A DNA stretch of 64,000 nucleotides from an uncultured delta proteobacterium (GTDB taxonomy: Bacteria > Desulfobacterota > RBG-13-43-22). The stretch covers positions 1 to 64,000 of the forward strand of contig CAWDKY010000025.1 in assembly GCA_963802945.1 (NCBI GenBank), given 5' to 3'. Position numbers and translations under genes: made by a program. Position 1 is the stretch's first letter, and each line of letters begins with the position of its first letter. Below the pieces are notes generated by a model. It ran no database searches, was not told the DNA's origin, and worked only from the letters and a program-made list of their open reading frames with translations. Positions 1-64,000 of this stretch are shown here, piece after piece.

Positions 1-41
1 ATGTTGTGCCTGTTGCTTCAACATTTGAGTTTACGTATTGC

Positions 42-602
42 TGGATTTCCTTTGATGGTTCAAATATTACAGGATTCAGACCGCATAAGATCTGTCAATT
101 GGGCATCAGCCGCACCTTTCAGATTCCCCGTCCTTTCCCGGATTTGACGGCCCTGGCCAATGTGGGTGTTGGTGTTCTTTGCGGCAAGCATAGACCGAAT
201 ATGAGTTATGGAGACAGCTTACTCGACGCCTCCCATTGTCTGGAGTTTTTCGGTTTATTCGGGAAACGAAACACTCTGGCCCATGACCTGACACTGTATG
301 AACTAAGGGTTTTGGAGTTGGCCCGGGCCTTGGCCACGACACCCAAATTGATCATGATTGATGAGGTCATGGCCGGACTCAATCCGGGAGAGGCAAATAG
401 GGCCATAAAATTGGTCCATCGGATGATTGAGGAATATCATATTACGATTTTTTGGATTGAGCATGTCATGAAAGTGATTATGGAGGCCACGGAAAGGGTT
501 ATCGTACTGCACTATGGTGAAAAGATTGCTTCTGGTCCTCCGGAGGAAGTCGTCAACGATCCAAAAATTATCGAAGCCTATTTGGGGGAAACCATTGCTT
601 AA
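42..602 (+). CDS. livG: Branched-chain amino acid ABC transporter ATP-binding protein, LivG-like (5' part absent)
   Basis: GISRTFQIPRPF, LELARALAT, IMIDEVMAGLN, IEHVM and C-terminal EAYLG motifs; Walker A not present in window. Confidence 0.8.
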   Translation, partial: WISFDGSNITGFRPHKICQLGISRTFQIPRPFPDLTALANVGVGVLCGKHRPNMSYGDSLLDASHCLEFFGLFGKRNTLAHDLTLYELRVLELARALATTPKLIMIDEVMAGLNPGEANRAIKLVHRMIEEYHITIFWIEHVMKVIMEATERVIVLHYGEKIASGPPEEVVNDPKIIEAYLGETIA

Positions 603-1302
603 AGTAGAAGATCTCAATGTTTCTTATGGCTTGGTGCAGGTCCTTTATCAGGTGGGATTGCATATCGAAGAGGGGGAGTGCGTGGCCTTTCTCGGGTCGA
701 ATGGGGCCGGAAAGACGACGCTGCTGAAGACCCTCTCTGGACTGATTAAACCTACCTCAGGGAAAATTTCTTTTCTTGATATACCAATGGACCAATGGAG
801 TTCTGCCGAACGTGTGGAGTCCGGTCTCATTCAGGTTCCTGAAGGAGGGAAAATCTTTCCTTATATGACGGTTTGGGAAAACCTTCTAATGGGGGCCTCG
901 GGACAAAAGGAGGCTTGGAAAGTTCGACACCATTCACTGGAACGGGTCCTGAAATTATTCCCGATCATCAAGGAGCGAAGAAATAATCAGGCCCGTCTTT
1001 TAAGTGGGGGTGAAAGGCAAATGTTGGTGATTGCCCGAGGGTTGATGGCCCTTCCCAAACTCCTTATGGTGGATGAGCCTTCCTTGGGCCTGGCTCCAAA
1101 GATTCTTTTAGATATTTTCAATACTATGCGAATCCTTCGGAAAGAAGGGGTGACCATCTTACTCTCCGAACAGAATGTCCAACAGGCCTTGAGAATTGCC
1201 GATCGAGGATATGTTCTGGAAAATGGCCGGGTGGTCATGGAGGATTCCAGTGAAAGGCTTTTGAAAAGCGAGCATATCAAAAAGGCCTATTTAGGGATTT
1301 AG
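595..1302 (+). CDS. livF: Branched-chain amino acid ABC transporter ATP-binding protein, LivF-like
   Basis: GSNGAGKTT Walker A, LSGGERQML signature, VDEPSLGLAP; probable TTG start at 595 overlapping livG stop. Confidence 0.9.
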   Translation: MLKVEDLNVSYGLVQVLYQVGLHIEEGECVAFLGSNGAGKTTLLKTLSGLIKPTSGKISFLDIPMDQWSSAERVESGLIQVPEGGKIFPYMTVWENLLMGASGQKEAWKVRHHSLERVLKLFPIIKERRNNQARLLSGGERQMLVIARGLMALPKLLMVDEPSLGLAPKILLDIFNTMRILRKEGVTILLSEQNVQQALRIADRGYVLENGRVVMEDSSERLLKSEHIKKAYLGI

Positions 1303-1312
1303 TTCGAAAATT

Positions 1313-1388
1313 GGATTCAAGGTTTTAAGGATTCGAGGATTCAAGTGTTTTACTTTCCACGTCTGTCACTTGAATCCTTAGGATTCGT
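1313..1388. repeat. Octamer (GGATTCAA-like) tandem repeat with inverted copy
   Basis: ggattcaa-ggttttaa-ggattcga-ggattcaa-gtg ... cacttgaatcc. Confidence 0.75.
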
Positions 1389-1446
1389 TTTCATGATTCA
1401 GAGCGCCCGTTTCAGTGGGAATGAGGTTTAAAAGGAGGGGGGAATA

Positions 1447-2799
1447 TTGGAAGACTATTTTTCTTATACCGAGAAACTTTTCGATAAGGCAAAAATTTCG
1501 GAGAAGCCGGAGGCTCTCAAGGGGATCAGGGTGCTTGACCTGGCTCATGTCATATTCGGTCCGGTCATTTCAAGGTGGCTGGCCATGTTTGGGGCAGAAG
1601 TCATCAAAGTAGAAGAACCCGACGAAGGCGATCCTTGGAGAACGGCCACCTATTGGGCTAAATATTGGAAAGATGCCTCCCCTTTTTTTCATTCTTTTAA
1701 CCCTAATAAATATTTTACGGCCATTGATCTGAAGAAGCCGAAAGGGAAAGAGCTGGTCCTGAAATTGGCCGAGAAATCCGACGTGGTGGTCGAGAATTTT
1801 CGGGCCGGGTTGGCCGAGGCCTGGGGCATCGGATACACTACGGTCAACCAAATTAATCCTAAGGCTATCTATATCAGTTGCTCGGGATATGGACAGTGGG
1901 GCCCTTTGAGATTTTTCCCGAGTTGGGATCTGATCGCCCAATCCATGTCCGGGGTGGCCCGGCTCACAGGTTTTAAGGGAAAAGAGACCTATAAGCTTCC
2001 GGATTATTATGGGGATTTTTTCCCCGGCTTACTCGGGGCTGTGGGGGTGTTGGCAGCCCTGAACTATCGAGAAATAACCGGCAAAGGGCAGTTTATCGAT
2101 ATGACTCAGGTGGAATCCCTGATGAGAATTATGCCCAACTGGCTATATATGGATTTGACCGGTGAGGATTTGCAAAGTACTGGCAATGTTGACCCAGCCA
2201 TGGCCCCATCGGGCATTTTTAAAACCAGTGATGAAAAGTTCGTCGCCGTGGCCATTGCTACCGACGAACAGTTCTTGGCTTTGGCGGAAGCCATGGACCG
2301 CAAGGAATTAGCTGAGGATCCCAGATATGCCGAAGCCTTTGAAAGATTAAAACCGCCCCATGGCGATGAACTTTGTCTGATCCTGGAAGGTTGGGTATTA
2401 AGGAAGACCGAGCAGGAACTCATTGCCCTGGCCCTGGAAAAAGGTTTTCCTGCGGCCGCGGTCATGGATGATTTAGGCCTGGTGAATGATGAATGGCGCA
2501 GGGAAAGAGGAAGTGTGGTTGAATTCGAAGATGAAATGTACGGCCAGGGGATATGGCCTGGACCAGCGGCAGCCCTCCACAAAACCCCGGGAAGGCTGAA
2601 GAGCTTATCAAGACCCGTGGGTTATCACAACCATTATATCTTTCAAACCCTCCTCGGCTTGTCTAAAGGCCAGGTCCGGGAATTGGAAAAAGAACGGGTC
2701 ATCGGGTATTGGGGAAACCGAGTAGGGCAAAAGCCCCCGGCCTATTACGATATGAGAAATGACCCGTTATTTAACTTCGACCAGGGGGAAAAGAAATGA
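1447..2799 (+). CDS. CoA-transferase family III (CaiB/BaiF)
   Basis: LKGIRVLDL, GAEVIKVE, DVVVENFR, SGYGQWGP, WDLIAQ (catalytic Asp position), GKGQFID. Confidence 0.92.
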   Translation: MEDYFSYTEKLFDKAKISEKPEALKGIRVLDLAHVIFGPVISRWLAMFGAEVIKVEEPDEGDPWRTATYWAKYWKDASPFFHSFNPNKYFTAIDLKKPKGKELVLKLAEKSDVVVENFRAGLAEAWGIGYTTVNQINPKAIYISCSGYGQWGPLRFFPSWDLIAQSMSGVARLTGFKGKETYKLPDYYGDFFPGLLGAVGVLAALNYREITGKGQFIDMTQVESLMRIMPNWLYMDLTGEDLQSTGNVDPAMAPSGIFKTSDEKFVAVAIATDEQFLALAEAMDRKELAEDPRYAEAFERLKPPHGDELCLILEGWVLRKTEQELIALALEKGFPAAAVMDDLGLVNDEWRRERGSVVEFEDEMYGQGIWPGPAAALHKTPGRLKSLSRPVGYHNHYIFQTLLGLSKGQVRELEKERVIGYWGNRVGQKPPAYYDMRNDPLFNFDQGEKK

Positions 2800-4145
2800 C
2801 AGAAGAGACCAAAAAACCCCAGGTTTTTTCAAGGCACCTGGCCGGCAAAGCGGCCTCGGAACATCTGGCCCGTTTCAATAAAATGTTGGCTGAAATGATG
2901 GCTTCTGCGGATGGCAAACCGGAAACCCTTAAGGACGTCACGGTTATTGAGGTAGGGCAGGCCAATTTCCCTGGACTCATCAGCGCTGCCATTTTAGGGG
3001 AGTTTGGCGCCGAGGTCATCAAAGTGGAACCTCCGGAAGGGGATCCGGCCAGAAAAGTCAGTCAATTTGGGGTAAACATTCAAGGGGTTGGCATTCCATT
3101 TTTAATGGAGAGTCGAAATAAGCATTATATCACCTTGGATCTGAAACAGGAGAAGGACCGGGAAAATTTTAAAAAATTAGTTGGCCGGACGGACGTGGTT
3201 ATAGATGCTATGAAACCAGGATGGTTGGATTCTTTAGAAATCGGATACCGGCAGTTCAGTCCAAGGTATCCAGGTCTAATTTACGTAGCGGTTTCTCCCT
3301 ATGGACATTTCACGTCAAAGGCCAGCAGGTTCCGGAATATTCCTGACACGGATCTGACCGCCCAGGCCGAATCAGGATACCCTAACCTGATTGGAAATCC
3401 TGAGGCCCAGGAGCCCTATAACTATCCGTTGAGAGCCGGTGTCTGGGCCGCTTCTTATATGAGCGCCGGCTTGGCTGTGGCCGGAACACTTACGGCCTTA
3501 TTGCACAAGCGCAGAACGGGTGAGGGGCAAATGGTCGATATCGCCACCTACGACGCCATTTCCGCCTGGCAGGGGTTTTCTCATGTCTGGGGCTTTACCT
3601 TTGAGATGCCCAGGGTAAGGGTGGGGAATTTTGATTGGTGTTTATTCCCTTACGGCTATTATGAAGCTAAGGATGGGTATGTTACGGTAGCGGCTGCAGC
3701 GGATGCGGATTTCCGTGGATTACTGAAAATATTCAAACGCTGGGATTTGGAAAACGATTGGCGGTTTTTGTTTGATCGCATTACGGACGATGTGGAAAAA
3801 TTGAAAGTGCTGGAAACCGAATTTAAAAAGGAGATCATCAAGCATACCCGCCAGGAACTGGTTCGGAAAACCCTGGCCTTTAGCGCCAAGGCGGCACAAG
3901 ATAAACTGCGGGGTAAAGGTTTTCCAATAATTGTGGAGACCCTTTCCCCTAGTGAAGTTTCCCAGGAAGAGCACTGGAAGGTTCGCCATTCTTTTGTGGA
4001 GAAGAAACACCCGGTTTTGGGAAAGATCAGAATTCCCGCTTCCGTACCGAAGATGTCGGAGTCTCCCCCCAGGGTCAAAGAAATCGAATGCGGAATCGGG
4101 AAGGATAATGAAAAGATTTTCGAAAAATTTGGATTGATGAAATAA
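2796..4145 (+). CDS. CoA-transferase family III (CaiB/BaiF), second paralogue
   Basis: GAEVIKVEPPEGDPAR, RNKHYITLDL, TDLTAQAESG, TGEGQMVD; ATGA overlap with upstream gene. Confidence 0.9.
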   Translation: MTEETKKPQVFSRHLAGKAASEHLARFNKMLAEMMASADGKPETLKDVTVIEVGQANFPGLISAAILGEFGAEVIKVEPPEGDPARKVSQFGVNIQGVGIPFLMESRNKHYITLDLKQEKDRENFKKLVGRTDVVIDAMKPGWLDSLEIGYRQFSPRYPGLIYVAVSPYGHFTSKASRFRNIPDTDLTAQAESGYPNLIGNPEAQEPYNYPLRAGVWAASYMSAGLAVAGTLTALLHKRRTGEGQMVDIATYDAISAWQGFSHVWGFTFEMPRVRVGNFDWCLFPYGYYEAKDGYVTVAAAADADFRGLLKIFKRWDLENDWRFLFDRITDDVEKLKVLETEFKKEIIKHTRQELVRKTLAFSAKAAQDKLRGKGFPIIVETLSPSEVSQEEHWKVRHSFVEKKHPVLGKIRIPASVPKMSESPPRVKEIECGIGKDNEKIFEKFGLMK

Positions 4146-4174
4146 CATTCTCACGCCCTTGAACAGGACGAGAT

Positions 4175-4242
4175 AAACAGGAGGGTGAAAAAATGAAAAG
4201 CAAACTTCTTTTTTCCTTCATCGTTGTCACGGCCCTTATCAT
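4175..4242 (+). repeat. 68-bp direct repeat (RBS + signal peptide start), copy 1; copy 2 at 5833-5900
   Basis: aaacaggagggtgaaaaaatgaaaagcaaa(c/g)ttcttttttccttc... 3 mismatches in 68 bp. Confidence 0.9.
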
Positions 4243-5614
4243 AGTTATCGGAGTGGCCCCTGCTTTGCCCCAGAGTAAGGAGCCGATTAAAATCGGGGTG
4301 ATCGCCAATATCGCTTGGCCTGTTGGCAATTCGGCCTCCCAGGCCGTTGAATTGGCCGTAAAGAATATCAATGAAAAAGGCGGCCTGATTGGAAGGTCTT
4401 TGAAGTTATTCAAGGCAGACAGCAAAGGCCAGGTTCCCAATGCCGTTGCTGAATATCGAAGATTGGTTATGACCGACGGCGTCTCGGCCATTGTCGTGGC
4501 CGAAGGGGGCACCGTAACGTTGGCCTGCTTGAAGGCCGGCGGAGAGCTATTCAAGGAATATCCTCACCTCATGTTTAATGCCGGGGCCTCGGCCGACGAT
4601 ATCCCTGAGACCATAAGAAAAAATTATGCCAATTATAAATTCTGCATCAATCCCTACACCACCGCCCCGGATAGATTTCTATCGGCAGCGATGATCAATA
4701 CCTTTTTGACCGAGCATGAAATTAAGCCCAAGCCTAAGAAGGTAGCCATAATCGGTGAGGATTTAATGGATTACAATCCCTATTGGCAGGGCTGGCCGGA
4801 ATACGGCTTCCGTCCCTATGCGGATATCGCCTATAAAGACCGAGGGGTGGAAGTGGTCTATACCGCCAAAATCGCCGTAGGGGAAAAAATGTTTCTGCCC
4901 ATCTTTGAAAAAATCGCCGCCTCCGGGGCCCAGTATATCGACTTTGCTATGAGCGCTTACAGCGACTTTTATGTCCTGGCTAAACAATGGGCCACCTCAG
5001 CCGCTAAAGATATCCCCATATTCCATTCCGGGGTATCCCCCAAATACTGGGATATTACCAACGGCGCCTGTCTGGGCATGGTCGGTTGGTGGCCCTCGGA
5101 TTTAACCAATTACGAGGTCGTTGGGAAAACCAGGGAATATGTGCAGGGTTTTAATAAAACCTTCGGCTATCCGGGCAGCAACTGGTTGGCTGAGGGGGCC
5201 TATGATGATGTTCTGTTTTGGGCTGAGGCCATAAAAAAAACAAGGTCCACCGATATCGAAAAATTAATCAAGACCCTGGAAAACATCGAGATTGATGGGG
5301 TCAGAGGAAAAATCAAAATCAATCCCCTAGATCACACCTGCCATAATTTCCCTTATAAAAAGGGAATTGTAGAAGACCTCGTCAAGGAAATCGCCAAGAG
5401 TTCACCGGCCAATATGAGCAAGGATATGGGCCGGGTTTTTAAGAAATGGGGATTTTTCCCCTACGGTGTTTACCCCTACGGTCCTTTGCCTCCCCTGGCC
5501 CAGTGGCAAAATAATGGCAAGATCGTTCTTTTATATCCACCCGAAATGGCTAAGATGTCCAATCCAGGACAACAGTATGTACCCATCAATGAGTTAAGGG
5601 CCAAACAAAAATAA
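4193..5614 (+). CDS. ABC transporter substrate-binding protein (LivJ/Peripla_BP_6 type)
   Basis: Signal peptide, EPIKIGVI, AVKNINEKGGLIGR, AYDDV; GGAGGG RBS. Confidence 0.85.
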   Translation: MKSKLLFSFIVVTALIIVIGVAPALPQSKEPIKIGVIANIAWPVGNSASQAVELAVKNINEKGGLIGRSLKLFKADSKGQVPNAVAEYRRLVMTDGVSAIVVAEGGTVTLACLKAGGELFKEYPHLMFNAGASADDIPETIRKNYANYKFCINPYTTAPDRFLSAAMINTFLTEHEIKPKPKKVAIIGEDLMDYNPYWQGWPEYGFRPYADIAYKDRGVEVVYTAKIAVGEKMFLPIFEKIAASGAQYIDFAMSAYSDFYVLAKQWATSAAKDIPIFHSGVSPKYWDITNGACLGMVGWWPSDLTNYEVVGKTREYVQGFNKTFGYPGSNWLAEGAYDDVLFWAEAIKKTRSTDIEKLIKTLENIEIDGVRGKIKINPLDHTCHNFPYKKGIVEDLVKEIAKSSPANMSKDMGRVFKKWGFFPYGVYPYGPLPPLAQWQNNGKIVLLYPPEMAKMSNPGQQYVPINELRAKQK

Positions 5615-5850
5615 TCCTTCTTCCTCGTCAGGTTGTACAATTATGGACCATATTGGCAACTTGAACGGCAGAAGATGATAGGGGGGCATTAAAACCTGAC
5701 CTTTGGGCACATTAGGTAGTCAGAAGTAGAGAGCATTTTCACTAAATAAGGTATTTTGGTTATAAGTTAAATAAATATTTTAATGGGGTAAAATCCCCCA
5801 AAAAAATCTCCGGCCCAGTCATAAAGGGGGAGAAACAGGAGGGTGAAAAA

Positions 5851-7131
5851 ATGAAAAGCAAAGTTCTTTTTTCCTTCGTCGTTGTCATGGCCCTTATCAT
5901 TGTTGTCGGTGTGAGTCTATCCTTTGGTCAAACCAAGGAGCCGATCAAAATCGGGCTGGTGGGCGCTTTGTCGACCCCTTATGGGATAAGCAACAAACTT
6001 TCTCTTGAAATCGCCGTGGAAGAGATCAATAAAGCAGGAGGGATTCTCGGACGGCCGGTAGAGCTGGTGGTCATGGACTGGAAGCGGGAAGTTCCCTTAG
6101 CCGTTGCCGCTTACAAAAAGCTGGTAATGACCGACAAATGTCTTTTGGTCTATACGGAAGGGACTGAAGGAACGACCGCCTGTATGCAGGAAGCGGCCAA
6201 ATTGTATCCGGAGTTCCCTCACCTCCAGTTCGCCATCTGGACTGCCCATGATAGGCCGACCGATATGGTCTGCACCGAGTATAACAAGTATAAATTCTTT
6301 TTTCGGGTATATTCTAAAACCGGAGACAGTTATGATCCCAGGTTAAAGGGCTGGACCATTTTTACTGATGTGATCAAGACCAAAAAGTTGGCCCTGGTGA
6401 TCGAAGACATCGGCTGGACCGAGCCGTATACCAAGGGAATCCCCGGGAAATATCCCCCCTTGAAGGAGTTCTATGAAAAGAAGGGGATTAACGTGGTCTA
6501 TTATGCCAAAAGTGCCATCGGCGAGAAAATGTTTCTGCCCACCTTGGAAAAAGTTGCTGCCTCCGGGGCCGATACCGTCTATTGGATCACCGGGTACACC
6601 GATACCATCACCCTGGCCAAGCAGTGGGCTGAATCTGCGGCCAAGAACATTAATTTCGTGGCCATGAGTGGGGCTTGCAGCTATGCGGCTTTCCCGAAGA
6701 TGACCGGGGGAGCCTCGCTGGGATGGGTTTCACTCGATCCGGAAGTGCGTATTCCCTTTACTTCAAGGACTTTGCCTTTCTTGGCTGAATTAGATAAAAG
6801 AGGCGGTGGATTGGTTTCCTCGACCTATGGGGCTTATGACGGGCCGTGGATACTCAAGACCGCCATTGAAAAAGTCGGCAAAACCAATGATGTGGATGCT
6901 TTGATCAAGGCCCTGGAAACAACTCAAACCCAACATGGATTTTGGATCTGGAAATTTGATAAATGTCATGATCCGCTCAAGGGCTATCCCTACTGGCCAA
7001 TCATCCAGGCCCAATTTCAAAAGGATGGGGGTTACGTGGTTATTTTCAGCGAAGACATCAGAAAAATCGCCAACCCGCAAAAGAAGTTTATCGCGGTGAA
7101 AGAGTTAAGGGGGAAAGAGGGTCAGAAATAG
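5851..7131 (+). CDS. ABC transporter substrate-binding protein (LivJ/Peripla_BP_6 type), second paralogue
   Basis: Signal peptide, EPIKIGLVG, AVEEINKAGGILGRPVEL, GAYDG. Confidence 0.85.
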   Translation: MKSKVLFSFVVVMALIIVVGVSLSFGQTKEPIKIGLVGALSTPYGISNKLSLEIAVEEINKAGGILGRPVELVVMDWKREVPLAVAAYKKLVMTDKCLLVYTEGTEGTTACMQEAAKLYPEFPHLQFAIWTAHDRPTDMVCTEYNKYKFFFRVYSKTGDSYDPRLKGWTIFTDVIKTKKLALVIEDIGWTEPYTKGIPGKYPPLKEFYEKKGINVVYYAKSAIGEKMFLPTLEKVAASGADTVYWITGYTDTITLAKQWAESAAKNINFVAMSGACSYAAFPKMTGGASLGWVSLDPEVRIPFTSRTLPFLAELDKRGGGLVSSTYGAYDGPWILKTAIEKVGKTNDVDALIKALETTQTQHGFWIWKFDKCHDPLKGYPYWPIIQAQFQKDGGYVVIFSEDIRKIANPQKKFIAVKELRGKEGQK

Positions 7132-7160
7132 AAGCAATTAACAGAATCCTAATGGCCTTT

Positions 7161-7192
7161 GGGCAGATTATTCCTCAGGGAATAATCTGCCC
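7161..7192 (+). terminator. Probable intrinsic terminator hairpin
   Basis: 14-bp perfect stem GGGCAGATTATTCC/GGAATAATCTGCCC, 4-nt loop, T-rich tract downstream. Confidence 0.7.
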
Positions 7193-7302
7193 GCTCTGAT
7201 TTTTCCATTTTTAGGTTTAATTTCATTTTTTATGGACAGTGCTTAATATTGCCTAACAGAAACTTGACAGGACAATTATTAAAGTGATACATAAAGACTG
7301 TA

Positions 7303-7379
7303 CGGGACGTAGCGCAGTCTGGTAGCGCACCTGAATGGGGTTCAGGGGGCCGCTGGTTCAAATCCAGTCGTCCCGACCA
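7303..7379 (+). tRNA. tRNA-Pro(GGG)
   Basis: Acceptor CGGGACG/CGTCCCG, anticodon stem CCTGA/TCAGG with loop AT-GGG-GT, GGTTCAAATCC T arm, encoded CCA; TTGACA at 7264. Confidence 0.96.
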
Positions 7380-7389
7380 TAAAAATTAG

Positions 7390-7424
7390 AGGGGGTTAAT
7401 CCATCAAAGGCGGATTAGCCCCCT
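7390..7424 (+). terminator. Hairpin downstream of tRNA-Pro
   Basis: AGGGGGTTAATCC...GGATTAGCCCCCT. Confidence 0.6.
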
Positions 7425-7446
7425 TATCATTAGATCGGGGAGATCG

Positions 7447-7641
7447 ATGAAATTATGTTCCTTCATCTGCGATAAAGCTGACAATAAAAAAGCCCAACAC
7501 GCCGCTTGTCTGGCGGTGAACGGCGTATTTTGCGGACTACTCGGTGAAGTCGTTGAAAAAGGGATGCTCTGTCCGGTTGAAGGTAATCAGGAATCTCTTC
7601 GCAGAGCTGTGAAGGGGACCAAGAAGAAGAGTATCAGATAA
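7447..7641 (+). CDS. Small Cys-rich hypothetical protein
   Basis: GGGGAG RBS, 64 aa, five Cys (CSFIC, AACLAVNGVFC, LCP). Confidence 0.6.
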   Translation: MKLCSFICDKADNKKAQHAACLAVNGVFCGLLGEVVEKGMLCPVEGNQESLRRAVKGTKKKSIR

Positions 7642-7651
7642 AACCAGGGAA

Positions 7652-8578
7652 CTACCCGTAACATTTTTTAAACCGCTCGTTAAATTCCTCAAGATCGAAC
7701 CTATAGTCCTGTGTGCCGTAGGACTCTACAGCAAAGGAAGAACAAACACTGCCTATTTTGGCTGACCCTTCGATATCCATACCACGGACAAGGCCGCTGA
7801 TCAATCCCCCCCGATAGGAATCGCCGGCACCCGTTGGATCCTCTACCTTCTTCGGCTGAACCGCAGGAATGTGGGTTTCTCCTTCCGGCCTGAAGATTCG
7901 TGAACCCGATTCCCCCAGAGTGGTAATAATCGTCCGGGCTTTTTTAAACAAGGCCTCTTTATTTAATCCGGTCTTGCTCATGATCAGTTCCAATTCATAA
8001 TCGTTGGTGATCAAAATCCGGCATCCCTCTATGGCCTGGAGCAGATCCTTGGTGTCCAACATAGGTAGGGATTGCCCGGGGTCAAAGATATAATCGATTC
8101 CCCTGAGCTTACAGGCTTGGGGATAGTTGATCATGTCTTCCAAATTACCGGGAGAGACAATGATCAAAGTTTTCTGGGGATCCAGTTGATCAAAATCCAG
8201 ACAGGAAGAAAATTTCATGGCCCCCGGGTTGAATCCGGTGATCTGGTTGTCGGACCGGTCGGTGGTGATATAGGCACCGGCGGTGAATTCGTCTTCTATG
8301 ATTTTTATATTTTTTGTGGAGAGCCCATGGTCCGCTAACCAATTGAGGTATCGATGATAATCATGACCGATCGTGGCGGAAATGTCGGGTTTTTCACCCA
8401 TCAGAGCCAAGGCATAGGCGATATTACCGGCTGTACCGCCGAATTTCTCCTTGATGCCGTTAACCTGGAAAGCCACATTTAAAACATGAATTTTTTCAGG
8501 GAGTATATGTTCGGAGAAGTATCCCGGGAAATCCATAATCCTGTCGTAAGCCAAAGACCCGGACACAATGATTTTCAA
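7652..8578 (-). CDS. PfkB-family carbohydrate/nucleoside kinase (adenosine kinase-like)
   Basis: VSGSLAYDRIM, FGGTAGNIAY, FDPGQ, NDYE, DPTGAGDSYRGG. Confidence 0.9.
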   Translation of the reverse strand: MKIIVSGSLAYDRIMDFPGYFSEHILPEKIHVLNVAFQVNGIKEKFGGTAGNIAYALALMGEKPDISATIGHDYHRYLNWLADHGLSTKNIKIIEDEFTAGAYITTDRSDNQITGFNPGAMKFSSCLDFDQLDPQKTLIIVSPGNLEDMINYPQACKLRGIDYIFDPGQSLPMLDTKDLLQAIEGCRILITNDYELELIMSKTGLNKEALFKKARTIITTLGESGSRIFRPEGETHIPAVQPKKVEDPTGAGDSYRGGLISGLVRGMDIEGSAKIGSVCSSFAVESYGTQDYRFDLEEFNERFKKCYG

Positions 8579-8591
8579 TTGCCTACACCTT

Positions 8592-8936
8592 TCAAATCAA
8601 CTCTAAATCGCTATCGGTGATAAAGCGCAACCAGTCAAGTACGCTGGGTTCATTGGATGCAAACCTGGACATATCGGAATCGTCCATCATATGATCCTGA
8701 GTGACAAAACATACCGGCCAACCGGGAATACCCGGTGAAACACCGCAGTGATCGTTGATTCGATAGGCCACGAATCCCGTCTCCGTGCAAGAAATCCGGT
8801 ATCGTCGTTCCTGGAGCCTGATTCGGATTGTCTGATTCAGCCATCCTTTGCTTTCAAAAATGTTGATAAAGGCTTGAAGGACATCCGTTGCCTTCATTTC
8901 TGGGAGATCTCGAAAGGATTTTTTGGCCGCCTTCAT
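8592..8936 (-). CDS. Hypothetical protein
   Basis: 114-aa ORF co-oriented and tightly packed with neighbours. Confidence 0.6.
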   Translation of the reverse strand: MKAAKKSFRDLPEMKATDVLQAFINIFESKGWLNQTIRIRLQERRYRISCTETGFVAYRINDHCGVSPGIPGWPVCFVTQDHMMDDSDMSRFASNEPSVLDWLRFITDSDLELI

Positions 8937-8942
8937 AATGCG

Positions 8943-9170
8943 TCATCCTTTTTCTTGTTCCGCATCCTTTTGGTTGGTTTCTTTCCACAACCAGATGACC
9001 AGGGAGACAATCCCCATCCAGGCCGACATTCCGGCAAAAAGGGCCATGAAAATTCTAAACTTCATTTCAACTCCCTTGATCCACATGGAGAGCAACAGAA
9101 AAATGACCATCCCCAGGATGATGATACCCAGCTTTTTACTGATCCTTTTTATATTCAATGCCTCGGCCAT
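8943..9170 (-). CDS. Small membrane protein (2 TM)
   Basis: Two hydrophobic stretches; GAAGGA RBS. Confidence 0.6.
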   Translation of the reverse strand: MAEALNIKRISKKLGIIILGMVIFLLLSMWIKGVEMKFRIFMALFAGMSAWMGIVSLVIWLWKETNQKDAEQEKG

Positions 9171-9384
9171 GTTTTAAGTCCTTCCAGGAAAAGGTTATGA
9201 GCAGTTAAGGCTAAAAAGCCCATGGATTTAAAATTGGATTGACACTTTTTCCGCTTATCCTATATAACATAATTTATCCGTTTTTGGGAAAAATTTTAAT
9301 CATTCAAGGGTCAAAACAACTTGTTTCACCGGCCACACCGGACCCTTGATCTTTTGACCATACTTTAAGTGTGAGAGTAGCCTA

Positions 9385-10026
9385 ATGGACTTAAATAAAG
9401 CCCGAGAAAAGATGGTCCGGGATCAACTTGTTCCCCGGGGGATCAATGATCTGAAGGTGCTGGCGGCCATGAGAACGGTTCCCCGGCATTTGTTTGTCGA
9501 AGAACCCCTTTGGGGCGAAGCCTACAATGACTATCCGGTCCCTATCGGAGAAAGGCAGACCATTTCCCAGCCCTATATCGTAGCCCTGATGACCCAGGCC
9601 CTGGAACTTAAGGGGCAGGAAAAGGTCCTGGAGATCGGTACCGGTTCGGGATACCAGACGGCCATTTTGGCCGAATTATCTAAGAAAGTATTTTCCATTG
9701 AAAGGGTCCGCCCTCTTTATCAAAAAGCCCGCAGGGTTATTGATAAGTTGAAATATTTTAATGTGGTGATCAAGGTGAATGACGGGACCCAGGGCTGGCC
9801 GGAAGAGAGTCCTTTTGATGCCATTATGGTTACAGCCGCCGCTCCGGATATCCCTGCGCCTTTGCTTGAACAATTGGCCTTGAACGGCCGGATGGTCATC
9901 CCGGTGGGAGACCGCTATTCCCAAGCCTTGAAAAAAATCATTAAAACCGAAGATGGATTTCAGGAAGAGGACTTGGGGGGAGTGCGTTTCGTCAGTCTCA
10001 TCGGAGAACATGGCTGGAAATATTAA
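9385..10026 (+). CDS. pcm: Protein-L-isoaspartate O-methyltransferase
   Basis: VPRHLFV, QTISQPYIVA, LEIGTGSGYQTA, PFDAIMVTAA, RMVIPVG. Confidence 0.95.
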   Translation: MDLNKAREKMVRDQLVPRGINDLKVLAAMRTVPRHLFVEEPLWGEAYNDYPVPIGERQTISQPYIVALMTQALELKGQEKVLEIGTGSGYQTAILAELSKKVFSIERVRPLYQKARRVIDKLKYFNVVIKVNDGTQGWPEESPFDAIMVTAAAPDIPAPLLEQLALNGRMVIPVGDRYSQALKKIIKTEDGFQEEDLGGVRFVSLIGEHGWKY

Positions 10027-11362
10027 TCTTTTTGCTTAGACCGAGGACCTGTTCTAAAACCTCATTCAGGTCAAAGGTCAGTAACTTTCTATCCTCCATG
10101 ACCATCCGGCCGTTGATCATGACTGAATGCACATCGGCCCCTCCGGCCGTATAAACCAATATGGAAAAAGGGTCATAACAGGGGAACAGATGGGGCTGAT
10201 TCAGGTCAAGAAAGATGATATCCGCTTTTTTCCCGGGCTCTAATGATCCGACCTCATTTTCAAGACCCAGGACACTCGCCCCTTCGATGGTGGCCATGCG
10301 CAAAACCGTCCGGTCATTCATGACCGTCGGGTCCAGATAATGGACCTTTTCCAGCTTGGCGGCCGTATCCATCTCTTGAAATAAGTCCAGATCATTGTTG
10401 CTGGCACAGCCGTCGGTCCCCAATCCAACCAATACCCCTTTCTCCAGCATTTCGGCTATCGGGGCAATTCCCGAAGCCAGTTTCATGTTACTTTCCGGGC
10501 AATGGGCCACAGCAGTTTGGGTTAGGGCCAAAAGTTCTATTTCTTTCGAATCCACATGAATGGCATGGACGGCGACGGTCTGGTCATCTAATAGATTTAA
10601 TGCCTTTAGGTAGTTAATCGGGGTTTTTCCATAACGGGTTCGGATCGTATCGCATTCTTCCCGGGTTTCCGCTGCATGGATAAAAAAAGAGACTTGTTTT
10701 TCCCGGCATAACGCTTTCACGGTCTTCAAGGTTTCAGAAGAGCAGGTATATGGGGAATGGCAGAATATCCCGGTTTGGATTCGATCGGAGAAACCTTTCC
10801 ACTTTTCCACAAACCGGCGAGCGGTAAGTATATTCTGGGCCGGGTCCGGTATCCCAGGAGCAGGGAAATCCACCACCCCTTGGGATAAAACGGCACGCAT
10901 CCCTGAACGTTCCATGGCATTTACGGCTCCATCCTCACAGAAATAACCGTCAGCGCAGGTGGTGGTCCCCGAAAGGATCATCTCGGCACAGGCCAACAAG
11001 GTTCCCCAATAGACCGACTCCGGATTGATAAAGCGGGCCTCTGCCGGAAAGATGAATTGCTCCAGCCAGGTTTGTAAAGGAAAGTCGTCGGCCAGACCTC
11101 GAAACAAGGTCATGGCCCCATGGGTGTGGGTATTAATCAAGCCGGGCATGACCAGGAGGCCGTGGGCATCAATGGTTTTTTTGGCTGATGGCCAGGGGAG
11201 TCTTGAGTCCTCAGGCTGGAGGAAAACGATCTTGCCACCTTGTATGCCGATGGAACCGGTGAAGGTTTCCGGGTAGTCGGGGGCAAGGGAAAGTATCAGA
11301 CCGTCTCGGATCAGGTAATCTAGATGAAATTGCGGGTTTGGGGTTTCGGATTGTGGAGTCAT
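9998..11362 (-). CDS. Amidohydrolase, MTA/SAH deaminase (MtaD)-like
   Basis: PGLINTHTH, RGLADD, HSPYTC, IHAAET, HCPESNMKLASG, GLGTDGCASNN. Confidence 0.9.
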   Translation of the reverse strand: MTPQSETPNPQFHLDYLIRDGLILSLAPDYPETFTGSIGIQGGKIVFLQPEDSRLPWPSAKKTIDAHGLLVMPGLINTHTHGAMTLFRGLADDFPLQTWLEQFIFPAEARFINPESVYWGTLLACAEMILSGTTTCADGYFCEDGAVNAMERSGMRAVLSQGVVDFPAPGIPDPAQNILTARRFVEKWKGFSDRIQTGIFCHSPYTCSSETLKTVKALCREKQVSFFIHAAETREECDTIRTRYGKTPINYLKALNLLDDQTVAVHAIHVDSKEIELLALTQTAVAHCPESNMKLASGIAPIAEMLEKGVLVGLGTDGCASNNDLDLFQEMDTAAKLEKVHYLDPTVMNDRTVLRMATIEGASVLGLENEVGSLEPGKKADIIFLDLNQPHLFPCYDPFSILVYTAGGADVHSVMINGRMVMEDRKLLTFDLNEVLEQVLGLSKKINISSHVLR

Positions 11363-11437
11363 AGGCTCACGATAAACGATCCAAGAGGTAAGATCCAGGG
11401 TCCATGATGCAAGATAAGTGAGAGATGAACACCGAAC

Positions 11438-12769
11438 TCAAAACTCCGAACTTTTTTTCAAGTCTTCAGCGAATCGCCCCACCTGTCCAAAAATAGTTTT
11501 CAAATTGAGGGTCATAAGCTTCCGATCTTTTAGAACTCTTTGGCCGTTGATAATAACCTGAGTGACATCTGAGCTTTTGGCGGCATAGACTAGATGAGAG
11601 TAAAGGTTATAGAGAGGAGTCAAATGGGGTTTTTTAAGGTCCAAGACAATCACATCGGCCTTTTTTCCCGGTTCCAAGGATCCGATTTTCTGCTCCATCT
11701 GGAGGACCTTGGCCCCCTCAATAGTGGCCATTCGGAGCACGGTTCGGGCATCCATGACCGTGGGATCAGAGAGATGCACTTTATGTAATTTTGCAGCCGT
11801 ATCCATTTCATGAAACAGATCCAGATTGTTGTTGCTGGCGCAGCCGTCGGTCCCCAGGCCGACGGTGATTCCTCGGGACAACATTTTGACCACCGGCGCC
11901 ACTCCTGAAGCCAGTTTCATATTGCTTTCCGGGCAATGGGCCACTTTGACCCGCCCCTTTTGTAAGTCATCCAGATCTTCCGATGAAAGGGCTACACAAT
12001 GAATGGCTATGAGGTTGGGGGCCAGTAGGCCCAATTGTTTCAGGAGACCTACCGGAGAAGTCTGAAACTGCTCTTGAATCTGCTCCACTTCATGGCTGGT
12101 TTCTGAGACATGGACTATAAGTGGTACATTATATTTGTTACACAAGTAACCGGCTTTTTTTAATAAATCAGGTGAGCATGTAAATGGTGTATGGGGTTCG
12201 ATGGCCACGGAGATCAAGGGGTCATTTTTAAAGTCCTGAATCATTTGCAGGGAATACTCAAATCCCTTTTCTATCGGTCCGTAATTGGGGGAAGGAAAAT
12301 CGTAAAGAACTTCCCCTACCAGAGCCCTTATGCCAGCCTCTTTGGCCGCCTTGGCCACCTCGGCCTCAAAAAGGTACATGTCACAAAAGGTGGTGGTCCC
12401 GGAAAGGATCATTTCAGCACAGGCCAGCGAAGTTCCCCAATAGACCCATTGGGCATTGAGTTTTTTTTCAGCAGGAAAGATATGGTGGTTGAGCCAGTCT
12501 TTCAGAGGAAGATCGTCGGCCAGGCCGCGAAAGAGTGTCATGGCCGCATGGGTATGGGTATTGATCAGTCCGGGTAGAACAGCCCCGCCCTGAGCATCCA
12601 GGATCTCCCGGGCTGTGGATTCCAGAGGACGTAATTCTTTTTCCGGGCCTATGGCGGTAATGATATCCCCTTTGATGGCCAGAGACCCAGGTTGATGGAT
12701 TTCCATGGCCGGATTCATGGTAACGATTAAGCCATTTTTAATAAGTAAATCTATATTGTTATTTGACAT
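11438..12769 (-). CDS. mtaD: Amidohydrolase, MTA/SAH deaminase (MtaD)-like
   Basis: PGLINTHTHAAM, GTTTFCDMY, HTPFTC, HVSET, HCPESNMKLASG, GTDGCASNN. Confidence 0.9.
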   Translation of the reverse strand: MSNNNIDLLIKNGLIVTMNPAMEIHQPGSLAIKGDIITAIGPEKELRPLESTAREILDAQGGAVLPGLINTHTHAAMTLFRGLADDLPLKDWLNHHIFPAEKKLNAQWVYWGTSLACAEMILSGTTTFCDMYLFEAEVAKAAKEAGIRALVGEVLYDFPSPNYGPIEKGFEYSLQMIQDFKNDPLISVAIEPHTPFTCSPDLLKKAGYLCNKYNVPLIVHVSETSHEVEQIQEQFQTSPVGLLKQLGLLAPNLIAIHCVALSSEDLDDLQKGRVKVAHCPESNMKLASGVAPVVKMLSRGITVGLGTDGCASNNNLDLFHEMDTAAKLHKVHLSDPTVMDARTVLRMATIEGAKVLQMEQKIGSLEPGKKADVIVLDLKKPHLTPLYNLYSHLVYAAKSSDVTQVIINGQRVLKDRKLMTLNLKTIFGQVGRFAEDLKKSSEF

Positions 12770-12818
12770 TATTCAATTAATTCCTTAAGATTAATTTGTT
12801 TCTGTTATGGATGTCGTA

Positions 12819-14075
12819 CTAATCAATTTTTGCAAGGATCCCTTCAATTAAGGCCATCAATTTGGGTTCCGTATTCCGGGCGGTTTCAACGATGGATTCA
12901 AAGGAGGCCGGTTCCATTCGGTCCGGGCGGTTGACATTGGTAATAACAGAAAAGCCCAGGATGCGCATTCTTAATTGAACGGCTGTGATCACTTCCATAA
13001 TGGTGGACATGCCCACGGCCTGGGCCCCCATGGAGATCAAAAATCGGGTTTCGGCCGGGGTTTCCAAACTGGGTCCTTTAAGACCAACATACACTCCTTG
13101 GCGGAGAGGGAATTTTTGCCTCTCCGCCCATTCTTCAGCCAAAGCCCTAAGTCGGCGATCATAAACTTGAGACATATCCGGAAAACGGGCCCCCCAAGTT
13201 TCCAGATAAGGACCGACCAAAGGATTTTCTCCGGTGTAATTGATCTGATCGGTTACCAGCATGATATCCCCGGCCTGGAAAAGGGGATCCAGCCCTCCGG
13301 CGGCATTGGAGATGATCAGCACCTTAATCCCCAGAGCTGCCAGGACCCGAATCGGAAAACCGATTTTCTGGGCTGTATATCCTTCATAGAGATGGGAACG
13401 ACCTTGTAAAACCAGCACGTTTTTTCCGGCCAGAAGACCCCAAGTCAGTTTTCCCTGATGAGTGTCTACTGTGGAGTGGGGAAATGAGGGTAGTTCCTGA
13501 TAGGAGATGGAAGATGGATTTTGGAGACGGTCGGCCAAACCACCTAGGCCGGTCCCCAAAACGATCCCGATACGGGTATCAGCAGGGATTCGGTCTCTCA
13601 GCAGGGCACGAACCGTCTGGATATTTTTTTCTATGGCTTCCGGTGTTGTTTCCATGGAATCCTCATTTTCTTTTTGCAGGAAATAGTCATTAAGGATCAG
13701 CCCGTGATCAAAGGCCAGAGAAGAGGGCAGGGTGAAGCGGTCAAAAACTCCGATAGCATCGGCATCATCGGCAGCCTTGGGTGTGCCTTCGGCCCGGGCA
13801 ATAAACACGGTGGTGATCGTATGACGGCGAGGGTCGCGATTTGGGTTCGAATAAGTGTGCATCTGCCGAATCAGCTTTACCTTAAGAGAGGTTTCTTCTT
13901 TGGCCTCCCGGACGGCCGCTTGCTCCAGAGATTCCCCATAATCCACAAATCCTCCGGGCAAGGCCCAGCCGAAAGGAGGATTTTTCCTTCGGATTAGGAC
14001 GATCTTTCCCTCTTCGATTTCGATGATGATATCTACGGTCGGGACTGGATTTTTATAAGAGACTGACAAGGTCAT
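12819..14075 (-). CDS. NUDIX hydrolase fused to purine-nucleoside phosphorylase (trimeric PNP-I type)
   Basis: N-term Nudix box [23 protein letters not shown]; C-term [41 protein letters not shown]. Confidence 0.88.
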
Positions 14076-14503
14076 GAGGATTCTTTTCTTCCCAGCCGAT
14101 ATTCAGGGCAGCGTCCCAAACAAGTTTCAATTTTTAAAAGACACTGGGTTTGAACCTGATGGAGACAGGCGGGATGAGTCAGGCCGGATTGAATAAAATT
14201 TTTGCAGGAGACCTTGGCCATTTCTTTTAAACTCTTATTGACAATATATCGCTGGGCGATCCCGCCGTCCCGGTCATGGATGGTCAAGCCGAACCGTTCC
14301 AGACGTTTCAGCCGGTCCAGGGTTTGATGGCCCATACGCTGCCTTTCCACAATGAGAACGCACAGCTTTTCTTCGTCCGGCAGGAGGACCCCAGATTTAA
14401 GGCAATGTCCTCTTTGGTAATACTGGCATTTTTTGCCTGAAAGTTTTTGGACCTTGTCCATACCCGTCGATTTTTGATTTGGGATTGTTGATGGCGGAAT
14501 CAA
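14072..14503 (-). CDS. Cys-rich hypothetical protein
   Basis: 143 aa, eight Cys ([10 protein letters not shown]; C-terminal [16 protein letters not shown]), ATGA overlap with next gene. Confidence 0.6.
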
Positions 14504-14514
14504 AGAAATGGTTT

Positions 14515-14952
14515 TTACTCCTTTGATAAAATTTCGATCGGATCGCCGGGTTTCACCTGTCCCCCTTTAATGATGCGGACAAAAATGCCTTCTCTGGGCA
14601 TGACACAATCCCCGGCCAGACGATAAATGGCACAATGGTCATGGCAGACCTTACCGATCTGAGTCACTTCCACCAAGGCATCCGGTCCCAAGCTCAACCG
14701 GGTGCCCAAGGGAAGTTCCGGCAGTACAATGCCTTCAGTGGTGATGTTTTCGGCAAAGGAACCTGGGCGGACCTTCAACCCCAGACCCTGCATCTTTTTG
14801 ATGCTCTCTATAGCCAGCAGGCTGAGCTGACGATGCCAGGGCCCTCCATGAGCGTCGCCGTTCAAACCGAATTCTTCGACTAACATCCCTTCAGAGATGT
14901 TTTTTTTGGGGACCCCTTTTTGATCGCTGATGGAAACGGCTATGATTTTCAC
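14515..14952 (-). CDS. MOSC domain-containing protein
   Basis: GLNGDAHGG, RQLSLL, PGSFAENIT, VTQIGKVCH, MPREGIF. Confidence 0.9.
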   Translation of the reverse strand: MKIIAVSISDQKGVPKKNISEGMLVEEFGLNGDAHGGPWHRQLSLLAIESIKKMQGLGLKVRPGSFAENITTEGIVLPELPLGTRLSLGPDALVEVTQIGKVCHDHCAIYRLAGDCVMPREGIFVRIIKGGQVKPGDPIEILSKE

Positions 14953-14953
14953 T

Positions 14954-15220
14954 TTATAATTTTTCCCTCCAGAGTTCGAAAACCACGACGTTGTCTGGAT
15001 CAGGACAGGCCACCTGAAGCCGGTCAGGGTCTTTGGACCAGGGAAATTTACCGCCGAATTTTAAGACCGTATAAAAAGGAAATAGGCTCGTTAAAGCCCA
15101 CTGACAAATAGAAGAGCCCACTTCTTTTATTTCAAAGACCTCACCCACCTGATGTCCGTAGGGGCAGGTTCCTTCCCCTTTGATCTCCACAATTTTCCCC
15201 ATGACTTTATATTCGTCCAT
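14954..15220 (-). CDS. TIGR04076-like small protein
   Basis: GTCPYGHQVG, ICQWA, ACPDP, VVFEL pattern. Confidence 0.75.
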   Translation of the reverse strand: MDEYKVMGKIVEIKGEGTCPYGHQVGEVFEIKEVGSSICQWALTSLFPFYTVLKFGGKFPWSKDPDRLQVACPDPDNVVVFELWREKL

Positions 15221-15417
15221 GTTTCAAGTCCGACTGGTATATGGCCTTTTCTGCCTAAGGCGGGTTCGGTGTTCGACAAAATTGTAGGGGAGAAACGAAA
15301 ATTGTCAAGCAATTTTATAAAGCGGGAAAATAGTAGGGTAGGCCAGGAGGTAAGAGAGGGCAGCCTCGAAAAGTGAGCAACATATCAGCCAAATATGCGT
15401 TTCGGTTAGGTGGTTTC

Positions 15418-16122
15418 TCAAAGCATCTTGCAAGCCCCTGAAGGGCAGCGTTTTTCTTTGATGTGGGTTTCGAATTCGTCCTTGAAGTTGGATAGAATCG
15501 ACAGGACGATATGGGAAACTTTACCGGCAAAGGCACAATAAGGGGCTTGCATCATCAACTTAATTAAGGTTTCCATTTCCTGAACGGCATTGGCAGGTGC
15601 CTGACCGCACCTTATGGCCGAGGTGAGATCGGCCAGTTTCTGTACCCCCAGGCGGCAGGGGACACATTTGCCGCAGGATTCATCATAATGGAACTTGATC
15701 AGATACTCGGCCACTTCAACCATGCAACAGGAAGGATCCATGGTCATGATGCAGCCTGTGGTTTTTTCCCAGATCAAATCTCCGCGAATTGATTGCAGGG
15801 GATTAAGACGCAGCAGAGGGAAGACTATTTTCCCCTGTTTAACGGTTTCATTTAAGATGGTTGGAATATGACCTTCTTTAACTTTGCGATAGAAAACACC
15901 CATGTAAGGAAAACTTAGGAATGCCCCATTCTCACAGCTCCCGGAACATCCGCATTTGGCCGGCTCAACGACGACCTTGATATTCAGCTTCCGGGCTTCG
16001 GCGATAAGGCCTTGATAAATAGTCTCCGCCCCGCAGGCCTTATTTTTGGGATTGTTACAAACCGTTATCTTGGGGGTGGTGGCGATTTGGGGTTCGGCAA
16101 TATGTACAGCGGTTCTTGGCAT
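15418..16122 (-). CDS. Thioredoxin-like [2Fe-2S] ferredoxin fused to NuoF C-terminal [4Fe-4S] domain
   Basis: ITVC-x7-C..CSGSC..G; ESCGKCVPCRLG, CAFAG, FETHIKEKRCPSGAC. Confidence 0.8.
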   Translation of the reverse strand: MPRTAVHIAEPQIATTPKITVCNNPKNKACGAETIYQGLIAEARKLNIKVVVEPAKCGCSGSCENGAFLSFPYMGVFYRKVKEGHIPTILNETVKQGKIVFPLLRLNPLQSIRGDLIWEKTTGCIMTMDPSCCMVEVAEYLIKFHYDESCGKCVPCRLGVQKLADLTSAIRCGQAPANAVQEMETLIKLMMQAPYCAFAGKVSHIVLSILSNFKDEFETHIKEKRCPSGACKML

Positions 16123-16151
16123 GACCTATTTAAACTCCATTATAACTAAAA

Positions 16152-16270
16152 AGGGTTCAATCCCGCCATCGGCGGGATAGGATTCCAGGGTTCAAGGGTT
16201 TGTATTTTGAATTAAGAAATCTTTTCACTTGAATCCTTGACCCCTTCTTTTTGCCCCTTGAATCCTTCTT
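16152..16270. repeat. Octamer (GG[A/G]TTCAA) inverted repeat array with embedded CCCGCC-atc-GGCGGG hairpin
   Basis: gggttcaa..ggattcca gggttcaa ... cacttgaatccttgacccc..ccttgaatcc. Confidence 0.75.
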
Positions 16271-16271
16271 A

Positions 16272-17690
16272 TTAAGATATAATCGTCTTGCAGGCCGTCC
16301 GGGCCAGTTCAATAAACCAGGCCGGGAACGTCCCCATCAAGATTATGGCCAGGATCAATCCATAACTTAATAATCGATTGGAAAAATTCAAAGATACTGC
16401 CGGTAATCCATCGGGATCCTGTCCGTAGGCTGTGCGCACGATATTTAAATAATAATAGATTGAAATAGCCGTATTCACAGCGGCGATGATCACCAAAGTC
16501 AAGTGTCCCTGGTTAAGGGCTGCGACGAAAAGAAATAATTTTCCGGTAAAACCGGCTGTAGGGGGAATACCGGCCAGGGCAAAGGCCCCAACAGCCAAAG
16601 TAAAAGCCAATAAAGGCGACCGGCGGTAAAGACCGGAAAGGTCACTGATGGCAACATTTTCACCTTGGCGGGAAACGGCGCAAACCACCAGAAAGCAGGC
16701 CAGGTTCATCAATAAATAGGCGGAGATGTGATATATCGCTGCAGAAAAACCGGCGGTATTCAGAGTCAGGACTCCCAGCAAGACATAGCCGGCATGGGCT
16801 ATACTGGAATAAGCCAACAAGCGTTTGAGGTCTTTCTGAACCAGGGCCGCCAAGTTTCCAAAGGTCATGGAAACGGCGGAGAGTAAAACCAAAACCTGAA
16901 TCAAATCAACGGCACCGCTCCCGGCTAGACTGACCAGCCGAAGCAGAAGGGCCACGGCCCCCAATTTCGGCATGGTGGCCACAAAAGATGCGGTCTCGTT
17001 GGCCGCACCCTGGTAAACATCCGGGGTCCAGAACTGGAAGGGAACCACGGCCAACTTAAAGAAAAATCCGCAGAGAACCAAGAGAAGTCCGATAACGGCT
17101 ATGGGTTCCTTAAGGAGAGACGGCATCTTTTGCAGAATGTCCACTAAATAAGTTGAGCCGGTGACCCCAAAGATATAACTCATTCCAAAAAGCATAACCC
17201 CGGTGGCTGCGGCCCCGAAGATAATGTATTTAATGGCCGCTTCCATTTGTTGGCCGTGGGCCTGATTACGAATCGGGATCAGGACATAGAGGGAATAAGA
17301 GGACAACTCCATGGCAATAAATATAGTCAACAGTTCCACACTGCTGACCATCAACGAAAGACCCAGGGCACTGAGACTCAGAAACATAAAAAATTCCGGC
17401 TGAAGGTGTTCCTCAATGCCTTTTAATTTTCGTCCCAGAACGACAACCAGAAACAGCCCCAGACTGATCAGGCATTTGAAAATCTGAGAAAAAAGATCAA
17501 CCCGGTATGACCGATAGAAGAGCTCTCCCGATTGATTAAGGTTCAACAGAGAGATGATGACTCCAGCGGCGGAAAGAAAAAGGGCCAGTCCCTGATTGAG
17601 GTCAGCCGACGATTTCCACATGGACTGGCAGAAAAAAATCATGGCCATAAAAAGCAGAAAGGTTTCCGGTAGAAATAACGAGAAATCCAT
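16272..17690 (-). CDS. nuoN: NADH-quinone oxidoreductase subunit N
   Basis: EAAIKYIIFG, FKLAVVPFQFWTPDVYQGA, KRLLAYSSIAHAGY, GIPPTAGFTGK. Confidence 0.93.
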   Translation of the reverse strand: MDFSLFLPETFLLFMAMIFFCQSMWKSSADLNQGLALFLSAAGVIISLLNLNQSGELFYRSYRVDLFSQIFKCLISLGLFLVVVLGRKLKGIEEHLQPEFFMFLSLSALGLSLMVSSVELLTIFIAMELSSYSLYVLIPIRNQAHGQQMEAAIKYIIFGAAATGVMLFGMSYIFGVTGSTYLVDILQKMPSLLKEPIAVIGLLLVLCGFFFKLAVVPFQFWTPDVYQGAANETASFVATMPKLGAVALLLRLVSLAGSGAVDLIQVLVLLSAVSMTFGNLAALVQKDLKRLLAYSSIAHAGYVLLGVLTLNTAGFSAAIYHISAYLLMNLACFLVVCAVSRQGENVAISDLSGLYRRSPLLAFTLAVGAFALAGIPPTAGFTGKLFLFVAALNQGHLTLVIIAAVNTAISIYYYLNIVRTAYGQDPDGLPAVSLNFSNRLLSYGLILAIILMGTFPAWFIELARTACKTIIS

Positions 17691-17717
17691 TATGATTCGT
17701 TCCTCAGTAACATAAGA

Positions 17718-19214
17718 CTATTTAACCAGAGCCAGGGCATTCTCGGCTTGCACTTGATCGATCAAATGAGCCACACTGGCATGCATGACATCTAAAAACG
17801 GTCCTGGATTAAATCCGATCCACAATACGAAGACGACCAGAGGGGCCAGATAAATAATTTCCCTGAGATTCATATCCTTAAAGTTGGGATTTCCTTCCCC
17901 GCCCCAGGCGATCTTCTGAAGCAACCGAAGCATATAGGCCGCGGCCAGGACCACGCCGGGGATGGCCAGTGCCCCGATCAGTTTGTGATTCAAAAAGGTC
18001 CCGATCAAAACCAACAGCTCTCCCACGAAGCTGTTGGTCCCAGGAAAGGCCATGGAAGAAAGGCTGAAAAACCCTAAAAACCCTATGTAAATAGGCATGA
18101 TCGAACTGATTCCCGAATTGACCGAAATCAAACGGCTGTGGCTTCTTTCGTAAATGATCCCCACACAGAGAAAAAGCGCCCCGGTGGTGACCCCGTGATT
18201 GATCATTTGCAGGATGGCCCCTTCCAGCCCTTGTTTATTAAAAAGAAAGGTCCCCAGGGTGACAAATCCCATATGGGCCACACTGGAGTAGGCAATCAAA
18301 CGTTTCATATCGCTTTGCCCCAGGGCCACATAGCCTCCATAAAGGATGGAGATGATGGAAATCCCGAAGACATAAGGGGCAAAATAGACGCTGGCCTGTG
18401 GGGTGATGGGCAGGCAAAAACGGACAAACCCGTAGGTCCCCATTTTCAGCAATATGCTGGCCAGGATGACACTGCCGGCGGTCGGGGCCTCCACGTGGGC
18501 GGCCGGTAACCAGGTATGCAGAGGGGCCATTGGGACTTTGATGGCAAAGGCAAATCCCATGGCCAGAAAGATCCAGAACTGAAAGTTAAAAGAAAATTTA
18601 TGGGCCATCAACTCCGGAATGCTGAAGGTCCCGGCGTTCAAATAAAGGGCGATCATGGCCACCAGCAGGAAGACGCTGCCGGCCATGGTATAGATGAAGA
18701 ACTTGATGGAGGCATAGACCTTTTCCGGACCGCCCCAGACGGCGATCAACAGGTACATGGGGACCAGCATGGCCTCAAAGAAAATATAAAAGAGGACGAA
18801 ATCCAGGGCGGAAAAAACACCGACACAGGCCGTTTCAATTAAAAGCAGAGAGAAAAGAAATTCCCTGACCCGTTTCTCAATGTATTTCCAGGAAGCCAGG
18901 ATACAAATAGGCGTGAGCAGAGTGCTTAACAGGACCAGAAGGAGACTGATCCCGTCCACCCCAACGGTGTAATTGATTTTTAACCCGGGGATCCAGGGCC
19001 AATGTTCGGCGAACTGGTATTTGTAGGTGGACAAATCAAACGAAAAATAAAGAGGCAGAGAAAGGGCGAAATTGACGATACTGATGATCAGGGACCAGAT
19101 TTTGGCCGTTGTCTCATTTCGAATGATAAAAAGCACCACGGCCCCGGCCAAAGGCAAAAAGATGAATGTGCTTAAAATGGGATAACTAAGCTGATTGGGA
19201 ATGAGAAAATCCAT
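17718..19214 (-). CDS. nuoM: NADH-quinone oxidoreductase subunit M
   Basis: GVDGISL, IKVPMAPLHTWLPAAHVEAPT, LLKMGTYG, KRLIAYSSVAHMG. Confidence 0.93.
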   Translation of the reverse strand: MDFLIPNQLSYPILSTFIFLPLAGAVVLFIIRNETTAKIWSLIISIVNFALSLPLYFSFDLSTYKYQFAEHWPWIPGLKINYTVGVDGISLLLVLLSTLLTPICILASWKYIEKRVREFLFSLLLIETACVGVFSALDFVLFYIFFEAMLVPMYLLIAVWGGPEKVYASIKFFIYTMAGSVFLLVAMIALYLNAGTFSIPELMAHKFSFNFQFWIFLAMGFAFAIKVPMAPLHTWLPAAHVEAPTAGSVILASILLKMGTYGFVRFCLPITPQASVYFAPYVFGISIISILYGGYVALGQSDMKRLIAYSSVAHMGFVTLGTFLFNKQGLEGAILQMINHGVTTGALFLCVGIIYERSHSRLISVNSGISSIMPIYIGFLGFFSLSSMAFPGTNSFVGELLVLIGTFLNHKLIGALAIPGVVLAAAYMLRLLQKIAWGGEGNPNFKDMNLREIIYLAPLVVFVLWIGFNPGPFLDVMHASVAHLIDQVQAENALALVK

Positions 19215-19315
19215 GTTTGTTAATTTCCCTGAGTTAAATATTAGGTTACGGTACAAGGTTCAAGGTCTAGTAATGTCATGGAATTACCTTGAATCTTAAT
19301 CTTCATACCTGTATT

Positions 19316-21084
19316 TTATAAAAACCAATAAACCCCGATGATGATAAAAATAACCAGCAAGGCCACAGCCAGATAATTCTGGATATTCCCGGTTTGTACC
19401 TTGCGGACTTCATTGCCGATCTCTTGAGTACCGTAGGCGACATTATCAACCACCCCGTCAATACCCCAGCGGTCGAACCAGGCAAAAAAACCGGCCAAGG
19501 ACCATCAAGACTTTAAGGGCGATGGTCCTGTAGAGATCTCCCCATTTGGTGTCAAGAAGTTGGATGATTTTTTCATCAAACCACATAAAGCCGTCCATCG
19601 CCTTTCGGTAGAACCAGTCGAAATCCAGATTGATCTTCGGTTCCGGGGTGAGCCTCTTGATGAGCAGGAAGAAACCCAATCCGGTAAACATCATCAACTG
19701 GAGGGTTTCGGAAAGATGGGGCATGTTATAAGGATGATATTCCATGGCCACCTCTTTAAACGGAAGCAGTTCATAGAGGGCTTTGGGGTAAACGCCGATA
19801 AAAAAACACAGAAAAGCAGTTAGCCCCATGGCTATTAGCATATTCTTAGGAGGTTCTTTGGGTTTGAGCCCGCAATCTTTTCCAAACCAGGCGAAATAGG
19901 GAAGCTTTAATCCCACCGAGAGGAAAGTACCCACTGAGGCCAAGAGCATCAGGACCATGAGCACCGGATGGTGGGCCTCTTCGGCGCCGGCGATGACCAT
20001 GGATTTGCTGACAAACCCGCTGAATAGAGGCCAACCGGAAATTGAGATTCCTCCCACGACATAAAAAATTAGGGTCAGAGGCATATATTTATAAAGCCCG
20101 CCCAGTTTATCCAATTTGGAAGTACCGGTCATCATCAGAACCGACCCGGCCCCCATAAATAAAAGGGCCTTATATAAAATGTGGGCGTAGGCATGGGCGC
20201 AGGCCCCGTCAACAGCCAGGGCCGTGCCGATCCCGACACCGGCCACCATGTAGCCCACCTGGCTGACGATGTGATAGGAGAGGATGCGGCGCATGTCATT
20301 TTCAATGGTCGCATAACAGACGCCATAAACGGTCATCACCGTACCCATAATGGCCAGAACGTCATATCCGGGGAAAGCCCCGGGCCAGGACATAGACGGC
20401 CGTCTTGGTGGTAAAAGCGCACATAAATACTGCGCCGGTGACTGTAGCCTCCGGATAGGCATCGGGCAGCCAGGCATGCAAGGGGAAGACAGCGGCATTC
20501 AAGGCGAACCCGGCCAGGATCAGATATTCGGCCACTCCGGCCCCGGCCTGAGGAATAAAAACAAAGGCCATGCTCCCGGTATTTTTATAATGAAGAAAGA
20601 TACCGGCCAGGAGTAACAACCCGCCGAAGATATGCATCAGGAGATAACGAAAACCAGCCCTCAGGGAAGCCGGCTCTCTGCGGAACCAGATCAGGAAGGT
20701 GGAGGCCAGGGCCATCATTTCCCAGAAGATGAAAACGGTCAGATAATCTCCGGCGAAAACCACCCCCAGAGAGCCGCCGACATAGAAAAAGGAGGCGATG
20801 TGCTGGGCATCTTCTTTGACATGAAGGCCGTAGAGAACACCAAGAAAGGCCATCAAGGTAAAGACATGGGCAAAAACCAGGCTCAGACGATCCACCCGAC
20901 CGACCAGGATATTAAACCCCAGATAGTTGAGCTGTCCATACATCCCGATGTTCATGGTGACCACGAGATAAAAGGCCGCCGCCGGGATGGCCAGTAAATA
21001 AATTTTCTTAAGCCAGCCCTTGAATACCGGGATAAGGAAGGCACCCAGGATAAAGAGAAGAGACGGATGTATAAACTTATCCAT
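19316..21084 (-). CDS. Na+/H+ antiporter subunit D / NuoL-like proton-translocating subunit (two +1 frameshifts, probably artefactual)
   Basis: Joined ORFs 20362-21084, 19458-20498, 19316-19498: HAWLPDAYPEAT, RRILSYHIVSQVGYM, C-terminal DGVVD/QTGNIQNY. Confidence 0.85.
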
Positions 21085-21322
21085 AATAATCTTCTTTCTT
21101 CATCAGCACGGCGTGCGACAGGCCCTTCATGATTCGTATCAAAAGGACACAGCCCAAAAAACCAAACACCGTCCAAAACCCGGGGTATTCCCAGAAGTGA
21201 TGGCCCTCGTGACTGGGGATCAGAAAATCAAAAGCAATCGTTGCCGCCAGGACGATGTAAAGTATGCGTCTCAAGACCTTTAAATGGTCCCGTAAATATT
21301 GTATGGGAGTTGCCCAGTTCAT
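21077..21322 (-). CDS. Small 2-TM membrane protein of the complex I/Mrp-like operon
   Basis: PGFWTVFGFLGC...MKKEDYY; overlaps next start. Confidence 0.75.
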   Translation of the reverse strand: MNWATPIQYLRDHLKVLRRILYIVLAATIAFDFLIPSHEGHHFWEYPGFWTVFGFLGCVLLIRIMKGLSHAVLMKKEDYYG

Positions 21323-21324
21323 AA

Positions 21325-22868
21325 CTATAAAGCCGCCTTAACGATATGGATTAGGTATTTTGGATCAACCGCTTTGACGATATTCAAAAAATAATCCGGA
21401 TAAAGGCCCATCAAAACCGAAAATATGGCTGTGATGACCAGAGGAACGACCATGATAGCCGGGGCCTCCTGCAGACCGCTGTTTTGATTTGGTGAGCCGT
21501 TGTTAAGCAATACTTCATTTGGTTTACCAAAAAAGGCCCGAAAGACCACCGGCATAAAATAAGCCGTGTTCAAGATCGTGCTGGCTAATAAAACAACCAA
21601 AAAGATAGTTTGGTGAGCCTGCATGGTCCCGATGGCTAGATACCATTTGGTGACAAAGCCGCAGACCAGAGGAACGCCGATCATGGAGAGTGATGCCACA
21701 CCGAAGGCCCCCATGGTAAAAGGTATCTTACGGCCTATACCGGACATTTCGCTGATGGAACGGGTGTTGCAGGGCCACAAAAATCGCCCCGGCGCACATA
21801 AAGAGGGTGATCTTGGAAAAGGCATGGTTGGCAATATGGATCAATCCTCCGGTGACCGCACTGGGGGTCAGCAGGGCCACACCCAGGACGATATACGAAA
21901 GCTGACTGACCGTGGAATAGGCCAGCCTGGCCTTCAGATCGTCTTTGGTCAGGGCAATAATCGAGGCCATCAGGATGGTAAATGAGGCGAAATAGGCCGT
22001 GGGGATTCCCAGATTCAAAGAGTTTAATATCCCGACGCCGAAGACCGAGAGCATGACCCGGCTGATACAAAAGACCCCGGCCTTGACCACGGCCACGGCA
22101 TGGAGCAGGGCGCTGACCGGGGTGGGGGCGACCATGGCCGATGGCAGCCAGTTATGTAAGGGCATCATGGCCGCCTTGGCAAATCCGGCCATAAAAAGAA
22201 TATAGGTAATGGTCACCAGCATCGGATTGGCATTGGCTGGAAAGATCCCTTTGGTTATACCCGATGGGGCAAAATCCAATGTCCCGGCCAGGACATAGGT
22301 CAAAATAACGGCCGGCAGTAAAAAGGATTTGGCTGTGCCAGTCAGATAGACCATGTATTTTCTGGCGCCCTCATAGGCCTCTTCATCCTGATGATGGCCG
22401 ACCAGGGGATAGGTGAAGATGGTGATGATCTCATAAAAGAAATAGAGCGTAAACAAGTTGCCGGAAAAGGCCACCCCAACGGCCCCGACGATGGCCACGG
22501 CAAAACAGAAATAATAGCGGGTCTGGGCGTGTTCTTTCAAAGCCCGCATGTAGCCGATGTTATAAAAAGTGACCAGGATCCACAGGAATGAAGAGATGGT
22601 CCCGAAAATCATCCCCAGGGCATCCACCCTTAATTTCAGGGAGATCCCCGGCAAAATAACAAACGGCGTATATTCAAAGGCCTTACCGGCCAAAACCTGC
22701 GGGCGTCATCGAAAGGACGGTGAGGAAGGTACCCACTGCCCCTAACACCGACCAGGTCTCCCTTAGGTTTGGCTTTTTTTGTGTGCACATAACCAGCAGG
22801 GAGGCTACGGTGGCAATCAAAATGGCGATTAACGGCCGGATGGAGATAATGGTTTCCACTGTTTCCAT
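21325..22868 (-). CDS. Monovalent cation/H+ antiporter subunit D family (MrpD-like) protein (two +1 frameshifts, probably artefactual)
   Basis: Joined ORFs 22683-22868, 21728-22693, 21325-21834: HNWLPSAMVAPTPVSALLHAVAVVKAG, LKARLAYSTVSQLSY. Confidence 0.85.
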
Positions 22869-22882
22869 GGGGATTAAAAGAT

Positions 22883-23191
22883 CTAACCTTTCAGTTCAGT
22901 GACACTATCGGGTTTAATCTCTCTAAACCGGCGATAGATGGTAATAATGATGCTTAAGGCAATGGCCGTTTCGGCAGCGGCCAGACCCATGATAAACAGG
23001 GTAAAGGCCTGGCCCATGGCCGCATCCTTGGATAAAAACATATTAAAGGCCATGAAATTCAGGGCGGCCCCGTTGAGAATCAGTTCGGTGGAGATCAGCA
23101 TGCCGATCAAACTACTTTGCTGCAGGATACCGAAAATCCCGACACAAAACATCAGGGCGCCCAATATCAAATAGGTAATCAGTTGTTCCAT
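22883..23191 (-). CDS. nuoK: NADH-quinone oxidoreductase subunit K
   Basis: LISTELILN, GQAFTLF, AAAETAIALS, ELKG. Confidence 0.92.
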   Translation of the reverse strand: MEQLITYLILGALMFCVGIFGILQQSSLIGMLISTELILNGAALNFMAFNMFLSKDAAMGQAFTLFIMGLAAAETAIALSIIITIYRRFREIKPDSVTELKG

Positions 23192-23193
23192 GT

Positions 23194-23727
23194 TTAATCT
23201 CTTTTTTGGTGATAACTGGCAATCATGATGGCTCCGATGATGGCAATGGCCAACAGTAGAGAAATCAATTCAAAGACCAGGAAATACCGGGTCAGCAATT
23301 GCTGCCCCAGGGTCTTAATACTCCAATCCCTTGTGAGGTTGATACCCGGGCCCCATTGGAAACTTAAAATCATCTTGACCATACCGATAAAGGCCACCAG
23401 GCTGACGATCAGGGCGACGATCATCCTTGGTTTTTTTCTTTTGGGGACATCCCATTCCAGGGGAGGGGAGAGCATAATGGCAAAGATATAGGTGATGCAG
23501 ATGGCCCCTACATAAATCAATAACTGCATTACGGCCACAAACTGGCTGCCGAGATACAGATAGATGCCGGCCACCCCGAACATGGACAAGGCCAGCCCCA
23601 AAATGTTATGGACGATTTTAGGCAGCGTCACGGCGATCACGGCCCCAACCAGAGTGAGAACGACCATAAACCAGAAGGCCACCTGGGCCACAATGATCGG
23701 CGGTATGAAATTGGAAATGGTATTCAT
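23194..23727 (-). CDS. nuoJ: NADH-quinone oxidoreductase subunit J
   Basis: QLLIYVGAI, FAIML, FELISLLL. Confidence 0.92.
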   Translation of the reverse strand: MNTISNFIPPIIVAQVAFWFMVVLTLVGAVIAVTLPKIVHNILGLALSMFGVAGIYLYLGSQFVAVMQLLIYVGAICITYIFAIMLSPPLEWDVPKRKKPRMIVALIVSLVAFIGMVKMILSFQWGPGINLTRDWSIKTLGQQLLTRYFLVFELISLLLAIAIIGAIMIASYHQKRD

Positions 23728-24187
23728 GGCCTTTCCTCTAACCGTTGCATGATATCGATGACCGTATCCCAGCGTTGATAGAAGACCAGTTCATATTCAC
23801 TGGAAAATTTGAGGGTTTGTTCCGGACAGACATCAACGCACAAACCGCAAAGGCTGCACTTGGAAAAATCAATGATATACTGACGGCCCCACTTTTTTAT
23901 CACCGGCCCTGTTCTTTTCCCCCTGGAGTTTGATGACATGGGAGGGGCAGGTGCGGGCGCACAAGCCGCAGGCCACACAATGGTGGGTCTTGGTATCATC
24001 AAAGCGGATAAACTCGATGTGTCCCCGGAAACTAGGGCTCATGGTGATTTTCTGCGTAGGGATATTGGACCGTGATAATGGGCTTGAAGAGCCGTCTGGC
24101 CGTGACCCACATTCCGATAGCCAGGCTCTTGGCCCCGATCAGGATATCCAGGATGTACTGTATAAAAGGATTGGATGACTGTTTCAT
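23724..24187 (-). CDS. nuoI: NADH-quinone oxidoreductase subunit I (two +1 frameshifts near 24060 and 23888)
   Basis: Manual translation: TVQYP/..FRGHI..CVACGLCARTCP../IIDFSKCSLCGLCVDVCP. Confidence 0.88.
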
Positions 24188-24188
24188 C

Positions 24189-25184
24189 TTATATGACCTT
24201 AAGAACAATGGCGGTAATCATAAGGTTCAGCAAGGCAATAGGGATCAATATTTTCCAGGAGAAATTCATCAATTGATCGAATCGAACCCGGGGAAAGGTC
24301 CAGCGTATCCAGTAAATGATGAATATCAGAGCAAAGACTTTGATAAAAAACCAGATCACACCGGGAAGAAAAGGTCCGCTCCATCCCCCCAGAAACAGGA
24401 CCGTGGCCATGGAGGCGGCAATAAACATATTGGCATATTCCGCCATAAAGAACATGCCGAAGCGGATCCCGGTATATTCAGTATGGAATCCGGCAACCAG
24501 TTCTGAATCGGCCTCCACCAGGTCAAAAGGTGACCGGTTGCATTCCGCCGTGGTGGAAATGACAAAGATAAGGAAGGCGATCGGCTGATAAAGGATATGC
24601 CAGACCGGAGTCTGGGCAGCTACGATGTCGCTCAATTTAAAGGAATTAGTCATGATGATGATCGACATGGTAGAAAGGAGTAATGGGATTTCATAAGCCA
24701 CGTTCTGGGCCACCGACCGGACGGCACCGACCAGGGAATATTTATTATTGGAGGCCCATCCGGCCATCAAAATGGAGAAGACCGTCAGACTGGAAAAGGA
24801 AAAGATAAGCAGGATACCCACGTTCAAATCCTTGACCTGCATCACTTGGCTGAATGGAATAATCACAAACCCGACAAAGGTAGGAACGAAGATTAGGACG
24901 GGCGCCAGTCCATACAGGAATTTATCGGCCAATTTCGGTGTAATCATGTCCTTGGCCATCATTTTAATACCATCGGCCAGGTTCTGCAAAATTCCATGCG
25001 GCCCAACCCTCATGAAAGCAGGTCTGAGTGTGATATGACCGGAAACTTTCATCTCAAACCAGACCATAAAGACGACAAGCAGGGGGATAAAGGCCAAATA
25101 AACCACCAGTCCGATAAGGCCGACGGTCAAATCGTAGCCCAGAAAGGCGTATATTGCTTTGCATATTTGGATAAGTTGAGTCAT
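24189..25184 (-). CDS. nuoH: NADH-quinone oxidoreductase subunit H
   Basis: [58 protein letters not shown]. Confidence 0.95.
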
Positions 25185-25186
25185 AT

Positions 25187-26314
25187 TCAGCGATCAATCT
25201 CCGGAACGGTTACATCAAGACTGCCGAAAATGGCAATGACATCAGCCAGGAAATGCCCTGGGCAGATTTTGGTCATGACAAATAAATTGGAAAAGGAAGG
25301 GGCGCGGACCTTAATACGGTAGGGAACCCGCGATCCGTCACTGACGATATAAAAGCCGACTGCCCCCTTGGCACCTTCAAAGGCAAAATAACATTCGCCG
25401 GCCGGCGGGGTGACAAAACGGGCGACATTGGCCCTGATCGGTCCCTTGGGCAGTTTGTCCAGGGCCTGTTCGATAATATTCAGGCTCTGCTCCATTTCGG
25501 CCATGCGAACCAGATAACGGGCATAACAATCGCCCTCTTCCCGGGTCGGGATCTCGAATTTGAAATCCGGATAGGCTGAATAGGGTTCCTGCTTGCGGAC
25601 ATCGTATTTGATTCCAGAACCCCGTAAGACCGGGCCGGTGACCCCGAATTCCAGGGCTGTCTCCCTGGTAATGACGCCGACATTTTGGGATCGTTTGATA
25701 AAGATGATATTCCCGGTTACCAGATCATGGTAATCCTTCAAACGCTTCCTCAACCGGTCGATAAAACGGCGGGTCCCATCGCAAAAAGCCTGGTCGATAT
25801 CGTTGCGAACCCCTCCGAACCGACCATAACAATAGGGGAGGCGGGAACCGGCCACCGCTTCAAGAAGGTCCAGGATCTGTTCCCGGTCATCCCAACCATA
25901 GATGAAGGGTGTAAAGGCCCCGAGGCCCATGACAAAATCCATGGCCCCGATGAAATGGTTGGCAATGCGGTTCAATTCCGAGGTGATAACCCGGATATAT
26001 TCCGCCCGCCTGGGGACCTCGATCCCACAAAGTCTCTCCACGGCCTGGCAATAGCCATAATTATAGATCAGGCCGGACATATAATCTATTCTCGGCGGAT
26101 AGGGTAAAAATTGTTCATAAATCCGGTTTTCGGCTATTTTTTCATGGCCCCGGTGGGAAAAGCCGATATCGGGTTCGCAGGAAATTACCACTTCACCGTC
26201 CAGGGTCAAAATAAAATGCATGACCCCGTGGGTGCTGGGATGCTGAGGGCCGAGGTTGAGTTTATAGACCCTTTCATTTACAGTGGCATCGTCTATGGTA
26301 ATTTTGTTCAGCAT
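25187..26314 (-). CDS. nuoD: NADH-quinone oxidoreductase subunit D
   Basis: [34 protein letters not shown]; no NiFe CxxC motifs. Confidence 0.95.
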
Positions 26315-26802
26315 AGGATATCGTCTATTTCTTCGGTGAATTTGGTCTTGCCGAAGGTTTTAAGGAGAGGGTGATAGTCCACCCAGTCGGGATTGATGAT
26401 CCGTTTCAGGTCCGGGTGCTCCTGGAAGCGGATGCCGAAAAAATCATAGACCTCCCGCTCCAGCCAGATGGCCGCAGGATAGATGGCCGCGATACTTAAC
26501 GGTGTCGCTTCCCTGGAGATCCTGATACGAACCTTGACCCGGCAGAACTCTTGATTATAGGTGGAATAAAGATAAGCCAATTCAAAATAGTCAAGATAAT
26601 CCAAGGCGGTTATGGTCTCCAGAAAAAACCGCCTGTCTTTCATGGTCTGGGCCACAGGACGCATCCCGGCCTGGTCCAAACAGACCTCCAACTGATAACC
26701 GGTACGGGCATAATCGGTTTCCTCGATTTTCCCTTCGGGGACGGCCTGGGCCAGGCTATTTTTTAGTTCTTCGAGCAGATTTTTCTGCCCTGGCGTTGAC
26801 AT
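26308..26802 (-). CDS. nuoC: NADH-quinone oxidoreductase subunit C
   Basis: [30 protein letters not shown]. Confidence 0.92.
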
Positions 26803-27322
26803 CTATTAATCCTTTAGTCATCTTAGTTTGTATTTTAAGTAATCCCTGTATCAGGGCCTCCGGGCGGGGGGGGCAACCGGGGATATAGACATCCACCGGA
26901 ATGATCTTATCCGCGCCGTTGACAATGGCATACTGTCCGTCATAGGAAAACGGTCCCCCGGAGATGGCGCAATTGCCCATGGCAATGACCCATTTGGGGG
27001 CCGGCATCTGTTCATAAAGGGTTTTGATGGTCGGAGCCAGCTTATGGGGAATGGTCCCGGCGATGATCATAATATCGGATTGACGTGGGGTAGCCCTGGG
27101 GATCATCCCAAAACGCATGACGTCCCAACGGGCCATGGCTGGGGCCATCATCTCGATGGCACAACAGGCTATACCGAAGGTCAGGAACCAGGGGGAATTG
27201 ACCCGGACGATATCGATCAGTTCCTGCAGAGGAACAAACCCCACCACGGCAGAGGTTTCCTTATATTCCTTTCTCAGGTCTCTGGAGGGCAGACAGATGG
27301 GTTCGTTTCTCTTTACTTCCAT
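26756..27322 (-). CDS. nuoB: NADH-quinone oxidoreductase subunit B
   Basis: [36 protein letters not shown]. Confidence 0.95.
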
Positions 27323-27705
27323 TTAAAGACTCCTTTACGCCAGGCATAGACAATGGCCAGGGTCAAAATCAACAGAAAGATAAATAATTCGATCAGTTCA
27401 GAAAATCCCGTCCCCTTCTGGTAGGCCACCAGGACAGGGAAAAGGTAGAGGACATCCACATCAAAGGCCAGGAAGATCAGGGCAAAAAGATAATAGGAGG
27501 CCCCGAATTGCAGCCAGGCCGTCTTGATCGGTTCCACCCCACTTTCGTAGGTCATATCCCTTTTTCCACCCAACATTTTGGGACCGAGCAAGAATTCGAC
27601 GATAAACATGACTACAGGCAGGGCCAGGCCGACAAGGAAGAAGATAAAGACGAACAGAAAATCACCGAGGCCGGCTTGCATCATCTGTGAAAACACGGTT
27701 AGCAC
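27313..27705 (-). CDS. nuoA: NADH-quinone oxidoreductase subunit A
   Basis: [32 protein letters not shown]. Confidence 0.93.
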
Positions 27706-28049
27706 TACTCCTTAATGGAAGAGCTTTGAAAACTTTTCGATTTTGTTTACGGTAAAAGAAGACGAAAATTTTAACCTAACGATTACCTTTAGTTGTCTCG
27801 ATGATTAAAATTTGAGTCTGCAGCAGAGATTGGTTTAAACGGGGACGATGTTCAAAGCTCTCTTTATCTTTTAAGTCTTTTAAGTCTCCGCTTTTTCCAG
27901 GCTGTTTAAAGCTTAGAAATATCTTGCACCTCTTACCTGTTTAAAAGGGTTTTTGTCAAGAAAAAAAATAATGAAATACCCTCTCTGAAATTCAATTTTT
28001 ACTCGGGTAACCCGCCGAAGGCGGGGCCGGCGTATTATCAGATTGAAAT

Positions 28050-28994
28050 TTATGCAAGTTTCTCTTTGGAAAGACAGATCTTGGCCTGCTCGATATCCTT
28101 ATTGATTTGGGTTTTCAGGGCTTCCGGTCCGGAAAAGGCCCTTTCCCCTCTCAGCCTTTTCAAGAAAAATATTTTTATATTCTTACCATAGAGGTCATTG
28201 TCAAAATCAAAAAGAAAGGTCTCTATGGAGATGGTTTTGCCATCAGCAAAGGTGGGATTAAAGCCGACATTGGTCACCCCATAAAAAAAGCCCTGAGGGC
28301 TTTCCACCCGGACCACATAAACCCCTCGTTGGGGGATCAGTTGTTCATTGGGATTTATATTGGCCGTGGGAAACCCCAGAAGAGACCGGCCTATGCCTTT
28401 GCCGGGGATAACGGTCCCGGTCAGGAAAAAAGGACGGCCCAGAAGAAGCTTGGCCTCCTCCATGGCCCCGGAGGAAATCAGTTCCCGGACACGGGTGCTG
28501 CTGACCAGATGGTTTCCAACCGTTACTGGGGGATGGATATGAACGATAAACCCCAGCTTCTCACCCAATGCTTTAAGAAGATGTATGTTGCCTTCCCGTT
28601 TTTTCCCGAAGGTATAATCATAACCGACAACAATCTCTTTCATCCCGATTCGCGCAACCAGGACGTCCTGGATAAAACCCCTGGCCGGGATCTGGGAAAA
28701 TTCCCTGGTGAAGGGAATGGACAAAACCACATCGATCCCGTACTGGAAAATCAGACTGACTTTGTTTTCGTCGGAGACGATCTGCCTGGGGGACTTACCC
28801 GGTCTTATGACCTGAGCCGGATGGGGGTGAAAGGTAATGACCAGAGAAGTCCCCTTGGTTTCTTTTGCCCGTTCCCGGACCTTTTGAAACAGGCTTTGAT
28901 GTCCGAGATGAACACCGTCAAAATTTCCGATGGTTAATATCGGGGCTTTAAAGGGTTTGGAGATTTGTTTGATGTCGGAAAAATATTTAGCCAT
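28050..28994 (-). CDS. ribF: Bifunctional riboflavin kinase/FAD synthetase
   Basis: IGNFDGVHLGHQ, VGYDYTFG, SSTRVR, GFPTAN, NVGFNPTF, LRGERAF. Confidence 0.96.
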   Translation of the reverse strand: MAKYFSDIKQISKPFKAPILTIGNFDGVHLGHQSLFQKVRERAKETKGTSLVITFHPHPAQVIRPGKSPRQIVSDENKVSLIFQYGIDVVLSIPFTREFSQIPARGFIQDVLVARIGMKEIVVGYDYTFGKKREGNIHLLKALGEKLGFIVHIHPPVTVGNHLVSSTRVRELISSGAMEEAKLLLGRPFFLTGTVIPGKGIGRSLLGFPTANINPNEQLIPQRGVYVVRVESPQGFFYGVTNVGFNPTFADGKTISIETFLFDFDNDLYGKNIKIFFLKRLRGERAFSGPEALKTQINKDIEQAKICLSKEKLA

Positions 28995-29014
28995 TACATT
29001 TTCCCAAAGACAGC

Positions 29015-29043
29015 TTGACAGAATTTAATTAATCTTTTATATT
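29015..29043 (+). promoter_or_regulatory. sigma70 promoter of tRNA-Leu
   Basis: TTGACA-17-TATATT. Confidence 0.7.
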
Positions 29044-29077
29044 TTTAAATAAGTTAAAAATCAATCAAATAATTATT

Positions 29078-29164
29078 GCCGAAGTGGCGGAATTGGTAGA
29101 CGCGCTAGGTTCAGGGTCTAGTAGGCAGACGCCTGTAGGGGTTCGAGTCCCCTCTTCGGCACCA
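29078..29164 (+). tRNA. tRNA-Leu(CAG)
   Basis: Acceptor GCCGAAG/CTTCGGC, anticodon loop TT-CAG-GG, long variable arm, GGTTCGAGTCC, CCA. Confidence 0.96.
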
Positions 29165-29317
29165 AAGACAGTAAAGCGGATGAGGTTTCAATATCTTGTC
29201 CGTTTTCATTTTGGAGTGGTTGCGGAGAATCGAGTTTATTGACCGCCTCTCGATTGCTGTTCGGATCAAATGAACATAGATGTCAACGGTCATTGGGATG
29301 GAACTATGTTCCAGGCG
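29165..29317 (-). pseudogene. C-terminal remnant of a tyrosine integrase
   Basis: RLEHSSIPMTVDIYVHLI/PNSNREAVNKLD (box II H..T..Y), reading into the tRNA 3' end. Confidence 0.75.
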
Positions 29318-29421
29318 ATGAAGACCTAACCACCCACATAAAATGTGATATATTGAAATGACTGCTGTTTGGCGCGAGCTTCTCATGCCTGTAAGGTTAA
29401 GCCTTTTTAATTGCAGGATGT

Positions 29422-30291
29422 CTACCCTAAAGGCACATTGAGGCCTGAGAAGGTAGGCGGGCTTTTTCTGTCTATGAGATAGGGTTGAACCATCAGGGTC
29501 AGGTAGGGAGGAACAAAGGCTAACGCATAGATTACAAGCAAATCGGCCCATTCCGCCGTGTAAGCGAGCAGGAGGAAACACAATACCGCGGCAGGCAGAC
29601 GCAAAAGGAGTGCCTTTTTATCCAAAAGCAACCTGGTCCTTTTCTTGATGATGAGACAGATCAATAGGAGAGAGATGAGCCAGGTTGTGATCGCCACCTG
29701 AGCGGAGCCCATTGAAACAGAGATCCACCTCAACCCCCCCCACCAGTTTATTAATAAAAAGCAATGGGTCCCCAATACAATGTTTAAGACCGACAGGGCA
29801 TCTTTTTCCTTCACTGGGGTCGTCCATCCGTCCCTTTCCAAAAAAAACACCGCGAGGGCAGCAAAACATCCCCAACCCAAAAGACCGATGGGAGGGACAT
29901 GAAAGATCCCTGGCTTACTCCAGGACCACAGTCCCGCTCGAACAGCCACCGGTTCCATGAGAGAGGCATCGGTCAGCACGACAGCCCCCGTGGCCAGGGA
30001 AATGGCCCATCCTTCCCTCACCTGCCACTGGCGGACTAAATCCCATGCCGAGTGGATCACCAGGGGCCATATCAGAACGACCAGCAAGGGCACATGGGCA
30101 ATAGAGATGGTCCACTCGGGACTGTAGTTGTAGAAACGGTAGAGAAGGATACAACTCTCTTCATTGAGCCAACCGGCCAAGGCCATCAATGCGAGCCTGG
30201 CCATCAAGTTCCAGGGTTGAGGATGCTCTCTTAGGCGAAAAAGGATATAGACGGCGACAATAAGAAGGGCGATCGACTCAAATATCAACAT
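29422..30291 (-). CDS. Integral membrane protein, CruF/carotenoid-biosynthesis-like
   Basis: ~9 TM; EESC..Y..Y..W..HVPLLVVLIWP and D..MEPVAVRAGLWSW resemble CruF/DUF422. Confidence 0.55.
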   Translation of the reverse strand: MLIFESIALLIVAVYILFRLREHPQPWNLMARLALMALAGWLNEESCILLYRFYNYSPEWTISIAHVPLLVVLIWPLVIHSAWDLVRQWQVREGWAISLATGAVVLTDASLMEPVAVRAGLWSWSKPGIFHVPPIGLLGWGCFAALAVFFLERDGWTTPVKEKDALSVLNIVLGTHCFLLINWWGGLRWISVSMGSAQVAITTWLISLLLICLIIKKRTRLLLDKKALLLRLPAAVLCFLLLAYTAEWADLLVIYALAFVPPYLTLMVQPYLIDRKSPPTFSGLNVPLG

Positions 30292-30293
30292 CT

Positions 30294-31235
30294 CTAAACC
30301 CCCGAGCCAGGCAGGCCTGCCGCTACCCACAGATGATAGATCATCAGCATGATGACCCCCATCCAGGTGAGCAGGATACAGTCCTTGGAAGAGATACCTC
30401 GCTTCAGACCCCTTTTATAGACAAAAAACTGAACGAGGGGAGCAGCGGCCATGATTACGATGCGCCAGGGCACTTCCCTCAAGAGGTAGCCCGCCATAAG
30501 GACCGCCAGAGAGGAAAAAATCAGGCTGTCCACAATATAGACGGCAATTCGCTCTCCGTGTGCGACAGGGTAAGTATGAATGCCTGCCAAGGTATCTCCC
30601 CTTATATCTCTCAGGTCATAAATGATCTCATAGCTTTGAATGAAGAGGAAAAAAAAGATAGCCGAAAAAATCACCGTCCCCCAGGTGATACCTGGGGGGA
30701 AGCCATAGGGGATCTCGCCCCAATGCTGGGTGGCCAGGGGATAGCCGAAAACGGTAATCATAAACCCCGCTCCTGAGGCCGCATTCTTGAAAAAATAGAG
30801 CTCTTTCAAACGACGCCTTCCTGGAAGCAGGGGCCAGTTATAGAAGATGCCCAGAAGATGGCCGGCTATCCGCAGGTTTGTAACCGCAGGATTCACGAAA
30901 TGGTAGGCGATGAGCGAGGTGATCAGGAGAAAAATTCCCAACCCAACCGCCGTTAGTTTGTATCGTTCAATCAGCTTTGTCCCTCTGATATCACTGGCCA
31001 CGTCCTCCTTGATATCCGTCGCCCGATTGATCAGGTTGACGATGAACCAATCCAGGGCACATATCCCCGTCAGAAGCCACAGGTATCGACCGGTAAAAAG
31101 CCAACCAAAAGTAAACATACCGAGGGCGGCGATCACGACAATATGAAAACGACCGACATTGAAAATCTCAGGCAACTTTTCTTGACTTACAGACCCCATT
31201 GGCCTCTTTATGGGCACCCCTGAAAGCTCAATCAT
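30294..31235 (-). CDS. UbiA-family prenyltransferase
   Basis: NRATDIKED and YDLRDIRGD Asp-rich motifs, RLKELYFFKN, multi-TM. Confidence 0.85.
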   Translation of the reverse strand: MIELSGVPIKRPMGSVSQEKLPEIFNVGRFHIVVIAALGMFTFGWLFTGRYLWLLTGICALDWFIVNLINRATDIKEDVASDIRGTKLIERYKLTAVGLGIFLLITSLIAYHFVNPAVTNLRIAGHLLGIFYNWPLLPGRRRLKELYFFKNAASGAGFMITVFGYPLATQHWGEIPYGFPPGITWGTVIFSAIFFFLFIQSYEIIYDLRDIRGDTLAGIHTYPVAHGERIAVYIVDSLIFSSLAVLMAGYLLREVPWRIVIMAAAPLVQFFVYKRGLKRGISSKDCILLTWMGVIMLMIYHLWVAAGLPGSGV

Positions 31236-31587
31236 CCTAATCCCTGTCCCTCCCTTCTCTGCCTACCCATCGGCTTCTATGGTAACGTCTCCCGTGGATT
31301 TCGTCAAACGGAAAGCTGATTCAGACCTATACTGATATTTTTCCTCATCAGCGGGTTGACATTTGATTCGATGAAGGTATATATTTTAGTACGAAAATAA
31401 AAATCATGAATCCAGAATCCAGGAGTCAGAATTCAGAAGAAAAACTCTTAATCGCTTGATTCTAAGGTTTCCTTTCAGGTTTCATAGTAATCTATAGGGG
31501 CATGAGGGGTCAGTAAGAAAATAGGATTCAAGGATTCAAAGTTTTCTAAAAACAATCAAACTCATACGAAATTATAGGAGGTGCAGT

Positions 31588-32865
31588 ATGGCGAAATTGA
31601 AGGTGTTTGAAAATAAACAGCCTATCCTCGGTATTAACGGGCTGGGAAGAATCGGAAAGCTGACCTTGTGGCATCACCTGGCGCGCAAATATTTCCAGGA
31701 GATCGTCGTCAATACAGGGCGGGAAGTGGGAACAGGTTTGGAGACCATTGCCCAGCGTATAGAAACCGATACCACCTACGGACTCATTCACCGTTTTCTT
31801 TATGGGATAAAGGCCAAACGATTTATCGAAATCGTTGATGAGAAGGCCGGGAAAATGAGGATTGACGGCATCCCCGTCACGGTCTTGAGAGAATCACGAA
31901 ATCCTGGGGAGATCAAATGGCGGGATTACGGAGTGGATATGGTCGTCGAGTGTACCAGTCAGTTCAGGGATCCCACCCTACCTCCCAATGACAAGAAGGG
32001 CTCCATCCGGGGACATTTGGCGGCTGGAGCAAAAGTTGTTATCAATTCCTCTCCATTCAAGATAAAGGATAAGGCCCTGTCTACACCGGAGGATGCGGTT
32101 ACGCTGATCTATGGCATCAATCATAACGCCTTCGACAAGAAAAAGCATCAAGTTCTGTCGGCCGCTTCCTGTACAACCACGGGGCTGGCCCATATGGTCA
32201 AGCCACTTCTGGAAAACGAGGCGACCAACAAGATACTCACGGCTTCTATGTCCACGGTCCATGCCGTAACCAATTCCCAGGCTGTTCTCGATTCCATGCC
32301 CAAGGCGGGTGAGAAGGATTTAAGAAAAAACAGGAGTATTTTGAATAATATCATTCTTACCTCCACCAATGCCGCTGTGGCCCTGGCGGAGGTCATCCCG
32401 GAGGTCCGGAATATCGGCTTCATGGCCGATTCCATACGGGTGCCAACCAACACGGAATCCTTGATTGTCCTAAATGTCACCTTTCAGAGTAAGAACAGCA
32501 AAAATGGGGCGGCCTCCGAACTGGACATAAATACCATCAACCGGATCTATCAGGAAGTCGGGGAGCGGGATCCGGAAAAACTGCTCGTTTTTTCTATGGA
32601 GCAGAATGTCTCCAGTGACCTCATCGGTTTGAATGCGGCCGTTGTGATCGAAGGTCAGTTCAATCACACTAGGACCTCTTTTATCGATATCGATTGCGGA
32701 TGTATCCCCGGTCTGCCTCCGGCAGTACTTCCTTCCCTCCCCTCGAATACGATCAGGGTGCCGGTGGTCCATGCCAAGATTTTCGGCTGGTATGATAACG
32801 AGTATGGGAGCTATACCAACCGATTGGGGGATTTAACGACCTTCGTGCATAAGCAGCTAGTGTAG
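31588..32865 (+). CDS. Glyceraldehyde-3-phosphate dehydrogenase-like protein (long divergent form)
   Basis: GINGLGRIG, VVECT, SAASCTTTGLA, STVHA, RVPT, GWYDNE; 425 aa. Confidence 0.85.
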   Translation: MAKLKVFENKQPILGINGLGRIGKLTLWHHLARKYFQEIVVNTGREVGTGLETIAQRIETDTTYGLIHRFLYGIKAKRFIEIVDEKAGKMRIDGIPVTVLRESRNPGEIKWRDYGVDMVVECTSQFRDPTLPPNDKKGSIRGHLAAGAKVVINSSPFKIKDKALSTPEDAVTLIYGINHNAFDKKKHQVLSAASCTTTGLAHMVKPLLENEATNKILTASMSTVHAVTNSQAVLDSMPKAGEKDLRKNRSILNNIILTSTNAAVALAEVIPEVRNIGFMADSIRVPTNTESLIVLNVTFQSKNSKNGAASELDINTINRIYQEVGERDPEKLLVFSMEQNVSSDLIGLNAAVVIEGQFNHTRTSFIDIDCGCIPGLPPAVLPSLPSNTIRVPVVHAKIFGWYDNEYGSYTNRLGDLTTFVHKQLV

Positions 32866-32875
32866 AAACGAAAAG

Positions 32876-33001
32876 AACGTTCGGTGTTCAGCGTTCGGCG
32901 TTCGGCGAAAACAACTGTAATAGGGATCAAAGATTCAATGAAGGTTTTTTATTATTCAATGCTTTTCACTTGAATCCTTGATCCCAGGAACCCTTGAATC
33001 C
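32876..33001. repeat. Heptamer (GTTCGGC-like) tandem repeat plus octamer inverted array
   Basis: gttcggt-gttcagc-gttcggc-gttcggc; gattcaa...cacttgaatccttgatcc..cccttgaatcc. Confidence 0.7.
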
Positions 33002-33006
33002 TGCTT

Positions 33007-36000
33007 TTACAGCGTCACCCGGTTGGATTCCTTCGCTTCTTCTTCGTGACGGCCCTGATAGACGGCCCCGCTCCAGCCGTCGATGGAGATGAAATCCCCG
33101 CCTCGTATAGTTCGGCCGTCCACTGTGCTGTAGCCTTTGGTTTCATAAACACTCAACTTGGTAAAACCCACCACACCGACCTTGTCGAGTTGGGGAATGG
33201 TTACCGCGGCATGAGAGGTGCTGCCCCCCTTGGCCGTCAATAGACCCTCAACCAGGAGGATTACCCCGACATCATCAGGAACCGAATCGGGCCGGATGAG
33301 AATCAGAGGAGTATCCGGTTCTTTTTCTCGGTAGTGCCGGATTTCCTCTTCGGTGTACACGGCCCTTCCTGATAAGGCCCCGCCGCTCACCCCGATACCG
33401 GTGCCCAGAAGATCCCTTTTCAGTTTCTTGGTTTCTTTGAACATCTTTAATTTTTGTGTCTCCCTTTGGATCATATCCCGGGTCTGAAGTATCTGGAGAC
33501 TCTCCCGAGTGGCATTCTCAAAGGTGAACTCGATCTCCTGGTGGTCGAATCTTTTGTTGTAGATCAGTTTTTCTGAAAGGTAGATGAGTTCTCCGTAGAT
33601 CTCGGGAAAATTGGCCTCCAAAGATATGTCGGTATCTTTTCTCTCCCTCAGCCGTTGTTTCTCCGAAATGGGATAAGTGGCGACAAGGCCGGAAACAATA
33701 TCGTCCCCTTGAACCCCAAAAATGAAATCACCATAGAGATTGATACCGGGAGAGGACTCTTTGGGATCTCGGGTAAGAATCACGCCCGACCCTGATTGGT
33801 CATTTAGATTTCCGAAGATCATCGGCTGCACGATCACAGCCGTCCCCCACTCATCCGAGAAGTGCATCTGACGACGAAAAATTCGGGCCTGATCTGAATT
33901 CCAGGAGGCAATGACCTGTAGAACGGCATCTTGGAGCTGCTCCGTAGGCTGGTAAGGTACCTTGATTTCCCTTTCCTCCAGAGCCTGTTGGTAGGCCAGG
34001 GCTACCTGCTTCATCTGATCCGGGGTAAATTGGATTTTTCGTTCGACCCTGTCTTTTTTCTTGAAGGTGTCGATAATAGAGTCAAAAAAATTCCGGTCCA
34101 GTCCCCGCAACATTCCATAACTTTGGAGAAACCTGCGGAAGGAATCCCAGGCAGCCCAGGCAAAGTCAGGTTTTTTGCTGAGTCCCTCGGCGATTTTTTC
34201 ATTGATGCCTACATTTAGAATTGATTGCATCATCCCCGGTAAGGAAAGCGTGGCTCCGCTGCGCACACTTAAAAGTAGAGGATTTCGCTGATCACCAAAT
34301 TTTCGACCCACCATCCTTTCCAGCCGCCGGATCTCTTTGCCGATCCTGTTATTCAGATCTTCCAGGATATATTGGTAGCCCAATAGGCCTTCAAACCTGC
34401 GGAAGACCTCCGTGGTCAGGATGAACCCCGGGGGTATCGGGAAGCCCATTAAGGCCAGTTCCTTTAGAAAATAGCCCTTATTTCCCAGGAGCAATTGATT
34501 GTCGAGCCTTTTGTTGCGCCTGTAGATGGGTGTGATCGTCATTTCCGGATCATAGGACATGACCAGGGTTAAAATTTGTTTGTTTTCTTTGAACTTTTCC
34601 AATTCAGCTTGTAGGGTGCGAAGGATGCTGTTAATGAAATTATCGAGCACCTGAAGGCCGAAGGCCGACGATATAGCAGCCCGGATAAAATTCTCAGATA
34701 GCTGATAGAATAACTCTTCTTCCCTGGCCGAAGAGGTTTTTACATTTGAGGTTATGTTATTTTTCTTGAGGATTTGACCTATAATGATGGAAAGATTGGG
34801 ACGGTGGGCATCGATATAATAGTCCCTGATAATGTCCTGAATACCTTTGGAGATGAATTGGAAAATATTGATGTACTGATCGATGGAGAACTGTTTGATC
34901 TCCAGGGCGTTGCTCACATATTTCATTTTGGCGGTCAACCCCTCAGTGGCAATCCCTTCAAGGTCGAGGGCTTTTACATAGAGCCAGAGATAGTGATGGA
35001 TTCTCATCAAGGTGCTTTTGGTGATGAACGTCAGGTTAAGTGATTGGATCAGTTCCTCGAAGAGGACTGTGGCCAGACTCTCGAGACGCAGGGAAAGCCC
35101 AAGGGCTTCAAATTTTTCTTCCCGGTAGGTGCCGTACATGGATGGGATATCGGCGGCAATATGCCGTTTATGGTAGATATTCTCAACGTACTCTGTTTTC
35201 TGTGGAGAGAGGATCTTCTCCTTAAGTTGGACCAGGAAGTCGAGGACGATGGCCAGACTTTTATCTTGTTTTTTTTCCTGAATATAACGTTTAAGAGTCT
35301 TTACTTTTGTCGGTTCGAAGAGGTAGGAGGCCTCCAGATTTTTAATGACCTCAACATGCTGGTGATTATATTTCTTGTAAAGAAGTTGATAAAAACGGAT
35401 GAGGAGCCTGGCCTGTTCTCGGTCTCTCTCGGGCAGGCCCGGGACGGCTTGAATCTCTTTGACTATCTTAGGGTCATCCCAATCCAGGAAACCCCTTGGA
35501 TCACCGTGGACCCGTTCAAACAGGTTTTGAAATATGGCCTGAAGACTATTGGTTTTCTGGTGGCCTTCAGGAATCTGCTCATACACCTCGATTGGCAGGT
35601 GGTCACGCAGAAGGTCCTTTTTTCCTGAAACCCAATAGTGGAAAGCATTTTCCAAAAAGGTGACCAGTAAGCTGTTACTCTCCACATGAGACTGTTTGCG
35701 CATGAAATGGATAACTAGGTTTTGTCGAAAGGAGATCTCATCCATCTCGGTCGATATTTCCCGGAGTTCACCTTCGGCACCGATTTCATTGAAGTAGATT
35801 GGGAACAACCTGAGGAGTTGCTTGACCAGATTGTAGGCCGGAGCAATGTCGGTATTCAGAAGGGCCGAGATGTTTTTCTGGAGAAGGTCTGTGTCCCGGA
35901 TGAAGACTCCGCCTAATTTCAAGTTGATAATAAGGGCCGAGAGCAGTCTTTGGGTCCAGCGCGGTTTCAGGGCGATGATTTCAAGCCAGGCGCGGATATT

Positions 36001-37216
36001 CTCGATATGAGCCGGATTTACCCGGATCTGCCATTCGGTTGTAGTTCCGGATAGCTGCGGATGCTGGAAGCCGAATGAAATCAGCTCTTCAATAAAGGTA
36101 TTAACCAGAGGGTGATGATTCAGTCTGAAGACCTCCCGGGCCACCGTGATAATGCAATTCAGGATCGTGCTGCGGTATTGGGAAAAGGTGGTGCAGTTTT
36201 TGAGGAGATCGAATATTTTTCGAACAAAATCGTTTAAGTTCTCCGGTTTTTCATCCCGGAATACCATAGCCAGGCAACGATTGATCTCGATCAAAGCCCG
36301 TCCATGGATATCGGAAAGGGCAGGGACATTGATGATATGAAAAAGGAAATCGAGTTTGACTAGATATTCATGGCCGGTGAAGGCCTTCGACCTCTCCAGT
36401 TCATCGGCTACGAGCAGATAGCCGTCAATGATCTGCACATAGTCCGGAAGGGTAAGATACGAGGCCGTCCAGTTGCCGTCGTTTTGAGAGCAGAGAGTCT
36501 AATTTATCAAGCAGATCGGTAATGGACTGGTGAGTCAGGGGATTGACGATCGAATCATAGTCGAAGATCTTCGCTGCTTCCTCATTCTCCCTGCTGAACC
36601 AGTCCCGAGGGTCCGGCTGATCAAGCCAGAAGAGATAGGTTGTCTTGAAGCCATTGTGAAGAAAATGCTTCCAATGGTCCGTATCCAGGGGGGCGGAATG
36701 CTCCAGGGCCGTCTGGAGGAGCTTTTTCCCATAGGTCGAAACCTTTCTGAAGAGCAAGGGATCTTTTGGGTAGCAATCAATTAGGGATTGAATGAGATCG
36801 GGAAAGAGGGCCAAATTCCGGGAGAGCAGTCCATTGCTCTTGGAAAGGATAAGGGTTAAAAAATCAAAGAGGTATCGGACAGAGGTTTCCCTGGTTTCTT
36901 CACCGGCTGGGGAGCGTATAGTCTCAACGTAGATACCGACCAGGGTTTCCAGAGCTTCAAAACCTTTTTCATGGCTGTTGAAATCATAGAAATCGCCCAT
37001 GGACAGGGTCCGCAACTGCTTCAGAACATGTTCCCAATTGACAAAGGGATGGTTCTTCTCTGTAAGAAGGTCCTGTGTCCTTTTGAACACACCATAGTGC
37101 TCACGGGCAATACTGAGCAGGACCTGGTACCTGGCCGGAATTTCCACCGTAGCCGCTGTTCGTTCCAGGTTTACCTGGAGGGCCGAGGATGTAAATTGAG
37201 TTTCTTTTTCTGCCAT
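33007..37216 (-). CDS. Large PPDK-like dikinase (N-terminal helical domain + ATP-grasp + His swivel); one +1 frameshift near 36460-36490
   Basis: LGNKG, PIPPGF, PLLLSVRSGA, MPGMM, GTAVIVQPMIFGN, QGDDIVSG, EIEFT, LQTR, GGSTSHAAV; ORFs 36425-37216 and 33007-36438 join. Confidence 0.82.
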
Positions 37217-37258
37217 GGATTTTTATTCAAACGAGATAATTTTTAAGAAGCTGTTTTT

Positions 37259-37352
37259 TAGTTCGGAGTAATTAGTTCGGAGCGAAGACAAACCATGAAG
37301 CCTCCAACTCCGAACTCTGAACTAATAACTCCAAACTACTGTCTCCGAACTT
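37259..37352. repeat. Heptamer (AGTTCGG/CCGAACT) inverted array
   Basis: agttcggagtaattagttcggag ... ctccaactccgaactctgaactaataactccaaact. Confidence 0.7.
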
Positions 37353-37400
37353 CGAATCGTCAGACTGAGTTAATAAATTTTAACCTTTGGCTTGGTTTCC

Positions 37401-38399
37401 TTATTTCATAACAAAAGACAAAAGTTCCAGCATTCGATTGGAGAAACCCCACTCGTTATCATACCAGGAGAGGATTTTGACTAACTTGCCCCCCATAACG
37501 TAGGTGTTGGGGAGATCGACAATCGAAGAATGGGGATTTCCATTGAAATCGTGTGATACCAATTCTTCGTCACTGCACAAAAGAATACCTTTAAGAGGAC
37601 CTGCGGCATATTCCTTAAGTTTGGCATTCACTTGCTCCTTGGTGACGGGCTTCGATAAAGTGGCCACGAAGTCCACCAGGGAAACGTTGGGAACAGGAAC
37701 TCTTATGGCCAGGCCATCCAGTCGGCCTTTCATTTCCGGTATGACTTCAGATATCGCCTTGGCCGCCCCGGTTGTTGTCGGGATCATGGAAAGAGCCGCC
37801 GCCCTGGCTCTTCGAAGATCTTTATGGGGCTCATCCGTAACGACCTGATCATTGGTATAGGCATGGATGGTGGTCATGAGACCATATTCGACACCGAACT
37901 CCTTCTGGAGTATCATAACGATCGGCGCCAGGCAGTTGGTGGTACAGGAGCCCATGGAGATGACGTTATGTTTCGTGGAATCGTATTCTTGCTCATTGAT
38001 TCCGAAAACCACAGTTACGTCCGGATTCTTGGCCGGTGCTGAAATGACGACCTTCCTGGCGCCGGCCATTAGGTGTTTTCTCGCTCCGGCCCGGTCGATA
38101 AATTTGCCGGTACTTTCCAGGACCACATCCACCCCAAGCTCCTTCCAGGGCAAGGCCTCCGGATCTTTTAAAGCAAAGGTCTTGATTTCTTTTCCGTTCA
38201 CCAAGAGAGAGCTGTCTTTGGTCTTGACCTCTGCATCCATGATTCCATGGACAGAATCATATTTTAAAAGGTGGGCCATGGTGTTGGTATTGGTGAGATC
38301 ATTGACAGCCACAAATTCGACCTCTTGGCTCCTGAATCCGGCCCGAAAAACCAACCGCCCAATTCGCCCAAAGCCATTGATGGCCACTTTGATCGACAT
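37401..38399 (-). CDS. gap: Type I glyceraldehyde-3-phosphate dehydrogenase
   Basis: AINGFGRIGR, ISMGSCTTNCLAP, TTIHAYT, PTTTGAAKA, WYDNEWG. Confidence 0.97.
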   Translation of the reverse strand: MSIKVAINGFGRIGRLVFRAGFRSQEVEFVAVNDLTNTNTMAHLLKYDSVHGIMDAEVKTKDSSLLVNGKEIKTFALKDPEALPWKELGVDVVLESTGKFIDRAGARKHLMAGARKVVISAPAKNPDVTVVFGINEQEYDSTKHNVISMGSCTTNCLAPIVMILQKEFGVEYGLMTTIHAYTNDQVVTDEPHKDLRRARAAALSMIPTTTGAAKAISEVIPEMKGRLDGLAIRVPVPNVSLVDFVATLSKPVTKEQVNAKLKEYAAGPLKGILLCSDEELVSHDFNGNPHSSIVDLPNTYVMGGKLVKILSWYDNEWGFSNRMLELLSFVMK

Positions 38400-38472
38400 T
38401 GTATCCTCCTATTTTTATTAAAAAGTTTCCCCAAAAGTGGTTGCTTGTCTCTTGGGTGAATTAGTCGATTAA

Positions 38473-38501
38473 ATAGTAACCCAAAGATAGGGCCTTGTCA
38501 A
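38473..38501 (-). promoter_or_regulatory. sigma70 promoter of gap
   Basis: TTGACA-17-TACTAT on minus strand. Confidence 0.6.
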
Positions 38502-38607
38502 CTTTTTGCAATGATGAAAACGATTGCAGATGGGGTATGTTTTAGGGTAATGTTTAGTTACTCTTTAGAAGATCACCATTATCATGAAAATGAAAGGGGA
38601 AGGCTGG

Positions 38608-39261
38608 ATGGATCTTCAATTTATTCAGGCCCGGGACTTACCCGATGCCTGGTTTCAATGTGTTTCTGCGATCCTGGACCATGGGCAGGAATATGTCATC
38701 GACCGGGGCAGTTTCACAGGCCAAAAACGACTGGAGTTTGATTATCTGACGATTCAGATCAAATATCCTGGGACCCGTCCGTTGATTCCGGATATTCCTC
38801 TTGCCCTCGGTATCCCCAATCCGGTGGCCGAAGGTTATGTCGAGCAATATCTCCCCTACCTGATGACCTCGGTAAAGCAGCCTAATGAGGATTATACCTA
38901 TGGGCAATATCTGGAACCTCAGATTCAAGAAGTCATCCGCATGTATAAGGAAGAGGGTTATGGGACCAACCAAGCCTATATGACCGTTGGGAACCCAGAG
39001 GCCATTTATTTGAATGACCCGCCTTGCCTGCGGGGGATAGACACACGGGTCCGGAACAAACAACTCCATTTTTTCATTTATTTCCGATCCTGGGATTTAT
39101 GGAACGGCTTCCCGGCCAATCTGGCGGCCATCCAGTATCTCAAGGAATACATGGCCCAAGAAATCGGGGTCGGGGACGGCGAGATTGTGGCTGCCAGCAA
39201 AGGACTCCATCTCTATGATTATGTCTGGGAATTAGCCAAGCTGAGGGCATTGAAGAAGTGA
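38608..39261 (+). CDS. thyA: Thymidylate synthase-like protein (short ThyA type)
   Basis: YTYG, DPPCL, FRSWD, PANL, GLHLY. Confidence 0.8.
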   Translation: MDLQFIQARDLPDAWFQCVSAILDHGQEYVIDRGSFTGQKRLEFDYLTIQIKYPGTRPLIPDIPLALGIPNPVAEGYVEQYLPYLMTSVKQPNEDYTYGQYLEPQIQEVIRMYKEEGYGTNQAYMTVGNPEAIYLNDPPCLRGIDTRVRNKQLHFFIYFRSWDLWNGFPANLAAIQYLKEYMAQEIGVGDGEIVAASKGLHLYDYVWELAKLRALKK

Positions 39262-39525
39262 GGGGTGACAAGAAGAACTTTCAAAATGCAAAATTCAAAG
39301 TGAAGAAGTTACCATACTCTGACTTGCCGCAACCCGCAATTCGTAATCCACAATCCGATTTTGATGTTATTGTCATCGGCGCCGGGGCCTCAGGGATGAT
39401 GGCTGCGGGCCGGGCTGCGGAAATGGGGGCCCGAGTCCTTTTGTTGGAAAAGATGCCCCGCGTTGGATTGAAGCTCGGTATAACTGGCAAAGGGCGTTGC
39501 AATTTGACTAACCAGGGCGACATCA
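39258..39525 (+). pseudogene. Truncated 5' copy of HI0933/YhiN-family flavoprotein gene
   Basis: GTG start coupled to thyA stop; VIVIGAGASG...TGKGRCNLTN then breaks off at 39525. Confidence 0.85.
39345..39525 (+). repeat. 181-bp perfect direct repeat, copy 1
   Basis: Identical to 41867-42047; extends 26 bp upstream (39319/41841) with 4 mismatches. Confidence 0.95.
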
Positions 39526-40002
39526 GAAACGATCGTGGTGTAGGGTCGCCGTGAACACTCTGTTACTAATCCACTCAACGCGTAATTCATCATCAACCAA
39601 AATCATTTTCAGAGTGGCATTATTCCTCAAATTTTTGAGTACGCAACGCCCTTCTTTATCAATGGTGGTCTGTTGCCTAATGTAGCCACCAACGAAATTC
39701 ATGGAGCTGCCCACTGAACTCACTACCGTAGCATTGATTGTACCATTACTGGGGTCGATTTCGATTCTCTCAAATACAACCTGTGCATTCGACATAATTT
39801 GTTCCCTAAGAGTCATGTATACTCCAGTCCACTTACCGGAAAGTTTGGCGATGCTCGGTGGAACTTCTGGCCCCGGCTCCACGATATTTAGGTCTTTTGG
39901 TAGCGGAGACCATTCCGCGATAGCTAAATTAACTATAGCTGGGTTAACTCCAAAAAAACAAACCATGGCCAATAAAACCATCAAAATAACACTTCTTCTC
40001 AT
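39523..40002 (-). CDS. Secreted hypothetical protein (cargo gene)
   Basis: GGGAGG RBS, N-terminal signal peptide, AT-rich upstream; stop codon is the last 3 nt of the repeat. Confidence 0.75.
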   Translation of the reverse strand: MRRSVILMVLLAMVCFFGVNPAIVNLAIAEWSPLPKDLNIVEPGPEVPPSIAKLSGKWTGVYMTLREQIMSNAQVVFERIEIDPSNGTINATVVSSVGSSMNFVGGYIRQQTTIDKEGRCVLKNLRNNATLKMILVDDELRVEWISNRVFTATLHHDRF

Positions 40003-40133
40003 TGTCTTTCCTCCCCATTATTAAGTTTTTTGTGTGCTTAAAACAATATACGCTATTTTGTATAGGCATATTATATATGGTTAGCTTAGCAAATTATAAA
40101 CACTTTTTGATAAGACTTTTCTTTTGATGGGAG

Positions 40134-40162
40134 ACTATAAAATAAGGGAAAGATAGAATCAA
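40134..40162 (-). promoter_or_regulatory. Outward-facing sigma70 promoter in element end
   Basis: TTGATT-17-TATAGT, conserved in position at 56091-56119. Confidence 0.7.
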
Positions 40163-40320
40163 GGAGAAAAATGAGGCCAAAGATAGGGTGACAAAGGGGG
40201 ACTTCAAAAAAAAAGGTATTTTACCGGTCGAAATATTAACAATAGAGGGAGATAAAGAGAAAAGAAGAGGCAAATTGCCAAGATTTGAACAAACTACTCC
40301 CTTTACATCCTGATTTTCCC

Positions 40321-41655
40321 TTAACCGGAGGAATGATCTGAGGAAGTCCTGAAATCCTGGTCAAAGGCTTCCTCATAGAAAGGAAGTTGGGAGTCCGAGT
40401 AATCTATCTGAAGTTCGAGGGAGTTGGGTTTGGGTGGGGGTCTCTGATTGGTTTGCCATAAGCCCAAGTGCAAAAGAATCTTGTTGATTACTTCCTGATC
40501 GTCTATAATACTGATAATCCGCATCGGCCCTTGGCATTTGGGGCAGGTCAGGGGATCGACTTCGTAAATCTTTTGAATCAAGCGAGCCCAATTCCGGTTG
40601 GGTTTGGCGTTCTCATCTGGTTCCAGGACACAGGGAATGAGGGCATCTTCATTTTCTTTTTGACGAAGTCCCCGGGAGACGTTACTATAGAAACCATAAT
40701 AGCGAACCATTTGTTCACGCTGATCGGGGATATGGGAGGTCATGGCCGCCAGCCAATCTAAGGCATCGAAGATTTTTTCTTGCCGGTTGTCCTTGGAGCG
40801 GTAGATGATCCGGGATTCTTCCGGGAGATAGGGCATTCGTTCCTGAGAGAAAGAGGCCCGGATGATATAGCGTGCCAGGTTTTCCATAGCCTCTTTTTTT
40901 CTTGGCAGGATTCGGGGTCCGCAAAAAACCTGAAATCCCGAATGCCTCCAGGATTTCAGCAGATTAATATGATCGGGAGTGATTTTACCTTTAGAGAGAA
41001 GCAAGGTAAGAACTTTGGATCTGTAGATTTTTTCCAGATATTTAAGATTAACAGTCGGGACGACCTTAAAAAAACCCTTCTCGGGGAAACAACCATCGGT
41101 AATCAGAACATGGCCGTGGGGGTTAAAGCCCAGAAAATCTCCAAAGGTTTGGATGGCGATGACCGCCCCCGGAACGGATTTTTTACCCGGGTGGGAATGT
41201 TGATAATAGATTTTCAAAGATTCCCAAATACAGCGGCTGAGTTCTAAAAGCAACCTTCGATCGTAGAGAAAATATCTTCGCAAAATTTTAGGGATACCGA
41301 ACACGAAATGCCTGTGAGGGACGGCTTTAATTACGTTTTGACAGAGCCATTCCCCGAATTCCACTACCCTCTTTTGATGACAGGATGGGCAAAAGTGACG
41401 GCGTTTACAAGAAAAGGCCAATAGATATTCATGGCCGCAGTCTTCGCACTTGATCCTGGCAAAACCGTTGAGGAGATTGCCACAATCCAGATACCTCTCC
41501 ATAACCTTTCTGACATGTGGTCGAAAGAATCCGTATATCCTTTCAAAACGATCTTCATAAACTTGTTCCAGGGTTTCAAGGTGGTCTTCAACGCAGCGAT
41601 AGTAAGGGGTCTGTTTGGGATTTCGAGGACGGTATACGGGTGAAGGGACGAGCAT
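40321..41655 (-). CDS. IS91-family (HUH) transposase
   Basis: Zn domain CGN..GFARIKCEDC..FSCKRRHFCPSC, QTFG..NPHGH (HUH), WRHSGF, ENLARYIIR, VRYYGFY, YEVDPLTCPKC. Confidence 0.93.
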   Translation of the reverse strand: MLVPSPVYRPRNPKQTPYYRCVEDHLETLEQVYEDRFERIYGFFRPHVRKVMERYLDCGNLLNGFARIKCEDCGHEYLLAFSCKRRHFCPSCHQKRVVEFGEWLCQNVIKAVPHRHFVFGIPKILRRYFLYDRRLLLELSRCIWESLKIYYQHSHPGKKSVPGAVIAIQTFGDFLGFNPHGHVLITDGCFPEKGFFKVVPTVNLKYLEKIYRSKVLTLLLSKGKITPDHINLLKSWRHSGFQVFCGPRILPRKKEAMENLARYIIRASFSQERMPYLPEESRIIYRSKDNRQEKIFDALDWLAAMTSHIPDQREQMVRYYGFYSNVSRGLRQKENEDALIPCVLEPDENAKPNRNWARLIQKIYEVDPLTCPKCQGPMRIISIIDDQEVINKILLHLGLWQTNQRPPPKPNSLELQIDYSDSQLPFYEEAFDQDFRTSSDHSSG

Positions 41656-41811
41656 GTTGCTGGAGACTGCATATTCTTTGCCATTTCATTTAGGTCGTTA
41701 TTTTAAGCAAAATACGGGATAATGAAGAATAATGTTGTAGATAACAGCGAAGAAACTTTACACCGATTGGAACTTTTAGTTTCAAATCAGAAAAAAGAAA
41801 TATTTTTTTGG

Positions 41812-43126
41812 ATGAAGAAAATTGGCCTCTTTCGTTTGCCCTGACTTCCCGCAATCCGCAATCCGCAATCCACAATCCGATTTTGATGTTATTGTCATCG
41901 GCGCCGGGGCCTCAGGGATGATGGCTGCGGGCCGGGCTGCGGAAATGGGGGCCCGAGTCCTTTTGTTGGAAAAGATGCCCCGCGTTGGATTGAAGCTCGG
42001 TATAACTGGCAAAGGGCGTTGCAATTTGACTAACCAGGGCGACATCAATGCCTTTCTGGACAGTTATTCTCCGGACGGCCGGTTTCTCCGAAATTGTCTG
42101 GCCCGTTTTTTTAATCAGGATTTGATGAATTTTTTTGAACAGCGTGGGGTGCCTTTAGTCGTGGAAAGGGGAGGGCGGGTTTTTCCAAAATCAAATCGGG
42201 CCCTGGATGTAGTTTCCGCTCTGGTGGGTTTTATAAGAGAGAAGAAAGTTACAATAGTCAAAGAAGATCCAGTCCAGGAAGTCATGGTTCATTCCGGCCA
42301 AGTGGAAGGGGTCGAGACACAAAATGGAGCCTTCAGGGCCCAGGCCGTAATTTTGGCCACAGGCGGGGCCTCATACCGGAAGACCGGTTCGACCGGGGAA
42401 GGTTTTCGAATGGCACAACAGGCTGGTCATAAGATTGTACCCATCCGTCCTTTTTTAATCCCTTTGAAAGTCAAGGACCCTTGGGTCAAAGAACTCCAGG
42501 GGCTTTCTTTAAAAAATGTCTCGGCATCTGTATTAATAAATGGCCGGAAGGATTGTTCGGAGTTTGGAGAGATGCTTTTTACCCATTTCGGGGTTTCCGG
42601 ACCGATCATCCTGACCCTGAGCGGCCGGGTGGCCGATGTCCTCAAACAAGGCCGAGTAGAAATCTCAATTAATCTTAAACCCGCTTTAACCCAGGAACAA
42701 CTGGATGAGAGATTGAAAAGAGAATTGAAGACCCATCATCTCAAAGGACTACAAGGGATATTGAAATTTTTATTGCCCAACAGGATGATCCCGGTTTTTC
42801 TGGCCCTTTCCCAAATTCCAAGGGATAAAAAAGGAAATCAGATTACCGCAGAAGAACGCTCACGAATGAGGACCTTGCTCAGCGACTTCAGAATGACAGT
42901 GACCGGGACCCGGCCTCTGGAAGAGGCGATCATCACTGCCGGCGGTGTTCTCTTGAAAGAGGTGAATCCCAAAACCATGGAATCGAGAATTATCAGCGGA
43001 CTTTTTCTTTGCGGCGAGGTTTTGGATATTCAGGGTAAAACCGGCGGCTACAACCTGCAGGCCGCCTTTTCTACCGGCTGGGTGGCCGGAGAGAGTGCGG
43101 CGAAACGAGTGACAAGTGACGAATGA
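41812..43126 (+). CDS. HI0933/YhiN-family NAD(P)/FAD-dependent oxidoreductase
   Basis: GAGASG, TGKGRCNLTN, GRVFP, ATGGASY, GEMLFTHFGVSGP, TAGGV, GGYNLQAAFSTG; ATG 41812 is in frame if one extra C near 41840 is removed, otherwise TTG 41822. Confidence 0.92.
41867..42047 (+). repeat. 181-bp perfect direct repeat, copy 2
   Basis: Identical to 39345-39525. Confidence 0.95.
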
Positions 43127-43193
43127 CGAGTTACGAGTTTAAAAACATTTGAAAGGCTGACTTGAAAACCATAACTCGCAATAAAAATCATTT

Positions 43194-44237
43194 ATGACCT
43201 CAAAAATCGATCTCCGAAATCTGACTTTCGAAGAATTGCGGGACTGGATTGCCGGCCTCGGATTAGAGCCTTACCGGGCCGAACAGATCTCTCGTTGGAT
43301 CTTTCAACCGGCCATCACCACCTTTGATCAAATGACTAATTTATCCAAGAAATGGCAAGGCCTTTTCCAGGAGCAGGCTTATTTAAGCAGGTTGTTAATT
43401 CAGAAAATCGAAACATCCTCCGATGGATCTCAAAAATTTCTTTTTAAGTTGGAGGATGGAGAGCATATTGAAAGTGTCCTGATCCCCGAACGGGGTCATT
43501 ACACCTTGTGCATTTCTTCCCAAGTAGGTTGTGCTCAAAAATGCCGTTTTTGTTTTACGGGTAAGATGGGTCTTAAAAGAAACCTCAAGGCTTCGGAGAT
43601 CATCAACCAGATCCTGGGCGTTCAAGAGACATTAAGAGACAAAGATCCCCTTTTGACCAACATTGTTTTAATGGGCATGGGGGAACCCCTGCACAATTTT
43701 GAAAGCACAATTCGGGCCTTAAAGACCATGCTATCCCCGAGGGGAATGCAGTTTTCTCACCGCCATGTAACTCTGTCCACGGCCGGTCTGATTCCGGAGA
43801 TCAAGGCCCTGGGTAAAATCCTTCCGGTAAGTCTGGCGGTTTCCTTGAATGCGGCCGATGATACGACCAGAAATCGCCTGATGCCTGTCAACCGGAAATA
43901 TCCCCTGGAATCCTTGATCCAGACTTGTCGGGAGTTTCCTTTGCCCCACGGTAAAAGGATCACCTTTGAATATATCCTGATTAAAGGCATCAATGATTCC
44001 CCACTGGCAGCCAAGGCCCTGGTCAAATTACTTTCCGGGGTAAAGGCCAAGCTCAATCTGATCCCTTTCAATCCCCATCCCGGCGTTGGCTTTGAACCTC
44101 CTGATGAAAAGGATCTCGTAAGGTTTCAAGATATCTTGATCCGTTCTCAGTATACCGCCATCATCCGTAGAAGCAAGGGGGCCGATATCTCGGCTGCCTG
44201 CGGGCAGCTCCACGCCGAATGGACCTCGCCTCATTAA
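43194..44237 (+). CDS. rlmN: 23S rRNA (adenine2503-C2)-methyltransferase RlmN
   Basis: CISSQVGCAQKCRFC, MGMGEP, LAVSLNA, NLIPFN, DISAACGQL. Confidence 0.96.
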   Translation: MTSKIDLRNLTFEELRDWIAGLGLEPYRAEQISRWIFQPAITTFDQMTNLSKKWQGLFQEQAYLSRLLIQKIETSSDGSQKFLFKLEDGEHIESVLIPERGHYTLCISSQVGCAQKCRFCFTGKMGLKRNLKASEIINQILGVQETLRDKDPLLTNIVLMGMGEPLHNFESTIRALKTMLSPRGMQFSHRHVTLSTAGLIPEIKALGKILPVSLAVSLNAADDTTRNRLMPVNRKYPLESLIQTCREFPLPHGKRITFEYILIKGINDSPLAAKALVKLLSGVKAKLNLIPFNPHPGVGFEPPDEKDLVRFQDILIRSQYTAIIRRSKGADISAACGQLHAEWTSPH

Positions 44238-44281
44238 AAGGATATTCTTTAGAGAAACCAAATGCAGACAGTTTCAATAGG

Positions 44282-44310
44282 TTGACACGATTTCCTTTTA
44301 ATATTATAAT
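44282..44310 (+). promoter_or_regulatory. Consensus sigma70 promoter of hisI-hisG operon
   Basis: TTGACA-17-TATAAT. Confidence 0.85.
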
Positions 44311-44373
44311 GTTTTAAATTGATTAGGAATTCTATTTTTTTACTATTTTTGTTTTCCAAAATGGAAACTTCCC

Positions 44374-44757
44374 ATGGAAATTAAACTTAATTTTGAGAAA
44401 GGAGACGGACTTCTTCCGGCCATCGCCCAGGACTGGCAGACCGGACAGGTCCTCATGATGGCCTTTATGAATCGGGAGGCCTGGGAGAAAACCTTGACCA
44501 CCCGTAAGGCTCATTACTGGAGTCGTTCCAGGAATGAACTTTGGTTTAAAGGCGGCACTTCCGGGCATGTACAGGAGGTCAAAGAGATTCTTGTCGATTG
44601 TGATGGGGATTCCATCTTGTTGAAGGTGGAACAACTTGGCGGGGGGGCTTGTCATATGGGCTATAAGAGCTGTTTCCATCAAAAAATCAAAGAAGACGGG
44701 ACGATGGAAATTGTCGGTAAAAAAGTTTTCGATCCCGAGGAGGTTTATAAAAAATGA
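44374..44757 (+). CDS. hisI: Phosphoribosyl-AMP cyclohydrolase
   Basis: [29 protein letters not shown]. Confidence 0.95.
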
Positions 44758-45626
44758 ACCCGTTAAAACTAGGCATACCCAAGGGGAGCCTTCAGGAAGC
44801 CACGATTAATCTGTTTAAACAATCGGGCTGGAAAATCGATCTCAACGGCCGGAATTATTTTCCGGAAATTGATGACTCGCAAATCCAATGTTCCATTTGT
44901 CGGGCACAGGAGATGTCCCGTTATGTGGAAAACGGGACCATCGATGTGGGTCTAACCGGAAAAGACTGGACCCTGGAAAACAATTCCAAAGTCAAAGTAG
45001 TGGCCGATCTTTTGTATTCCAAGGTCAGCCATCGTCCGGCCCGCTGGGTCCTGGCCGTGGCCAATGATTCTAAGTACAAAAAAATCGAGGATCTGAGCGG
45101 GAAAAAAATCGCCACTGAGCTAGTGAATTTTACTCGGCGCTATTTTTCCGAAAAAGGCATCCCTGTTCAGGTGGAGTTTTCTTGGGGGGCAACGGAAGGG
45201 AAGATCATCTCCGGTCTGGCCGATGCCATTGTAGAGGTGACTGAGACCGGCAGCACCATCCGGGCCCACGGCCTGAAGATCATCCACGAATTGATGATAT
45301 CCAATACCCAGGTCATTGCCAATCGAGAATCCTGGAAAGACCCCTGGAAAAAAGAAAAGATCAAACAGATCGTTTTGTTGTTGCAGGGGGCCTTACGGGC
45401 GGAAAAGATGGTCGGGCTGAAAATGAATGTCCCGGGAAACAGGCTCAAGGATATAGTGGCCATCCTTCCCAGTCTGAACGCCCCGACTATTGCCAATCTT
45501 TATAACAGTGACTGGTTGTCGGTGGAAACCGTGGTCGAAGAATCCCTGGTCAGAGAATTGATTCCCCAATTGATTCAAAAGGGAGCCGAGGGGATCATTG
45601 AATATCCCTTGAATAAGCTGATTTAA
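44754..45626 (+). CDS. hisG: ATP phosphoribosyltransferase (long form)
   Basis: GIPKGSL, RAQEM, GLTGKDW, SWGATE, ETGSTI, C-terminal regulatory domain. Confidence 0.95.
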
Positions 45627-45737
45627 GTCATGAGGCAAGGTGCAAAAACGTTCGGCGTTTCCCGCCAGGGGCGGGATTTGTCGAAAAAAGATTTAACAAA
45701 CCCAGACTGTTTCAATAAAAAGATAGAGGAATGCCTA

Positions 45738-46574
45738 ATGACAGTGGTCAATGGCTTTGGATTAAACAGGCATGATATTCAAGGGATTAACGTTGAACGC
45801 TCCTGCCCCTCGCAGGCGCTGAACACCGAACGGAAGGTAAGATGGGTTGTCATCTGGTTGCTATTATCCTTCCTGACCGCCTGTGCCTCTTCCATGGATC
45901 GGAAGGAAGATGCCATGTCGAGTATGCGCGTAGGGCAATCGATGCTTCAGGAAGGGCGTCCCACCCAAGCACTGGCTGAATTAATCAAAGCCAATGACTT
46001 GGATCCGAATAATCCGGAAATACGCAACGTCCTGGGAATAGCCTACATGGAAAAAGGGATGTTTTCCCAGGCTATCAATCAGTTTGAAAAAGCCCTCTTT
46101 CTTAATCCCAATTATGTTGAGGTCCATAATAATATGGGCACGGCCCTCCTCCGGGATGGGAGGGTGAAAGAGGCTATCAAGGAGTTCAATGCGGCCCTGG
46201 AAAATCCGATGTACCCCACTCCCCATTTTGTTCAATACAATTTGGGTCAGGCCTATTTTGCTTTAAAGGAATTTGATAAAGCCCGGGAACATTATTTGGA
46301 GGCCATTAAACTTTCTCCTGATTACAGCCTGGCCTATCACGGATTAGGCTTGGCCTGGAAGGCTACAAACCACATGGAAGAAGCGGCCGAGGCCTTGAAA
46401 AAGGCCATTGAATATGCCCCCAAATTTGCCCAGGCCCATTATGATCTGGGAGAAGTGCTGGTGGAATTAAAGCAAGCCTCTTTGGCCCGATTGGCTTTTC
46501 AGGAAGTCATCAACCTGGCCCCCGAAAGCGATTTGAGGAGAAAGGCCCAACAAAGGTTAAAAGAATTAAAATGA
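45738..46574 (+). CDS. TPR lipoprotein (PilF/PilW-like)
   Basis: Lipobox LTAC, multiple TPR motifs, NPMYPTP; AGGAGGA-like RBS before ATG 45738; start uncertain. Confidence 0.75.
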   Translation: MTVVNGFGLNRHDIQGINVERSCPSQALNTERKVRWVVIWLLLSFLTACASSMDRKEDAMSSMRVGQSMLQEGRPTQALAELIKANDLDPNNPEIRNVLGIAYMEKGMFSQAINQFEKALFLNPNYVEVHNNMGTALLRDGRVKEAIKEFNAALENPMYPTPHFVQYNLGQAYFALKEFDKAREHYLEAIKLSPDYSLAYHGLGLAWKATNHMEEAAEALKKAIEYAPKFAQAHYDLGEVLVELKQASLARLAFQEVINLAPESDLRRKAQQRLKELK

Positions 46575-47755
46575 GAGCTAACAGTCTTGATTTCACGTCG
46601 GTATCCCAACGCGCCCGTGAAATAACCCCTTTTATCGTCATGGATGTCATGGAAAAAGCTCAGGTCATGGAGCGATCAGGGGAAACCATCATCCATCTTG
46701 AAGTGGGAGAACCGGACTTTGATACACCGGAATGTATTAAAGAGGCAGCCATTCAAGCCCTGCGTGAAGGGAAAACGCACTATACCGATAGCCGGGGCCT
46801 TATTGAACTTAGAGAAGCAATAAGCGCCCATTATTTCCGACAATATCGAGTCAGTGTCTCCCCGGATCAAATCATTATTACCTCCGGGACCTCACCAGCC
46901 ATGTTTATGGTCTTTTTGGCCTTGTTGGAACCTGGGCAGGAGGTCATTATTTCCAACCCTCATTATGCCTGTTATCCCAATTTTATCCAATTCGCACAAG
47001 GGAAACCAGTGAAGGTCCAGGTCTTTGAAGAAGATGGTTTTCAATATTATCCGGAAGAAATCCTGAAACGAATCGGACCGCAAACCAAAGGCATTTTTAT
47101 CAACTCCCCGTCCAATCCAACGGGGACTCTTTTGTCAGAGGAACGGATGAAGGCCTTAGCCCAATACGACCCTTATATTATTTCGGACGAGGTTTATCAT
47201 GGGCTGGTCTATGAAGGCCAGGAGCATTCCATTCTGGAGTTTACCGACCGAGCCTTTGTCTTGAACGGTTTTTCTAAATTGTATGCCATGACCGGCTGGC
47301 GTTTGGGCTATTTAATTGCCCCTAAGGAGTTTATTCGCCCCTTACAGAAGATTCATCAAAACTTTTTTATTTCAGCCAACACAGTGGCCCAATGGGCCGG
47401 TATCACCGCTCTGACCCAGGCCCAGGAAGATGTGGCCCGGATGCGGGCCTTATACGATCAGCGTCGAAAAGTGATGATCAAACGGCTTAAAGCGCTGGGA
47501 TTGGGTCTGAAGGTTGAACCGACCGGGGCTTTTTATGTTTTGGCCAATGCCAAAGCTTTCCATCACGATTCCTATAAACTGGCCTTCGATATCCTGAAAA
47601 AAGCCAAGGTGGGGGTGGCCCCGGGGATTGATTTCGGTTCCGGCGCCGAAGGGTTTCTCAGGTTTACCTATGCCAACTCCATTGAGCGGATCGAAGAAGG
47701 AATGGAACGTCTTCAGGCCTATTTGCGCCGGGAAGATTATAAAAAAATTCCATGA
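46571..47755 (+). CDS. Pyridoxal phosphate-dependent aminotransferase class I/II
   Basis: GEPDF, NSPSNPTG, SDEVY, NGFSKLYAMTGWRLGY. Confidence 0.93.
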   Translation: MRANSLDFTSVSQRAREITPFIVMDVMEKAQVMERSGETIIHLEVGEPDFDTPECIKEAAIQALREGKTHYTDSRGLIELREAISAHYFRQYRVSVSPDQIIITSGTSPAMFMVFLALLEPGQEVIISNPHYACYPNFIQFAQGKPVKVQVFEEDGFQYYPEEILKRIGPQTKGIFINSPSNPTGTLLSEERMKALAQYDPYIISDEVYHGLVYEGQEHSILEFTDRAFVLNGFSKLYAMTGWRLGYLIAPKEFIRPLQKIHQNFFISANTVAQWAGITALTQAQEDVARMRALYDQRRKVMIKRLKALGLGLKVEPTGAFYVLANAKAFHHDSYKLAFDILKKAKVGVAPGIDFGSGAEGFLRFTYANSIERIEEGMERLQAYLRREDYKKIP

Positions 47756-48336
47756 TTATTAGGTCAGCGGAATTCATTAAAAGCGGACTGAAAACCGCCC
47801 AATTACCTAAACCTTCTTTCCCGGAGATTGCCTTTGCCGGTCGGTCCAATGTGGGGAAATCCTCATTAATCAATGCTCTATTGCGGAGAAAGTCCCTGGT
47901 CCGAACCAGCCGCAGACCTGGCCAAACCCGAACCTTGAATTTTTTTTTGATCAATGATACTTTCATGCTGGTTGACTTGCCGGGTTATGGTTTTTCCCAG
48001 GCATCCAAAGAGGTGATTGATGCCTATCAGGAAGCCACGGCAACCTATCTGAAGACAAGAACCAATCTGACCCTGGTGGTCTTGTTGCTGGATATTCGCC
48101 GTACCCTCAGTAATTTGGATAAGACTTTTTTCCATTTGATCCAATCCTGCGGCCGAGATGCTTTGCTGGTCTTGACCAAATCAGACACTGTGGGTCGCGG
48201 GTCCTGGGGTAATCACTGGTCGGAAATCGCCAAAGACCTCGATGGCCCACAGCTAAATCCAATATTTTTTTCAGCCAAAACTGGGTTGGGAAGAGATGAA
48301 ATTTGGGCCGGGATCGAAAGCCAGCTTAAGATATAG
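47752..48336 (+). CDS. engB: Ribosome biogenesis GTP-binding protein YihA/EngB
   Basis: GRSNVGKSSLIN, PGQTR, DLPGYG, TKSD, FSAKT. Confidence 0.93.
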   Translation: MIIRSAEFIKSGLKTAQLPKPSFPEIAFAGRSNVGKSSLINALLRRKSLVRTSRRPGQTRTLNFFLINDTFMLVDLPGYGFSQASKEVIDAYQEATATYLKTRTNLTLVVLLLDIRRTLSNLDKTFFHLIQSCGRDALLVLTKSDTVGRGSWGNHWSEIAKDLDGPQLNPIFFSAKTGLGRDEIWAGIESQLKI

Positions 48337-48379
48337 GTTTTAAAATATATTTATCTTAAAAAATAAGAAGGGAGTTAAT

Positions 48380-49066
48380 ATGAAACAAGGAAAGAAAACA
48401 ATCGTGACTATTGGATTATTAACCATAATTTTTGTGCTTGCTTCGATACCGGCTCTGGCTGCTCCGCCTGATAATTATACCTGCAAAATGGTATTTATGG
48501 GCATGTCCATGCCTATGGCCAAGTTAGGTAATAAGACGCGGGTGGAAAATGTAATGATGGGTGGTTTGGTGACCATAAACCTGATGGACGTAAAAAAGTC
48601 CATCACCATGAATACAAAAAACAAGACTTATTTTGAACAACCCACCCAGGAAAGGGTCCCCTCGATTTACAACCCGAATGTGGTCATTGAAAAAAAGAAG
48701 ATCGGAATGGAAACCATTGACGGACATCCTTGTATTAAATATAACGCAGTTTATTATACGAAAGACAAACCGGAAGAAAAATTTAAATCCGTTCTTTGGG
48801 AGGCCCAGGATTTGGGAGGATTGCCTATTAAAAACGAAGTAGTGGTCCCTGAGAATAAACGAAAGGAAGGCGGCCCGGAGAAAGTTGCTTCTGAAATAAA
48901 AGAGATCAAAATAGGTGCCGCTACGGCCGCCATGTTTGAAGTCCCCAAAGATTTCAAAAAAGTCAGCAGCATGAATGAAGTCATGGGTATGGGGCAAGGA
49001 GATATGGGAGAATTAATAAAACAGATGCAAAAAAAGAGCAACTCCAAAGCGCCCAAGGGTGAGTAA
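48380..49066 (+). CDS. Secreted DUF4412-like protein
   Basis: Signal peptide; KTY, G.ETIDGHPC.KY, FEVPKDFKK pattern. Confidence 0.7.
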   Translation: MKQGKKTIVTIGLLTIIFVLASIPALAAPPDNYTCKMVFMGMSMPMAKLGNKTRVENVMMGGLVTINLMDVKKSITMNTKNKTYFEQPTQERVPSIYNPNVVIEKKKIGMETIDGHPCIKYNAVYYTKDKPEEKFKSVLWEAQDLGGLPIKNEVVVPENKRKEGGPEKVASEIKEIKIGAATAAMFEVPKDFKKVSSMNEVMGMGQGDMGELIKQMQKKSNSKAPKGE

Positions 49067-49121
49067 TAACCTAGAACCAACTTGCTTGATACCGCAGGCA
49101 GTGAGAAAAGGATTTCGTTTG

Positions 49122-49516
49122 ATGATTTTTTTTCGGAAAGTTTTTTTATTTTTAGTAGGCACCATCGTCTCGTTGCTGCTTTTTTCGGCCTGCACTACTG
49201 AAAAGGCTTATCAGGTGGGCCCCGCAAGAACCTTCAACGATTCTCTGGTCGAGAAGGCCAATACTTGGCAGGGGGGGCTATTGGGGCTGCTTTAGGCAGC
49301 CCCACGGAAGGGAAGGTAATGGAAATGTCCGTCCGTGCCCTACAAGAAGCGGCTCAGGAAGGAAAACCCGTAGCCTATCTAAGTCTTGATGGATTTCAGC
49401 GAGTAGAGGCTTATCCGGTTGGAAAAGGAACTACCCCCAACTGCCGCTTAATCAGGGAGCAGATTTTTCAGGAGGGTAAGCTGGTTCGTGATGAGGTAAA
49501 GGAAGGTTGTTTATAA
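49122..49516 (+). CDS. Glycine-zipper-like lipoprotein, frameshifted at G7 run (49271-49277)
   Basis: LFSAC lipobox in one frame, GAIGAALG...KPVAY..C...EGC in the next. Confidence 0.55.
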
Positions 49517-49843
49517 TACACGTCCAGTTATCTACAATTTTTTCCCTTTCCGTGTCATTCGCCTATCAATCAACTGCCAGATAGGCTTTATCTTTTTTCC
49601 CAATTAAAAACCCATAATGCCGATCCGTCTCCATTTCCGATGGTATTTTCTTCTAAAATTGAAGACCTCCAACCTGTTTGGCCGAAGTAAAGCAATAGGT
49701 TCATAGGGTTATCTGGGGTTTTAAGATAGTCATAGCCGTTATTAAAAACATCATTGAGGTCCCTGTTGCTGCCGAAATTTAGTTTAACCAATTGGAAAAA
49801 CAAGGAAAAAATTTCCTTTAAATTTTTTGTCCGGCAGTTTATA

Positions 49844-49890
49844 ATACCATCTATTGTAGAATGGATTAAACGCTTCCCCATCTGTTGTAG
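49844..49890 (+). promoter_or_regulatory. Tandem NrdR boxes
   Basis: ATACCATCTATTGTAG (49844) and TCCCCATCTGTTGTAG (49875), 31 bp apart, overlapping TATAAT at 49840, upstream of RNR. Confidence 0.8.
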
Positions 49891-49969
49891 TTGAAACGGC
49901 AAAGTGAGAGCGTTCGCCTCAAACAATAAAATCGAAATTCGGCAGGATAATAGAAAAGGAAATTAAGTC

Positions 49970-52156
49970 ATGACCTCTCAAAATTCCCCGCTTGTACTGA
50001 CCCCCAATGCCAAAATCGTCCTGGAGAAACGTTACCTAAAAAAAGATGCCCAGGGCCAAGTAACCGAAACGCCGGAGGACATGTTCCGCCGAGTGGCCAA
50101 GGTTATAGCTTCGGCCGACGCCCTCTATGGGAAAGAGGACCAAGTCCAATCCACCGAAGAATTATTTTTCCAGATCATGACCCGCTTGGAATTTTTACCT
50201 AATTCTCCCACGTTGATGAATGCCGGCCGGTCATTAGGTCAGTTGTCGGCTTGTTTTGTTTTGCCTGTCGAGGATTCGATCGATAGCATCTTTGAGGCTA
50301 TTAAACAAACAGCCATTATCCATAAAAGCGGCGGAGGAACCGGATTTTCCTTTTCCAGGATCCGGCCGGAGAAAGATATGGTTAAGTCGACTCATGGCAT
50401 TTCCAGCGGGCCTATTTCCTTTATGACCGTGTTTGACGTGGCCACGGAAACCATTAAACAGGGAGGGACCCGAAGAGGGGCCAACATGGGTCTGCTGCGG
50501 GTGGACCACCCGGATATAGAAAAATTTATCGATGCTAAATTACAGACCGACCGCTTGAATAACTTTAACATTTCGGTTTTAATCCCGGATTCTTTTATGG
50601 AGGCCCTTAAAAACAAACAGGAATACGACTTGTGCAATCCCCACACCGGCCTGAAAACCCGGTCGATTTCCGCCCAGGCTATTTTTGACAAGATCGTGGA
50701 TTCGGCCTGGAGAAGCGGAGAGCCGGGAGTGGTCTTTATTGACCGGATCAATCGGGATAATCCTACGCCGCATCTGGGGCCTATAGAAGCCACCAATCCC
50801 TGCGGAGAACAACCGCTTTTAGCTTATGAGTCCTGCAATCTGGGTTCGATCAATCTGGCCCGGATGGTTAAGAAGGGGGAAATTGATTTTAATCGGCTTA
50901 AAACCTTGGTGCACACGGCCGTTCATTTTTTAGACAATGTCATCGATGTCAATAAATATCCCTTACCCAAGATTGAAAAGATGAGCAAAGGAAACAGAAA
51001 AATCGGATTGGGGGTCATGGGTTTTGCCGACCTGTTGATCCAGTTGGGTATCCCTTATGATTCCCCCCAGGCGGTGGAAGTTTCCGAAAAAGTGATGGGT
51101 GTTATTGACACCGAGTCCCGTCAGGCCTCCGAACAATTGGCCGGAGAAAGAGGGAATTTCCCTAATTTTGTAGGCAGTGTGTTTGATCGGCCCGACAAAA
51201 ATCTTTCAGGGATGCGCAATGCCACTACCACAACTATTGCGCCTACTGGGACGATCAGTATCATTGCCGGTGCTTCCAGCGGAATCGAACCGTTGTTTGC
51301 CGTATCCTATTACCGGACGGTATTGGATGGGACGCAGTTGGTCGAAGTCAATCCTTATTTTAAAAAGATGGCCAAAGAAAAAGGCTTTTATTCCCCGCGA
51401 CTCATGGAACAAATTGCCCAGGAGGGCTCGATACGAAACATTCCGGACATACCTGAGGAGATTAAGGCCCTTTTCGTCACTTCTCACGATATCAGCCCGG
51501 AAAGTCACATCCAGATTCAGGCTGCATTTCAGAAATACACCGACAATGCGGTCTCCAAGACCATTAACTTTCCCCATGAGGCTACGCCGGAAGATGTTCA
51601 GAATGCCTACCTGACGGCCTATCACCAGGGGTGTAAGGGAGTGACCATATACCGATACGGCAGCCGGGAAACTCAGGTATTAAATCTAAATAAATACACC
51701 GAAAGTTCTACAATCAATCCCCGGCCGCGTCCCAGCCGAACCCTGGGGATTACGGAACGAATCTCTACCGGCTGCGGAAAATTATATGTGACCATCAATT
51801 CCGATGAAAAGGGGATCTGTGAGGTCTTTGCCCAGATGGGCAAGACCGGGGGGTGTGCTTCATCACAGATCGAGGCCACCGGCCGATTGATCTCTTTGGC
51901 CTTGCGGTCCGGGGTCAGTCTGCCCTCTATCCTTAAACAGATTTCCGGGATACGCTGTCCCTCTCCCACCTGGGGAAACGGCCATCAGATTCTATCCTGT
52001 CCGGATGCCATCAGCCGGGTGATCATCAACTATACTCAGGCAAAAATCGAAGATGATGACCGGATTATGGGCTCCTGCCCGGATTGCGGCGGTCAGGTGG
52101 TTCATGAAAACGGCTGTCTGACCTGCCATTCGTGCGGTTTCTCACGATGCAGTTAA
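49970..52156 (+). CDS. nrdJ: Class II (adenosylcobalamin-dependent) ribonucleotide reductase with TSCPD-like C-terminus
   Basis: [50 protein letters not shown]; no beta-subunit gene adjacent. Confidence 0.92.
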
Positions 52157-52286
52157 TTTGGAAATAACGATCGTCGTTGGGAGTTCGTTGTTCGGTGAAG
52201 GTCGGGGGCTTTGGGTGAGGGTCTCTTGACCCCTAATAAATATCCCATGAGTTCACCAAGGCAAGGGGCGCAAGAGGGGCGGGTGA

Positions 52287-53816
52287 TCAAATATTAAGTT
52301 TGCGCAATTCTTTGCGTAGAATTTTTCCCATGGGGTTTCGGGGCAGGTTTTCTGTAAATTCAATATATTTCGGCCATTTGTTTTTGGCCAGTTTTTCCCG
52401 GCAATACTTTAAAATCTCCTCCTGCGTTGCGGTCAGGCCTGGCTTTAAAACGATATATAATTTTATCTCTTCCCCCATAATCTCATCAGGCACGCCAATG
52501 GCCACTACGTCCTGAACTGCCGGATGCTGGTAGAGGATTTCTTCCAGATCTCGCGGATAAATATTAAACCCGCCTCGGATAATCAAATCTTTCTTACGTT
52601 CAACAATATAAAGATAACCGTCTTCATCCATCTTGGCCATGTCACCGGTGTGAAGCCAGCCATGGCAAAATGTTTTAGCTGTCTCTTCAGGCATTTTGTA
52701 ATAGCCCACTGAAATATTGGGGCCGGACACCAGTAATTCGCCGACTTCTCCCACAGGGACATCCTGGTCTTCATCATCCACAATACGGACCTGTACTTCA
52801 GGAATAGGCTGGCCGATGGAGCCGGGCTTTGTCGGTCGGTGATGATAATTGGTGCTGACCGCAGGAGAAGCTTCGGATAGTCCATAGGCCTCATAAACCG
52901 TGCAGTTAAATTTTTTTTGAAAGGCCAGAAGATTGGCTACCGGAAACGGCGCCGAACCGGAAAGACAGCCCTGCAATGAAGACAGATCGTATTTATCGGC
53001 CTCAGGACTGTTGAGCATAGTCATGAACATAGCCGGTGAGCCCGGAAAATCGGTCACTTTGTATTTTTCGATCAATTGGAAAACCTTTTCCACCTCGAAT
53101 TTGGGCATCAAGACATGAAGGTTGCCATACTTATAAGCCTTATTCATAGTTGTCAAACCGAAAGAATGGGAAAGAGGCAGAGCAACCAGAGTTATGTCCG
53201 AAGATTGTGTGTCATGGGCGCGGGCGGCATTGACGGCGTTGGAATAAAGATTCTTATGCGTAAGCATGACGCCTTTGGGCGTTGAGGTAGTGCCGGCGGT
53301 GTAAAGGATCACCGCCAGATCATCCTCGGCAATGGCTGGGACAACCTGTTTTTCAGGATGGTCATTGATCAGTTGAGAAAAAGAAATGGCCTTCCCGCTT
53401 TTTGCTGGGCTTGCAGTCGGGTCATGGCCGTCCCTGATGATTATATGCTGCAGCGTCTCGATGGTTCGCAGTATGGCTTCATTTTTCTGAGCAATATCGC
53501 TGATGGTGATCATGGCGACTGCGCCGCAGTTATTAAAAATGTGGGTTAATTCCTGCGGGGTCGTCAAAGGGATGAGGGGAACTATAACAGCACCGCAGCG
53601 GAGGATACCCTGATAACTGATAATGACCTGGGGGCAGTTGGGGAGCATGACCAGTACATGATCGCCTTTTTTCACGCCGAGTTTTGTCAAAGAACCGGCC
53701 AGATTTTGGGCCTCGCGGATAATTTGCTGGTTGGTGAAGATCTGATCATCAAAAATCAGAAACGGATATTCATTGAAACTCTTCAGATTCTCATCAGCAA
53801 GTGCGACAAGGTTCAT
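52287..53816 (-). CDS. Long-chain fatty acid--CoA ligase (AMP-binding)
   Basis: YTAGTTSTPKG, YGLSE, WLHTGD, RKKDLIIRGG, PRNPMGKI. Confidence 0.92.
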   Translation of the reverse strand: MNLVALADENLKSFNEYPFLIFDDQIFTNQQIIREAQNLAGSLTKLGVKKGDHVLVMLPNCPQVIISYQGILRCGAVIVPLIPLTTPQELTHIFNNCGAVAMITISDIAQKNEAILRTIETLQHIIIRDGHDPTASPAKSGKAISFSQLINDHPEKQVVPAIAEDDLAVILYTAGTTSTPKGVMLTHKNLYSNAVNAARAHDTQSSDITLVALPLSHSFGLTTMNKAYKYGNLHVLMPKFEVEKVFQLIEKYKVTDFPGSPAMFMTMLNSPEADKYDLSSLQGCLSGSAPFPVANLLAFQKKFNCTVYEAYGLSEASPAVSTNYHHRPTKPGSIGQPIPEVQVRIVDDEDQDVPVGEVGELLVSGPNISVGYYKMPEETAKTFCHGWLHTGDMAKMDEDGYLYIVERKKDLIIRGGFNIYPRDLEEILYQHPAVQDVVAIGVPDEIMGEEIKLYIVLKPGLTATQEEILKYCREKLAKNKWPKYIEFTENLPRNPMGKILRKELRKLNI

Positions 53817-53900
53817 CGGCCGTCCTCCCTTGGTGAAATATTTGGGATGGATAAAAAATATAAAAAAGTTTCAGGGAAGAGTCAATACCTTTCTGAGTTT

Positions 53901-54097
53901 AATAAGACTATTCGTTCTAAAGAGGCTACTACAAAACAGGAAAACATGGGATCAAGGGGGAACATAAGGCCAAAAGTGAGGGGGTAAAGGGGGCTTGTTA
54001 AGAAAATGGGGCTTAACCAATGTAGATTTTACCAGGTAGAAAGGAAGCTGGGAATCGGAGTAGACCATCTGCATTTCGTGGGATTTGGGTTTGGTGG
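53901..54097 (-). mobile_element. Deleted IS91/ISCR-like remnant (transposase C-terminus + element end)
   Basis: 54040-54095 encodes KPKSHEMQMVYSDSQLPF vs transposase KPNSLELQIDYSDSQLPF; 53901-54040 aligns with 40109-40245. Confidence 0.75.
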
Positions 54098-54196
54098 AAA
54101 AAGTATTTTATGAACCTAGTGGACAACGTCACCTTCTAACCCACCGGCAGCTGGCCACATCGGGACGCAGCAATACAGTCATAGCCGTCGCTTGCC

Positions 54197-55870
54197 TCAG
54201 GCCCGCGTCGGTTCTGACGGCACTGTAGATTTCATGGCATTTTTCTGGGACCATCTGAGAAAAGCAAGCCGAATGATGGCCGGAAGCATGGCCAACAAGT
54301 ATAATATACGGTAAGACGGAGCGTTCTCAAAACCTGTGACCGGTGGTGGGAGGGGCAGCGATTCGCGAGCGGCCAGCTTTTCTTCTCGGAGCACCTCTCT
54401 GTCGTCATAAAGGCCGGCCTCGATTTTTTTCAGATGGCGGATATAATCCTTCCGGGCATATCGGGAAAGATTGCGGTTGATCCGTTTCATGGAATACCCA
54501 AAGCCGATCCCGAAGAAAGATCGGAACAGGTCTTTGGAAAAGATATTTTTCAGAATGTTCCAGTGGGAAAAGACCTCGTTGTTGATCTCAAAAATCAATT
54601 TCTGCAGTGTGCTCGGCTTCATACGCTTCGGGAAATAAGTAACAAAGCTCCCCGTCATATAGTCGTAGTAATCAAGATTGCCTGGTGCCGTTTTATCGTA
54701 GTATGTTTTGAACCGCCTATTTAAAGGGGTCAGAAGTTCTTTCGATTCATCGGTTTCCAGGTCATGCAGAATAAACAGGTTTAAAAAAAGCCTGTTCTGT
54801 TTGACGAATCGTATTATCTCCCGAGCACTTTCCGGCGTATCTTCATCATGACCGATGACGAATGTGGAAAGCGCGTTCATGCCGTGCGCCTGGATATTAT
54901 GGATGCTTTTCAGGACGGCATCGTGGGTCTGCTTTTTATTGAAGGCCTCGAGGCTTTTATCGCTCAAGGACTCGACGCCGACAATGATCACTTTTACCCC
55001 CGCCTGCCGGAGAAGCTCGAGCATCTCCGGGTCTCTGCCGATCTCATGACGTTCAAAGATGATAAATCCGGCGGCGATGTTTTCCTCAATGATTCTTTGC
55101 AGAAGTTCCCGGGTCTGTTGACGGTCGCTGCAGAAGTCGTTGTCCACAATAAAACATCGATCCTGAGGTTTGAACCTTTTCTTGATGTTGGCCACGACAC
55201 TCTCGACATTTCTCCGCCGGTAGACGCCCTGAAAGAGCCTGTTCGTGGGGCAGAATTTGCAGCGAAACCGGCAGCCCCGCGTGGTCTGAAGGGTGTGGAT
55301 ATTGACCCGGAGCCTTTTGAACAATGGCTTGACGCGGTCAAAACCCTCGATGAGCGTTGTGTCCGGCATGGTTGACGGTATTTCCGGAGGACTTCCTTCC
55401 GGGTTATGGATGGCCTGTCCGTCTTTCAGATAAGAAATTCCCGGAAGGCCGTGCGTATCGAGACCCTCATTGAGGCATTCAATAATGCGCGGCAGGACCT
55501 CATCGCCTTCACATCGAACGGCATACGAACAGCAATCGAGGACCGTCTCTGGAAAGAAACAGACTTGCGGTCCTCCCAGGATGATCGTCAGGTTCGGCTT
55601 CTCTTGTAAAACTCTCTGGCAGAAAGCCCTCACTTTGTTCAGCGCCGGAACAAACACGGAAAGACACAGGACGTCGGCATCCGTTATCACATCAAAGTCT
55701 AAATCACTCACACCCTCGAGAAAATATCGGACCTCATAACCCTTGTCCCGCATGAGAGAGGCCAATAGCAAGCTGCCGTACTTGGGAAAGACCGCCATGA
55801 GTGTACCGAGCGTGTTGGTCTTAGCATTAAACTCCACAAAATTGATCCTGCGAAGGCGAGACCCTGTCAT
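54197..55870 (-). CDS. B12-binding radical SAM protein
   Basis: IILGGP, AVRCEGD, TTRGCRFRCKFC, VDNDF, GVES; GGAGG RBS. Confidence 0.88.
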   Translation of the reverse strand: MTGSRLRRINFVEFNAKTNTLGTLMAVFPKYGSLLLASLMRDKGYEVRYFLEGVSDLDFDVITDADVLCLSVFVPALNKVRAFCQRVLQEKPNLTIILGGPQVCFFPETVLDCCSYAVRCEGDEVLPRIIECLNEGLDTHGLPGISYLKDGQAIHNPEGSPPEIPSTMPDTTLIEGFDRVKPLFKRLRVNIHTLQTTRGCRFRCKFCPTNRLFQGVYRRRNVESVVANIKKRFKPQDRCFIVDNDFCSDRQQTRELLQRIIEENIAAGFIIFERHEIGRDPEMLELLRQAGVKVIIVGVESLSDKSLEAFNKKQTHDAVLKSIHNIQAHGMNALSTFVIGHDEDTPESAREIIRFVKQNRLFLNLFILHDLETDESKELLTPLNRRFKTYYDKTAPGNLDYYDYMTGSFVTYFPKRMKPSTLQKLIFEINNEVFSHWNILKNIFSKDLFRSFFGIGFGYSMKRINRNLSRYARKDYIRHLKKIEAGLYDDREVLREEKLAARESLPLPPPVTGFENAPSYRILYLLAMLPAIIRLAFLRWSQKNAMKSTVPSEPTRA

Positions 55871-56065
55871 CAGTATTACCTCCAAATTATCCCCGAATCG
55901 GATAATTTTACTTCTTTACCAGCCATTTTTTGTAGCAGGCCCCCCGCGATCTGCAAAGGGCCGCCCTATTCACGGAGAGGCTCGAGTAACCTTGTTTGAG
56001 TGCCGCCAGATTTTTCTTTTTTCAGTCTCTTTAATAAGCCCATCGTGGAAATCAGAATGGGCATT

Positions 56066-56357
56066 GATAGGACTTGCTTTTTATAGGGAGAGTATAAAAC
56101 AACAAAAAAATAAGATCAAAGAAAAAAGAGGGCCAAAGGTGAGGAGACAAAGGGTCTTCTGAAGAAAAAGTAACTTTGCCGGGTTGTATTTTACAGATAG
56201 CAGGCGATAGGGAGAAAAAAGAGGTAATGAGGGGGTCTTCATTTTCTTTTTGACGAAGCCTTCGGGAAGCGTTACTATAAAACCATAATAGCGAACTATT
56301 TGCTCGCGCTGGTCGGGCATAGGAGAGTACATAGCCGCTGGCCTATCTAAGCCATCA
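56066..56357 (-). mobile_element. Deleted IS91/ISCR-like remnant (transposase fragment + element end with promoter)
   Basis: 56225-56357 aligns with 40635-40768 (PDQREQIVRYYGF); 56066-56224 aligns with 40109-40270; TTGATC-17-TATACT; end ...AAAAAGCAAGTCCTATC. Confidence 0.82.
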
Positions 56358-56358
56358 A

Positions 56359-57099
56359 ATGAACATCCCCATTATTGATACCCACGTCCATTTGGATGAA
56401 ATTGCCGATCCGGAAGAGGCCATCCTGGAAGCCAAAAAGGCCGGCTTGTCGGGAATAGTGGCCGTGGGTATGGACATCACCTCCAATGAAAAAATCCTGA
56501 CCTTTTCTAGACAATATCCGAATGTGGTTTTTCCAGCCCTGGGATACCATCCCTGGAAAGTCAGCATCTCCGGAATCAGAGACAATCTGGATTTCCTCCG
56601 CCTTCATCTGGATCAGGCTGTTGCCTTGGGCGAAGTGGGATTGGATTACAAAAGTTCGACACCCAAAGAAATACAGGAAGGGGTCTTTAAGGATCTTTTA
56701 GAATTAGCCTGGGAAAAGAAAAAGCCAGTTATTGTACATTCCCGGCTGTCCCATGAAAAGACCTTTACCTTGGTTCGAAAACATGATCTGAAAAAAGTAG
56801 TCTTCCACTGGTACAGCGGTCCAAAGGAGATCTTAAAAGAATTGTTATTGCTGGGTTATTATATTTCAGCGACCCCGGCCCTGGTTTACAGTCCCAAACA
56901 CCGGGAGGCCGTAACCGCTGCCCCGCTGAAACAGATTTTAATCGAAACCGATGCCCCAACCATTTATCAAGGTGTGGTTTCTTCACCGGCTCAGGTGTTA
57001 AAGACACTGACGGAACTGTCTAGAATGAAAGGGATGGAAATTGAAGAAGTGGCCCTAAAAACCACCCAGAACGCCCGGGATTTTTTTGGCATTACTTAA
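56359..57099 (+). CDS. tatD: TatD-family hydrolase
   Basis: IDTHVH, GYHPW, GEVGLD, VHSR, FHWYSG, ETDAP. Confidence 0.92.
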   Translation: MNIPIIDTHVHLDEIADPEEAILEAKKAGLSGIVAVGMDITSNEKILTFSRQYPNVVFPALGYHPWKVSISGIRDNLDFLRLHLDQAVALGEVGLDYKSSTPKEIQEGVFKDLLELAWEKKKPVIVHSRLSHEKTFTLVRKHDLKKVVFHWYSGPKEILKELLLLGYYISATPALVYSPKHREAVTAAPLKQILIETDAPTIYQGVVSSPAQVLKTLTELSRMKGMEIEEVALKTTQNARDFFGIT

Positions 57100-57118
57100 T
57101 CTTTCTTAAATCTTAAAT

Positions 57119-58015
57119 ATGTCCGACCCCTATCCGACCAAACCCTATCTTGATTTCAAGGCCGTTTTAATTCTTCTTATTCTCTGCCTATTATGGGGTG
57201 GGAATATGGCCGCCATCAAATTCAGCAACCGGGGAATGGAGCCGATCTTTACCGCTGGTCTTCGCTCCCTGATTGCCTCTGGATTGATGCTTCCTTGGAT
57301 GGTTTATCGAAAAGAATCCCTCTTTCCCCGGTCTTTTAAATGGATTCACGCCCTGGTCGTCGGTTTTCTTTTTGGCCTTGAATTCTGCTTTATCTATCTC
57401 TCCTTACTTTTCACCATGGCCGGCCGCGGTTATATCTTTTTATATACGGCTCCCTTTTGGGTGGCCTTGGGGGCGCATTTTCTACTCACCGGGGACCGGC
57501 TCACCTGGCGTCGCCTGGGCGGTTTGGCTCTGGCCTTCCTGGGTTTGATTTTAATTTTTTCCGAAGGGCTTTTTCATTTCTCGTCCCAAGTACTTTTCGG
57601 AGATTTTTTGATGATCCTGGCGGCCTTGGCCTGGGCAGCGACTACCGTTTATGTCAAAAGATTTTTCACCCAAGATTGTACTCCTTTCCAAACCCTTCTT
57701 TATCAACTGCTGTTTTCGTTTCCCATTTTATTCCTGTTGAGTTTTATCCTGGAAAACGATCCGATTCGTTATATTGATCTCACAATTTTTCTGTCCCTTT
57801 TTTATCAGACCATCATTGTGGCCTTCTTAAGTTACTGGGCCTGGTTTTATTTGATCCATATTTATCCGGTAACCAGTCTATCGGCCTTTTCTTTTTTTAC
57901 TCCCATTTTTGGGGTGTTTCTGAGCAGTATCATATTGAATGAGCCCTTAAGCCTCTGGTTGTTGATTGCCCTGGCCTTGGTTTCCATAGGCATTTATTGG
58001 GTCAATAAACGGTGA
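57119..58015 (+). CDS. DMT/EamA-family transporter
   Basis: 10 TM, LWGGN, YTAPFWV, FFTPIFGV..LNE. Confidence 0.88.
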   Translation: MSDPYPTKPYLDFKAVLILLILCLLWGGNMAAIKFSNRGMEPIFTAGLRSLIASGLMLPWMVYRKESLFPRSFKWIHALVVGFLFGLEFCFIYLSLLFTMAGRGYIFLYTAPFWVALGAHFLLTGDRLTWRRLGGLALAFLGLILIFSEGLFHFSSQVLFGDFLMILAALAWAATTVYVKRFFTQDCTPFQTLLYQLLFSFPILFLLSFILENDPIRYIDLTIFLSLFYQTIIVAFLSYWAWFYLIHIYPVTSLSAFSFFTPIFGVFLSSIILNEPLSLWLLIALALVSIGIYWVNKR

Positions 58016-58068
58016 CGGCTTTGTAAAAAGTCATAAAATATTTTAAGAAAATCTTTTAATAATGGAGG

Positions 58069-58530
58069 ATGTCTTTATTGATGGAAACCGACACGATCAT
58101 TTTAACCTGCCCCCAATGCGGGGTAAAAAATCGTATTCCAAAAAATCGTTTAACTCTTAAACCTGTTTGCGGAAAATGCCGAGCCTCCCTTCCTTCTAAA
58201 TCCTTTTTGGATCACCCAATCGAGGTGACCGATCAAACTTTTAATCAGGAAGTCCTGTCTTTTCCTGGATCGGTGGTTTTGGATTGCTGGGCCCCGTGGT
58301 GCGGTCCCTGCCGGATGGTGGCACCTGTTTTAGATCAATTGGCAAAGGAGTATGCAGGCCGGATCAAATTCACCAAATTAAATACCGATGAAAATCAACA
58401 GACCGCCGGGCAATTTTCCATCCAGAGTATTCCCACCTTGCTTTTTTTCAAAGGAGGGAAGCTGGTCAATCGCCAGGTCGGAGCTCTACCTAAAGGGGAG
58501 ATTGAAAGACAGTTACAATCCATTATATAG
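58069..58530 (+). CDS. trxC: Thioredoxin with N-terminal Zn finger (TrxC-like)
   Basis: CPQC..NR..CGKC and WAPWCGPC. Confidence 0.9.
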   Translation: MSLLMETDTIILTCPQCGVKNRIPKNRLTLKPVCGKCRASLPSKSFLDHPIEVTDQTFNQEVLSFPGSVVLDCWAPWCGPCRMVAPVLDQLAKEYAGRIKFTKLNTDENQQTAGQFSIQSIPTLLFFKGGKLVNRQVGALPKGEIERQLQSII

Positions 58531-58655
58531 ATGCACAAATTAATGGTGACTTCATGATCTCCCGGGCAAAGCCAGTTCCTAAACCTAACTAAAAAATCAT
58601 TCTAAGATCTCGGTTGCATTTTTCTTGACTGTTATTCAAAAAAGTGTTTTTATTT

Positions 58656-58686
58656 TGACCCAGAGTCATAATCTGAATCTTAGTCA
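58656..58686. promoter_or_regulatory. Putative TetR operator pair
   Basis: TGAC-N5-GTCA (58656) and TGAA-N5-GTCA (58674) between TTGACT promoter (58625) and TetR start. Confidence 0.55.
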
Positions 58687-58698
58687 TTAATTTTCCCT

Positions 58699-59340
58699 AT
58701 GGCCACCCTTAAACGACTTGCCGAAGAAAAAAAGGAATTAACCCAAAAAGCCATTCAAAAAGCGGCCAAAAAGGTTTTTTTCGAAAAGGGGTATGTCAAC
58801 GCCACGATCGCCGAAATCGCCAAGTTGGCCGGTGTCGCCAAAGGGTCTATTTATTTATATTTTCAGACCAAAGATGATTTATACCTTTCTTTAATGGTCC
58901 CTATCTTGGAAGAGATCAAAAATTCGCTGAGCAGCCTAAAAGACAAGATTACCCAGGGGCAATACCGAACCGGGAGTGAAATCATGACCGGTTTTTACAA
59001 CCACTATAAGAGAATTTATAGCTTCGACCCTGACGGCATCCGCATTATCCAAGCCTTCCAATTAGGGGATTTGATTTCCGCCATGTCTGAAAAAAACAGG
59101 GAAGAATTGAATCTCTTGGCCAGGGAGAATTTCAGGCTCTCCAGAGGTATCTTTTCCCTGGCCATGAAACGCAAATCGATTTCCAAAATGAATCCGGCTC
59201 AATTAGTCGATATTTCCTGGTCAACTTTCATCGGGATCGTTCAACTCGAAGAGAGCAAATTACGGCTGACGAAAAAAGATCATTTAGAAGCTACACTAAG
59301 GGCGACCTTTACGATTTTAGCAAAAGGGTTATCCCTATAA
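58699..59340 (+). CDS. TetR/AcrR family transcriptional regulator
   Basis: AAKKVFFEKGY.NATIAEIAKLAGVAKGSIYLYFQTKDDL. Confidence 0.92.
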   Translation: MATLKRLAEEKKELTQKAIQKAAKKVFFEKGYVNATIAEIAKLAGVAKGSIYLYFQTKDDLYLSLMVPILEEIKNSLSSLKDKITQGQYRTGSEIMTGFYNHYKRIYSFDPDGIRIIQAFQLGDLISAMSEKNREELNLLARENFRLSRGIFSLAMKRKSISKMNPAQLVDISWSTFIGIVQLEESKLRLTKKDHLEATLRATFTILAKGLSL

Positions 59341-59420
59341 AACTACAGGGAAGGCATCATTTCGGTCGGTAAGGGCATTCCAATTTTTCGGCTTTCGAGA
59401 CTGTGTCGCAATTACTTTGT

Positions 59421-59604
59421 TGTCATTCCGTGCAAGCGAAGCACGACGAGGAGCCTGCCCCGGACTCGATCCGGGGGAATCCAGAGGATATGGGTCTGGT
59501 TCCCGGCTTTCGCCGGGACGACGTCTGGCTGCCGGCTTTCGCCGGCATGACAGCCTTAATGGCGTTGTCAGTTATTACAACACAACCTCTTCATCGGAAT
59601 GACA
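59421..59604. repeat. Nested REP-like palindromic element
   Basis: tgtcattccg...cggaatgaca ends; internal ccccggactcgatccgggg, cccggctttcgccggg, gccggctttcgccggc hairpins. Confidence 0.75.
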
Positions 59605-59660
59605 AAATTTGGGTTCTGTGAGTTTTAAATAATCGTTAATAATAAGGAGGAAACAAAAGC

Positions 59661-60425
59661 ATGTCTTTTTTAGAAAAGAACGGTGTAAAGATTTTTTATG
59701 AAGTCAACGGGGCGGCCAGCGATAAGACCCCGGTTTTATTAACCCACGGTTACTCAGCGACGTCGGAGATGTGGCAGCCAAATCTGGAGGCCCTCAGCGC
59801 CCGGCGGCAGGTTATCACTTGGGATATTCGGGGACACGGACGCAGTGATTCACCGGAGGACCAATCAATGTATTCAGAGGAGTTAAGCGTGGCCGATATG
59901 GACGCCATACTCGATGCCGTTGGCATCAATAGGGCGGTGGTGGGTGGCCTGTCCCTGGGAGGCTACCTGTCCCTGGCCTTTCATCTTCGCCATCCGAAAC
60001 GGGTCGCAGCTTTGATGCTGTTTGACACTGGCCCTGGTTTCAAACGGGACGAACCGCGGGAAGCCTGGAACCGCACGGCTGAGGCGACTGCTGTGGGTTA
60101 CGAGACCCGTGGACTCGATGCCCTGCCCAACCGCCCTGAAGTGGGCCGGTCCACGCATTACAGCGCCGCCGGTTTGGCGAAAGCGGCCAGAGGGATACTC
60201 GCTCAGCATGATGCCAGCGTCATTGAGTCGCTTTCGACCATTGCCGTTCCGACACTGGTGGTGGTCGGGGCGCTCGATAACCCTTTCCTGGCTGCGACGG
60301 ACTATATGGCCACTAAAATACCTGATGCAATTAAGTCCATTATCAACGATGCCGGTCATGCTTCCAACATCGACCAGCCTGAAGAATTCAATCGGGGCGT
60401 CCTTGATTTTCTGGAACGAGTTTAA
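59661..60425 (+). CDS. Alpha/beta fold hydrolase
   Basis: LTHG, DIRGHGRS, GLSLGG nucleophile elbow, GALD, AGH. Confidence 0.9.
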   Translation: MSFLEKNGVKIFYEVNGAASDKTPVLLTHGYSATSEMWQPNLEALSARRQVITWDIRGHGRSDSPEDQSMYSEELSVADMDAILDAVGINRAVVGGLSLGGYLSLAFHLRHPKRVAALMLFDTGPGFKRDEPREAWNRTAEATAVGYETRGLDALPNRPEVGRSTHYSAAGLAKAARGILAQHDASVIESLSTIAVPTLVVVGALDNPFLAATDYMATKIPDAIKSIINDAGHASNIDQPEEFNRGVLDFLERV

Positions 60426-60460
60426 GATCCCCAATGGTCAAAAAGAAAATTCTTGTAAGA

Positions 60461-60871
60461 CTATTTTGTGTTTTTCGATGTTGGTCCATGAGGTAGAAAA
60501 AGAACTATCAGGGTAATGGCGGCCACAACAATGGCAATCAGGTAAAGGCCGGCTCCAACCGCCAATCCGATGCCTGCTGTCGCCCAAATCGCTGCGGCAG
60601 TAGTCAGCCCTTCAACCCCTCCATGTCGGTGCAATATGGCCCCTGCTCCCAGAAAACCGATGCCGGTGACAATGCCGGAGGCAATCCTTGAAGGGTCGCC
60701 GCCAACGAAACCCATTTCGGAAATGATGGCAAACAGGGCTGACCCGACGGAAATCAGAGGCAGCGTCCTGACACCAGCCGGTTTATCCTTCCACTCCCTC
60801 TGAAGACCAATGACAAAACCAAGGGCAGCGGCGACCAACAGTCGAAGGATCATTTCCATTTCTTGAGACAT
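60461..60871 (-). CDS. MgtC/SapB family protein
   Basis: IGLQRE..KPAGVRT, DPSRIASGIVTGIGFLGAG, GLTTAAAIW. Confidence 0.9.
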   Translation of the reverse strand: MSQEMEMILRLLVAAALGFVIGLQREWKDKPAGVRTLPLISVGSALFAIISEMGFVGGDPSRIASGIVTGIGFLGAGAILHRHGGVEGLTTAAAIWATAGIGLAVGAGLYLIAIVVAAITLIVLFLPHGPTSKNTK

Positions 60872-60946
60872 GGACCTCCTTTATATTCCTTTATATTCCT
60901 TGAGGATTTTTTAGCTAATTCAACAAGGTCCTCATTGGCTTTGGGG

Positions 60947-61236
60947 TTATCTGGTAAGATTTAATTCGCCTTTAATTTTATCGGAAAGCCAGTGGCGGAT
61001 TAAAGTCTGATAGGGAATGGATTTTGTAACCGCCATTTTTCGTATCATCTGGATCTGAAGGGGGTCCATTTTGATGGTCAAATTTTTAAGCCTTCTCACC
61101 CGTTCCCGGAAAGGATCTCTTTCTGAAGCCTATCATCCAAACTGAAATGAACGGGTTCTTCTAAAAGCTCGTTAAGAATATCCCCTCGCTCATAATACTC
61201 GGGCCAGTCTTTGTTCGTCGCTTTTCTTTTGGACAA
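60947..61236 (-). pseudogene. CopG/BrnA-like antitoxin, frameshifted near 61105
   Basis: Manual translation MSKRKATNKDWPEYYE.../LKNLTIKMDP..IRKMAVTKSIPYQTLIRHWL. Confidence 0.65.
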
Positions 61237-61291
61237 TTTATTTTCTCTTATTCTCAGATTGATCTTGTTGCTTTTCTCTTTCTCGGGAGGT

Positions 61292-61555
61292 CTATTGGGT
61301 TTTGGCTTCTTTTTCTTTTTTGACTCGATCGTAAAGCCAGACCTTCATCAAAGCCCCTCGATCAACACCGATGGATTCCCGGATTGCATCGATTTCTTTA
61401 ACTAAGGATTGGCTGATATCCAAGGTGATACGAACTTTTTTGGCCGGCTTATTGATAATCACCTTGGATATATCAATAAGTTGATGAATGTCTTCGCCTT
61501 GGTCAAACCTTTGATCAAACTCTTCATTGGTTTGGGCTAATTTTTTCTTTTTCAT
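61292..61555 (-). CDS. BrnA/CopG-family antitoxin
   Basis: EEFDQRFDQGEDI, RITLDI, GVDRGALMKVWL; overlaps toxin. Confidence 0.8.
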   Translation of the reverse strand: MKKKKLAQTNEEFDQRFDQGEDIHQLIDISKVIINKPAKKVRITLDISQSLVKEIDAIRESIGVDRGALMKVWLYDRVKKEKEAKTQ

Positions 61556-61805
61556 ACAATTTTTTCTCCTCTTTTCGAGAACGTCTCACCGAAATAATCC
61601 TAATCGTCTCATTTCTTATTGTATAGATAGCCGTCCATAAATGATTACGGAGATTTCCGATCAGAATGAAACGATTTTCCAGTGGATATGGTGCTTCAAT
61701 TTCTATTCGGTCAGGATCTTCCCAAAGCATCCTGGCCGAATAGAAATCAATCCCGTGCTTTTCCCGGTTAAGTCCCCTCTTGATGGGATCCCAATCAAAA
61801 TTCAT
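61524..61805 (-). CDS. BrnT-family toxin
   Basis: FDWDPIK..NREKHGIDF, IRIISVRRSRKEE. Confidence 0.88.
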   Translation of the reverse strand: MNFDWDPIKRGLNREKHGIDFYSARMLWEDPDRIEIEAPYPLENRFILIGNLRNHLWTAIYTIRNETIRIISVRRSRKEEKKLYEKEKISPNQ

Positions 61806-61858
61806 GGGAATATTATACATATTTTGTACAAAATTGCAAAAGATAAATTAGGTCTGAC

Positions 61859-64000
61859 CTATGCCTTCAGTATCTCCTTGTGCCGGAGGGCGCGTTCAAG
61901 ATAGGTGTTCATCTTCATGTCGCGGAACTCGGGGATGACGAAGTCCAGGTGGGCGATGGCTTCTGACTTCTCCTGCGGAAAGTGCTTCAGCAGCAATTCC
62001 GCAAGTTCAAGACGGCTGAGGGCCAACTCCGGCCGGAACCTCATCTCTGTGCAAATTCTGATGGCTTCCTGGTAGTGCTGGTGGGCTTCATCATATCTCT
62101 CCAGCAGGGCCGCCGCCCCGCCCATGTGGCGGGGGATGCAGGTGGGAAAGAAAATGCCATTTGTAACCACGCCGGTACCGGCGAAGCGCTTCAGCAGCAG
62201 TTCGGCCGCTGGTTTATAAGAGGTCAACACAGCAGCCTCGAAAAAAGGGGGGTCCACAAAATTAGGTGTCTCATCTTCATCCGTACCAATAAAAGGGCGC
62301 CTCACCACCCCTTGTTTCAATAATTCTATTGCCTCCTCTTTCCTTCCAAGATGAGCCAATACCAGGCAAAGCAATGAAGTTGGCCCTTGACTTGCAATAA
62401 AAAGGCGGAGACGACGTTCAAGGTCCTCAAGAGACCTGCCCAGATATAACAGGGCTCTATTCCCAGTCAAGCCGGCTGTTATAATGGCACTTTGGAGCAT
62501 ACCGGCTTCTTCACCTTTGGAGCGTATCTCTCGGGCTGTATCTAACGCCTCTTCTATTCGGCCATCCATAAGCTGCAGTAGCGCATCCATTCCTAAGGAC
62601 CCAACCAAAAGGTTAGTCAGCCGTGTGCGTTTGGCTATGTCTCGTAGCTCTGTCCAAACCTCCTCCGCTTTTTGCCGTCTTCCTAAAGCGAGAAAGGTAC
62701 TACCAGCCGATGCCAAAAATCCACCCCTAAGATATGCTTTCACTCTTGGGTTTGACACTTCTATTAACTCTTCGGCAAGTTTTGCGTTCTCTTGAGCGTG
62801 CTTGGGTGCCGTCCGATAGGTTAATAGCATATAAGCTCCTGCCAATAAATTATTTGGGTCATTTTGATTTCGTGCCAAATCAAATCCCTTGGTCAGGAGC
62901 TTGATCCCCAAAAGCATATTTCCTGTAGAGTAGGTTATAGCCCCGAGAGTCATGTCCGCAAGGGCTCTCCCTAAGGTGTCAGGACTGGTATGACGATCGG
63001 CTCGTTCAGCCCACTCCGCTGTTTGAGGAGTGGCAACCCCCGGGCCGGCTTGTTCGCCATTAATGGCCCATAACGCGGACTCACAGACACGAAAAGCTCG
63101 TGAACTATCCTTAAGTGCTTCGGCAAGTGCAAAGGCCTCCGGGGCCACTTCGTCCTGAATACGTTTGAATTCCACGGCTAAAAGTAAGGCATCGCATAAG
63201 TCCAAAAGCAGGTCGCATCTTTTCGCCTTGTCCTCCGGGTCCAGGATTTCCTGGACCTTGATGGCCTGGTCAAGGAGTTTTACAGCCTCTCCGTAAGCAT
63301 AAACGGCCGTTGCCCTCTTAGCCGCCATCTCCCCATAGTTCACTGCTTTCGTCAGGTCGGCGGGATCGGATGAATAAGAGAAATGCTCGGCCAGCTCCGC
63401 CGCATGCTCCTCCAGCCGTGCCTTGTACACTTCCTCCAAGGCCCTTGCCACCTGCTGGTGCAGCCGGATACGGCGTGGGGCAATAATCTCTTCATAGAGT
63501 GTCTGGCGAAAGAAGGCATGGGCAAAGCGATAGTTGACGGTAGCTCCCACACCGGTCCTCTCTTCTATCACTGCCGCCTTCCTGGCTTCCTCCAGGGCTT
63601 TAAAGATTTCTTCATCGGTCATCCCGGCGACCTTCTGCAAGACCTCCAGCCGGAAGTCCCGACCAATGACCGCCGCCACGGCCAGCACCTTGTTACATGA
63701 TTCGCTTAAGCTGGAAAGACGCTTGCCGATGACATCCCTCAGTCCGTCCGGGATGCGCATCTCCACCGGAGTGTCGCCTTTGGTCTGCCAGCGCCCTTGC
63801 TCCCGGGAGATGACACCCTCTTCCGCCAGGTAACGCACCACCTCCTGAACAAAGAGGGGATTGCCTTCGGTCTGGCGGTGCACGGCTTCGGCCAGTCCCC
63901 AGGGCACCTCCTGCCCGGCGATGCTGGAAAGCATCCTTCTGACCTCATCGGCATTAAGACCTCTTAGGAGAACACGCCCGAAGTTGGGCAAACGTCTTAA
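61859..64000 (-). CDS. STAND-like AAA ATPase/TPR-like regulator, C-terminal part (5' end outside window)
   Basis: TEGNPLFVQE, IGKRLSSL, AAVIGRDF, YRFAHA, LAEHF; frame open to window edge (LRRLPNF). Confidence 0.8.
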   Translation of the reverse strand, partial: LRRLPNFGRVLLRGLNADEVRRMLSSIAGQEVPWGLAEAVHRQTEGNPLFVQEVVRYLAEEGVISREQGRWQTKGDTPVEMRIPDGLRDVIGKRLSSLSESCNKVLAVAAVIGRDFRLEVLQKVAGMTDEEIFKALEEARKAAVIEERTGVGATVNYRFAHAFFRQTLYEEIIAPRRIRLHQQVARALEEVYKARLEEHAAELAEHFSYSSDPADLTKAVNYGEMAAKRATAVYAYGEAVKLLDQAIKVQEILDPEDKAKRCDLLLDLCDALLLAVEFKRIQDEVAPEAFALAEALKDSSRAFRVCESALWAINGEQAGPGVATPQTAEWAERADRHTSPDTLGRALADMTLGAITYSTGNMLLGIKLLTKGFDLARNQNDPNNLLAGAYMLLTYRTAPKHAQENAKLAEELIEVSNPRVKAYLRGGFLASAGSTFLALGRRQKAEEVWTELRDIAKRTRLTNLLVGSLGMDALLQLMDGRIEEALDTAREIRSKGEEAGMLQSAIITAGLTGNRALLYLGRSLEDLERRLRLFIASQGPTSLLCLVLAHLGRKEEAIELLKQGVVRRPFIGTDEDETPNFVDPPFFEAAVLTSYKPAAELLLKRFAGTGVVTNGIFFPTCIPRHMGGAAALLERYDEAHQHYQEAIRICTEMRFRPELALSRLELAELLLKHFPQEKSEAIAHLDFVIPEFRDMKMNTYLERALRHKEILKA

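Follow-up and report, generated by a model that had tools for sequence, protein, structure and literature searches.

A single-tyrosine, ISCR-like IS91-family element and a secreted-protein gene between two copies of a yhiN 5' segment in an uncultured Thermodesulfobacteriota-type bacterium

We identified a ~1.7-kb single-tyrosine, ISCR-like element of the IS91 family that sits in the 5' end of a chromosomal yhiN-like gene. A neighboring 580-nt segment with the gene for a small secreted protein came along with the element, and the layout of the locus resembles that of ISCR1 in resistance integrons. The most likely origin, to which we assign a probability of about 0.45, is homologous recombination in yhiN with DNA of another allele that carried the insertion sequence, the cargo gene and a 5' piece of yhiN; a circle produced by read-through would be the leading version of this origin. 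The window analyzed is a stretch of 64,000 nt from contig CAWDKY010000025.1, in which the locus consists of the following features.

38584–39261, plus strand: ThyA-family gene (225 aa), native upstream neighbor of yhiN (Pfam Thymidylat_synt, E 3.4e-10)
39300–39554, plus strand: truncated yhiN 5' fragment, yhiN nt 1–226 followed by foreign sequence (Pfam HI0933_like)
39319–39525, plus strand: left repeat copy, yhiN nt 20–226 (repeat search, alignment, script)
39523–40002, minus strand: cargo gene (ORF, 159 aa), product with a signal-peptide-like N-terminus and of no known family
40003–40105, minus strand: non-IS leader from the element end to the cargo start, in which GGGGAGGAAAG precedes the ATG; homology with other element copies stops at ~40106
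40106–40320, minus strand: tnp-distal (oriIS-side) end, placed by other copies and a promoter scan
40321–41655, minus strand: IS91-family HUH transposase (444 aa) with a single catalytic tyrosine, Y263 (Pfam PF14319 and PF04986)
41656–41803, minus strand: tnp-proximal (terIS-side) end, with firm homology to other copies up to 41786 and weak homology to ~41803
41804–41840, no strand: orphan stretch between element and right repeat, which supplies the new TTG start (41822) of yhiN
41841–42047, plus strand: right repeat copy (repeat search, alignment, script)
41822–43126, plus strand: full-length gene of the yhiN-like flavoprotein, 434 aa, chimeric at the N-terminus (Pfam HI0933_like, E 1.4e-85; TIGR00275)
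43194–44237, plus strand: rlmN, native downstream neighbor of yhiN (Pfam RlmN_N and Radical_SAM)

The two direct repeat copies found by the repeat search are each 207 nt in length, 98% identical, and 2522 nt apart. As the initial annotation had described, they contain a perfect block of 181 nt, located by script at 39345–39525 and 41867–42047, and the alignment places all four mismatches in the first 26 nt of the 207. Judged from the sequence, a perfect match of 181 nt is far beyond chance. The insert between the copies is 2315 nt long and is missing at the same site in the closest relatives. It consists of three parts: the 159-aa secreted-protein gene, the element (40106 to ~41786/41803), and an orphan stretch of 30–54 nt. 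The annotated minus-strand order of repeat, HUH transposase, promoter-bearing end, cargo gene and repeat was confirmed by coordinates and Pfam matches. The orphan stretch has no match in the 20 genomes of the family, and a search of metagenome contigs with a 24-mer taken from it was also negative.

The truncated yhiN fragment keeps the native GTG start (39300) and the upstream region, which aligns to the thyA-yhiN spacer of the closest relative (G005), and its Pfam match covers only the first 53 positions of the HI0933_like profile. The product of the full-length gene scores 466 against TIGR00275 (cut-off 183.8). This gene now lies 2.5 kb away from thyA, without the native promoter, ribosome site and start codon. 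The sole in-frame start is the TTG at 41822 (MASFVCPDFPQS...), since the frame contains a TGA at 41813–41815. Of the two N-termini proposed initially, VKKLPYSD (from GTG 39300) is that of the left copy, but MKKIGLFRL starts at an ATG (41812) that is one base off the yhiN frame and reaches a TGA at 41842–41844. The gene annotated as thyA belongs to the ThyA family by Pfam only, and its product scores under the NCBIfam cut-offs for thymidylate synthase.

For comparison we used 20 genomes of the family, all of which have a yhiN ortholog, with 19 yhiN loci; a class-level genome search covered no genomes beyond the 21 of the family search. The ThyA-family gene, whose product is 97% identical at the amino acid level to its counterpart in G005, lies directly upstream of a single yhiN in 15 of the 19 loci. 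rlmN lies downstream in 17, and the cargo gene is present in none. The insert-free site anticipated for relatives is therefore found, and with the cargo elsewhere or absent it supports an origin by recombination. Homologs of the cargo protein (52% and 34% identity) occur in G005 and G008 at other genomic places. The protein has no family match in Pfam or NCBIfam, and a word-indexed protein search returned only the cargo protein itself. In the Atlas its neighbors are clusters without a name (0.92), and avidin and DUF families appear as weak leads at 0.85–0.88.

A relative with different cargo had also been predicted, and G011 is such a case. The corresponding site in G011 shows the same arrangement with an ABC permease gene as cargo, and the two yhiN 5' copies there represent different allele types, which supports the recombination origin. 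However, the G011 module lacks a transposase and contains just part of the element, which counts against the proposed origin. The start region of yhiN is also hit by insertions in G011 and G006.

The distribution of mismatches between the repeat copies indicates that two alleles are present. The right copy is identical to G005 at all four mismatch sites and the left copy differs, so the copies come from two different alleles, in agreement with the earlier claim that the gene start of a related allele was involved. By hand arithmetic, the chance that four random changes in 207 nt all fall within the 26 nt beside junction J2 is ~2.5e-4, which again argues for two alleles and not for later decay. 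However, that donor and recipient should be identical over 181 nt yet different at 4 of 26 nt counts against the proposed origin. No donor allele was found among the 20 genomes of the family, and a search for a replaced block of yhiN gave no sharp foreign segment (sliding identity to G005; per-segment identities for G011).

The transposase matches PF14319 (Zn_Tnp_IS91) with an E value of 5e-20 and PF04986 (Y2_Tnp) with 7.7e-22, and it passes the NCBIfam IS91 model NF033538 with 174.1 bits (cut-off 125). In an alignment with the annotated transposases of ISCR1, ISVsa3/ISCR2 and IS91, the HxH motif (H180, H182) and Y263 are invariant. The residues E-N-L-A-R-Y occupy the same columns as Y-F-G-S-Y of IS91, confirming the annotated single catalytic tyrosine in place of YxxxY. 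Among 100 relatives, the residue at −4 from the catalytic tyrosine is asparagine in 90 and tyrosine in one. The description of the enzyme as ISCR-like is correct for its IS91-family membership and for its single tyrosine, as in the ISCRs. However, it does not extend to membership of an ISCR clade: the score against NF052416 (ISCR clade Ia) is 126.9 bits, far under the cut-off of 925. Identity is 29% to ISCR2 and 28% to ISCR1. In a 19-row tree, a comparison already proposed by the initial annotation, ISCR1 and ISCR2 form a long branch within an environmental group, but apart from the clade of this transposase (support 83/71). The intact transposase is present as a single copy in the genome; tblastn gave 39 HSPs, one of which is full length.

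The limits of the element (40106 and 41786) were set from independent copies. More than 40 copies share a sharp oriIS-side boundary at ~40106, the full-length copy at locus L143 aligns to 41786–40106, and the match to a near-identical metagenome contig ends at 41786. The last ~110 nt of the oriIS-side end contain a putative outward promoter and the terminus ...TCTTATCAAA. The promoter scan predicts a near-consensus sigma-70 promoter, with TTGATT at 40162–40157 and TATAGT at 40139–40134 of the minus strand separated by a 17-nt spacer, that points into the cargo gene. Conservation across the copies of the end peaks at CTTGAC, TATAC and TCTTATCAAA. The common end and these hexamers bear out the annotation of a conserved, promoter-bearing element end.

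The ter tip of this copy is CTGA. Two independent copies (one of them in two loci) have CTCG and two others have CCCG or CTTG; the tip thus deviates from four independent copies that agree among themselves and is without their CTCG-type tetranucleotide, which supports a read-through origin. CTCG is the ter cleavage site of IS91 in the excerpt of PMC13181058. No hairpin at the ter end was supported in the five copies folded (z-scores −0.13 to 1.07). In the flanks that follow ...TCTTATCAAA, where the exact position of cleavage in the terminal run of A is uncertain, no common target tetranucleotide was found beside the ori end in ~40 copies. The lack of both features counts against the proposed origin. 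The repeat search found no inverted repeats pairing the 40106 and 41786 regions, and the two ends have dissimilar consensus sequences. Both yhiN junctions lie away from the ends of the element, so ordinary transposition did not make these junctions.

Copies of the promoter-bearing end are found throughout this 4.4-Mb genome (~128 in total), mostly just upstream of genes. They carry a conserved TTGACC-17-TATACT motif, and the next gene is co-directional with the end copy in 81 of 98 cases, compared with 36 of 96 on the mirrored side. Some end copies form same-strand arrays of unrelated genes, for example on contig C30 with seven end copies in 16 kb, and the orthologs of the genes in this array are scattered in G008 and in another order in G005.

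Duplications flanking relatives of the element are rare. No comparable duplication was found at the 67 genome loci with transposase relatives. Across all 146 other loci with such relatives, flanking direct repeats occur only at L216 (28 nt), one of the 79 metagenome loci, which counts against the proposed origin. A 42-nt repeat at L071 looks like a putative tRNA 3' end that bounds an island.

If the locus arose by recombination with DNA of another allele, an element with a defective termination end would have been present in another strain, adjacent to the yhiN start. DNA with the insertion sequence, the cargo gene and a 5' piece of yhiN would then have undergone homologous recombination with the resident yhiN gene. 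This incoming DNA would most simply be a circle from read-through ('one-ended') rolling-circle transposition, and one crossover of such a circle would duplicate the shared segment on both sides. The thyA-linked copy of yhiN would be left as a dead 5' stump, the full-length gene would receive a new N-terminus from the TTG without its native promoter, and the cargo gene would be driven by the element's predicted promoter. Among IS91-type elements, termination fails in 1–14% of events, circles are formed, and no target duplication is made, according to the excerpt of PMC13181058. Read-through from the ori end carries the ter-side flank (the orphan stretch and the yhiN piece) and not the ori-side cargo, so several successive events would be needed, which counts against the circle. 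For ISCR1, a model in a 2006 review reportedly has a circle crossing over between two 3'-CS copies, also in several successive events.

The same duplication could have been made in one step by a linear donor fragment with homology at one end only, which we regard as a serious if somewhat unlikely alternative. A related strain would already have had the cargo gene, insertion sequence and orphan stretch just before yhiN nt 20; the right part of the fragment would have recombined in yhiN or rlmN, and its broken left end, inside the 3' end of the cargo gene, would have been joined illegitimately to nt 226 of the resident yhiN, thereby duplicating nt 20–226. Such an event accounts for junction J1, which falls precisely at the end of the cargo gene, whose stop codon is contributed by yhiN (TGA, the last three nucleotides of the left repeat), and for the two allele types in the repeat. 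It requires no circle with ori-side cargo and fits the absence of the transposase in G011. However, the donor would need to have had an earlier insertion at almost the same position, and no such donor was found among the 20 genomes of the family; the same layout at one gene in two species is also less naturally explained. An unequal crossover between two insertions of this element, one with the cargo at yhiN nt 226/227 and the other at nt 19/20, on sister chromosomes or in two strains, would give the same final structure, as recombination inside the element would duplicate the stretch between them. While the genome is rich in element remnants (39 tblastn HSPs, 128 end copies) and the yhiN start attracts insertions in G011 and G006 as well, two independent insertions in the same orientation 207 nt apart are required, no yhiN junction coincides with an element end, and only one intact copy of the element is found in the genome. 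We consider this origin very unlikely.

Misassembly would produce the locus if an intact thyA-yhiN locus in fact coexisted with a distinct molecule of 2.5 kb, circular or tandem, that has the 181 nt in common with it. The genome is metagenome-assembled with 6.72% contamination, some of its small contigs duplicate parts of larger contigs at 99%, and the other path through the 181-nt repeat gives exactly an empty site plus a circle. However, IS copies of 1.14 kb that are 100% identical are resolved inside contigs of 61–327 kb, so 181 nt should be spanned. In addition, the exact cargo and transposase proteins occur on two contigs, the longest 1.12 Mb, although both may derive from the same reads, and the independent genome G011 has the same layout. 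An artefact is extremely improbable. Across 18 sequencing runs the best share of sampled locus words was 0.08, and the four runs mapped gave only transposase relatives and a very deep pile on a CCGCAAT heptamer repeat, with the junctions unspanned. Neither a circle nor an empty-site variant was observed, which counts against the proposed origin.

Similar to the ISCR1 complex class 1 integrons, the locus has an IS91-related HUH transposase with one tyrosine, a host segment repeated on both sides of element and cargo (here 207 nt, and also in G011), and an atypical ter-side end. A precise oriIS-side boundary followed by variable genes is also shared, and the predicted promoter in that end has a counterpart in ISCR1, whose outward promoters drive the adjacent variable genes in the excerpt of PMC6218425. 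However, a ~60-residue insert common to ISCR1 and ISCR2 is missing from this transposase. The anchor is the chromosomal core gene yhiN of an uncultured Thermodesulfobacteriota-type bacterium rather than the 3'-CS of a plasmid integron, and the cargo encodes a small secreted protein of no known family rather than resistance. As of 2018, experimental transposition had been shown for no ISCR element, as stated in the excerpt of PMC6218425, so the account of ISCR1 complex integrons rests on finished structures.

The element shares with IS91, IS1294 and IS801 a Zn-binding N-terminal domain, the HUH motif, the conserved tyrosine, and unlike ends without terminal inverted repeats. As in IS91-type elements (excerpt of PMC13181058), related copies have a CTCG-type tetranucleotide at the ter boundary, and there is no short target duplication. 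However, IS91 has two tyrosines (YFGSY) and an upstream orf121, whereas this element has one tyrosine and no orf121, and a CTTG/GTTC-like target beside the ori end is not seen in its copies.

Campbell-type single crossovers and homology-facilitated illegitimate recombination likewise bracket foreign DNA with a duplicated homologous segment and retain allele differences at one edge of the repeat. These are general routes, whereas the incoming DNA here would be built around a rolling-circle element that may itself make the substrate. The end copies are in turn reminiscent of the Correia elements of Neisseria, which are promoter-bearing miniature repeats, in their number per genome, short length, promoter hexamers and frequent location just upstream of genes. 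However, they represent one IS91-type end, are not structured as inverted repeats and are strongly biased in orientation, pointing towards genes.

It is conceivable, although we find it quite doubtful, that this single-tyrosine IS91 clade constitutes a chromosomal system of gene capture and expression, in which promoter-bearing ends of ~110 nt border movable gene units. The units would be gained by read-through or end-to-end rolling-circle events and would re-enter the chromosome by homologous recombination at a core gene (yhiN), a piece of which they carry. Such a system would amount to an integron-like exchange of cassettes operated by an HUH enzyme. Capture by homology with the carried yhiN piece would, if true, account for different cargo at the same gene start in two species.

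The locus represents a natural, non-clinical case of an ISCR1-like layout in a distant branch of the IS91 family. With an intact transposase, sharp ends, an insert-free sister site and a second occurrence, it is a well-defined system in which to test three steps, namely capture by read-through, formation of the circle and homology-based rescue. The locus is also a case of such elements rewiring core genes: the conserved flavoprotein gene is no longer linked to its operon and has lost its start codon, and a foreign gene gains a predicted strong promoter. The numerous promoter-bearing ends suggest that the element family has shaped transcription genome-wide in its hosts.

We identified a 207-nt direct repeat by a repeat search of the window (39319-39525 and 41841-42047, a spacing of 2522 nt), each copy consisting of the 5' end of yhiN. 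The repeat contains a single perfect block of 181 nt, located by script (39345-39525 = 41867-42047). In pairwise alignment all four mismatches are confined to the first 26 nt, and the outer flanks of the two copies are unrelated. The initial annotation had described the same perfect block with four mismatches in the adjoining 26 nt, and its coordinates and order of parts are correct.

Features of the locus, in plus-strand order
38584-39261, ThyA-family gene
from 39300, yhiN 5' stump with its native GTG start kept
39523-40002, minus strand, cargo ORF of 159 aa
40321-41655, minus strand, transposase of 444 aa
185-nt spacer
41822-43126, full-length yhiN-like gene
last, rlmN

Given the mapped ends of the IS91-like element, the 2315-nt insert has three components: cargo DNA outside the IS (39526-40105), the element itself (40106 to about 41786-41803), and an orphan stretch of 30-54 nt that has no match in the family's genomes or metagenome contigs. 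Both junctions with yhiN fall outside the element ends. The start of yhiN encodes an N-terminal tail by tandem heptamers, CCGCAAT/CCGCAAC (41846-41875 and 39324-39353). Summed over contigs, the depth of this heptamer run is as high as 13,005 in metagenomes from sediment, groundwater and soil. In three relatives (G003, G004 and G011) the spacer upstream of yhiN holds reverse-complement heptamers, and a long hairpin could form.

The transposase matches Pfam Zn_Tnp_IS91 and Y2_Tnp and passes the NCBI IS91-family model (174.1 bits, cut-off 125). Its score with the ISCR clade Ia model is 126.9 bits, below the cut-off of 925. We aligned the protein with annotated ISCR1, ISVsa3/ISCR2, another IS91-family protein and IS91, all taken from plasmid records. 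The HxH motif and one invariant tyrosine are kept in the alignment with ISCR1, ISCR2 and IS91. At position -4 from this tyrosine there is an asparagine where the ISCR proteins have arginine and IS91 has its second tyrosine, which bears out the single catalytic tyrosine, unlike IS91, read initially from the sequence. The invariant tyrosine is conserved in 99 of 100 relatives of the transposase taken from genome and metagenome contigs, and only one has a tyrosine at -4. Identity is 29% to ISCR2, 28% to ISCR1 and 27% to IS91. In a 19-row tree the clade of this transposase falls among environmental relatives. ISCR1 and ISCR2 share a long branch within that environmental group, weakly supported (83/71), and IS91 stands apart on a very long branch. 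The model scores, tyrosine alignment and tree so place the element in the IS91 family, among the one-tyrosine kind. The label of ISCR type is thus right in part: judged by its sequence, the element is near the ISCRs in type, yet by model score and tree outside their named clade.

By tblastn the genome has a single intact copy, that of the window; the 38 further HSPs are fragments. At the transposase-distal (oriIS-side) end, more than 40 copies and fragments share a common stop at about 40106. At the transposase-proximal (terIS-side) end, 41786 is the start of four independent copies, one of them present in two loci (L143 = L208), and the match to a near-identical metagenome contig also ends there. 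Homology to L143 spans exactly 41786 to 40106. Some 16-24 further bases past 41786 are common to four other independent copies (L143, L217, L206 and L096), ending in CTCG in two of them and in CCCG or CTTG in the other two. The ter cleavage site of IS91 is described as CTCG (PMC13181058). The window copy retains only ATATTTC of this stretch, with CTGA at the boundary, and folding of the ter end showed no hairpin. One relative of the element, 57% identical (L216), has a perfect direct repeat of 28 nt on either side (763-790 and 2541-2568) that directly abuts its ...GTCTTATCAAA end; the 146 other loci showed no further flanking duplication. Within the family, just one further full-length copy occurs (L071, in G010), in an island bounded by a perfect 42-nt repeat (2847-2888 / 9207-9248) that looks like a tRNA 3' end. 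This locus has a second promoter-end copy 3.4 kb downstream (5310-5553 / 8908-9151), beyond an amidohydrolase-like gene, named by eye, and an apparent sigma/anti-sigma factor gene set.

The last ~110 nt at the transposase-distal end have the consensus ...CTCCTTGACC-17 nt-TATACT...TCTTATCAAA, with conservation highest at both hexamers and the terminus. The window copy reads TTGATT-17-TATAGT and is aimed at the cargo gene about 125 nt beyond. ISCR1 is described as having an oriIS region with outward promoters and variable genes past it (PMC6218425), and the predicted outward promoter of the present element, with the cargo gene beyond it, would match this description.

A profile search of the 4.37-Mb genome identified 128 copies of this promoter end (in the window, for example, 40106-40215, 53898-53999 and 56064-56164), 100 of which reach the terminus. 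The consensus of the ~128 short ends is TTGACC-17-TATACT ... TCTTATCAAA. Transposase-like coding sequence occurs within 600 nt upstream of 13 of the 100 terminus-reaching copies, and the other 87 have no remnant nearby. A strong orientation towards the next gene is seen with a crude gene set: past the terminus, 81 of 98 copies have a co-directional gene, starting within 300 nt in 62, compared with 36 of 96 and 22 on the mirrored side. A 16-kb stretch of contig C30 (L222, G000:C30:272963-289128) carries seven promoter ends, all on the same strand, interspersed with genes that are unrelated to one another (radical SAM, kinase/pyrophosphorylase, acyl-CoA dehydrogenase, nitroreductases, MarC and a metallo-beta-lactamase-fold protein). 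We compared this region (G000:C30:271500-291000) with contigs of G005, the closest relative (L223-L229), and with G008. Matches to the array genes in G008, a genome of 20 contigs, have 78-97% nucleotide identity and are spread over four contigs. The order of the genes in G005 differs from that of the array, and some of the breakpoints carry end copies. The array looks like cassette shuffling, a claim limited by paralogy and by the fragmentation of G005.

All 20 other genomes of the family have a yhiN orthologue. Among 19 relatives' loci, thyA is upstream of yhiN in 15, rlmN is downstream in 17 and the cargo is found in none, so that the empty site expected initially does occur. Transposase-like sequence is present at one of these loci, a fragment between yhiN and rlmN in G007. 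The thyA-yhiN gap in G020 (L024, 961-1447) is about 480 nt, compared with 40-165 nt in most relatives. In G005 the thyA-yhiN junction is uninterrupted and aligns with the left flank and left repeat copy of the window. G005 shares its base with the right copy, and not with the left, at all four mismatch sites. By hand arithmetic, the random chance that four changes on 207 nt all fall in the same 26 nt is about 2.5e-4. The two copies therefore most likely derive from two alleles. Homologues of the cargo, 52% identical in G005 and 34% in G008, lie at unrelated places, the former among debris of the same element family. The cargo ORF is about full length (159 versus 150 aa), and its stop codon comes from the repeat.

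Different cargo at the same site in a relative had also been predicted, and such a module occurs in G011 (L018, G011:C169:31833-36107, 260-1500). The order is thyA and spacer, yhiN nt 1 to about 66, an orphan ABC-transporter permease (PF00528) on the minus strand, a partial promoter end on the minus strand, a second spacer-like stretch, and full-length yhiN, with no transposase in the module. The two yhiN 5' copies could not be aligned to each other by BLAST and, judged by eye, resemble different species' versions of the variable region. In G006 (L230, G006:C88:3000-15824), neither thyA nor rlmN occurs in the 6.8 kb before or the 4.7 kb after yhiN; an element-end fragment lies just upstream of the gene and transposase fragments 3.5 kb downstream.

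An IS91-type element came into yhiN along with a foreign gene. A host segment was duplicated, its copies differ as alleles do, and the junctions are other than the element ends. Homologous recombination within yhiN would have brought in DNA of a different strain, one that had the element beside its yhiN start. We assign a probability of roughly 0.45 to a stepwise read-through and circle route of the ISCR1 type. Read-through beyond the poor ter end would pick up the yhiN start, a later read-through would pick up the cargo, and the circle would recombine with the resident yhiN. IS91-type elements are reported to fail in termination at 1-14% and to form circles (PMC13181058); the route fits these properties, the degenerate ter tip and the recurrence at yhiN with different cargo. 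Its weak points are the cargo on the ori side, which means that several events would be needed, and the 181 identical nt that adjoin a 26-nt stretch with four mismatches; nor was a circle observed. An equal product would arise in a single step from a linear donor fragment with one end inserted by homology and the other by illegitimate joining. This would account for the cargo cut exactly at its end, and we consider it rather unlikely. Unequal crossover between two insertions is improbable.

Misassembly is very improbable. The assembly has no N, and several 100%-identical 1.14-kb IS copies are kept inside contigs of 61-327 kb, which argues for long reads. Proteins identical to the cargo product and the transposase are on record for two contigs (up to 1.12 Mb), possibly from the same underlying data, and G011 gives an independent instance of the layout. 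No public sequencing run contains the locus, so this evidence is indirect; it favours a real structure. The 1.14-kb repeat, unrelated to the element and presumably an IS, has at least seven copies of 99.8-100% identity, all inside contigs (for example C27:63136-64279, C27:88956-90099 and C16:115459-116602). Small contigs 99.1-99.7% identical to parts of large ones (window 14958-19234 and C54; C17:211784-215190 and C69) probably represent strain variants, from which the 6.72% contamination estimate would stem.

The thyA-linked stump would encode 84 residues and is presumably non-functional. The full-length yhiN has an intact frame of 434 aa (relatives' frames open across the match have 432 to 487 aa), and it is deprived of its own start codon, ribosome site and thyA link; a search upstream found no promoter-like site. 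The reading frame agrees with the proposed chimeric gene uncoupled from thyA, except for its start. The MKKIGLFRL N-terminus is untenable, with ATG 41812 shifted by one base from the yhiN frame and its own frame closed at 41842-44; TTG 41822 is the only in-frame start, an in-frame TGA lying just before it. The cargo gene would gain a predicted promoter from the element end. The initial reading of an ISCR-like capture is supported in part, namely for the empty site, the duplication, the allele-type differences and the G011 cargo, but not for membership of the ISCR clade. The locus is an ISCR1-like capture layout of a distant IS91 relative with a single tyrosine; its anchor is a core gene, and it has a second natural instance in G011 and a genome-wide family of promoter-bearing ends.
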